Positions 1 to 64,000 of a stretch of DNA of 64,000 bases are shown one piece after another (the first letter of the stretch is position 1; each line of letters starts with the position of its first letter). Source of the DNA: the human T2T-CHM13v2.0 reference genome, Homo sapiens. The notes under the pieces were generated by a model that made no database searches, was not told where the DNA came from, and saw only the letters and a program-made list of their open reading frames with translations. The position numbers and the translations under genes were made by a program. The stretch lies in contig CP086569.2 of assembly GCA_009914755.4 (NCBI GenBank), forward strand, positions 19,744,001-19,808,000, given 5' to 3'.

Positions 1-1051
1 TACTTTGGGGGCCTTACAGGGAATGGTACACGATGCGATGCAACTGTGTTGACTCAGTTTTCTCAAATTTTAAAAATTCCTAATACCTAAAACACACTGC
101 CTAAATGCCTTAAGATGTATAAATGTATAATGAACTTCCTCAATTAAAATTAAACTTAGGTTATATTATAAACCAATCATGGGTTTTGTAAAAGCAACTA
201 AAATCTCAAGTTAAATTGTGCAAGACAAAATTTTTGTGAGTTCTTGAGTATGATACTTTTACATTCAAAATAATTATTGTGTTTATGTTTGTATAATATA
301 TGCTCCTACTCTACTAAAAGTATCCCAGCATCTCAGAGGTAGTCAGGCAAGGCTGAGGAAAAGAAAGCACAGAGATCGTTAGAGCAGGAAGAGTAAAGGG
401 TAAAATGTATTTCCTCTTGAAGGTAAATATTAATAATACAAATAACACTTTCATTACAGGAATGTGTGACCATAGAAATTAGTTTTGATAGGAAAATATT
501 TGTAATTTAAACAAATTACTTAAAATGATCTGCTAATTGTCTGAGTCATTCATATAAATATGACCTAATATTTATCAATATCACTGAGATATTATCTAGT
601 AATTAAATTTTAAATAGATCCATAAATTAGTAATTTTGAAATGTTGCACTAACATTGAATACAGTACAAATATTTTTGTTGTACGTTTCTGACAATCTAT
701 CCATGCCTTTAGGACTACTGTGCAATAGGCTGATGTGAGGAAAATCAGACTACCCTAAGAGACATTTACTTAAACCTGCATTTCTTAATTTATGCTAATA
801 GCAACAAAAATTTTAAGTGAATTATTTATTTACATTATCACCAAATTTCTTTTTCTTTATTTTAACAAAAGCATACATATGCGCTAAGTTTCTCATAGAT
901 GTCATTTTTAAACCTGAAAAGCAAAACAACTAATTGGTATCCCCTAAGGATGTGGATACCTTTCCCAAGTTCTAGAAATTCTGATTTAGATAGTGTGGGA
1001 TATGACCTGGAAGTTAGTACTTTTCAAAAAGCAACATTAAGAGATAACATC

Positions 1052-1384
<333 letters not shown>

Positions 1385-1494
1385 TCAATCGGGCACAATA
1401 TCTAATCTTAAAGATTACCAGAAAAATAAAACAAATGCATAAATAACCTAAGAATACATGAAATACATTAAAGTTACACAGATTTGCTATGCAT

Positions 1495-1548
1495 TTTTAT
1501 ATATATATATATATGTATCTATATGTATATATGTATATGGAATATTGC
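1495..1548. repeat. (TA)n/(TATG)n microsatellite
   Basis: atatatatatatatatgtatctatatgtatatatgtatatgg. Confidence 0.85.
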
Positions 1549-3104
1549 CTGTACTTTAGGACACATTACATGTAATAACTTGATTAAAAAATGATTCTCA
1601 TTTTATATTTAAAAATAAAAACATCATTGATATAACATGAAAATGTCTTACCTAAACTGGCATACATTACAAACAGGTAAATACATTTCTGTAAATAAAA
1701 TCCCTATGATCTGAATCTTTTCTTCTAAGGACGTTAGGTACTCCTCTTAGTAACTGATCACTCTTGCTCAAGTTGTTGCATTTCTGTGAAAAAGAAGTAT
1801 TCATTGGTGTAATAGAATCAAGATTACAAAACAGCTTCTATTTGAATAAAAAGAGTCTCGTTCTTATAAAGAGCAAACATCTAACAAAGAAAATGATTAA
1901 ATACAATTCCTCTTTGAGAGAGAAAATAAAGAGCTGTGGTAAATTTTATTGTATATTTTTATGCTGCTATAATTAAAACAACAACAACACTTCCACAACT
2001 TCAATAGAATAATTTAAACCATTTAGTGATTTATATTATCAGTAATTTTAATTTTCTATTACAGTTTTCTTACTAAAATACCTTTCAATTTAACCAGTAG
2101 AAAAGTAAATTTAAGAAAATATAAACTTCAGTGATTTCCTAAATAATTGTGAATATTCAATACACAAAATAATTTAATCTTGTTTTTCAGAGGGCTGAGA
2201 AATCACTATTTATTACCATAAAATAATTTTTAAAACTCACAGGTGTTATAATATATGTAAGCATGCATTTGTGTATGGCAAAGACATCAAATAGAATCAT
2301 ATAAATTTTCTGATTTGAATTTGCAGACAACAGAATTTACATCTAAGTATATAATTACTCCAAAAAACAAAACAAAACAAAACTAACAGCTGTGCAATTA
2401 CCTGACTAGAAAGTGATAGAGCAGGAGCACCTTCATCTTGAACAAATACTGCCACATTAACTTCCAGCTCTCTTTTTAGCCTCATGCATTTCAAGGAAAT
2501 CACTTCTCTTCTTACTACAAATAATAAGCACATTCCTTTCCCTTCAGGTGCACTAAGATACGGAAGCTAGAAGCAGACATGGGGGACATGCCTGCAACTC
2601 TAGAAAGCTGTATGAAAACAGACACACAACACTCTCTGTCAGATAACCACAACAAAGAGACACAGAGGCAGTCCAACCCTCTGATAAGCACTGTGAGACT
2701 GAATCACGGAATACTCTTAGTCTGTTAACAGAGTGTGGCTCTGACTTAACCTGGCCAGCCGCCCCTCTCACACTGATTAAAAATAAACCTGTCCCTGTTG
2801 ACTGTCAAGCTACCCTTCAGGTTTCTCTCCTCTTTCTTTAATCCTTACATTGGTTGCTGATACCCAGGACCGGTATTGGTGGCAGAGGCTCCCTTACATC
2901 CCAGGAAGCTGTGGGCAATGGCAGCTTATCCTAAGCAAACTCCTGGATCCTGAGAGTCTCTGGCCACCTGCCCCATCTTTTTGCTCATTTTACTCTTCAA
3001 GCGATTTGTGTGAGAAGGACAACTGACCTGAAGGAAACTGCAAGGCTCAGGCCAGGGCTCTAAATCCCTCAAGTCTCAGGAATCCACCCCTAACACTGGC
3101 TCCC

Positions 3105-3110
3105 TCTTTC

Positions 3111-3163
<53 letters not shown>
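3105..3163. repeat. (CT)n microsatellite (about 28 units)
   Basis: Uninterrupted ctctct run visible directly in the sequence. Confidence 0.9.
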
Positions 3164-3166
<3 letters not shown>

Positions 3167-3823
3167 CTCTTACTCTCTGTTCCTCATATATCGCTAGTCT
3201 GGCAGTCCCTTTGCCAATTCCAACTGGAATATCCAAAAGACAACACTAATTCAGCCATCTGGTAAGATCTGCCTTTTCCTGCCTTTCTCGTGGTACCATA
3301 GAAAGTCCAGACTGCTGTCCACTTCCTCAAAGGACCAATGGGATAAGCTCAAGGAAATCGTGGGGACATGAAGTGCTTTCCCAGCATAAGTGTCCTCTTT
3401 CAGAAGGAGGATTCCGGGTCTCTGTCTATTGTCTGGGGACATCTAGTACAAAACAGAGCTATCGTAAAATACCTTTATAGCAAATGCAGCTTCCAACAAA
3501 CATTAATAGTTAAGTATGTGAATGTACAAATTTATCATTCAGTTGTACACATAGGAAAGGTTTAGTATTACTGACATTTACAAGAAAAACAGACAAACAA
3601 ACAAACTTAACAGGTTTTACATTAACGTAAAAATTGCCAAAAGTATATTATAACATGTATTATAAAAGTATTATAACATGTAACTGAAAGTGCTAAACAT
3701 AAATTTTCATGCAAGGTGTATAAAAACAGTAAAAAGTTAAAAATTGTAAGAAGACATAAAAATGTACATTTTGATTAAAAATGTAAAAATAGGTTTCGGG
3801 AGACACTGAGCTAGCTTGAAGAG

Positions 3824-5288
3824 TTTTTTTTTTTTTTCATACCCCAGTGGCACCTGAAATGTCAGAAAGAAAGAACCATTCACTCCCTTGAATTGGGTGA
3901 AGCCATGGAGCCAAGTGGTCTAGCTCAGTGGATGTCACCCCTATGGAGTCTAGCAAGCTAAAATCCACTGCCTCGAAATTCTTGCTGCCAGCACAGTAGT
4001 CTGAAGCCAACCTGGAATGCTTGAGATTGGTGGGGACAGGGATGTCCACCATTACTGAGGCTTGAGTAGGTGGTTTTTCCCTTTACAGTATAAACAAAGC
4101 CACTGGGAAGTCACCGCAGCTCAGCAAAGCTGCTGTAGCCAGACTGCCTACCTAGATTCCTCCTCTTTGGTCAGAGCATCTCTGAAAGAATGGCAGCAGC
4201 CCCAGTTAGGGGCTTATAGACAAAATTTCCAACTCCCTGAAACAGAGCCCCTGGGGGAAAGGGTGGCTGTAGGTACAGCTTCAGCAGACTTAAACCTTCC
4301 TTCCTGCTGGCTCTGAAGAGAGCTGCAGATCTCCAAAAGACTGCCTCCTCAAGTGGGTCCATGAAGCTCATGACTCTTGATGAGGAGACACCTCCCAGCA
4401 GGGATTGACAAGCACATCATAGAGGAGTGCTCTGGCTGGCACCTGGCAGGTGCCCCTCTGGGATGAAGCTTTCAGAGGAAGGAACAGGCAGCAATCTTTG
4501 CTTTTCTGCATCCTCTGATAGTGATACACAGGCAAAAATGGTCAGAAGTGGACTGCCAGCAAAGTCCAGCACACCTGCAGCAGAAGGGCCTGATTGTTAG
4601 AAGGAAAACTAACAACAGAAAGGCATAGTATCAACATCTACTAAAAGGATTTCCTCTCTATATAGGAATACACATATATACTACATATTCAAGTTTTATT
4701 TTATATATATAAATTTATATATATATAATGTTATATATATATATTGAATATATATATATTCAAAGGTCACCAACATCAAAGAATGAAGGCACATAAATGA
4801 ACAAAGATGAAAAAAGAAATCGCAAAAAGGCTGAAAATTCCAAAAACGAGAACACCTCTTCTCTTCCAAAGGATCACAACTCCTCGCCAGCAAGAAAACA
4901 GAACTGAATAGAGAATGAGTTTGAGGAATTGATGGAAGTAGGTTTCAGAAAGTGGGTAATAACAAACTCTTCCGAGCAAGAAAGAAAGTTCTAACCCAAT
5001 GCCAGGAAGCTAAAAACCTCAAAAAAAGGTCAGGGGAATTGCTAACTGGAATAAAGAGTTAAAGGAAAAACATAAATAACATGATGGAGATGAAAAACAC
5101 AGCACAAAGACTGCATGAAGCATACACAAGTATCAATAGCCAAATCGATGAAGTGGAAGAAAGGATATCAAAGACTGAAGATCAATTTAATGCAACGAAG
5201 CATGAAGAAAAGGATAGAGAAAAAGGAATAAAAAGGAACAAACAATGTCTCCAAGAAATATGGGACTATTTGAAAAGACTAAACCTAC
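3824..5288 (+). mobile_element. L1 LINE 5' fragment (older L1PA-type 5'UTR plus ORF1 N-terminus)
   Basis: 5'UTR motifs CAGCACAGTAGTCTGAAGCCAACCTGG and CTGCCTCCTCAAGTGGGTCC, then GAAGGAAAACTAACAACAGAAAGG. The ORF1 N-terminal coiled-coil is translated in track ORF 5081-5416 (…[18 protein letters not shown], compare L1 ORF1p KRIKRNEQSLQEIWDYVKRPNL). A TA-rich microsatellite sits at 4687-4768. The element ends at the Alu at 5289. Confidence 0.7.
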
Positions 5289-5590
5289 TTTGTTTGTTAG
5301 TTTGTTTGAGATGGAGTCTTGCTCTATCGCCCAAGCTGGAGTGCAGGGGAGCGATCTCGGCTCACTGCAACCTCCTCCTCCCAGGTTCAAGGGATTCTCC
5401 TGCTTCAGCCTCCTGAGTAGCTGGCATTAAAGGCATGTACCATCATGCCGGGGTAAGTTTTGTAATATTAGGAGAGACAGAGTTTCGCCATATTGCCAAA
5501 GCTGGTCTTTGACTCCTGGCCTCAAGTGATCTGCAGACCTCAGACTCTCAAAGTGCTGAGATTAGAGTCATGAGCTACCATGCCCAGCCC
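5289..5590 (-). mobile_element. Alu SINE (minus orientation)
   Basis: Opens with the T-rich rc of the A-tail, then GAGATGGAGTCTTGCTCTATCGCCCAAGCTGGAGTGCAG… and ends …GAGCTACCATGCCCAGCCC. Confidence 0.9.
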
Positions 5591-5959
5591 AATTTCAACT
5601 TGTTTTATAAAATTTCTGTGACATCCTCCACCTTCCCTTCACCCACAAAATGTTAGAATTCCAAAATAGGGGCCTTTGAAGAATCTCCAAGGAACACTTG
5701 TCCCAGGGACCCTGAGGAGGTAGCTACTCAGAATTAGATGACAGATTACACTGGGAAATTGAGGACAAGAAGAGAACCTAGGATAGTTTCCAAATGTCTA
5801 GCTGAGGGGAACAAACAGAATGTGGCCTCTCTTCTAAGATGCCCTGATCCCAATCTGTAAAACTTGTGAGTATGTTAGGGCTCATGACAAAGACAAATTA
5901 CGGTTGCTCATCAGTTGACCTTAAGATAGGAAGATTGCCCAGGATGATCCACCTTGATC

Positions 5960-6297
5960 AATGCCATTAAAATGGCCTTAAAGGTAGAAGATGGAAGCAA
6001 AAGAGGAAAGTCAGGAGGAAGTCACAGAAGAATGGAAAAGCAATGTGATATTGATGGCTTTGAAAACAGAGGATGGGGCTATAGCTAAGGAATGCAGGAG
6101 GCCCCTAGAAGCTAGAAAGTACAAGGAAACAAATTCTCCTCTAGAGCATCCAAGAGGGACACAGTCCTGAGCACACTTAGATTGTAGCCCAACAAGTACC
6201 TGTGTTGCACTCCTGTGCCACAGAAGTGTAAGATGATACACTTGTCTAAGCCACTAAATTTGTAATAATTTGTTACAGTGGCAGTAGGAAACTAAAA
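5960..6297 (+). mobile_element. MaLR LTR fragment (MLT1-type)
   Basis: 3' end …CTTGTCTAAGCCACTAAATTTGTAATAATTTGTTACAGTGGCAGTAGGAAACTAA matches the characteristic MLT1 terminus (…TTAAGCCACTAAGTTTGTGGTAATTTGTTACAGCAGCAATAGAAAACTAATAC). Assignment is from memory, not alignment. Confidence 0.4.
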
Positions 6298-7105
6298 TAG
6301 GCCAAAGCCAGAAAAACCTGTAGATATGAGAGAAAAGGAAGGAAACTCAAGGAAGTGTCAGCAAATGAGTAGAAGGCACATTATCTTAAGAGACTGGGGA
6401 CAAAGGGAGTTCATCTGCCGGGGGAATGCGTTTCAAAGCACTGTAGATAAGTTGTTGCACAGAGGCAATGAGGCATCAAGGTGAAGATATCTGCAGCAAT
6501 ATGGAAATGAGAGTGTGAGAAAGGGGTGGTTCCTCTCCACTGTGTATCCCCACCACTAATACAGAAATTGGTACACAGCAAGTGTTCAATGCTGGCTGAA
6601 TGGTACTGGAGGGTAGTGGCATAGCCTGCAGCATAGACAGTGCTGAAATGCAAGAATGACAGACATGGCAAGATTTCAGTGTTAAGTAGACTCAACAGAG
6701 CAAAGAGCCTTCTGAAACTTCTCATGCTGATGTCTCAGGGGTTTCAGAGGCTCCATGATGAAGTTTATGTTCAGGTGGTCGACAGCAACTTTGTGAGAAG
6801 TTACTGAAGTTTTTTAAGTTACCTATGAAGAAATCCTGCATAACAAGAAACTGGGCTTGCTGGCTGATGAGAGGGAGCCAGGACCCTTATTTGCGACGGA
6901 AACAGCAGCTGTCTCTGATAGGTGGGCAACCTGGTCTTTGACAGGGAGAAGTCTAAAGAAATCAACTTGGTGATATGAGGAGATCTCCCAATACCTTAAC
7001 TTTAAGGAGTCTACATACACTAACTAGTAATCAACATACGCATGGGACCAGACATCAGTGAGTATAGAATCAAAAGGCTAAAAGGCCTCCAGTGAGTGGA
7101 AGTAT

Positions 7106-7114
<9 letters not shown>

Positions 7115-7192
<78 letters not shown>
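7115..7192. repeat. compound (CA)n-(TA)n microsatellite
   Basis: acacac…acacta followed by tatata… for about 50 bp. Confidence 0.9.
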
Positions 7193-7193
<1 letters not shown>

Positions 7194-8636
7194 ATCTCAG
7201 GCTTTGGGGTTGACCGTAACTTAGTCTAGCTAAGCATTTAAATCAATAACTTGAATGAAGACAATTTATCACATTTAAAAATAACACCAAGGGTTTATTT
7301 ATTAGAATTCACTAGAAGGCAGAAATTAGGATTCAAAATGATCTCTGTGGCTAAGAGAGTGGAATGCAATTAACAAGATAGAAGTTAAGCAAATAGTAAA
7401 GAAAGCCCTGTGCTTTGGATTAGAAATCAACTGTACAACAATAGGACAAGGGAAACCTAGATTAAGAACAGTTCACCTACATCAAGAAAAGTGTTAACTT
7501 ACTGCAAGCTCTATAAGATATAAAAGTCTGAGAGTTTGGTCAAAAAGCTAAGGCAATTCTAGGTGGTATTAAGAGCAAGATCGGGGAGAATGTTCATGCT
7601 CTCTTAGGGGAAGAAAGTGAGTTCTGGGAATCATATCATCTTTGTGGAAGAAACTCATTTCTGGAAATCTATCGTAAATTAATCCATAACTCTGACCTGT
7701 GTGTGTTATAGGTGAGGGGAGGGCAAGATTTATGCTGGGGAAAGCTCTGGAAAGAAGACAAAAGCAATTGAAGGAACTGAGGATGTTTAAATGGTGCTGA
7801 GAAGACCTTTTTGGGGTGGAAGGGGAGCGGGGTATGGCATAGTACTATCTTTAAATACAATAAGCTGCCTAATGGAAAAGGAATTTGGCTTGGAATGGCA
7901 AATGAGTTTCTTCTCATGAGTGAAATCTAATCAACTGGTATTGACTGCCATGAACTGGGGTTGAGAAATTTTCTGAGACTAAGTGTGGAAAGAAAAGGGG
8001 AAGAATGCTGTGTAGAAAAGAATGTAGGAAAGAATGCTGTGATCATTTATCCTTGTCTCATATGGATTTCAAGAAATACAGTACCTACCTGAGGCTGAAC
8101 TTGACAGACTTATTCCAAACCGTTACATAGGTCAAGCCCAGGGTTGCTCAGTTGAAGTCACTGAAAACTACAATCTAATGGGTGGCTAGAAGACCACCAG
8201 TGGCAGAGTAAGAGCATGCTTAATGAACTTGGAAGTCCCTGCTCTTAGTTTAATTTGCAGGACAATGCACGACAAAACTCATGGACTGTCGTTCCAAACA
8301 CATCCCTTTTTGTAGCTGGCCTCTGTAGAGACTCTACAGAAGAGCTTCTGGAAAAACTGTTCTTTCCTGCCAACAGCAGTGTTTTCAGTCATCCCATAGA
8401 CCTGGGGTCCCTGATCTAGCATGGTACATGTCTGTTGCAATAAGGAGGGGCAGTTTGAACACTGTTGATAGGTGTCTAATGTGACAATTTTCTGTTAATA
8501 TTATAAGCAATTATCCCACCTTTGGGAGAAGTTATGCTAGTTTTTGAAGAGCATTTTATCTAATTGTATTCATATATTCAACTGTGTGATCAAAAGTGGG
8601 AGTGCGGTCGGGAGTGAGGGGATCTTCAGACACAAT

Positions 8637-8927
8637 CTTTTTATTTGCTTGTTTGCTGTTGTTGCCCAAGCTAGAGTGCAATGGTGTGATCTCAACTAAC
8701 TGCAACCTGCACTTCCTCGGATCAAGTGATTCTTCTGCTTCCGACTCCCAGAGAGCTTGGATTACAGATGTTATGCCACCACACCTCGCTAATTTTTTTG
8801 TATTTTTAGTGGAAACCGGGTTTCACCATGTTAGCTAGGCTTGCCTGGAACTCCTGACCTCAAGTCATCCTTGAGCCTCCACCTCCCAAAGTGCTGGGAT
8901 TACAGGTGTGAGCCACCATGCCCAGCC
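8637..8927 (-). mobile_element. Alu SINE (minus)
   Basis: TTGCCCAAGCTAGAGTGCAATGGTGTGATCTCAACTAACTGCAACCTGCACTTCCTCGGATCAAGTGATTC … CAAAGTGCTGGGATTACAGGTGTGAGCCACCATGCCCAGCC. Confidence 0.9.
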
Positions 8928-9736
8928 GATTATTATTACTTTTTCTACAGTGGACTGGTGATACTACCTAACAACATTTACAAGCTATCAACCTACTTTT
9001 AGAACACTGCTTTCATCATTTCATTATCCCATTCAAAAGCCTGGATGCATCTCAACTACAGGATCATGTACTGGTATTCAAAGCAGACTCTCACATTGGT
9101 CATGTCTTTTCTCAGCCCTATTGTTCCACCTCCACTAGAGTTTAGTTGTTTATTGTTTCTTCTTCCCCAAATCCACTTTGACTGTATCCACTTCAGAGCT
9201 ACTATTATTTCTCTCGTCCTGCCTGGAATGTTCTCCCTGATTCTGCCTGCAACTCCTACCTATTTTTTAAAATCCAACTAAGTCTCTCCTCCTCAATTAT
9301 TTCCACCAAAAACCTATAGGTTCTCCACTTCCTAAGAAGTCCTGTCACTCATACTGCCTCTCAAAGACTTTAAGTTTCTCACAGCCAGTGATCAAAATTC
9401 ACTGTACACTTCTTCAATGCTGTGTACAAAGCTGAAACTGATCAAATTTGGTCCTCACAGGACTTAGATACTTTTTCAGGCTTATATTCCCAGCATACAA
9501 CTCTGGACTCAGGGTAGATTCCTCACTGCCCCCAGAAGGGCCTAGATTTTTGTTTGTTTGTTTGGTTGGTTGGTTTTTATTACTTTATTCATTTTTCCCC
9601 ATCCCTGCCATGCTATTCTTTTGACCCACCACCCAAATCCTACGCATCAAGACCCTGAAGAGTTTACACTTTTTCCAAGAGATGATCTGAATCCCTTCCA
9701 TATTCAACCACCTCTCCTTTAAACTCATTACTCAAT

Positions 9737-9830
9737 TTATATATATATATCTTACGTAAGATATATATTCATATATATATATATCTTACGTAAGATATAT
9801 ATTCATATATATATATATATATTTCTTAGC
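9737..9830. repeat. TA-rich tandem duplicate containing palindrome CTTACGTAAG
   Basis: The unit atatatatatcttacgtaagatatatattcat occurs twice in tandem. CTTACGTAAG is a perfect 10-bp palindrome. Confidence 0.8.
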
Positions 9831-10179
9831 TCTTGCTCAATTATCTGGCTGTAACGTGTTCATTATTGCTTCTGAGAGGTTCGGTTGCTTTTCTTTTTAT
9901 TTACATGTAAACATTATGAGGTCAGGCTCGCCTTTCCTCACAATACACAATGGTGGCTACTCAAAAACATTTAGCTTTGTGGATCTCTACCCTAAGCCAT
10001 CTTGCTTCCAAGAGTTCATCTGGCAATGTCTGGGGACACTTTTGGTTGTCTCGCTTGGAAGAGAAGGTACTATTGAAAAAATAGAGACCAAGGATACAGC
10101 TGAATCTACAAAGCACAGGACAGCCTCCCAAAACAAAGAATCTGCCGGCTCCAAAAGGCAACAGTGGCTCCATTAAGAA

Positions 10180-10740
10180 ACCCTGGGTCAGCTGAATATT
10201 TGGCTGTTAACCACCAAAGCAAAGACCCCAGGAGGGCAGAAACTTGCAGCTGGAAGTTCTCAGTGAGTGGATGAGCCGGCCAGGGCGTGGCAGATCTGAT
10301 AGGGCTACCCGAGGGAGGGGTGGAGATATAGCACCAGCCTGTACCGTCAGGCAGGGCCAGTGAACTCCCACAGGGATTCAAAATGCCTGTTTCGACTCAC
10401 TCCATCCTCTACCTGAAGCGACAGGCCAAGGAGGGAAAGACAATCTCAGTCCCGCTGTGAAGACCGGCACCCGGCTGCTTCAGCCGAGAGCCCCGGGGGC
10501 AGATTTTTGGATACCCTGGATATGCTCCCTCGAGATAGGGGTGGAGATTCTGGCCGGTGCTAGGCCACCAAATGCATGTGCCATGTATCTTCAGACCAGG
10601 AAGACTGTACTAAGTAGGTCCCCAAGAGGGGCAGGATGCAATGCGACAGCTGTAATCTCGCGTTGTTTTTCAGTCGTTCACCTTCCCTCTACCCCCCAAG
10701 TAACCTGTAACCATTTTGTCTTCTAATCCAACTAGCTCCC
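10180..10740. other. GC-rich (about 57 % GC), CpG-retaining unique segment of unknown class
   Basis: I count about 17 CpGs in about 560 bp (for example CCCGCTGTGAAGACCGGCACCCGGCTGCTTCAGCCGAGAGCCCCGGGGG and TCTCGCGTTGTTTTTCAGTCGTTC). That is roughly twice the density of the flanking AT-rich DNA. It carries no Alu, L1 or LTR12 hallmarks I recognise. Confidence 0.35.
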
Positions 10741-11865
10741 CATGTCTGTTGAGTCAAGATGAGCTGCCCAAAAAGCTAGATGAAATGTTGATGAATGTGG
10801 GTGTACTGGGCACACTCAAAGTATCGGATTTAGATTTATCTGTTCCATAACTTTTAGAAGTCTAACCTGTAATAGGTAGTTCACATTTAAATTCATCCAA
10901 TGATTGGGTTTCAAAACTCTACCCTGAAACATTACGGTCTCTTTGAAACCATTGAGAAAATGTTACATTTGAGTCGACTTAAAGGAGAATGTTCGAATAA
11001 TTAATTGAGCTGCCAGTAAGACAGGAGCAGAAAGCATTTATATAATGAACACATTTTAGTAAGAATAGGCCTCTTTTATAAATCTGGTTTACAGGTTCCT
11101 AAACTAACAAGTGGGTTTGTAATGCGTTTGGATGTGGGACATTGGCAACATATAGATAAAACTAGTGTTCTAATAGTTCAACTGGAGAATGAACACTTTC
11201 ATCTTTAAACTATATTGATATGCCTGAATATTTCATTTGGGCAGCAAATATTTGTTAGTATACTTTATATTTGGATTAACAGCTAGGAACAGGATTAGCT
11301 CAACGTGTTTTCATTGCAATATGCATTCCATAAGCATATTTTACATTTAAAATATGTAGATATATACTGTGCATATATCCTTTTTAAATATAAGTTATAT
11401 GGTGTGAGCATTTCTCTGTTTCCTTAAAAGTTTCTTGAAATCCTCATTTTTAGTGGCAACAGTCTTATCTTTGGATATTTTTGTAACACACATAGCAGTC
11501 CCTTGTTGTTAAATATTTTGGTTATATTTTGCAACAGTCCATAGAGGTGGGATGAACTAGCAGAATTTTTTCCTATACTTCATATCCCAAGCATAAGCTG
11601 CTGAAATGGACTTCTAGGGAAGTGAAGGAAGAGTCTGCAAATGGGTCTGGCTAACCACCCGTTTCACTTGGAAGCTGAGGAAAGAAACATTTTTGTAGAA
11701 CACACTGACCTTCTTGTCTCATGGGGTACGGCTTGCGTAGGGGAAGATTCCTAATTTCTGGCCATGGATCTAGAAACATTATGGAAAGAAAAGGAAGTTT
11801 TCCAATGAATGTAACACATCTTTGTGTATCTCTACTGAGACAATCCTACTGAAATTATTTTACCT

Positions 11866-12010
11866 TTTTTGACTTCCTTCCTTCCTTCCTTCTTTCCTTT
11901 CTTCCTTCCTTTCTTTCTTGCTTTCTCCTTTCCTCCCCTTCTCCCTCCCTCCCTTTATTCCTTCCTTCCTTCCTTAATTGTTTTCCTTTCTTTCTTCCTT
12001 CCTCCCTTGC
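11866..12010. repeat. (TTCC)n/(CTTC)n polypyrimidine microsatellite (GGAA-type on the other strand), imperfect
   Basis: ccttccttccttccttctttcctttcttccttcctttctttctt… The pyrimidine-only run spans about 145 bp. Confidence 0.9.
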
Positions 12011-12786
12011 AAGACACAAATTCAAAACCACCCAATTCATGAGTCGATGCACCCTGTATTGAATGGAGAGTTGCACCCTCTGTCCATTTCACTACAAGGG
12101 AACTCCCTCTTACTAGGAACCCCTAACTCTTTAGTGGCTGATCACTAACAAAGATATGGCTATGCGTCTTCACTTTCTGTTTTCTTTCCAGAAATTGGTT
12201 TAGCAAAAGAAAAGGTAACATATTTCCTTTTCTGTTTTTGAACTTTTTATTAACAGTTTTTTTTTTTCAGCTGAGTGTAACATGCTGCATTATAGATAAT
12301 TGCTTTTAAACTAGGTCCACTTCTCATTCCTCTTTGAATTTCCATTGTACCTGCACATAATGCATTTGTTATATAACAAGTGATTACTAAATTTGAAATT
12401 AATTTATTGGTATCACATTTAGTCTTTTGTAAAATTATGATCTACAATCTCTAAATGTTTAAGAGCTCAAATTGATTTATCTATTTTCCATGTTTTTTAA
12501 TAAGACTCTGCCCATCTGTTGAATGTCTGCTCTGAATTTGACACTGTGATAGACACACGACAGATGTTTCGTGTGTTACAGATGAGGAACCAGACTGTGA
12601 AGAGTTGAATCAAGTAACTTAAGTGATGTAATCCTTAAAAATCTGTAAATTTTCCAAATAATAAAGTGACTGTCATTTTATTTTTTAATACATTTCTAAT
12701 TATTTTAACGATATTTCTTCACCATTATGGTTAAACATTTGTCCCAGTTTATTATTTTAAAGGAAGATGCAGCAAACTTTCCCTGT

Positions 12787-12788
12787 GA

Positions 12789-12832
<44 letters not shown>
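12787..12832. repeat. (TG)n microsatellite (about 21 units)
   Basis: gtgtgtgtgt… run visible directly. Confidence 0.9.
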
Positions 12833-12835
<3 letters not shown>

Positions 12836-13140
12836 CTGTTTTTTAGAGCAGGTTTTAGTTCACAGCTAGGTTGATGGAGAAGTACAAAGAATTCCTATAC
12901 ACCCACTGCTCCTACACATGCACAGTCTTTCCCACTGTCAACATCTTTCATCAAGGTGGTACATTTGCTACAATTGATAAACCTTCCCCAAAAAGTCTTT
13001 ATTGCCAAAGTCTATCGTTTACATTAAATTTCACTCTTGGTGGTGTGTATATGTTTTTACTTTCTTTAGGTTGTGTATAGTTATCTAAGAGTTTCATATT
13101 CCAAAGTTTTAAGGACACGAGAAGCTTAGTATGATAATTA

Positions 13141-13426
13141 TTTTATTTGACATGGAGTATTACCCTGTTGCTCATGCTGGAGTGCAGTGGCCTGATCCAA
13201 GGCTGCCAACTTCACCTCCTGGGTTCAAGCGATTCTCCCACCTCAGCCTCCGAAGTATCTGGCATGACAGGTGCTTGCCCAAGAACCTGGCTAATTTTTG
13301 TATTTCTAGTAGAGGCGGGGTTTCACTGTGTTGGCCAGGTTTGTCTCCAACTCCATATCTCAAGTGATCCATTTGCCTTGGCCTCCAAAATGCTGGGAAT
13401 ACAGATGTGAGCCACAATGCGTAGCC
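13141..13426 (-). mobile_element. Alu SINE (minus)
   Basis: …GCTCATGCTGGAGTGCAGTGGCCTGATCCAAGGCTGCCAACTTCACCTCCTGGGTTCAAGCGATTCTCC … CAAAATGCTGGGAATACAGATGTGAGCCACAATGCGTAGCC. Confidence 0.85.
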
Positions 13427-13540
13427 TTAGTACAGTTTTTGAATTCAAATTTTAAATGTGCTGAGTTTCTTCATACACAACCAAATTTTACTTATCAGCC
13501 TTATGAATGTATTTATTTACATACTTATTTTTTAGAAGTA

Positions 13541-13812
13541 GGGTCTCTCTCTGTCACCAAGTCTGGAGGGCATTGGCATAATCTCAGCTTACTGAAACAT
13601 CTGCCCCTCCTGGGTTCAAGCAATTATGCTACTGCAACCTTTCAAGCAGCTGGGATTACTGGCACACACCACCACATTCTGCTAATTTTTTTTTTTTTTG
13701 ATAGAGTCTGGGTTACTCTTGGTGGGCAGTGTTGTTTTCAATCCGGAGCTCATGTCATCTCCCCTCTTAGGCTGCCCAAGTGCTGTAATTACAACTGTGA
13801 GACACTGTGCCT
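13541..13812 (-). mobile_element. Alu SINE (minus, more diverged, AluJ-like)
   Basis: GTCACCAAGTCTGGAGGGCATTGGCATAATCTCAGCTTACTGAAACATCTGCCCCTCCTGGGTTCAAGCAATTATGC … internal poly-T linker … GCTGCCCAAGTGCTGTAATTACAACTGTGAGACACTGTGCC. Confidence 0.8.
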
Positions 13813-15369
13813 TGTCTGGAATTCTTTTTTGATATATCTTTCTCTAACTTTCTAATAATTATATACTTCTACTTATCGTGTACTTAGCAATTGTAAAATT
13901 CTTATAACAGGAATTAATCCCACTCAAACAACTAAATGGTTTCTGCTAACATAAAATAACAATGTAAAATATTTTCTTTAAAGGAAATCCAGTTGAAAAC
14001 ATATTCATGTTCTTAGAGTAGACATAATTATTGATATATACTGTAGCAGAAATATGTATAAATGCTTGCCCAAAATATCTGTTTAACAGAATTTTAAGTG
14101 CACTTTAGTCATGATTGTAAGGACAGTGAAAATTTAGTTTATTTACATTTTTAAATACTACTTTTAAAAAGTTGTAATTGAATAACATTTGATGTAAAAC
14201 ACTTAGAGATTAATTACATGATCAAGAAAGAAATTTTATTATTTTAACTCAAACTTTTTGTAATTTATCTAATAGTGTAAGAAAGAGCTTGTATTTTGCT
14301 TTGTTAGCATAGTTGTAATCTTATCTTTTCTGAAGGAATTTTCTTAATCTCTTATTCATAAATATATTATAACGTATCATTTAAACATTGCTATAAAACT
14401 GTGTCTAATTAGTAACATTTTATTTTCTTAAGGTATTTAATATGCAGGATTGATTGCACTCTATAAAATTCACCCTACTCCCAGTTTCTAGAAATCACTG
14501 GTAAGATTACTTAGTTTATATAATCTACTTCGGTTTGTTAATTATAACTGAATAGCTTTATAAAGGTAAACTATTTCCTTTTAACAGGTCTCAGGATCTG
14601 ATAAAGAAAACCAAAAATATAGGAGCCTACATATTTGTAAACTATAGCAAGGTTTTTCTATGTACTTTTCCTTATAAAGTAATAAAGCTAATTTTGAGGG
14701 AGAAGAGTAAGAAATTTAATTAGATTTAAATTACATGTTTTTCCTTGCTGACCATATCTTACTTTTTAAACAATAGTTCACCTGTTCTGCAGGTCATTAT
14801 TCCCATGTTTTCATTTTTGTAATAACTTTCAGATAGTCAAATAAGAAAACTTCAGACGGTATCAAGGGCCCTACAGACACACTGAAAGATACTGTTTGTA
14901 AAAATATCCACTATTGGGAACACTTCTTAAAAAAAAACAAAAAACAAACCAAAAAAAACTTCAAAAATCTGACTTTTAGGCCAAGTGTCTTTGTATACTA
15001 GGTATGCCTCTCAAGTACAATTGATAGAGTATTAACTGTATTAATATGTCATTAAAGAAGAAAATATGTGTTCAGTAATGTGTAATATAACTTCTGTTAT
15101 ATATAAGCACCATCCACTGTAACTCTTTGTGATGGCGGAAATGTCTTTATCTATACTGTTTAATGTGGTAGCTGCTAGTCTCATGCGACTATTGAGCAAT
15201 TGAACAGTAGCTAGTGTAACTGAATAATTCAATTTTTAATTTATATTTAATTAGCTCCATGTGCTTATTGACTATCACAATGAACAGCATAATTCAAAGG
15301 TATATAGTTAGTAGCTATTGCTTAATTTTTACTTCAAAAGAAAAGGAGATATTACAGAACAATCTATGG

Positions 15370-15658
15370 GGCAGGAAAAGTGCCTCATGCAGGACTTTGG
15401 GAGGCTGAAGCAGGAGGAACACTGAAGGCCTGGAGTTAGAAATCAGCATGGCCAACACAGTGAAACCCCATCTCTACTACAAATTCAAAAATTTGCGAGG
15501 TGTGGTGGCAAGTGCCTTTTATCCCAGCTATGCTAGAGGCTGAGGCAAGATAATCACTTGAACCTGGGAGGGGATATTTGCAGTGAGCTGAGATCATGTG
15601 ACTGCACTCCAGCCTGGGTGACCTAGCTAGGTGCCATTTTACTCCCCACCAAGGAAAT
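15370..15658 (+). mobile_element. Alu SINE (plus)
   Basis: …CAGGACTTTGGGAGGCTGAAGCAGGAGGAACACTGAAGGCCTGGAGTTAGAAATCAGCATGGCCAACACAGTGAAACCCCATCTCTACTACAAA … GTGACTGCACTCCAGCCTGGGTGACC. Confidence 0.85.
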
Positions 15659-15762
15659 AAAGAGAGAGAGAGAGAGAGGGAGGGAGGGAGGGAGGAAGGA
15701 AGGAAGGAAGGAAGGAAGGAAGGAAGGAAGGAAGGAAGGAAGGAAGGAAGGAAGGAAGGAGA
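15659..15762. repeat. compound (GA)n-(GGGA)n-(GGAA)n microsatellite abutting the Alu tail
   Basis: agagagagagagagagagggagggagggagggaggaaggaagg…, with about 18 consecutive GGAA units. Confidence 0.9.
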
Positions 15763-18399
15763 AACTGTGGTAACACTTCTCACACTTCTCATGCTGTGGC
15801 ACCAACTTTGGGGGTCTGTCCCTTGCAGACCCCTGAACCCGCAACGGATGAATAAAGTACACTGAAACATAAATATTCTGCTTTGCCAGTCCAGCTGAAG
15901 CTGAGTGTCTGAGCCACTTACAGACTCCAGTAGAGTTTTGTAAACAGTGGCAACAGTGGCCCTGACCAGCAAGTGAAACTCACACTTATCAGTAAAGATT
16001 AATTGACAAAGACTTGAGTCAACATCACTGGGGCAACACTGACATTGCGGACTTCCCTAAGCACTTAAGCACCCAGGGTACCTCAAAGGTTAGTCTTCAG
16101 ACCACATGAGTAAACAAGCTAGCTGCATAACCTCCCCACATTCCTTTGTCAGTACTTTAATTTATTTAACTAAAGGTAAAGAAAGTCACCTTCAACCGTA
16201 TCTATTACTGAGGTTATGCAAAGTCTCTGGCCTTCCAAGATGGTTTGTGGCTATTACTATAATTATCTTTAATATTTTTCCCCCCAGACTGACTGAGCCC
16301 CCTAACAGGAAAGAATCTATACATTTACTATATTACATTATCTTTAGAAATAGTCTTTCTATCTTTACAGAGTCTCTTTACATCCATCTCATTCAGAAAG
16401 ATATCTGGGTGACAACCCTTACCAGCTTTACCTAGCATCCCAGTAAAATTTCTGGAAGTCAGAAAAATGATGAGTAGTGCTAGTCATCCTAGTGGCAAAA
16501 TTTGGATAGAACCCTTAGCTAACAATAAAATAACTTCTGGTAAATTAAAATCATTTTAAAAAGCAATGGCTTCTAATTAAACAACAGAAAACTTATAGGA
16601 AGATATATTGTACTGAACTGTCTTCTGCCCCCTGAGTCAGAGACCTGTGATCTTATCCTATTTTAGTATATCTACACTCAGGAGATGCTAAGCTGTAGAT
16701 ACTAACAGTACTTTCCTCCTAGACTCTAGTCACCCGTTCTTCCCCCTCTTAATATTTCGTTTGACAGCCAAAGATACACAGACAATGATATGCACAAATT
16801 TTGGATGAAGAAAGAAAATTTGGACACTGACACTTTGCTTTCTGAAAGTTAAAATCCTTATCTATAATTGGCAAAAGAATAGACACATACATCAATGGGA
16901 ACAGATATAGAGAATCCAGAAATAGATTCACACAAATATTGTCAATTAATTTTTTTTAACAATGGTTCAAAGGCAATTCAATAGAGGAAAGATAGTCTTT
17001 TGAATATGTGGCTCTGAAATAATTGAATATTCATGTGCATGGAAATGAACCATAAATCTAAATGTAAATTGCAAAACTATAAAATTTCCAAATAAAAACA
17101 AGAGAAAGTCTATGTGATCCTAAGTTTCATGATGTGATATAACACCAAAAGCAAGATACATAAAAGAAAAAAATTGAGTTAGACTTAATTGAAATTAAAA
17201 CATCTCTGTGGAAGACACTGTTAAGAGAATGAAAAGACCTACTGTCAAACCCATAAAGTTTTACATCACCAAGAATAAACATTAGTGTTTGCAAATGTTG
17301 GTCTGCTGATCCCTGGATAGAATGCAGACTGTGTCAAAACAATCTAACTGTAATCCACTCACTGAAGAGGATGGGGATGGGGATGAGGTGCTGAGCGACT
17401 AATGTTTTTAGTTTCAAGAAACTAAAAATTTCAAAAATAATTTACGCTTCTCGTTTAAAGCAAAGTTTCAGATTATTTGGAAGGATATAAAGTGAAAGCA
17501 AACTAGCAATTTGTGCCCATGTTTTCTAATCTGACTCTCAACTGATAACTACAATTTTAATAATTTTGTTTCTTGGTTATTTTTGCAGAATTGATGGAGT
17601 TTAAAACTCTATGTATTTCTAATTAAAACACACAATCAAATAAAATTATATTATAGATCCTTTTGGCAATTTGCTTTTTCTATCAACCAATATATCTATC
17701 TGTAGCAGTATATTGAGACTCATTATTTTTAAAGTAAATATTTAACCCCCTATTAATGGAGATTGAGTTGTCTTATTGTATGCTTTTTTCCAATAGAGGC
17801 AACCAGTATGCAGTGTGCACGCTCTGTGTGCTTGTAAAAGTACAGCTGTGTGAATTCATGGAATTGGAATGAATAGATTACTGCATTTTGAATATATGTA
17901 AGCACTGACACATTCCTCTCCCAAGTGAATGAGCACAGCTATACTTCCACTCCATTCCCAACATTAGCATTATCAAAAGTTTAATCTTAATGGTGTTATA
18001 GGGAAAATAATGGTTTCTTCGCTTTATTAATTTGCATTTATGATTTTGTTCATGTTTATTCAACATCTGATAATCTTGGTTATCTTTGTTTGACATTTTA
18101 TTTTTTCTACAATCTGTCCATTTTTTTCACATTTTTCAGTTTTGTTTTCTTTTCTTTTAACTGATTTGTAAGAGCTCTTTAACGATATTACAATGTTGTA
18201 ACTTTAGTCCTGCTTATGCCTCCATATTACTGCAACTAATTTTTGAGTGTATGTTTTTCTATTTTATGCCACATGTAAATTTTTAAATTTTATGTAGTGA
18301 GATTGATGAATATTTCTCCTTATTGTTTCCAGGTTTTGTATCATGCTTGGGAAGGACTTCTTGAAGATTTATTCTTAAAAGCTATTACCAGACAAAGCT

Positions 18400-18562
18400 G
18401 CTCATTCTTGTGATCCCAGCCCAGGCAGGAGGATCACTTGAAGCCATGAGTTTGAGATCAGCTGAGGCAGGCAACATAGGAAGACCCTGTCTCCACAAAA
18501 TAAATGAATGAATAAATAAATAAATAAATAATCTGCGTGTGGTGGATGTTGGTAAATGCCTG
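18400..18562 (+). mobile_element. Alu-derived fragment (left monomer, FLAM/AluJ-like)
   Basis: GTGATCCCAGCCCAGGCAGGAGGATCACTTGAAGCCATGAGTTTGAGATCAGCTGAGGCAGGCAACATAGGAAGACCCTGTCTCCACAAAATAAATGAA… followed by a (AAAT)n linker and …TGCGTGTGGTGG. Confidence 0.6.
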
Positions 18563-21378
18563 AGTATTTTCAACACATAGAAAAGTTGAAACAATTCTAG
18601 TCAACACTTACATACCTACCACCTAAATTTCACTATTACATTTGTATTATATATACTTCATCATTTTTATCTGTCCATCTATTCATCTATCTTACTTTTT
18701 TTTTATATTTCAAAGTAAATTGATGACACGTATGCTTTCCCCTAACTATACTCTTTACTTTTGAACCAGAAATCTGACCTCTTACACACCTGATCATGCT
18801 TCTGTGTCCTAATTTTATGTGTTACTTTTTAATAGCTGACAACCTTCAGCTTATTGATGATCAACTGACAGTTGCTTACCCTTAGAATACAAAGTTTGAG
18901 TCTTTAGAAACAAAGCTAAATGAATATAAGAGAGAAATAGAAAAGCAACTTCTGGCAGAAATGTGTCAAAAGGTAATCTGTATCATGTTGCAGTTAACAA
19001 GAGTCATGTTTTTGTCATCTAAAGACTTAATCTTAGGTATATTAAAAAATACTTGGAACTTTTATTAAAAAATGGAGTACTTCAGTGTTGTGCAAATCAA
19101 TTTTTTCTGATGAGATTTGTTTATGCCTTTGGATTGAATTCTACAAATACAGTAAATGATATAAAACTATAGATTAAATAAATATAACGTATTTGGACAG
19201 AACATTAATGTAGAGCCTAGCTGTAGAGAGAGAATCTGTTACTGTTCTTATAGTATAACGATTGGAGCTTTTATTTTTTTGTAATAAATTTGCAGTTGAA
19301 TTTTTCATGGAAGTGATAAGAGTATGAGACAGAATTAGCTATGTTCTGAAGTTTTGAGAAAGCTTGTCAAGCAGAATCTGAAGCCTTCATTCCTTGAGAA
19401 AAGAGTATCCTTGAGAGAAATCAAAAGCACCAAGAAGTTGTATTTAGAAAAAAATTTACTGAATGGCTATTTTCTACAGCTATTACTGGATTGACTCAAG
19501 ATCCAGGAATGAGATGTTTCAAATGATGGAACAAGGCCCCTGAAGAGCAGTAGGGACATTGGCGAAGAGTGCAAAAAAAAAGAATGATGGGCCTTGAGAA
19601 GGCTACACCAATTTGTGTCCTTTGAGGCTGGTGGAGAGACAAGAATTGAAGAGGTGACCAGTCAAGTTGGAATTATGAGAAACATAATTCCGCTCACTCT
19701 AAAATTTTCTATAGCATTTCTGGAAATAGTGGTTGCTTCAGCTATAAAGATGCTTCATCTTCTCAGGCAAATTAAGGAGACAGATCAAGGGTTTCAGGAG
19801 CAACTTGGAGGTGCAGAGTAGCTCTTATGGATAAGGTAAGAACAGCTTTTTAAAGGAGAGTGCACCGATTACCTGTACTGATGGCCCAGCTGTGGTTAGG
19901 GTAACCAGGAATTGAGAGAGACAAAACCACATGTTTGTAGGTGAGTTTTCTGTTCTACCTCTGGGAAGGAATTTTAAGGGTCTCTCTCTGCTGCCCCTTT
20001 CAGTGAGGGTGGAAAGATGGAGATACGCGGGAAGTGGAGCTTTGCAGAGCATACTTCATTTTCCTTGAGAAATGCAGCCTATTTAATTGGAGATTCTGTG
20101 GTTCTCCTGTGTAGTGAAGGTAAGCAGAGAAGATGGCAAGTGGCTGGTAACCTAGGGGAAAAGGGAGGTTTGGGCGGCAGTCTCAGTGATCAAGAACTAG
20201 ATCTGGAGAGATTGGCAGGTGGAAGAATAAAGATCATCCAGGAGTGCAGATTTGCAGAGTGAGGTATCAGGTGGAGACTGGAAATCAAAGGCAGTGGGCT
20301 GACATTGGATGGAGACATGAAAATGCGCAAGAGTAAAGATCCCTGGGGTGAGGGAGTCACCAGGGCCCCAAGGGTCATCCATGTGGCCATTTGATCTCAT
20401 CACTGGGAAAGTAACTGCAAAGGAGATTAAGATGATGAGGAGTGGCAGGGAGTTTATGTTGGCTGCTCCTTTAAGATATCTTATTCCTTTTCCAAGTGTG
20501 TGTCTTAGACGTGACGGTATTTACAGCAGTATTTCAAACATACATCTAAAACAGCTGCTGCTAGATGTTAAAAGTAGAAAAGATTCCCCCTAGTGCCCAC
20601 ACTTGCTTGAAGCTTCTCAATGAGACATAGTTGTTTAATGCTAAGGGCACCCACTCTAAAATTTTCTATAGCATTTCTGGGAATAAGGCTTTCTTCAGCT
20701 ATAAAATTGAATATTGGATGCATAGATATTTGAGGTGATTACATTGTATTTAGACTAATAACTTCATCTTCAAGATAGGTGACTGACTAGAATTCTGTTT
20801 ATTCAAATTAGAGTATCTGAAGCCTTTGAGGAAGATTCTCATTCTCATAAAACCCAACATGACTGTGTTTCCTCACCTGGAATGTCAATCTCCTCCTCTC
20901 CTTGATAAAACCATAGTGTCATTCAAGGCCCAGCTTGGATGTCACTGTTGTGATGCCTTCTCTGACTCCCACTGAGCAGCTCATTTATGGCTCATTCCTA
21001 CATGCAGTCATTATTACCTCAGTTATAAAATTATCCTATCTTAGTTTGATTGTTTCTCCCTGACTATACTGTGAGGTCTTCAGAGAGGAGGACTGTATCT
21101 GTCTACATTTTTATATCCATTCCCAGTATGCTGCTTGATATATGATACATAGTTAATAAATTTCTGCTCTGTGAAGACATAAGTGGAAGGTTGGCTTATT
21201 CATTTACTGGTTCATATGAGCTTGCTAACTCTGAGTCACAATGACTCATGAACTAAAACATTCAGAAAGCACCATCACAAAAAATGATGGGGATTTTATT
21301 ATTTTGGAGTTTTATTTCTAAATGTACATTTTATTTATTTTTTTCCCTGAAGAACTTACCAGATTTTAGTTAAGGGGA

Positions 21379-21662
21379 CCAGGTATGGTGGCTCATACCT
21401 GTAGTTTTAGCACTTTGAGGGGCTGAGATGGTGATCTCATTTGAGCCCAGCGGTACACCACCAGCCTGGGCAGTATGGCAAAACACCATCACTACAAAAA
21501 AATTAGCTGAACTTGGTGGTGTGTGTTTTTAGTCTCAGCTACCTAGAAAGCTGAGATGGGAGGATCCCTTGAGTCTGGGAGGCAGAGTTTGCAGTTATCC
21601 GAAATCACAACACTGGATCCAAACCTGGGCAACAGAGCAGAACCCAGTCTCCCCAAAAAATT
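21379..21662 (+). mobile_element. Alu SINE (plus, AluJ-like)
   Basis: CCAGGTATGGTGGCTCATACCTGTAGTTTTAGCACTTTGAGGGGCTGAGATGG … GGGAGGCAGAGTTTGCAGTTATCCGAAATCACAACACTGGATCCAAACCTGGGCAACAGAGCAGAACCCAGTCTCCCCAAAAAA. Confidence 0.85.
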
Positions 21663-21805
21663 ACACAAGGGACTGAAATATGTTAATTAAATAGCATAAA
21701 TTACACAAGGGGTGTTAAAATATATGGAAATGTAGTTTAACAGAAATTGAGAGACTAAATATTTATGAAGCTGGAATAGATAGTTGAGGAATACATTGAA
21801 GTGGA

Positions 21806-22103
21806 TTTTTTTTCTTTTTTTTTTGAGATGCAGTTTTAATCTTTTGCCCAGGCTGGAGTGCAATGGCACTACCGTGGCCACTGCAACATCTGCCTCCCAG
21901 TTTCAAGTGATTGTCCTGTTTCAGCCTCCCAAGTAGCTAGGATTAGAGGTGCCCACCACTGTATCCAGTTAATTTTTGTAATTTTTGTAGAAATGTGGTT
22001 TCACGATATTGGCCAGGCTAGTCTCAAGTTTTGACCTCAGGTGATCGGCCTGTTTTAGCCTCCCAAAGGGCTAGGATTACAGGAGTGAATCACCGTGCCC
22101 AGC
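21806..22103 (-). mobile_element. Alu SINE (minus)
   Basis: Opens with a poly-T head, then GAGATGCAGTTTTAATCTTTTGCCCAGGCTGGAGTGCAATGGCAC … CTCCCAAAGGGCTAGGATTACAGGAGTGAATCACCGTGCCCAGCT. Confidence 0.85.
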
Positions 22104-22234
22104 TGAGTTGGAATAATTTGAAGGTAAACTTGTTATTCTCAATTTCTGTATATTGGTTTTTGGAATTTAGGAAGCACTATATTTATTTAAATTTGTTATG
22201 TTTTCATTAACTTGCTGCCTAAAACTTAATGCCT

Positions 22235-22526
22235 TTTTTTTTTTTTTTTTGAGACAGATCTTGCTCTGCCACCCAGTGGAATGCAGTGGCATAATCTTGG
22301 CTCACTGCAAATTCTGCCTGTCAAGTTCAAGCAATTCCCTTCCTCAACCTCTTGAGTAGCTGGGATTATAGGCATCTGCCACAACACCCAGCTAAGTTTT
22401 GTATTTTTAGTAGAGATGGAGTTTTACCATCTTGGCCAGGCTAATCTTAAACTCCTGATGTCATGACCTACCTGCCTCAGCCTCCCAAAATGCTGAGATT
22501 ACAAGCGTGAGCCACCAGAGCCAGCC
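22235..22526 (-). mobile_element. Alu SINE (minus)
   Basis: TTTTTTTTTTTTTTTTGAGACAGATCTTGCTCTGCCACCCAGTGGAATGCAGTGGCATAATCTTGGCTCACTGCAA … CTCCCAAAATGCTGAGATTACAAGCGTGAGCCACCAGAGCCAGCC. Confidence 0.9.
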
Positions 22527-23695
22527 AAAATTAATGCTTTTTACAGATTGAAACAAGAAAATTCATGCTCAAAGCCTTCTTTTACTAAAAGATATAGATT
22601 TGCTAAGAGAAGGAAAAGCAGAGCTGAAGCAGACAGTTGAAGATTTTGGATTGCCTGTATGCATGATTATTTTAGACATTCAGAATGATGAGATTAAAAA
22701 GAATTACTAAATATATATCTAAATGTTCTAATGTTTATTGCCAGGTGGAGTTGTTTTTTATAAAGGTGATATCACACAGCATTAGAAGTTACACATTAAG
22801 AGAAACAAACACTAGGGCTGTGCTTTTGAAATATTGAACATTAAGATGAAAGGCAGAATGAGATGCTATCACCAGGCTACAGTAACATCAAACAGAAAAT
22901 TTGGAGAAGCTGTTAATACTTGAACAGGTCATATGTTTTTAAAGTTAACTTCAGTCCTCCTGGTTTGATAGTTTTGTGTGTTTATGTATTGGAACTGGAT
23001 TTCAAATATCTAGGCCTGTGGCTTTTACCAGTTCTGTGCTCAAAAAAAGGAAGTATTGTGGTTTGACTTGACTTGTACTGGATGAAAGTGTTTCTCAGTG
23101 CTATTCAGTTTTTCTACGTGCTCACAGATGTTTCATCCATATGTTACCTGGGATTGACAGCAAGGTCACCTGTCTATAGTTTGCACAAGAAGTCTTTTCC
23201 ATGGGGAATGTGCCGTTAATTGACACCCATAGATACTTTAGGAATTTTTGCTCATTAAAGAATTTGTCTCCATTTTATTTAATGTTGTTTTCTCACTTCT
23301 ATAGGTTTGATTTTTTTTATTTCAGCTAGCTGTGTACCTTACTCTCATTTTGGCAATAATGAAAAGGTAAATTAATCCAGAGAGAGAGAAAAAAAAAAAG
23401 AGAAACAACATTTAAGCGGAGAGAGTGTGTCACTTTTTTCACCCTCAATTTCTCTACTTCTTTTCCATTCTTTCAGCATATGTACTAAATTCAATGTAGT
23501 TTACCTCTTCATGGCTTTCCAGATAACCAGCAGAGGGAGCTAATACCTGGAGTCTTTAACCGTTCTTAGACTAGTCAGTGTTGTGCAGTACTTCTTAGGA
23601 TGGCTGGATCTCATCACCTGTGAATCCACCTCCCTGGCTAGGGAATTGGTACAATTGGTGATTTGAAGTCTCACTATGAAGATCATTTTATTCTT

Positions 23696-23830
23696 AAGCG
23701 CTTGAAAGCCCTGAATGACCCATATCTTTTGCCCTCTCTTTGGGAACTTGATGAGTATTCTTAAGCACTTGAAAGCCCTGAATGACCCATATCTTTTGCC
23801 CTCTCTTTGGGAACTAGATGAGTATTCAAT
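23696..23830. repeat. tandem duplication, 2 x about 67 bp
   Basis: GCGCTTGAAAGCCCTGAATGACCCATATCTTTTGCCCTCTCTTTGGGAACTTGATGAGTATTCTTAA is immediately repeated as GCACTTGAAAGCCCTGAATGACCCATATCTTTTGCCCTCTCTTTGGGAACTAGATGAGTATTCAAT, with 3-4 mismatches. Confidence 0.9.
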
Positions 23831-23835
23831 CAATA

Positions 23836-23996
23836 GTTTTTTTTGTTTTGTTTTTTTTTTTTTTGGTAAGTTGGTGGTGGTGGTGCTGTTTTGGTTTTAA
23901 GAGACAAGGTCTTGCTATGTTGTCCAGGCTGGTCTGATACTCTTGGACTCAAGTGATTCTCTTGCCTCAGCATTCTGCAAAGCTAGGATTATAGTT
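23836..23996 (-). mobile_element. Alu monomer-sized fragment (minus)
   Basis: Opens with poly-T, then …GAGACAAGGTCTTGCTATGTTGTCCAGGCTGGTCTGATACTCTTGGACTCAAGTGATTCTCTTGCCTCAGCATTCTGCAAAGCTAGGATTATAG. Confidence 0.6.
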
Positions 23997-24140
23997 GAAA
24001 ACTGGATACACCAAACTTGGCTAAAGCTGATAGAATATTAAGCAAGAAAAAAGAATTGTACCTTAAATATCCATGAGATTATTAATTAAATTCCAGACTT
24101 ACAAACAGCATTATAAAAGATTCAAATACATAAGTACACT

Positions 24141-24423
24141 TTTTTTTTGAGATGGAGATTTGGTATTGTTGCTGAGTGCAATGGTGCAATCTCACCTCAC
24201 TGTGAATTCTGCCTCCCGAGTTCAAGCGATTCTCCTTCCTCAGCCTCTTGAGTAGCTGGGATTACAGGTGTGTGACAACATGCCTGGCTAATGTTGTACT
24301 TTTAGTAAAAATGGGGTTTCACCATGTTGTCCAGGCTGTTCTTACACTCCTATTATTAGGTGATCCACCTGCCTTGGCCTCCCAAAGTGCTGGGATTACA
24401 GGCATGAGCCACAGCTCCCAGCC
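24141..24423 (-). mobile_element. Alu SINE (minus)
   Basis: TTTTTTTTGAGATGGAGATTTGGTATTGTTGCTGAGTGCAATGGTGCAATCTCACCTCACTGTGAATTCTGCCTCCCGAGTTCAAGCGATTCTCC … CCCAAAGTGCTGGGATTACAGGCATGAGCCACAGCTCCCAGCC. Confidence 0.9.
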
Positions 24424-27400
24424 ATAAGTGTGCTTTTATTACTTTGTAGCTAATATCATTCTTTCATCCCAGAATTGATTCGGACCATTTATCACCTTTA
24501 ACTATTGTTAAGTGTTAATTGTCTTCTATGAGAAACCACTTCTTCATTGACACTCTTCCACTCCCCTCAGTAAGAGACCCTCCCACTCTTCTCAGTCATG
24601 TGTCACAGGCCCCTGCTTCTGCTAGTTTCAACACATTGTAACTAGGTCAGTTCATAAAATACACTGAGGATTTCTGGCTCTTTTCTTCTACTTCTCAGTA
24701 GTAATTGTCATGTAGCAGTTTTAGTTGGTTGAACTAAAAACATGTCACGTGATATTCTTCCTAAATTTGTTAACTCAGCTTTTATAGTTTATTTACTTTA
24801 TGTTTTTTTACTAATTTCAAAACCCAGAAACTCCAGGAAGAAAAACATAAAAGCATGACTGAGGACTTAGGAGATGGGAGCACAATACAAAGTGTCTTGA
24901 GGAGAACGATGACTGAAAGCTGAAGAACAAACTTCTAAAGTAATTGCTTGGCACGTTTGAAGAAGTAATACGTTTAAATTACTTTGGTAGAAACATAACA
25001 AAAACTATGGAAGTATTCTCTGATGAACATCTTATGCAAACTTTAATGTTTGAAAAAATACATATGTTTATCAATAGCCAATACTTTCCTGCATTTGAGT
25101 TAGGGTTGTTTTTAAAAGATAAGGTATAGAAAAGCACTTCCTCTGTTCTTCTTACTCATGGCTTCTTGAACATTTATTGAGGGCTGTGATTTGCTTTAAA
25201 TTTCATGGTACATCGTGACTTGCTCAGGTTGCATAGTTGATAAGCTGTAAAGTTTGAATTATAATCGCTTTTCCTCTACCCCACTCATACTGCCACAATG
25301 ATGGGGATATCTAACAATGTATAAATTATACTTAGTGGTCTGATTGTTTGTCAGTGAACATGTGCCTTGTATTCCTTGATGATTCTGCAAAGCCAGAATC
25401 AAAAGAAAAGAGCTAAAATTAACTAAGTAATTGATATAGGGAAAGGAAAACATGCACAAGTATGGTTACTTTGGCTTTACTTTGACCTTGTGTATCAGTG
25501 AGTAACACCTCAGTGCTAAGACACTATGTCCATGTGGTAAATTTTCAGTGCATTCAAAAGCATCTTACACATAAAAAATGCTCAGTTAATATTTGCTGTT
25601 AATGTGTTAGGAGGAAATGACTCAACTCAGGTGTTCTGGGCATTTTATTGGCCTCTTTTTATTGCCTTCCTCATAATTTATCATGGATATTCCATTACAC
25701 AGAGCTTGCAAAGGTTTCTTGAGGTTATTCTATTAAAAAAATTATGTTTTTTAAAAATAGAACACTTCTTTCATAGATTCTGAATTCCCAATATATTCTC
25801 AATATATTTTGATAAATCTGTAGTTGTCAAGAAGTTGGCCACAGCTTATTGCCTCTGGTACATATTACTCTTAGCCATGAGAAACTTTATTTTTTACATA
25901 TGAAAATGATGTATTTTACCCAATTTTTTGTCAGTTTCTATATTAAAATAGCTAACATGAAGTTTCTGTAGTTACTGAATTTTTAGGAATACATGTATTA
26001 AAGTATGTTTGTTAATTTTATATAGTTATGGAGCTGGTGAACTATTTGGTATCATTGTGACAGCTTCCACGGCCTGCATGGTGTCTTTCTGGCTTTGGGA
26101 ATTCCCGTATGACTTTGGCAAGTGTTGGAGTTTGGGGACTGTTCACCACAGGAGTGTTTCTTTATCCTTTTGGAAACAAAAGACAGCTTATAAAAGCTGG
26201 AAAAGAAAAGTAAAACTGAAAATGTGCCTTCGGGTATTGCTACTTCAGATATAATGCTCTTAGCACCTGGTTCCCTGGACTGTGATTGGTCCCTCGGCAC
26301 AGAATTCTTTATGTTTGTTTGGGCTGGGCAGATAGTACAGGTGGGCAGATAGTACAGGTGGGTTGAAAGTGGCTGTCTAATTATCATTTGGGATTGAGTC
26401 TGTTGTGTGCTGTGTAACTTTAATTTTCTTCCTCGCTTTTTGGGTCAGTTGAGACCAACTGGGAAGTGATGCTTTCAGTAACCTTATGGCAGCACAACCC
26501 TCCATTTTGTATGATTGTGCTTTACAACATCAAGGCAGAGTTTTACTGGACATTTTATGTTTGACGTTCATATGCCTGGCTTTAGTACTGAGGGACTTTG
26601 ATGTTCACACAATGTCGTGTTCAGTGCCCTCAGGTACACTTGTACCATAGATAAGCTCGTACATTGATATTCATCTTTCTGGAAAGACAACTCAGAAACT
26701 TATATTTAGTCGTTCTGATTCTCAGGTATCAACTTGAACTAACAGATGACTACATCATTAGAATTAATCGACTGAAGATGAAAGGAAGAATAAAAGTGAT
26801 GTTTGGATGCGGTAAGAAGCCATAGTTTTCAGTTGTGATACAGGTTATCAGCTTCCCAATTTGGGTCTGTTTCATATTCTTAAAAAAAAATACGTCACAC
26901 TTCATTGTCTTGTCTATAGTTCACTTTTTTTTGTAATTTTAATTATGTAAAAATTAACAAAATGGTTTTCACTGACTTTTGAGAAACCATTATCCTTAAT
27001 ATTTTATATAATCAGAAAGGCCAGTTTTTTTTCTGTATATTTTATTAAACTTTATTTGAATATATGTTGATAAATCTATAATTATCAAGAAGTCGACAGC
27101 AACTTATTGCCTCTGATACCTATTACTTTTACCCTTGAGATACCTTCTTTTTCACTTAGGAAAATTTTAACTTCTCTGTCTCCTGTGACATAGCTTCTTA
27201 TTTTGTTGGCTTCTAATGTATTTCTTTATTTATAATATTTTTACTGTATATATAACCTCCTGGAATCTTGTATATATTGCCCTTGAGACTGGAAGGTGAG
27301 TACTTTCTCAATCTTCATATATTTCATATTTCAATATATTCCTAGGAAATTGCCTGTAAGGAGAGGTGACGTTTTGTTGGAATTTTCAGTTAGACTATTG

Positions 27401-28674
27401 GGAGTATACCAAAGTAGTTATTTGATGTTGTCCAGACACCCAGTGTGTGGTTTCCCCTTTTACTACTATCTTGTGGAGACTAACCCTTCTTTTATAAATT
27501 ACTACCATCATCTATGTAACAAATTTTGCCTTGATATTATATCTACATAGATTCAAGTTAAATAAAATGAAAATGAGAAAGTAATACCTACAATACAATA
27601 ACAATATTGTCTTTTACAATATAGTAACAGACAGATCTTCTTCTTCAAGGAACTTAAAACCTCTCTGGTTAGCAGGTGTAGATGGTGGAATTTCACCACA
27701 TAGATGACAGTTATAGCTTCACATCACCTGTTAGCTAACAGGGCTTATTTCTTACTTGCCTGTGAAAGTTTTGTCCCCTACACAGGCTATTTCTATTACA
27801 AAATAATGGTCATTAGGTCTGACATACTGGCCATAAATATTAAATAGCTTTTGTATTTACCAGGAAAACATTATGGTGTTTAAAGGGCTCCTTCTTTCAG
27901 GAAAACCTGTTTACTTGCAAGAGGAGAACACAGTTACTAATTCAAAAAGGAGGAACTCAATGAATCAGTAAATTTTATGTAAGAACTTGACGTCATTGTT
28001 CAGCATATTTTTTGAAATAGATTTTAAGCAATATATAAAATTTTAGTTATACGTAATTTATCCAAAGTCTTCCTCTTGATGTTTAAACTGCCATTTCTAT
28101 GGCGAAGAAGGGGATGACTAAAGTTAATTCAATAGTTCTTAACTTCAGTCAACGCCATATAGGAAAATGTAGATAGTGCTTTGATTCTTAGAGTGCTTCT
28201 TGCATCTTATCTGTGTGTCTAATTTCTTGTGTGCCTTTGGGCGGTCCTTTGCGTATTCCTCAGCTGTAAACTGTAGGATATTTTCCACACTACAGGGTTG
28301 TAGAGGGAATTCAGTGAGCTAACTTATATGCCTAATTCATAGCAGGTGGCCAATATTATTACTGCTCTGTTACTACATCAGCCTTGTCTCTCTTTCCATC
28401 AGCAGCAGCTAAAAATTTCTGTCGTTACAGCGTTATCTCACAGATTAAAACAAAATGTATTGCATTTATCACACGCCATTGCTTCCTTAGTTTTCTGTTT
28501 ATTCTTGTGCTTGCTGTCTGAAGATGAAGCTGGAACTTTAGGCACTTAAAACATTTTAAATCTAAAGTTTATTTTGCAAGTTTAACTTACGTGAGAACTT
28601 TGTAGGCCTTCATATGCAAATATGAGATATAGTATACTAAGAAAAGAAAAGCACTACACAAAATGTTATTTTTG

Positions 28675-28840
28675 TTTGTTTGTTTGTTTTTTGAGACTGA
28701 GTCTCATGCTGTCATTCAGCCTAGACTGCACTAGTGTGATCTCGGCTCACTACAATCATTACCTCCCAGATACAATCAATTCTTGTGTCTCCACCTCCCG
28801 AAAAGCTGGGATTATAGCCATGCCCCACCACACCAAGCAA
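28675..28840 (-). mobile_element. Alu partial (minus, about 165 bp)
   Basis: TTTGTTTGTTTGTTTTTTGAGACTGAGTCTCATGCTGTCATTCAGCCTAGACTGCACTAGTGTGATCTCGGCTCACTACAATC…CCTCCCGAAAAGCTGGGATTATAGCCATGCCCCACCACACCAAGC. Confidence 0.7.
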
Positions 28841-28875
28841 ATTATGTATTTCTTTTTTTACTTTCTTTCTTTTAT

Positions 28876-29162
28876 ATTTTTTAAGATGGAGTCTCAGTCT
28901 GTTACCCAGGCTTGAGTGTAATGATGTGAACTGGGCTCACTGCAACCACTGCCTTGGGGTTCAAATGATTGTCCTGCTTCAACCTCCTGGGTAGCTGGTA
29001 TTACAGACACCCACTGCCATGCCCGGCTAATATTTGTTGTTTTAGTAGAGATGGGGTTTCACCATGTTGGCTAGGCTGCTCTCAAATGTTTGACCTCAAG
29101 TGATCTACCCTTCATGGTCTTACAGTGTGCTGGGATTACATGTTTGAGCCACAGTGCCCTGC
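28876..29162 (-). mobile_element. Alu SINE (minus)
   Basis: TTTAAGATGGAGTCTCAGTCTGTTACCCAGGCTTGAGTGTAATGATGTGAACTGGGCTCACTGCAACC … CAGTGTGCTGGGATTACATGTTTGAGCCACAGTGCCCTGC. Confidence 0.85.
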
Positions 29163-29288
29163 TGTATTTTTAGTAGAGATGGAGTTTTCCATGTTGTACA
29201 TGGTCGTCTGTAACTTCTGAGTTCAAGCAATCCTCTCATCTTGGCTTCCCAAAGTGCTGGAGTTACAGGCGGGACACACCATGCCTGC
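29163..29288 (-). mobile_element. Alu partial (minus, about 125 bp) directly abutting the previous Alu
   Basis: TGTATTTTTAGTAGAGATGGAGTTTTCCATGTTG…GAGTTCAAGCAATCCTCTCATCTTGGCTTCCCAAAGTGCTGGAGTTACAGGCGGGACACACCATGCCTGC. Confidence 0.7.
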
Positions 29289-29782
29289 ACATTTTTACCT
29301 TAACTTTTCATATTTAAAACAAAGCTATATTTCTATTATGAGTGATTGTTGTTAGGTTCTTAGCTGCTTCTGAAAAATGGGGTGATAATCTTAGAAGGAC
29401 TTGCTTCATGGGATGTGGTCCATAAAACTTCCTCTGCCCCAGTTGTAGGGCAGAAGACAATTTCTGTTACTGTAGTTTGGCCTTTTTTTGCAGAGATTCA
29501 GACATCTGTTTACTGACCTTAGTTAAATTGTGACACTATGCCTAAAGGAGCCTGCAAGCTTTTATTTTTGCTCACTATGAAGTCATCATTCAATTGTAAA
29601 ATTTCCTTTTTAAGTTTCAGGTTGACTTAATGTCTGTAAAAGCACAGTCTTTGGCAATAACAAAACAAACATATGCTGAATGAAAATGTTTAAGAGATGG
29701 ATGACTATTTACTACTAAAAGAAGAAAAATTGGAAGAGAATAAAATGAAAACATGCATCTCCTAAACCATATGTCCACCCCC

Positions 29783-29988
29783 TAGGTTCAAGCAATTCTC
29801 CTGCCTTTGCCTCCCAAGTAGCTCAGACTGCAGGAATGCACCACCCACACCCGGCAAATTTTTGAATATTTAATAGAGACAGGGTTTCACCACATTGGCC
29901 AGGCTGGTCTCAATCTTTTGACCAAAATGATCCACCAGCCTCACCTCATGAGTTGCTGAGATTACAGGCGCAATCCACTGTGCACGGC
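29783..29988 (-). mobile_element. Alu partial (minus, about 205 bp, lacks tail)
   Basis: CTAGGTTCAAGCAATTCTCCTGCCTTTGCCTCCCAAGTAGCTCAGACTGCAGGAATGCACCACCCACACCCGGCAAATTTTTGAATATTTAATAGAGACAGGGTTTCACCACATTGGCCAGGCTGGTCTCAA…GCTGAGATTACAGGCGCAATCCACTGTGCACGGC. Confidence 0.75.
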
Positions 29989-31167
29989 TTGCATGTTTTA
30001 GTGATTCATACTAGGTCAGTATTATAAAACTATGCTTTGTCCTTGTAAGGGGAGGCTTAAATTGGGAAGATTTATAAAATTAAAATTTCTGGATTAAACT
30101 CTGCTAACCTGCCTCTAGGTGGTATCAAGACATTTTTTGCCCTCTACCTGCTGATTGGGTTTGGCCAGTGGGGACACCAGCCTACGCATACAGTGGCACT
30201 GGACTTGCTGCTGTGTCTCAAGGCCAAGTGACGTCATAGTTCCTGTGATGACATCTTTCAAGTTCTCTGCACCATCCGCCTCTCTCCATTGCTGAGAATT
30301 TCTCCCTCCTTTAAATCTCACTCCCAAGGAGTGCTAAGAGTGTCATCCTGCTACTATCCCCGGGAACTCTGCCATCTATTGTGAGTACCTTGAATAAGTC
30401 ACTCTTTATTAAAAAGTTCTTAGATGACTTTGATTGTGGGGCCCATCTAATTTCTGCCTGGATCCCAACTGCTGCTGGCGAATGCACAGATTACATTGAA
30501 TCTCGTGTCTGTCATCAAAAGGTAGACCAGATAGCTCCTTCTGTGCATGGTAGAGGTGAGAAAGAGGTTTTCAGATTAATTTGAGAATGTGAGTTCTTTT
30601 TTTCTCCACCATTGTGCATTCCACGAGCAATGAATGAATTCCTGTTTTCCCTCCAGCAAATCATTTGTCATGTTTTAAAAATGGTTTAGCCGTTCCAACA
30701 AATATAAATGGGCCATGCTATCTCATTGTTGTAATTTTCAGTCCCTTAAAGATATATGAGTTTGAGCAACTTTTTGTTTGCTTTCTGTCGGTGTATTTTC
30801 ATTGGTGTGTTCAGCTCTTTACTCATTGTTAATTGGGTAGTATATCTTAATTTTGAGTTTCAAGATCGGTGTATTTTCAGTGCAAGTTCTTGCTTAGATC
30901 TGTATTTTGCAGATATTTCTTTTCAGTCTTTTGCTTATCTTTCTATTTCCTGAATAAGATTTTACTCAGAGTACAAACTATTAATATAAGAAAACTAATA
31001 TTATTAATTATTTTTACCATTACTGATCAGCTTTGGTGTCATTTGTTAAAACTTATGACCAAACCTGAGGTCACATAAATTTCTTTCTGTACTTTCTTCT
31101 AGAATTTGCATAGTTTTACATTTCCAGTTAATGGCTCCTTCACCATTAAAAAAAAAAAAAGAAAAAA

Positions 31168-32690
31168 ACAGGAAAGGGGGAATTGCTGGCAAGACGTCTG
31201 AAGAAAAAGAGCTCCAGACTGCAGCTCCCAGGGAGATTGATGAAGAAAGTGAGTGATTCCTGCATTTCCACCTGAGGTACACTGTTCATCTGATAGGGAC
31301 TGGTTGAATGGTGGCTGCAGCCCATGGAGTGTGAGCTGAAGCAGGGTAGGTCATCACCTCTCCCGGGAAGCCTAATGGGTCGGGAAATTTTCTCATTTAC
31401 ACAGGAGAAGCTGTGAGGGAGTTAGCCTGAGGAACCATGCACCCTGTGCCTAAAATGTGCTTCTCCCATGGTCTTGAAAACCTGCAGACCAGGAGATTGC
31501 GTTTGGTAACTGCACCATGAGGGCCGTGGGTTTCAAGCACAAAAATGGGGTTGTTAGAAAAAACAATGAACTAATTGTAGGAGTGTTTTGTTGTTGTTGT
31601 TGTTGTTGTTTTTATTACCCCAGTGGTGCCTGGAATGCTAAGGAGACAGGACTGTTCACTCCCCTGAAAAGGAGTGCGGAGGCCAAGGAGCCAAGTGATC
31701 TGGCTTAGCAGGTGCCATCCCCGATGGTGGCAATCCAACTATGGTTCACCAGATTGAAATTCTCGCTGCCAGCACAGCAGCAGTCTGAGATCTACCTGGG
31801 ACACTGGAGCTTGGTGGGGGGATGGGCATCTTCCGTTGCTGAGGCTTGAGTAGGCTGCTTTACCTCATGGTGTAAACAAAGCCTCAGAGAAGTTTGAACT
31901 GCAGCTCAGCAAGGCTGATGTGGCCAGACTGCCAGATTTCTTCTCTCCGGGTAGGGTATTTTCGAAACAAATGATAGCAGCCCCAGTCAGGGGCTTACAA
32001 ATAAAAACCCCATCTCCCTGGGACAGAGCACCTGGGGGAAAAGGAAGCCATGGATGCAGCTTCAGCAAACTTCAACATCCCCGCCTGATGGCTCTGAAGG
32101 AGCAGCACACCTCCCATTACAGTGCACTGGCTCTGCTAATGGTCAGAGTGCCTTCTCAAGTGGAACCCTGACCTCTGTGTATCCTGACTGGGAGACACCT
32201 CCTGGCAGGGGCCGACAGACACCTTGTATTGGAGAGCACTGGCTAGCATCTGACAGATGCCCCTTGAGGATATAGCTTCAGAGAAAGAATAGCCAGCAAT
32301 CAATGAGACAGAAAATTAACAAGGATAGTCAGGACTTGAACTCAGCTGTGGACTAAGTAAACCTAATAGACATCTACAGAACTATCCACCCCCAAATCAA
32401 CAGAATATACATTCTTCTGAGTTCCACATAACATGTATTCAAAAACTGACCACATAATTGGAAGGAAAACACTCCTCAGCAAATGCAAAAGAATGGAAAT
32501 TATAGCAAAGAGCCTCCCAGACCACAGTGCAATGAAATGAGAACCCAGGATTCAGAAACTCACACAAACCTGCACAACTACATAGAAACTGAACATTTAG
32601 GAGCAGGCTGTAAATCATTGCTGGGTAAATAATGAAATAAGGTAGAAATAAAGTTGTTCTTTGAAACCAATGAACCTTTACTGTTAACCA
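31168..32690 (+). mobile_element. L1 fragment: complete-looking older L1PA-type 5'UTR joined by internal deletion to an ORF2 endonuclease-domain segment
   Basis: Start GGGGGAATTGCTGGCAAGACGTCTGAAGAAAAAGAGCTCCAGACTGCAGCTCCCAGGGAG…GATTCCTGCATTTCCACCTGAGGTAC parallels the L1 5' end (GGGGAGGAGCCAAGATGGCCGAATAGGAACAGCTCCGGTCTACAGCTCCCAGCGTGAGC…GATTTCTGCATTTCCATCTGAGGTAC). From 5'UTR sequence ending about 32275 it jumps to ORF2 sequence: …TAGACATCTACAGAACTATCCACCCCCAAATCAACAGAATATACATTC (LIDIYRTLHPKSTEYTF) … AATGAAATAAGGTAGAAATAAAGTTGTTCTTTGAAACCAATGAA ([15 protein letters not shown]). Confidence 0.7.
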
Positions 32691-33010
32691 CCCCTTTACT
32701 CTATGCTTCTGTAAGTTTGACTGCTTTTATTTCTAGGTATAAATGAGATTATGTAGTATCTGTCTTTGTGTGCCTGGCTTATTTGACTTAACATAATATT
32801 TTCTGGGTCCATCTATGTTGCTGCAAAAATCGGATTTCATTCTTTTTGGGGCTGAGTAGTATGCCATTGCAGATGCATAACATAATTTCTTTATTAATTC
32901 ATCCGTTTATGGACACTTAGGTGGATTCCGTATCTTGGCTATTATGAATAGTGCTGCAATAAACATGGGATTGTACCTAGGTATTTTTCAAAGAGTAAAA
33001 TTTCAATTAA
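32690..33010 (-). mobile_element. L1 ORF2 C-terminal fragment in inverted orientation
   Basis: CCTGGCTTATTTGACTTAACATAATATTTTCTGGGTCCATCTATGTTGCTGCAAAAATCGGATTTCATTCTTTTTGGGGCTGAGTAGTATGCCATTGCAGATGCAT … TATGGACACTTAGGTGGATTCCGTATCTTGGCTATTATGAATAGTGCTGCAATAAACATGGGATTG is the reverse complement of the L1 region encoding …[13 protein letters not shown]…[23 protein letters not shown]…. Confidence 0.65.
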
Positions 33011-33539
33011 GGCTATTTATCAAATATTAAAACTGAGATGATTTAATTGCTTAACTAAAAATTGGATGGGTTTCTGGAAAGATGGTAGTGGTAGTAACTG
33101 CATAGTGTTTATCTATTGCCAAATTCCCACCCAAAAACAGACAGAGCAACTAGAAATCAAACCCCCTAATTCATGGACAATACGGCCAGCAAACTAGATG
33201 CCAGAGTATCCCAGAACCACAAACACATTGGAGTCATTCTATGCCACCAGCAGCCCCTTTGTATGAAGTCAGCTGTCAGCTGTCTCTGTGAAAAAATTTA
33301 GGTGGTGCTTTAGTTCTTTAAGAATTTAAAAATCACATACATATCAAAATATGATTTTTATATTAAGGGATGAAGAGGAAGAGTTGGTATATGAAATGGG
33401 TGCTTGACATTTCTATAATTGTTGTGTCTTAAAGCTTGTGCTGGTTGCTGGGGCACTTCAAGATCCATTCTGATCATAAAATATCTGGGATGATGCTGTT
33501 TTACATCTCTTTGATGCTTTTCATACTACACCCAGCTCT

Positions 33540-34270
33540 GGAAACACCTAGCTTTTAGCCATATAATTATATATAATTATTACATATAAGATAATTAAAA
33601 AATATATATTTTTAATTATAATATAATTAAAAAATATATATTTTTAATTATAATATAATTAAAAATATATATATTTATAAATACATATATAAATATATAA
33701 ATATATAATTATATATAAAATATATAATATATAAAATATATAATTATATAAATATATAATTATATATAAAATATATAATTATATATTTATATAATTATAT
33801 ATAATTATATATTAATTATATATAATTATATATTTTATATATTATATTATATATAAATTTATTATATATAAGATTATATAAAATTATATATAATTATAAT
33901 TATATACAATATAATATATAATTATAATTATATAAAATATATTTTATATAATTATAATTATATATAATATTGTATATAATAAATAAATATATAATATAAT
34001 TATATAAAATATATAATTATAATTATATAAAATATATAATATATAAATATATAATTATATAAAATATATAATATATAAATATATAATTATATAAAATATA
34101 TAATTATATAAAAATATATTTATATAAAATATATAAAATATATATAAAATATATATAGAATATATATAAATACATATAAAACACACACACATATAAAATG
34201 TATGTGTGTGCATGTGTGTCTGAGTGTGTGTAAACACACACTATATACATATCATATATTCAGATTTTAA
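33540..34270. repeat. AT-rich low-complexity block about 730 bp ((TATATAAT)n / (ATATAAAAT)n-like), ending in a short (CA)n/(TG)n
   Basis: Almost pure A/T for more than 600 bp (ataattatatataaaatatataatatataaaatatataattatat…), then acacacacacatataaaatgtatgtgtgtgcatgtgtgtctgagtgtgtgtaaacacacac. Confidence 0.9.
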
Positions 34271-35084
34271 CTGTAAGTCTATGCTGCTATACATATAATA
34301 AAACATGTGTGATGTGTCCCATTGGGCTAATTTATATAAAGCAATCATAAAATACATAAGCAGAACCAGTCTGTTTTCTTTAAGAGGGATCTCATAGATA
34401 TATTCCACAGAATAAAGATCTAACACTCTTAAATGATAAATTGCTAGGTACTCCCAAGCAATTAATATAAAATGAAGCAGAATTTATTTTTGACAGTTTT
34501 TTTTTGTAGAGTCATTACTGTATCTAAAATAAAAATATTTGCTCTGATGTTGAAGTGTTTATGAAGAACCTCCATGTATCCGTGTACCTTCTTAGTTGCC
34601 TACACAATCTTATGACCCATCCCTAACAAATTAGGAGGCATATTAGCTTTTGTATTCTCTATTCTCACTCTGGCAGTGATGCCCATGCGTCACACATCTA
34701 AACAACAAAGAGTGATATTCCAACCATTAAGTCAGGGCTTATTCTGAATTCTGGGTGCATCCAATGACAAACTCTACCAGTAATAAGCAGAAGAACCCAC
34801 ACAGACATTTGCTCTGTAACTATGATTTTTTTTTGCATTGGCTTAACTAATTGGAGAGACCAATTTCTGAAACTTTTAAAGAATAATAAGAAAAGTATAC
34901 TGCGCAGTAAAATTCATTTACCTGACTTACCTATTCGTGAATTAAAGTAACTATTTTAGTGGAAAAACAGTCACCTGATACAACAAATTGTGATGTCAAT
35001 ATTTTTATTAGGTATGGCCTCTGGTGTTTTCTTAGTCCATTTGGGTTGCTATAGCAAAATACCAAAGATACTGGACAGGTAATA

Positions 35085-35420
35085 AACAACAGACATTTAT
35101 TGCCCACAGTTCTGGAGACTGGAAGTCCAGTATCAAGATGCGGCAGATTCAATGTCTGGTGGGGACCCACTTTCTCATTCATAGACAGAGCCTTCCCTCT
35201 GTGTCCTCACACTGTGGAAGGAGCAAGCGAGCTCTCTGGAATCCTTTTTGTAGGAGTGCTCATCCCATTCATGAGGCTCCACTCTCATGACCTCATCACC
35301 TCCCAGAGGCTCCACCTGAAACTACAATTGCATTGAGGTTTAGTATTTCAACATATACATTTCAGAGGACACATTTGGAGTTAGATTTCCACATATGAAT
35401 TTGGCTAAGGAACAAGAATT
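35085..35420 (+). mobile_element. ancient LTR-like interspersed repeat (MaLR/ERVL-type), subfamily not assigned
   Basis: Contains a familiar mammalian-wide repeat motif series: CACAGTTCTGGAGACTGGAAGTCCAGTATCAAGATG…CCTCTGTGTCCTCACACTGTGGAAGGAGCAAG…CATGACCTCATCACCTCCCAGAGGCTCCACCT…TTCAACATATACATTTCAGAGGACACATTTGGAGTTAGA. Recognised from memory of the consensus only. Confidence 0.35.
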
Positions 35421-35501
35421 CTGCCTATAATTGGTCATAAGCAGACAAGTATTTTAAACTCATCAAAACAAACATAGATATTGGTTTAAACGTATAGATA
35501 G

Positions 35502-35828
35502 GCCAGATGTGGTGGCTCAGGATTATGCCTGTAATCCCAGCACTTCAGGAGGCCCAGGTGGGCAGATCACCTGAGGTCGGGAGTTTGAGACCAGCCTAAC
35601 CGTCACGGAGAAAACCTGTCTCTACTAAAAATACAACAACAACAACAACAACAAAATTAGCTGAGTGAGGTGGTGCATGCCTGTAATCCCAGCTACTCAG
35701 AAGGCTGAGGCAGGATAAGCACTTGAACCCAGGAGGAGAAGGTTGTGGTGAGTCGTGATTGTGCCATTGCACTGCAGTCTGGGCAACAAGAGTGAAACTC
35801 CATCTCAAAAATAAACAAACAAACAAAC
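35502..35828 (+). mobile_element. Alu SINE (plus)
   Basis: GGCCAGATGTGGTGGCTCAGGATTATGCCTGTAATCCCAGCACTTCAGGAGGCCCAGGTGGGCAGATCACCTGAGGTCGGGAGTTTGAGACCAGCCTAACC … a (CAA)n linker … GCACTGCAGTCTGGGCAACAAGAGTGAAACTCCATCTCAAAAATAAACAAAC. Confidence 0.9.
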
Positions 35829-36520
35829 ACGTAAAATCTAGATAACTGCTGGATTTCAGAAAGTGCTAGAATCAAGACATGGCAGGAGATCAAAGAATGA
35901 TTCTCAGCCTCATGCCTATGACTTCCTGATTCTTTACTATTTTTCATCCTTTTTCTAGAAAATGTGACAGAATGTGCACCTCCACAGCTCCTGGAGCAAT
36001 GAGTTCTGCCTCCCTCCACCACTGGAAAAAGTCATTTGATGCACCCAAGTTGTTCCACTCTTAGTCAGCTGGGTAAGGCTAGAGGAGAGGGTCAGATGTC
36101 AGTCATGGAGACTTAAGAACTGCACTTGAAAACAGGGCCGTGTTTCTCAGAGATGAAGGAAATGCAAAATTGCAGAATGCTATTGACTGAATGTTAGTGT
36201 CTCCTAAAAATTCATGGTGAAGAGCTAACTGCCAAGGTGATGGTATTTACAGATGGGGCTTTTGGTCAGTGATTAAATTTAGATGAGACTATAAAGATAG
36301 AGTTCCCATGATGGGACCAGTGTCCTTATAAACAGCAGAAGAGACCAGAGCTCTCTCTCCCTTTCCCTCTCCACTATGTGATGACAAAACAAGAAGATGA
36401 CTATCTGAAACCTGGGAAGACAGCCCCTACCAGGGACGAAATCTATCAGAACCTTGATCTTTGACTTGATAGTATCCACCAAAACTAACAAAAATAACTC
36501 TCTCTCTCTCCCCCACCCCT

Positions 36521-36811
36521 TTCTTTTTAGAGATAAGGTCTTGCTCTGCTGCCCAGGCTAGAGTGCAGTGGCATGCATGACCTTGGCTCACTGCAAACTC
36601 CAACTCTGGGCCCAAGCCATCCTCTCACTTTAGCCTCCCAAGTAGCTAGAACTACAGGTATGTGTGACTATGCCCAGCTAATTTTTAAAAAATTTATAGA
36701 AATGGGGTCTTTCTATGTTACCCAGGCTTGTCCTGTATGCCTAGCCTCAAGCAATCCTGCCTTAGCCTCCCAAAGTGCTGCGATTTATAAGCATAAGCCA
36801 CTATGCCCAGC
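36521..36811 (-). mobile_element. Alu SINE (minus, AluJ-like)
   Basis: GAGATAAGGTCTTGCTCTGCTGCCCAGGCTAGAGTGCAGTGGCATGCATGACCTTGGCTCACTGCAAACTCC … CTCCCAAAGTGCTGCGATTTATAAGCATAAGCCACTATGCCCAGCT. Confidence 0.85.
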
Positions 36812-37736
36812 TAAACCTCTTTTGGAAGAAGCCCAGTCTATGGCATTTTGTTCAAGCACCCTCAGCACTCTGAGACATAAATGAGGCAGACACCCTTTCC
36901 TGCTAAACTGAACCTATCCCATTGCCTCCTGCAAGTCATAAGAGAAGGGTATGTGTTGGGCATTTCCATATATGCTCCAGAGGAATTTGCTAATGATAAC
37001 CCTGTCATAGGTGCAAATAATCTGTCTCCTGTTCCTCTGTTTGACTTCAAACTTCCTCCACACATTAACTTCTTTGTATTTCCTAGAGGTGCTGGTGATA
37101 TTGACTCCTATTTCACTCAAATAGGATTTTCAGTTAAAGAATAGATATCTTCCTTATCATCACTGTGATGGTCAGCTTTATGTGCCCATGAGGCTAGGCT
37201 ACTGGGTCTAGCCTTATAATTAAATATAAATTTAGAGGTTGACATGAAGTCATTTGCTAGATGTGATGAAGCCCCTTGTTTGTTGATGTAAAGTAATGGA
37301 GATTATTCTATGTGATCTTAGTGGGTCTGACTCTGTTAGCAAAAGGCATTAAGAATAGAGGTGCAGCTTCCCTGGCTGGAGAAGATTCTGCTCATGGACA
37401 GGAGCTTCCACTCACTTCTGAGAATTCCAGCTAGCGTTTCTTGCCTTATAGATTTCAGGAATGCCTCATCAGCTCCATGATCACATAGCCAATTCCTATG
37501 TCTTCTTTTCTATCTCCCATTGCCCTTGCTGGATTACCTGAACTGACACATTCACGTTTTCGTAAAATTTACTGCGAAAGTCTTACCGTCTTGCAGCTTC
37601 CTTGCAAAACTGTAACTTCCCCAAAACCACAACCTTGCAGCTCCATTTTTTTAAAGTAAATGTTCCTTTTTCATACTTTGTTCTTGTGGGAGGATACATT
37701 GAGATGTGAAACATTGTGTTTCAAAATGAATGGGGG

Positions 37737-38404
37737 ATACGATTTGACTATGTCCCCAGCCAAAACTCATTTTGAATTGTAGCTGCCATAATCCCTACCT
37801 GTTGTAGGAGGGACCCAGTAGTATATAACTAAATCATGGGGGAGATTTCCCATTCTTGTGGTAGTGAATAAGTCACAAAATATCTGATGGTTTGATAAGG
37901 GGTTCCCCTTTCTTTTGGCTCTCTTTCTGTCTTGCCTGCCACCATGTAAAACGTGCCTTTGGTCCTTCTTTGCCTCCTGCCATGATTGTAAGGTGTCCCT
38001 AGCCATGTGAAACTGTGAGTCCATTAAACTTGTATTTATTTTTTTGTTTTTTGTTTTTTGAGACAGAGTCTAGCTCTGTCACCCAGGCTGGAGGGCAGTT
38101 GCGTGATCTCGGCTCACTGAAAGCTCCACCTCCCTGGTTCACACCATTCTCCTGCCTCAGCCTCCCAAGTAGCCAGGACTACAGGTGCCTACCACTGCGC
38201 CCAGCTAATTTGTTGTATTTTTGGTAGAGATGGGGTTTCACCATGTTAGCCAGGATGGTCTCGATCTCCTGACCTCATGATCCACCCGCCTCAACCTCCC
38301 AAAGTCCTGGGATTACAGGTGTGAGCCACCACACCCAGCCACCTCTTTTTCTTTAAAAATTACCTAGTATGTCCTTACAGCAGCAAGAGAATAGACTAAT
38401 ACAA
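37737..38404 (+). mobile_element. MaLR LTR (THE1/MST-type), interrupted by an Alu insertion
   Basis: TGTCCCCAGCCAAAACTCATTTTGAATTGTAGCTGCCATAATCCCTACCTGTTGTAGGAGGGACCCAGTAG…ATCATGGGGGAG matches THE1 (TGTCCCCACCCAAATCTCATCTTGAATTGTAGCTCCCATAATTCCCACGTGTTGTGGGAGGGACCCAGTGGGAGGTAATTGAATCATGGGGGCAGG). It continues …CTTGCCTGCCACCATGTAAAACGTGCC…GCCATGATTGTAAGGTGTCCCTAGCCATGTGAAACTGTGAGTCCATTAAAC and, after the Alu, …ACCTCTTTTTCTTTAAAAATTACCTAGTATGTCCTTACAGCAGCAAGAGAATAGACTAATACAA. Confidence 0.7.
38037..38340 (-). mobile_element. Alu SINE (minus, AluS/Y-like) nested in the THE1/MST LTR
   Basis: TTTTTTGTTTTTTGTTTTTTGAGACAGAGTCTAGCTCTGTCACCCAGGCTGGAGGGCAGTTGCGTGATCTCGGCTCACTGAAAGCTCCACCTCCC … GATCTCCTGACCTCATGATCCACCCGCCTCAACCTCCCAAAGTCCTGGGATTACAGGTGTGAGCCACCACACCCAGCC. 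Confidence 0.9.
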
Positions 38405-38639
38405 GGGGAAATCCTGAAAATAATGAAATTTCAATGGACTTATTCACAACTCATGATGCCCAGTGGTATCATTCAAAGACCTAACAAGGTGGGTTCTGGA
38501 CAGATGCTGGAAACAGGATCTTAGCTTTTATATGTGAGATCTGAGATTGGATATAAAAGACCTCAGAGGCAAGTGACAGGCTAGGCCTTAAGTTAGTCAT
38601 GAGTACACAGCTATTCATTTATCATTCTGCATTCTGCTG

Positions 38640-39100
38640 TGCATTGCAGCAGATTGAATGCTAGCTCCCAAAAAGTATGCCTGTGTCCTAACACTGGCAA
38701 CCTGTAAATAAAATTTGATTTAGAATAAGGGTGTTTGCAGATATAATTATATAAATAATCTTGCAATAAGATTATCCTGAATTAATGTAGACCCTAACTC
38801 CAGTGACTGATGTCCTTATAAGAGACAGCAGAGGAGACACACACAGACGAGAAGGCCATGTGAGATGGAGACAGAGAATGGAGTGGTGTGTCCACAAGCG
38901 CAGGGACTCCTGGAGCTACTAGGAGCAGGGAGAGGGGTGAAGGATATTCCCCTAGTGTCTTCAGAGAATGGATGTCTCTGAGTCACCTTGATCTCAGACT
39001 TCTGGTCTTCAGGACTGGGAGAAAATTTATTTCTGTTGTTTCAAGCTCCTGGTTTGTTGTACTTTTCTTATTACAGTCATATACACATAGCTTATGTTCT
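38640..39100 (+). mobile_element. MaLR LTR fragment (MLT1-type)
   Basis: …TGTCCTTATAAGAGACAGCAGAGGAGACACACACAGACGAGAAGGCCATGTGAGATGGAGACAGAG…CACCTTGATCTCAGACTTCTGGTCTTCAGGACTGGGAGAAAATTTATTTCTGTTGTTTCAAGC is the typical MLT1 3' half. Confidence 0.45.
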
Positions 39101-39892
39101 TTTACCTCCACATAGAGTTAAAAAAGAAGAAACATTAAGCCTGAAGTTACAACTACATGATAATTTCTCACTGGTTTTCCAAGTGGTACACTCAAGAAAC
39201 CCAGGATGTTTCTGGGAGAACCCTCCACAACTTTCTTCATTCTAACTTGATTCTCCTCCCTGTCTACTATGTTAAATGCATTTTCTGAAGGCAAGATGAA
39301 GATGGGTCCTTTTCTGAGGCCTCTCCAGATCTTCTATTAGAAAAAATAATTGTAATTGGACCAGAGTTTCTTGGGACTTTTCATGTGTCTAAGTTTCAAC
39401 TAATTTTGAATAAACATTGCAATTTATAATTTTTAATTGAATGTGGCAGTGTCCTCTACTTAGCTCCAAAGTTTCATCTGTGACTTTAGAATATCACTTA
39501 ACCCTGATGACCCTTGATGTCTTCATCTGTAAAATGCACTTCACATGAACTCACCTCATTTGATTTGGAGATTTAAAGAGTAGCTGTAGGGCATGTTGTA
39601 CAACTTTTAGAAACTTTCCGAAATGTTAGCTGCATTTCATTATTTAACCCTCCACTTCCATCTTCCAATCATCTCTTCGGAACATGCTGTGGCTGTCAAA
39701 AAAAAAATCTTTCTAAACTGTGGTTTACCATTATTACCATGGGGTAATAAATACTCAACAGAAATTTCTAGCCAGTACCAATTCCCAACATGTTCTTTCC
39801 TGTGAACAAATATCCTGAAATGTCATTGGGAAGAACAAAATTCACTTTATCTTAACCTGATAAGCATATATGTCTTTAGCAATGGGAGTTAT

Positions 39893-40213
39893 TTTCTTTT
39901 CTTTTTCTTTTACTTTTTTTTTTCTTTTCAGACAAGATCTTGCTGTTTCACCCAGTCTGCAGTACAGTGGCATGATCATGGCTCACTGCAAGCCTGCATC
40001 TCCTGGGCTCAAGAGATCCTCCCATCCCAGCCTCCCAAGTCACTGGGACTATAGGTGAACACCACCATGACCAACTAATTTTTGTATTTTTTTGTAATGG
40101 TGGGAGTTTGCCATGTTTCCCAGGCTGGTCTTGAACTCTTGAGCTCAAGTGATCTGCCTACCTCAGCCTCCCAAAGTGCTGGGATTACAGGGTGTGAGCT
40201 ACTGCACCTGGCC
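39893..40213 (-). mobile_element. Alu SINE (minus)
   Basis: CAGACAAGATCTTGCTGTTTCACCCAGTCTGCAGTACAGTGGCATGATCATGGCTCACTGCAAGCCTGCATCTCCTGGGCTCAAGAGATCCTCC … CTCCCAAAGTGCTGGGATTACAGGGTGTGAGCTACTGCACCTGGCC. Confidence 0.85.
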
Positions 40214-41974
40214 AGAGTTATTCTTGAATTGTGAACCATAGTAACAAACAGAAAATAATCTTAAATGTCAATAATTTTCAGTGATATTTCTGGAATTCAT
40301 GGATCTTTCTGTTAGAACTGCATGCCTTATTCTGTCTAAAGCAATAAAGTTCTTTAAATCTAAACATTTTCATAAACACTCGTGGGAAGTTAGAGATGCG
40401 ATAATTCCTAAAAAGCCTGCATGGCAAAGATGCACACAATGTCAATATGGAACAGACATAGAACATAATTGAACCAATCCTATTAGTACTCAATTTAGCA
40501 AGGTTGCATTTTTTAGAACTAAATTTTTCATAGTTGCAGGCAGAGTGATGAAAGATGTTGGCAGACAGCCTCTTCATATAGACATCAGGAAGTGAATAAA
40601 CCAGCATGAATTGATACATAATTTAAGAGAAGGTAAAGGACATAGTCAGCATGCAACAAAATGCTGAAACCAAAAAACCTCCTGCACATGCCTGGAGCAA
40701 GAAGGGTTGCTTTTGACTCTTTCTCCATCTCAGCACTGATAGGTAGATAATCCCAAGGCCTCCTGGTGTTATATCTGAACAACAGAGTTACATGCTTTCT
40801 TGCAAAGTGTCAGACTATCCACGAGTTATTTTACATTACTCAAACAAAAGTCTATGGTAACACAACACTTCTAAACTGTTAAGAAGAGGGCTTTAACCAC
40901 ATCTTCTAGGTTGATGAATTAAATGGAGTAGGGAGAAGATAAGAGATTTTCAACTATGCTTTTAAAAAAATTGCTGTAGATACCTTTTTAAACTTTATGC
41001 AGTCTGAATTTTGTCAATATCTGACAAAAATGAACTTGAGAGCAAAAATTTTCATGCACACAATAAATAAGCAAAATAAAAAATCCTCTAAGCCCAACTT
41101 TCTCATTACATAGGGAAATGTGTCTCTTCGTTAGAAATCTCCATCTTAGAAAGCTGAGCTCTGCACTGCCCTACCATAAGGGATACTTACTGTGGTTATC
41201 CAAGTCTCAGAACTTGAGGCTTCTTACCATTTATTGTCTGTTTGCAGCCCAAGATAAACTTTTCTTCCCCAGAGACAATGTTATGTGCTGAGGGACTACA
41301 GGTCAGGCAGAGTTCCTAGCAAATCATCTGCTTTTTTTCCTTTCTATTTTATCTTCATTTATTTCTATTATACAAAGTATACCACTCTGACAGTCTACTG
41401 TATGCATGTGTCATCCCCTAAGCTGTGCTGGTTGAATCAAAAGGATAAAATTGCCTTATTATTTAAGGGAAAAAAAATGCATGAATTGATGAAACACATG
41501 GATTGAATTGATGAAACAAATGCCATTGTTTGGCATTCTACACTTCGCAGACCTTGGCATATTTCTTGGTAGGTAGCTGGACCTTAAATACTCAACCAGA
41601 CTTTTTGGAAAACAAAGTTCACAGAATATATACCTGTTCTGCTCCAGTATTTTCTCTTTGGAGAACAGCATTTCTATAGTTTTTAAACATAGAACAACAA
41701 TTTTTAATTTTTCTAGCTTCCAAAAGAGGAAACAGAGCAAACTCTGGCTGCAGAAGACCCAAGTATAGGCAGCCAATATGGAAAGAATTTTGGCAATCGT
41801 TGATAGTTCATTTGTTAATGATTTCCTTTGCTCTTGCAAATCTGAGTGTTGTCTAAGGTAATTTTAAAATGCACAAAATTGTGATTACACTATGCGAAAC
41901 CAAACACCATTGTGTATTAGAATTCAACTTTGTGGCAGACGAGTCATTCAATGTATGCCAGAACAAAATTCACA

Positions 41975-42075
41975 TCGCCAAGGGAGAGCGAGAAGAAGGA
42001 AAGAAGAAGGGAGGGTGGGAAAAAGAAAGGAAAGAAGGAAGGTGGGAGAGAGGAAGAAAGGAAACAAAGACAAAA
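41975..42075. repeat. purine-rich (GAAGG/GGAAA)n low-complexity tract
   Basis: gggagagcgagaagaaggaaagaagaagggagggtgggaaaaagaaaggaaagaaggaaggtgggagagaggaagaaaggaaac. Confidence 0.8.
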
Positions 42076-42489
42076 AATTGTTTAAATAGACAAAGTAATA
42101 TCCAGCAGGAGTGAAGTAATCTTAGGTTTGATATTGAAAATTAAAATTCAAGTGCTATGGCAGCATCCTAGCTAGTAGAGATGCCCCCAAATAGAGGAAG
42201 AGTCTGAAATTAATAGATTTCTGTGTGCATTCAACCCCACTTAGGTATGTGATCATGACTGGCTTCTATTGAGGATGGCTGTATATCTTCACTTTTTCAG
42301 CATATCTGGGGGGATATCCTAAAAAATAAGAAGATACAGAAATAAGAAGATCCATAGTAAAAATAGCACATCCTTGATTTTTGCTTTTATTTTATTTCTC
42401 ACCTTGCTACACATGTTCATCATCATTTTTTTAGAGCCCAGTCTGTATATTGTGAAGTCTTCCTTTCTCATTTCTAAATTTGTATCTCT

Positions 42490-43935
42490 CATCTCAGCTT
42501 GAGAGGTGACAGTGTGCTGGCAGCCCTCGCAGCCCTTGATGGCTCTCCGCGCCTCCTTGGCCGCGCTTGAGTCCTTCAGCCCGCCGCTGCCCTGTGGGAG
42601 CCCCTTTCTAGGCTGGCCATGGCGGGAGCCAGCTCCCTCAGCTTCCTGGGAGGTGTGGAGGGAGAGGCGTGGGCGGGAACCCGGGCTGCCGCATGGCGCT
42701 TGCGGGCCAGCAGGAGTTCTGGGTGGGCGTGGGCTCTGCTGGCCCTGCCCTGGCAGCGTCAGGCCCACCCGCAAGCCCCAGGCAGTGAGGGGCTTAGCAC
42801 CTGGGCCAGCAGCTGCTGTGCTCGATTTCTCGTGGGGCCTTAAGCTGCCTCCCGGCAGGGCAGAGCTTGGGACCTGCAGCCTCCCATGCCTGAGCCTCCT
42901 TCCACCCCAACGTGGGCTCCTGCATGGCCCTAGCCTCCCTGATGAGCCCTCCCCCTGCTCCAGGGCCACGGGTCGCATAGACTGCCCAAGGGCTGAGGAG
43001 TGCCTAGGAACCGCAGAGGGACTGGCAGGCAGCTCCATCTGCTGATGGGTGCAGGATCCAATGGGTGAAGCCAGCTGGGCTCCTGAGTCTAGTGGGGACT
43101 TGGAGAATCTTTATGTCTAGCTAAGGGATTATAAATACACCAATCAGCCCTCTGTAGCTAACTCAAGGTTTGTAAACACACCAATCAGAACCCTGTGGCT
43201 AGCTCAGGGTTTGTGAATGCACCAATCAGCACTCTGTATCTAGCTTAAGGTTTGTAAATGCACCAATCAGCACTCTGTGTCTAGCTCAAGGGTTTGTAAA
43301 CACACCAATTGACACTCTGTATCTGGCTAATCTAGTGGGGAGGTGGGGAACTTTTGTGTCTATCTCAGGGATTGTAAAGGCACCAATCAGCACCCTGTCA
43401 AAATAGACCAATCAGCTCTCTGTAAAACAGACCAATTGGCTCTCTGTAAAATGGACCAATCAGCAGGATGTGGGTGGGGCCAGATAAGAATAAAATCAGG
43501 CTGCGGGAGCCAGCAGTGGCAACCTGCTCAGGTGTTCTTCCACACTGTGGAAGCTTTGTTCTTTTGCTTTTTGCATTAAATCCTGCTGCTGCTCACTCTT
43601 TGGGTCCACATCGCCTTTATGAGCTGTAGCACTCACTGCGAAGGTCTGCAGCTTCACTCCTGAAGCCAGTGAGACTACAAACCCACCGGGAGGAATGAAC
43701 AACTCCAGATGTGCCACCTTAAGAGCTGTAACACTCACCACGAAGGTCTGCAGCTTCATTCCTGAGCCAGCGAGACCAGGAACCCACTAGAAGGAAGAAA
43801 CTCCGAACACATCCAAACATCAGAAGGAACAAACTCTAGACATACCACCTTTAAGAACTGTAACACTCAATCGCGAGGGTCCGTGGCCTCATTCTTGAAG
43901 TCGGTGAGACCAAGAACCCACCAGTTCCTCACACA
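42490..43935 (+). mobile_element. solo LTR12-family LTR (HERV9 LTR), about 1.45 kb
   Basis: GC-rich 5' part (GCTGGCAGCCCTCGCAGCCC…). A tandem array of about 9 CCAAT-box units (…GTTTGTAAACACACCAATCAGAACCCTGTGGCTAGCTCAGGGTTTGTGAATGCACCAATCAGCACTCTGTATCTAGC…ACCAATCAGCAGGATGTGGGTGGGGCC). 3' end GAGCTGTAGCACTCACTGCGAAGGTCTGCAGCTTCACTCCTGAAGCCAGTGAGAC…GAGACCAAGAACCCACCAGTTCCTCACACA. All are hallmarks of LTR12 (B/C/D/E). Confidence 0.85.
43140..43480 (+). promoter_or_regulatory. LTR12 internal tandem repeat carrying CCAAT boxes (NF-Y-type sites), candidate LTR promoter/enhancer module
   Basis: At least nine repeats of …ACACCAATCAG[C/A]ACTCTGT… plus GACCAATCAGC/GACCAATTGGC variants, visible directly. 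The regulatory role is from established knowledge of LTR12, not shown by this sequence. Confidence 0.4.
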
Positions 43936-44410
43936 AGCTCACCACTTTTGATGTCCAAAACACTTTGTTATGAAACTTTAATTTTCAACTTGCTTACATT
44001 GGTAAAACAAACTAATGAATTCTTGTTGAAATGAGTTGGTTACTTATATAGGAATTTTTATTAGGAGGTTTTATAACAATACCTACAAATCACTGCTATT
44101 ATGCGTTATTTACTGAGGTCAGAAATGACCCTATAATCTGGAAGTGGATCTTCTAACAATCCATTCCAGTGATGCTGAGTGTCATGTTTTACTTCTAGGT
44201 AATACGTCTCATTGGAATACATTTTGTTTGCTCTATGAATATAAAATGTGGGGCTCTTGTGCAAGAGAATGAACTTTTGAACTTCACAGACCAAGTTTAA
44301 TTCTGATTCTGTAGATGGTAACACTGTTAACAGTAATTCTCTGAGCTTCAGTTGCTCCATCTGTAAGGAAGGGGATCATGCTAGGCATCTGATAGAAATC
44401 ATGTGAAAGT

Positions 44411-44705
44411 GGCAAGGCACGGTGGCTGATGCCTGTAATCCCAGCCCTTTGGGAGGCCAATACAGGCAGATCACCTGAGGTTAGGGGTTGGAGACCAATC
44501 TGGCCAAAATGGTGAAAACCTCTCTCTACAAAAAATAAAAAAAATTAGCTGGGTGTGGTGACACACACCTGTATTTCCAGCTAACTGGGATGCTAAGGCA
44601 GGAGAATTGCTGAACCCTGGATGTGGAGGATGTAGTGAGCTGAGACTGTGCCATGGAACTCCAACCCGGGTGACAGAGTGAGACTCTGTATAAAAAAAAA
44701 AAAAA
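44411..44705 (+). mobile_element. Alu SINE (plus)
   Basis: GGCAAGGCACGGTGGCTGATGCCTGTAATCCCAGCCCTTTGGGAGGCCAATACAGGCAGATCACCTGAGGTTAGGGGTTGGAGACCAATCTGGCC … GTGAGCTGAGACTGTGCCATGGAACTCCAACCCGGGTGACAGAGTGAGACTCTGTATAAAAAAAAAAAAAA. Confidence 0.9.
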
Positions 44706-44719
44706 TGTCAATGTCTCAT

Positions 44720-47700
44720 TTTCCTGCCGCCTCTAGAGAGCTAGCTATCATCATTTGGCATATGTATAAATACCTACAGACAACATGTGGACAATTGGAT
44801 GCGTTTCGCTGATAATATTATATGGTACTTATATAGTATATAATGAAGGTTTGGTGTGCATCACAGTACATAGAGATCAGTAATATAATTCTGTGTGTCT
44901 TTCTTTATAAATGATCATACCTATACAATGGCTTGTTTAGCCATCTCCCTACTAACGGATTTGAGGTTGTCTATAATATTTTGTTTTTATACACAAAGCC
45001 CTAATATAAGGGTAGATTTTTCTCTGGTTATTTGCAATAGTCAATTGTCTATGGTGTTAATTAACCTTTTAATTTTTTAAAAAAATTCAATTACTCCTTA
45101 CTGGTAAATAGAAAAGCAATTGACTATTCACATTAACTTTGTATTCTGTGATTTTCCTATAATCAGTTATTCCAGGCGTTTTTGCTGTCATTGTTAATTC
45201 TTTGGGATTTTCCATATAGATGATCATATTATCTACAAAGAAAAAGACAATTTTATATCTTCTTTACTGGTCTATATAATTTTTATTTCCTTTTCTTGTC
45301 TTGTTACATAACCTAGAAACTCCATCACACTTTGAACTATGAATAGTGAGAGGAGACATCTGTGTCTTTTTCTTGGTCTGAGGGAGAAAATATTCAATTT
45401 CTCCTGATTAAGCAGGATATTAGCATTAAGATGTGTGGAGCTATTCTTCATAAAATCAAGGCATTGAGGACTCTACTTCTAACTTGCTCATAGTTTTTGT
45501 TTTCCATGAATTGGTGTTAAATTTTATCAAATGCTTTTTCTGGCTCAGTTTGTATGATCTGATGACTTTTCTTCTTTAACTTGCTGCTTACATTAATTGA
45601 TTTGTAAATGTGAACCAGGCTTGCATAGACAGGATACACCTCACTTTGTCATTGTGTATATATAATTTCACATATGGTAGAAATCTATTTGATAATATTT
45701 ATGGTAATAATTTTTGCATCTATGTTTATAAGAGACATTGGCCTGTAGTTTTTCTTTTGTGTAATGTCTTTATCTGTTTATCATGTAGAATTCTATTTTC
45801 TATTACTTATGTTAAGAATTTTTGCATTTATGTTTATGAGAGACATTGGCCTGTAGTTTTTCTTTTGTGCAATGTCTTTATCTGGTTTTGGTATTAGGCT
45901 CATACTTGCCACATAGCAGGAGACAAAAAGGGTTCCCTTTACTCTTATTTCATGGAAAATATTTAGAAAATTGGGATTGTTTCTTATGAGCTGGATTGCT
46001 ACCCTGCAGTTTCCATACATTAAAGTTCTGACACAAAGTACCTCAGAACTTGACCTTACTTGAAGATAAAGCCCTTAAAGAAGCCATAAGTTAAAAAGAG
46101 GCCATTAGGATGGGGCCCTTATCCTGAATGACTGGTATCCTAATAAACAGACACCAGGTGGTTTGCACATAGAGAAAAGATGATGTGAGGACACAGGGAG
46201 AAGACAGCCATTTACAAGAATGGAGAGAGTTCTCAGAAGAAACCAAACCTGTAGACACCTTAATCTTAGACTTCTAGTGTTCAGAATTGTGAAAAAAATA
46301 AAATTATGTTATTTAAGCCACACATCTTGTGGTATTTCATATGGCAGCCAAGCAGACTACTGCATGTTTATTCTTTAGAAGTTCTGTAGAATTCTGTAGT
46401 TAAATTAGGTGACTCTGGTACATTTTTGGAAAAGACATTAATTAGCAATTCATTTTCTTTATAGCTATAAGCCTATTCAAATTATCTATTTGTCTTTGTA
46501 TGAGTTCTGACAGTGATGTCTTTCAGGAATTTTGTTCTATTCATTGAAATTATCAAATTTGTGGGCATAAAGTTATTTATAATTTTTTGTTACATTTTCA
46601 TGTCCATGGGATCATTCATGATAAACCCTCTTTCATTTGTGATATTACCAAAGTGTGCCTTTTCTCTTTTTGCTTGGGTAGTATACATAGAAGTTTTTTA
46701 TTTATATTGATTTTTTAAAATTACTTCTTTTTTGGTTGCTGATTTTTTCTGTGGGCTGTTTTCAAATTTATTTTTCTCTGCTCTGATTTCTTTCTTTTCT
46801 CCTACTTGCTTTGAATTTAAATGTATCTCCTTTTCTGTACTTTACTAAGACAGAAACTTAGATTATTGATTTTAGATTTTTTTTCTAATATATGCGTTTA
46901 TTGGTTTAAAATTTCATTTGCACTCTGTATGTTTCGGTAAGTTATATTTTTATTTTCATTTAATTCAAATATTTAAAACATTTTCTTCATTACACTTTTT
47001 CTTTGGCCCATGTGTTTTTCAAGAGAGTATTATTTTATTTTCGGATATTTTAGGAATCTCCATCTACCTTTGTTATTGATGTCTAGTTTAGTTCTATTGT
47101 GGTTTGAGAATATATTTTGTTTTGTTACAGTCTCACCAATGCGCCACAGTGTAGTGGTCTCATTGTTTCAGGTATCATCCAAAATTCTTTATCTTACGGC
47201 CAAGAAAATTAAGGCATGTGGACACAAATGGTGAGGCTGGAGTGAAAGTTTAATAAGCAAAAGAAGAAAGCTCTCCACAGTGGAGGGTAGGCCTGAAAGA
47301 GGATAGCCAAGTATGAAGCTGAGTCTGGGGTTTTGATGGACTGGGAAGGGGAGGAATGTGCTGACTGGGCTGCAGACTCTATTCGAGAAAGCAGCACTTA
47401 GAAAGAGGTATGAGAGCGTAAAGGACCAATTGGAGACAGAGGTGAAGGCTTGGCCCAGAATCTTGTCCTGGGAACAATCAGCAACTGAAGTGATGATTCA
47501 CCCTATGTAAATGTAGACTTAGCCTACAGCCAGTTACAGAAATGTAAGCATATGTAAAATAGGTGAAAAGTAAGATACTAAGGCCTGCCCAGGAGAGAGA
47601 AATTTGTCCAAAAAGGAATGGAATTTGTTCATCTGGGTTCACAAAGTGAACATTTCTATTCAAGGCATGGGCTCTTTCTTATCTGGGGCCTGCAGTTTGA

Positions 47701-48900
47701 TTTTCAGGCTGTTCTTTGTTTGAAGAAATTTTACCAAGAACCTACCCTAACTGCATGTGTGACCAGTTTTTTACTTTCTCCTCTCTTAGTATGATTTCTA
47801 TTTCTATGAATGTGTTAAGTTGTATTGCCCAGAATGTTTTGTGTATTGGTGAGTATTCTATGTGAGCCTGAGAAGAATGTATATTTTGGTTCTGTTGGAT
47901 GACACATTCTATATATGCAAGTTAACTCAAGTTAATTGATAGTGCTGTTTAGTTCAACTACAATTTTTCTGATTTTTTTTTGCTGTTTCCTCTATCAGTT
48001 ACTGACAGACGGGATTTTAAATCTATAACTACAACAGTGGATTAGTCGGTTTCTCCGTTTAGTTCTATCAGTTCTTACCTCATGCAATTTTATACTCCTG
48101 TTTTTGGTGAAACATATTTGGAGTTGATATGTTTTCTTTGAAAATTGTTCCCTTTGTCTTTACAGTATTTGCATGTTTATCCTTGATAATTTCCTCATTC
48201 TGAAGTCTGATTTGTATGAAATCATTAAGTACTCCAGATTTGTTTTCATTAGTGTTTAGATGGCATACCTGTCCCTCTCTTTATTTTAACATGTCTGTGT
48301 TTTTAAATTCAAAATGAGTTTCTTTAGACACGTATAGTGGGTTTTATTTTCCTTTAAATTATAATCACATTATAATCTTAGTCTTTTAATTGATGTACAT
48401 AAACATGAGTGTTTAAAGTAATATAGTTGAATGAATTTTTAACATGTTGGTAATCATTCAATTTGATATATTTTTTATTTGTTTTTTGCCCATTTTCAGC
48501 TTTCTCTGCTTGAGTATTTTTAAAAATTATTTTTATTTTTTGTATGTACATAGATGTATATGTTTCTGGGATATGTGGGATATTTTGAGCAGTTTAAACA
48601 ATCTTATTTGTCCCTTCTCTTGGCATATATATTAAACTTTAAAACAATGTGGTATTTTCCTGAACATTACTAATATATCCTTTTAGCTAATACAAGTCAC
48701 CTGTTGAATACTATGATACTGCTTCCTGGACAATGGAACTACCTCTCAAGAGTATTCTTAATTCCACCCTCCCATTACTTATGTAATTACTGCTATGTGT
48801 TTATTTTTATTTGCATATATGCTATAGTCTCTTAATACTTATAATACTCTTAATACTCATAATTGCTATTATGATTACTTTAAATTTCTATCTGTTTAGT
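44720..48900 (-). mobile_element. old L1 (L1M/L1PB-like) body in antisense orientation (ORF2 to ORF1 region), with secondary insertions
   Basis: Long matches to antisense L1 ORF2: …CCATATAGATGATCATATTATCTACAAAGAAAAAGACAATTTTATATCTTCTTTACTGG…ATAGTGAGAGGAGACATCTGTGTC…AAGACATTGGCCTGTAGTTTTTCTTTTGTG…TTCATTGAAATTATCAAATTTGTGGGCATAAAGTTATTTATAAT…AGAATGTATATTTTGGTTCTGTTGGATGACACATTCTATATATGC. An internal tandem duplication of about 105 bp lies at 45690-45900. An MLT1 LTR is inserted at 46090-46370. A segment I cannot classify sits at about 47210-47740. Confidence 0.7.
46090..46370 (+). mobile_element. MaLR LTR fragment (MLT1-type) within the old L1
   Basis: …GATGATGTGAGGACACAGGGAGAAGACAGCCATTTACAAGAATGGAGAGAGTTCTCAGAAGAAACCAAACCTGTAGACACCTTAATCTTAGACTTCTAGTGTTCAGAATTGTGAAAAAAATAAAATTATGTTATTTAAGCCACACATCTTGTGGTATTTCATATGGCAGCCAAGCAGACTAC. 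Confidence 0.5.

Positions 48901-64000: not shown

What the first reader, a model, noticed from the sequence alone, without database searches (positions are those of the whole stretch)
42490..43935. Solo HERV9 LTR12 with an intact-looking CCAAT-repeat module in an otherwise repeat-desert context
LTR12-family LTRs are among the best-documented human LTRs that act as alternative or cryptic promoters. They are normally epigenetically silenced, are reactivated by HDAC inhibitors, and contribute germline- or testis-specific transcripts of neighbouring genes. This copy keeps the GC-rich U3 5' region and about nine tandem CCAAT-box repeats (…ACACCAATCAGCACTCTGT…). It also keeps a 3' R/U5-like end, so it could launch + strand transcripts into the downstream old L1 and Alu landscape. 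It is also by far the most GC- and CpG-rich island of the window, containing the two longest non-L1 ORFs of the track.
Basis: partly seen in the sequence, partly recalled or inferred. Interest (0 to 1): 0.5.

Follow-up and report, generated by a model that had tools for sequence, protein, structure and literature searches.

The report
Ordinary decayed solo HERV9 LTR12
This is a single leftover long terminal repeat of the primate endogenous retrovirus ERV9 (family LTR12), one of several thousand in human DNA; it still carries the family's promoter motifs but is old, mutated and shows nothing unusual.

Summary
The element is real. It spans window 42500-43935 (+), 1436 bp, runs TG...CA and sits between a 4-bp direct duplication (AGCT/AGCT). 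It aligns end to end with the Dfam LTR12C consensus printed in PMC11317136: 89% identity over aligned bases, with deletions of 18, 3, 43, 78 and 2 bp. Its edges match those of LTR12 copies found in 107 human-contaminated metagenome contigs. All nine tandem CCAAT boxes are present.

Every promoter landmark described for LTR12 is also present. These are the Sp1-like box, the GATA site, AATAAAA, the GCCAGCAGTGGC start-site motif at 70% of the length, and three U5 repeats carrying U7-complementary motifs.

The copy is among the more decayed ones sampled. Only 22 of 97 consensus CpGs survive and CpG o/e is 0.31. It belongs to an older lineage of the LTR12C/D/E group, and the subfamily name could not be resolved.

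The two long ORFs are composition artefacts. The context is not a repeat desert: there are at least 13 Alus, and a full-length L1 lies 12 kb downstream whose 5' UTR is equally CpG-rich.

Promoter activity could not be tested. Most LTR12 copies are silenced.

Verdict: a known kind of element, correctly recognised, of low interest.

The parts
42496..42499 (.). Left copy of the 4-bp target-site duplication, AGCT
   Evidence: Read directly from the sequence. It is identical to 43936-43939. Two other sampled copies also show 4-bp duplications: L019 (CTTA) and L095 (TGAG).
42500..43935 (+). Solo LTR12 (ERV9/HERV9 long terminal repeat), 1436 bp, TG...CA
   Evidence: Global alignment to the Dfam LTR12C consensus covers positions 3-1579 at 89.0% identity. 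BLAST to 107 LTR12 loci starts and stops at exactly these coordinates.
42500..43087 (+). GC-rich distal U3, the '~600-bp 5' extension' typical of LTR12C/D/E. In this family it is the region bound by ZNF676.
   Evidence: GC is 68% and CpG o/e 0.35, against 75% and 0.67 in the consensus. It carries an 18-bp and a 3-bp private deletion and lacks a 43-bp consensus segment that 7 of 37 other copies also lack. The feature is defined in PMC8767690.
43088..43330 (+). U3 enhancer array. A GTGGGGA-containing spacer is followed by five 41-bp E units, each with a CCAAT box. One exact GATA-type motif, TCTGTATCTAGCT, lies at 43233.
   Evidence: TRF reports period 41, 5.1 copies, at 43117-43328. See also repeat finder families D1 and D2 and the motif scan. 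The copy is 78 bp (two units) shorter than the consensus.
43331..43375 (+). Spacer with two GTGGGGA (MZF1-like) motifs at 43335 and 43343
   Evidence: It aligns to consensus TCTGGTGGGGACGTGGAGAACC.... The gRNA #15 site of PMC11317136 lies here with 2 mismatches.
43376..43472 (+). Four promoter-proximal CCAAT units of 24-25 bp. Three read CCAATCAG and one reads CCAATTGG.
   Evidence: TRF period 24 and family D2. gRNAs #16-20, designed on the Dfam consensus, match perfectly at 43384-43478.
43472..43495 (+). Core promoter: Sp1-like GGGTGGGG (43472), GATA site AGATAA (43482) and TATA-like AATAAAA (43489)
   Evidence: A 2-bp deletion separates the GATA and TATA-like motifs relative to the consensus. 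Their roles are described in PMC11853044 and PMC7641743.
43509..43520 (+). Start-site motif GCCAGCAGTGGC (inverted repeat GCCANNNNTGGC). The predicted U3/R border and start site are at GTGGC, 43516-43520.
   Evidence: Exact match at 70.3% of the element's length. AATAAAA lies 20 nt upstream of the motif and 27 nt upstream of GTGGC. This matches the published description of 70% and about 30 nt.
43575..43580 (+). R-region poly(A) signal / 'TATA II', changed from AATAAA(T) to ATTAAA(T)
   Evidence: Of the 19 other sampled copies in which the GCCAGCAGTGGC start-site motif could be located, 18 keep AATAAA at this position.
43617..43935 (+). U5 with three B-type repeat units. Each carries a U7-complementary 'HDE-like' motif: 43619 (2 mismatches), 43721 (perfect) and 43853 (1 mismatch).
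   Evidence: the repeat finder family D4. The motif scan is; there the U7 sequence was taken from memory, while the motif concept comes from PMC11417402. Spacing of 102 and 132 nt matches the consensus.
43936..43939 (.). Right copy of the 4-bp target-site duplication, AGCT
   Evidence: Read directly from the sequence.

Best explanation
Window 42500-43935 (+) is a solitary long terminal repeat of the class I endogenous retrovirus ERV9 (HERV9). It belongs to family LTR12 and to the LTR12C/D/E group that carries the ~600-bp 5' extension.

A provirus integrated here and made a 4-bp AGCT duplication. Recombination between its two LTRs then removed the internal genes and left one LTR (inferred from the anatomy).

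The LTR keeps the family's promoter layout:
- nine NF-Y (CCAAT) sites in 41-bp and 24-bp tandem units;
- GTGGGGA and GATA motifs;
- an Sp1-like box and a TATA-like AATAAAA;
- the GCCAGCAGTGGC initiator at the U3/R border;
- U5 repeats with U7-complementary motifs.

If it were de-repressed, transcription would start near 43516-43520 and run rightward on the + strand (inferred by analogy with studied copies).

Its default state is most likely silent, as for most LTR12 copies: DNA-methylated and in H3K9me3/HDAC-repressed chromatin. The loss of about three quarters of its consensus CpGs is the footprint expected from long-term germline methylation. Nothing here suggests it does more than the typical copy.
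For: **Shown here**
- End-to-end alignment to the Dfam LTR12C consensus: 1275 matches and 157 mismatches, 89.0%.
- Homology to 107 independent LTR12-bearing contigs starts and ends at exactly 42500 and 43935, and none of them shares the flanks.
- TG...CA termini and an AGCT/AGCT duplication. Two other copies also show 4-bp duplications.
- Nine tandem CCAAT boxes.
- All published landmarks are present at the published relative positions.
- The 5' extension that defines LTR12C/D/E is present.
- Five gRNAs designed on the consensus match perfectly in the proximal promoter.
- CpG fate: of 97 consensus CpGs, 22 are retained and 37 are now TG or CA.
- No other LTR12 or ERV9-internal similarity was found in the window.

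**From the literature**
- Most LTR12 copies are methylated and silenced, and 10-60% are NF-Y-bound, mostly in closed or unmarked chromatin.
- Promoters are rare among NF-Y-bound LTR12 sites.
Against: - No expression, chromatin or methylation data could be consulted, so both 'silent by default' and 'start site at 43516-43520' are inferences.
- The subfamily is unresolved. The copy lacks a 43-bp segment of the LTR12C consensus. At sites that separate older sampled copies from the main LTR12C-like group it carries the 'old' state (9:1 and 9:0), so it may be LTR12D or LTR12E rather than LTR12C.
- The 11% substitution divergence (6.6% at non-CpG sites) is high for a family said to be 30 My old or less. 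Part of it is probably mismatch between subfamily and consensus.
- The consensus was transcribed from a machine-read PDF (1579 nt against the stated 1577 nt), so one or two apparent indels may be transcription errors.
Confidence: 0.9

Rival explanations
1. This copy is a functional, co-opted regulatory element. It would act as an alternative promoter or NF-Y-dependent enhancer used in germline or testis, or induced by HDAC or DNMT inhibitors, producing + strand transcripts from about 43516.
For: - The core promoter landmarks are all intact.
- Seven of the nine CCAAT boxes keep the optimal CCAATCAG, as many as or more than 19 of the 21 other sampled copies (range 2-8; only L066 has more).
- The longest stretch free of non-CpG substitutions (126 sites, 43364-43495) falls exactly on the proximal promoter. 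Permutation P is 0.013-0.024. The count is 0/86 mismatches there against 19/362 in R/U5.
- In the literature, about 25% of LTR12C copies (610 of about 2470) can be switched on by targeted CRISPRa, and LTR12C dominates drug-induced cryptic start sites.
Against: - No transcript or chromatin evidence is available.
- Heavy CpG decay implies long-term germline methylation.
- The gRNA #15 site has 2 mismatches.
- No strong splice-donor-like site (at least 8 of 9 matches to MAG|GTRAGT) lies within 3.5 kb downstream.
- No coding exon was recognised in the window. Only L1-derived ORFs hit Pfam among the 10 longest ORFs scanned.
- Typical LTR12 transcripts are short, 100-250 nt.
- Three other sampled copies (L085, L064, L099) show the same clean proximal promoter despite divergence in R/U5 as high as or higher than this copy's, so the pattern is not unique. 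Pooled family rates are similar in the two regions, 0.048 against 0.058.
- Promoter-type LTR12 sites are rare.
Confidence: 0.12
2. It is one LTR of a still-present ERV9 provirus, or a fragment of one, rather than a solo LTR.
For: None found. Several sampled metagenome copies do have polypurine-tract-like upstream flanks (GGGGAT), so proviral LTRs exist in the sample.
Against: - Identical 4-bp AGCT directly flanks both ends.
- The upstream flank is not purine-rich at the junction and the downstream flank is not primer-binding-site-like.
- No second LTR12 copy lies within the 64-kb window. The only other hit is an 81-nt, 75% R-like match at 47208-47282 on the opposite strand.
- The only reverse-transcriptase ORF found belongs to an L1.
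Confidence: 0.02
3. It is a host CpG-island promoter or a protein-coding gene, as the 239-aa and 179-aa ORFs might suggest.
For: It is the highest-GC stretch in the window and holds the two longest non-L1 ORFs.
Against: - CpG o/e is 0.31-0.38, below CpG-island criteria.
- The sequence is a dispersed multi-copy repeat.
- Neither ORF has a Pfam hit.
- Every one of 38 copies has a comparably long open stretch in this region (median 188 aa), but on different strands and frames.
- Within the GC-rich part the observed length is not beyond dinucleotide shuffles (P = 0.16).
- Subfamily indels of 18 and 43 bp break the frame.
Confidence: 0.01

Closest known systems
LTR12C (Dfam/Repbase consensus, 1577 nt), the LTR of ERV9/HERV9
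   Same: Colinear from end to end at 89% identity. It has the same order of parts: 5' extension, E-unit CCAAT array, proximal CCAAT units, Sp1/GATA/TATA-like box, GCCAGCAGTGGC start site, then three U5 repeats at the same spacing.
   Different: The copy is 141-143 bp shorter than the consensus. It has 18-, 3-, 43-, 78- and 2-bp deletions, 35 CpGs against 97, and ATTAAA instead of AATAAA in R. It carries older-lineage character states. None of 15 sampled copies, nor this one, has the two extra 5' bases (TG) of the printed consensus.
LTR12D / LTR12E (rarer relatives; n = 377 and 104 in hg19 per PMC8767690)
   Same: They share the ~600-bp 5' extension and the CCAAT array. LTR12D is described as an LTR12C variant with several indels, which fits the missing 43-bp block. 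That block is also missing in 7 of 37 other sampled copies (19%; 8 of 38 counting this one), close to the expected D+E share of about 16%.
   Different: No D or E consensus was available, so membership was not tested. Divergence from the consensus of the sampled 'old' copies is still 13.5-14.5% in the 5' region.
ERV-9 LTR upstream of the beta-globin locus control region (chr11:5293260-5294954), an NF-Y/MZF1/GATA-2 enhancer
   Same: Also a solo LTR12C-type element with CCAAT/GATA/GTGGGGA repeats and a TATA I + initiator pair.
   Different: The globin LTR is about 1.7 kb and has experimentally shown enhancer and promoter activity. This copy is 1436 bp with only 5 E units plus 4 proximal units, and no function has been shown for it.
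LTR12C promoters of GBP2, GBP5, TP63, IRGM, SEMA4D and others (Table 1 of PMC11853044)
   Same: Same family and same promoter architecture.
   Different: No gene was recognised next to this copy. Its length matches none of the listed loci exactly. Unlike the GBP5 LTR, its TATA I box is intact, and unlike the GBP2 LTR, its initiator is intact. Its 'TATA II' (AATAAAT), which those two use, is mutated.

Membership tests
LTR12 (ERV9/HERV9 LTR) | Full-length sequence similarity to a curated LTR12 consensus | tested here: met
   Global alignment to the Dfam LTR12C consensus from PMC11317136 Fig. S1: consensus 3-1579 against window 42500-43935, 89.0% identity.
LTR12 (ERV9/HERV9 LTR) | Dispersed multi-copy repeat of human DNA with shared, sharp boundaries | tested here: met
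   A 25-mer from the promoter hit 107 contigs of human-associated metagenomes. Alignments begin at 42500 and end at 43935, and the flanks are unrelated.
LTR12 (ERV9/HERV9 LTR) | Retroviral LTR termini (TG...CA) and a short target-site duplication (4 bp for class I ERVs, from established knowledge) | tested here: met
   TGAGAGG...ACACA, flanked by AGCT/AGCT. A chance 4-bp match has probability about 1/256.
LTR12 (ERV9/HERV9 LTR) | U3 enhancer of 5-17 tandem ~41-bp E units carrying CCAAT (NF-Y), GATA-type TCTGTATCTAGCT and GTGGGGA motifs | tested here: met
   Five 41-bp units plus four 24-25-bp proximal units give 9 CCAAT boxes. There are three GTGGGGA motifs and one exact TCTGTATCTAGCT.
LTR12 (ERV9/HERV9 LTR) | Start-site motif GCCAGCAGTGGC at about 70% of the length, with AATAAAA about 30 nt upstream and an Sp1 site just before it | tested here: met
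   Motif at 43509-43520 (70.3%). AATAAAA at 43489, 27 nt before GTGGC. GGGTGGGG at 43472 (definitions).
LTR12 (ERV9/HERV9 LTR) | U5 made of repeated B units | tested here: met
   Three units carrying AAGAGCTGTAACACT-like motifs at 43619, 43721 and 43853, spaced as in the consensus. The literature calls them 72-bp repeats; here the start-to-start spacing is 102 and 132 nt, the same as in the consensus.
LTR12C/D/E subgroup | ~600-bp GC-rich 5' extension upstream of the CCAAT array | tested here: met
   42500-43087 (588 bp) aligns to consensus 3-655. The feature is defined.
LTR12C specifically (rather than LTR12D or LTR12E) | Best match to the LTR12C consensus over the D and E consensi, with the subfamily-diagnostic indels | tested here: inconclusive
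   Only the C consensus was available. The copy lacks a 43-bp C-consensus block (which holds the gRNA #5 site) and carries older-group states at diagnostic sites, 9:1 and 9:0.
Solo LTR (as opposed to a proviral LTR) | Matching duplications on both sides of one LTR, with no internal ERV sequence adjacent | tested here: met
   AGCT on both sides. No other LTR12 or ERV9 similarity was found in 64 kb, and the flanks match none of the sampled loci.
Active / co-opted LTR12 promoter or enhancer | Transcription start signal, H3K4me3/H3K27ac, NF-Y occupancy, or chimeric transcripts at this locus | not testable with these tools
   No expression or chromatin data were available, and the genomic locus could not be placed. 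Only motif integrity was assessed.

The most novel reading that the evidence does not exclude
This old copy has been kept under constraint as a working NF-Y/Sp1/GATA-dependent promoter or enhancer, for example for an unannotated germline or drug-inducible transcript.

The support is that its 130-bp proximal promoter (43364-43495) has changed only at CpG sites, while the rest of the LTR has 5-7% non-CpG change.
Probability: 0.08. Interest if true: 0.3.

Novelty: already known. Interest (0 to 1): 0.1.

Why it matters
It matters little beyond correct annotation. LTR12 solo LTRs number about 4,000-6,000 in the human genome and are routinely masked. Their promoter and enhancer potential, NF-Y dependence and reactivation by HDAC or DNMT inhibitors are all well documented.

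This copy adds one more example with preserved core-promoter motifs. It would become interesting only if locus-specific data showed it drives a transcript or regulates a neighbouring gene.

A practical point for genome scans: the GC-rich 5' part of LTR12 yields long spurious ORFs and CpG-island-like composition. Neither should be read as a gene.

Tried and rejected
1. An Rfam scan of the whole window found no family at gathering score.
2. The bacterial-type promoter/terminator scan found no promoter-like site and two terminator-like hairpins, at chance level. It is not relevant to a human Pol II element.
3. Coding potential of the two ORFs was rejected. There are no Pfam hits, open stretches of similar length occur in all copies on varying frames, and the length is not beyond shuffles inside the GC-rich part.
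4. I compared region-wise divergence using a pile-up in window coordinates. It suggested the CCAAT array is better preserved than the 5' part. I rejected it as evidence of constraint because paralogous repeat units align out of register in the other copies and inflate their values.
5. I tried to name the subfamily by clustering 38 copies. The window sits on its own long branch and shares one 43-bp indel and several states with older copies, but no D or E consensus was available.
6. Brocks et al. 2017 (PMC6005702), which maps drug-induced start sites on LTR12C, is not held in the library.
7. The genomic locus could not be placed. None of the 107 metagenome contigs shares the flanks, and the copy's length matches none of the loci listed in Table 1 of PMC11853044. 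I ran no further search on hunting exons.
8. A crude splice-donor scan downstream of the predicted start site found nothing strong within 3.5 kb. This is weak negative evidence only.
Full report
**1. Checking the observation**

The region was read directly. It contains a GC-rich block followed by a run of CCAAT-containing repeats and a repeat-structured 3' end.

Nine CCAAT boxes lie between 43140 and 43460, against a window-wide density of 0.89 per kb (Poisson P about 3e-11). They form two arrays:
- five 41-bp units at 43117-43328;
- four 24-25-bp units at 43376-43472.

A 45-bp spacer separates the arrays. A tenth CCAAT at 43058 lies outside the repeats and is a mutation of consensus CCACT.

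The 5' 500 bp of the element is the most GC-rich stretch of the window, at 69%. It is not 'by far' the most CpG-rich. The region at about 56400 has the same CpG count and a higher observed/expected ratio, and it is the 5' UTR of a full-length L1.

**2. Boundaries and copy number**

A 25-mer from the proximal promoter was searched in public metagenome contigs. It hit 107 contigs, many of whose record names identify human skin, gut or oral metagenome assemblies, consistent with human DNA contamination.

BLAST of the element plus 1 kb of flank on each side showed that many alignments start at 42500 and end at 43935. None extend into the flanks. The other copies begin TGAGAGGTGACAG and end ...GAACCCACCAATTCCGGACACA, as this one does.

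The element is therefore 42500-43935, 1436 bp, TG...CA.

AGCT directly flanks both ends (42496-42499 and 43936-43939). Two other sampled copies show clean 4-bp duplications.

No second LTR12 copy or ERV9 internal sequence is in the window. The only reverse-transcriptase ORF found belongs to the L1. Together with the flanking duplication, this makes it a solo LTR.

**3. Identity**

The Dfam LTR12C consensus is printed in Supplementary Fig. S1 of Ohtani et al. 2024 (PMC11317136). I transcribed it as 1579 nt. The stated length is 1577 nt, so one or two machine-reading errors are likely.

The global alignment gives these results:
- It runs from consensus position 3 to 1579 against window 42500-43935.
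- There are 1275 matches and 157 mismatches, which is 89.0% identity.
- 45 of the mismatches are of the CpG-decay type.
- The window copy has deletions of 18, 3, 43, 78 (two E units) and 2 bp.

The features that reviews use to define LTR12 are all present (definitions):

| Feature | Finding in this copy (unless stated) |
|---|---|
| ~600-bp 5' extension of LTR12C/D/E | 42500-43087 |
| 41-bp E units with CCAAT | five units, 43117-43328 |
| GTGGGGA | three copies |
| GATA-type TCTGTATCTAGCT | one exact copy |
| Sp1-like GGGTGGGG | 43472 |
| AGATAA | 43482 |
| AATAAAA | 43489 |
| Start-site inverted repeat GCCAGCAGTGGC | 43509-43520, at 70.3% of the length |
| U5 repeat units | three, spaced as in the consensus |

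Five guide RNAs designed on the consensus (#16-20) match perfectly at 43384-43478. Guide #15, the one used for mass activation, has two mismatches.

The U5 units carry U7-complementary motifs with 2, 0 and 1 mismatches. The concept comes from PMC11417402; the U7 sequence I used was from memory.

**4. State of preservation and subfamily**

The copy is among the more decayed ones sampled.
- Its BLAST identity to the consensus ranks ninth lowest of 36.
- Its 5' region has the largest mean distance to the others among 38 copies.
- Of 97 consensus CpGs, 22 are retained, 37 are now TG or CA, and 6 are deleted.
- CpG o/e has fallen from 0.66 in the consensus to 0.31 in this copy. This is the expected trace of long germline methylation, which the literature reports for all LTR12 subfamilies.

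The missing 43-bp block is shared with 7 of the 37 other copies. The 18-bp deletion is private to this copy. At sites that separate older sampled copies from the main LTR12C-like cluster, the window carries the older state (9:1 and 9:0).

I conclude that it belongs to an older lineage within the C/D/E group. The name (C, D or E) cannot be settled without the D and E consensi.

**5. The ORFs**

The ORFs of 239 aa (minus strand, running out into the upstream flank) and 179 aa (plus strand) have no Pfam match. All 38 copies have a similarly long open stretch in this GC-rich segment (median 188 aa), on differing strands and frames. Within the GC-rich part the observed length is not unusual against dinucleotide shuffles (P = 0.16). 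They are composition artefacts.

**6. Context**

The window is not a repeat desert.
- At least 13 Alus were found by motif, the nearest starting at 44411.
- L1 fragments lie at 4565-5288, 31190-31302, 32299-32673 and 48915-49913.
- A full-length L1 lies at 56383 to about 62440 (+).
- An R-like fragment of another old LTR lies at 47208-47282 (-).
- Rfam found nothing.
- No host exon was recognised, but no proper gene search was possible.

**7. How it most likely works**

Steps shown here:
- the element is an LTR12;
- it is solo;
- its core promoter motifs are intact.

Steps inferred:
- The provirus integrated with a 4-bp duplication and was reduced to one LTR by LTR-LTR recombination.
- The LTR is normally methylated and held in repressed chromatin.
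- If de-repressed, NF-Y bound to the CCAAT boxes would open the promoter, and transcription would start at GTGGC (43516-43520) on the + strand.

Three observations limit the expectation of long downstream transcripts:
- Published data indicate that most LTR12 transcripts are short, 100-250 nt.
- Promoter-type chromatin is rare among NF-Y-bound LTR12 sites.
- No strong splice-donor-like site was found within 3.5 kb downstream (a crude test).

**8. A weak hint of constraint**

The longest run of non-CpG sites without a substitution (126 sites, 43364-43495) coincides with the proximal promoter. Permutation P is 0.013-0.024. The count there is 0/86 mismatches against 19/362 in R/U5.

Three other sampled copies (L085, L064, L099) show the same pattern despite divergence in R/U5 as high as or higher than this copy's. 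Pooled family rates do not differ much between the two regions, 0.048 against 0.058. Some 'mismatches' elsewhere are probably subfamily differences rather than decay. I record this as a lead, not a finding.

**9. Verdict**

It is an ordinary, rather old solo LTR12. Its kind, architecture and regulatory potential are already well described. I rate interest low.

Noticed in passing
window 56383 to about 62440 (+): A full-length L1 of a young primate type. It starts GGGGAGGAGCCAAGATGGCCGAATAGGAACAGCTCCGG and ends in an A-rich tail. Its 5' UTR (56383 to about 56900) has as many CpGs per 500 bp as the LTR and a higher o/e (0.56-0.80). The ORFs are broken; the longest is 374 aa and hits RVT_1. It lies 12.4 kb downstream of the LTR in the same orientation.
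   Followed up: partly
window 43364-43495: The proximal promoter of the LTR (four CCAAT units, Sp1-like box, GATA site, TATA-like box) has changed only at CpG sites plus one 2-bp deletion. It is the longest run free of non-CpG substitutions in the element (permutation P 0.013-0.024). Three other sampled copies (L085, L064, L099) show the same pattern despite equal or higher divergence in R/U5.
   Followed up: partly
window 47208-47282 (-): An 81-nt stretch 75% similar to the LTR12 R region (CCACTGTGGAGAGCTTTCTTCTTTTGCTTATTAAAC...). It is probably the R region of a different, older class I LTR on the opposite strand.
   Followed up: no
window 41981-42064: A purine-rich (GGAA/GAAA-type) simple repeat of about 84 bp, lying 435 bp upstream of the LTR.
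   Followed up: no
window 55001-56380: An extremely AT-rich tract built on TA and CA dinucleotides (GC 16.5% in 55001-56000). It lies immediately upstream of the full-length L1 insertion.
   Followed up: no
window 44411 to about 44700 (+): An Alu element 475 bp downstream of the LTR. At least 12 further Alus are spread across the window. The 175-aa and 178-aa ORFs at 13328-13855 and 15436-15972 lie next to or over Alu motif hits (13215 and 15536).
   Followed up: partly
loci L001-L107 (metagenome contigs): 107 contigs, many from human skin, gut or oral metagenome assemblies, carry LTR12 sequence, consistent with human DNA left in the assemblies. L021/L052 and L081/L103 are near-duplicate contigs of the same loci.
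   Followed up: partly
Dfam LTR12C consensus, positions 1-2 (PMC11317136 Fig. S1) against window 42498-42499: The printed consensus begins TGTGAGAGG. The window copy and all 15 sampled copies with 5' flank begin at TGAGAGG with unrelated bases before it, and the target-site duplications fit that start. The first two consensus bases seem not to belong to real copies.
   Followed up: partly
window 10000-10700: The third most GC- and CpG-rich patch of the window (GC about 56%, 17 CpG per 500 bp). It was not identified. Its start resembles an old interspersed repeat (…GGCAATGTCTGGGGACACTTTTGGTTGTC…).
   Followed up: no
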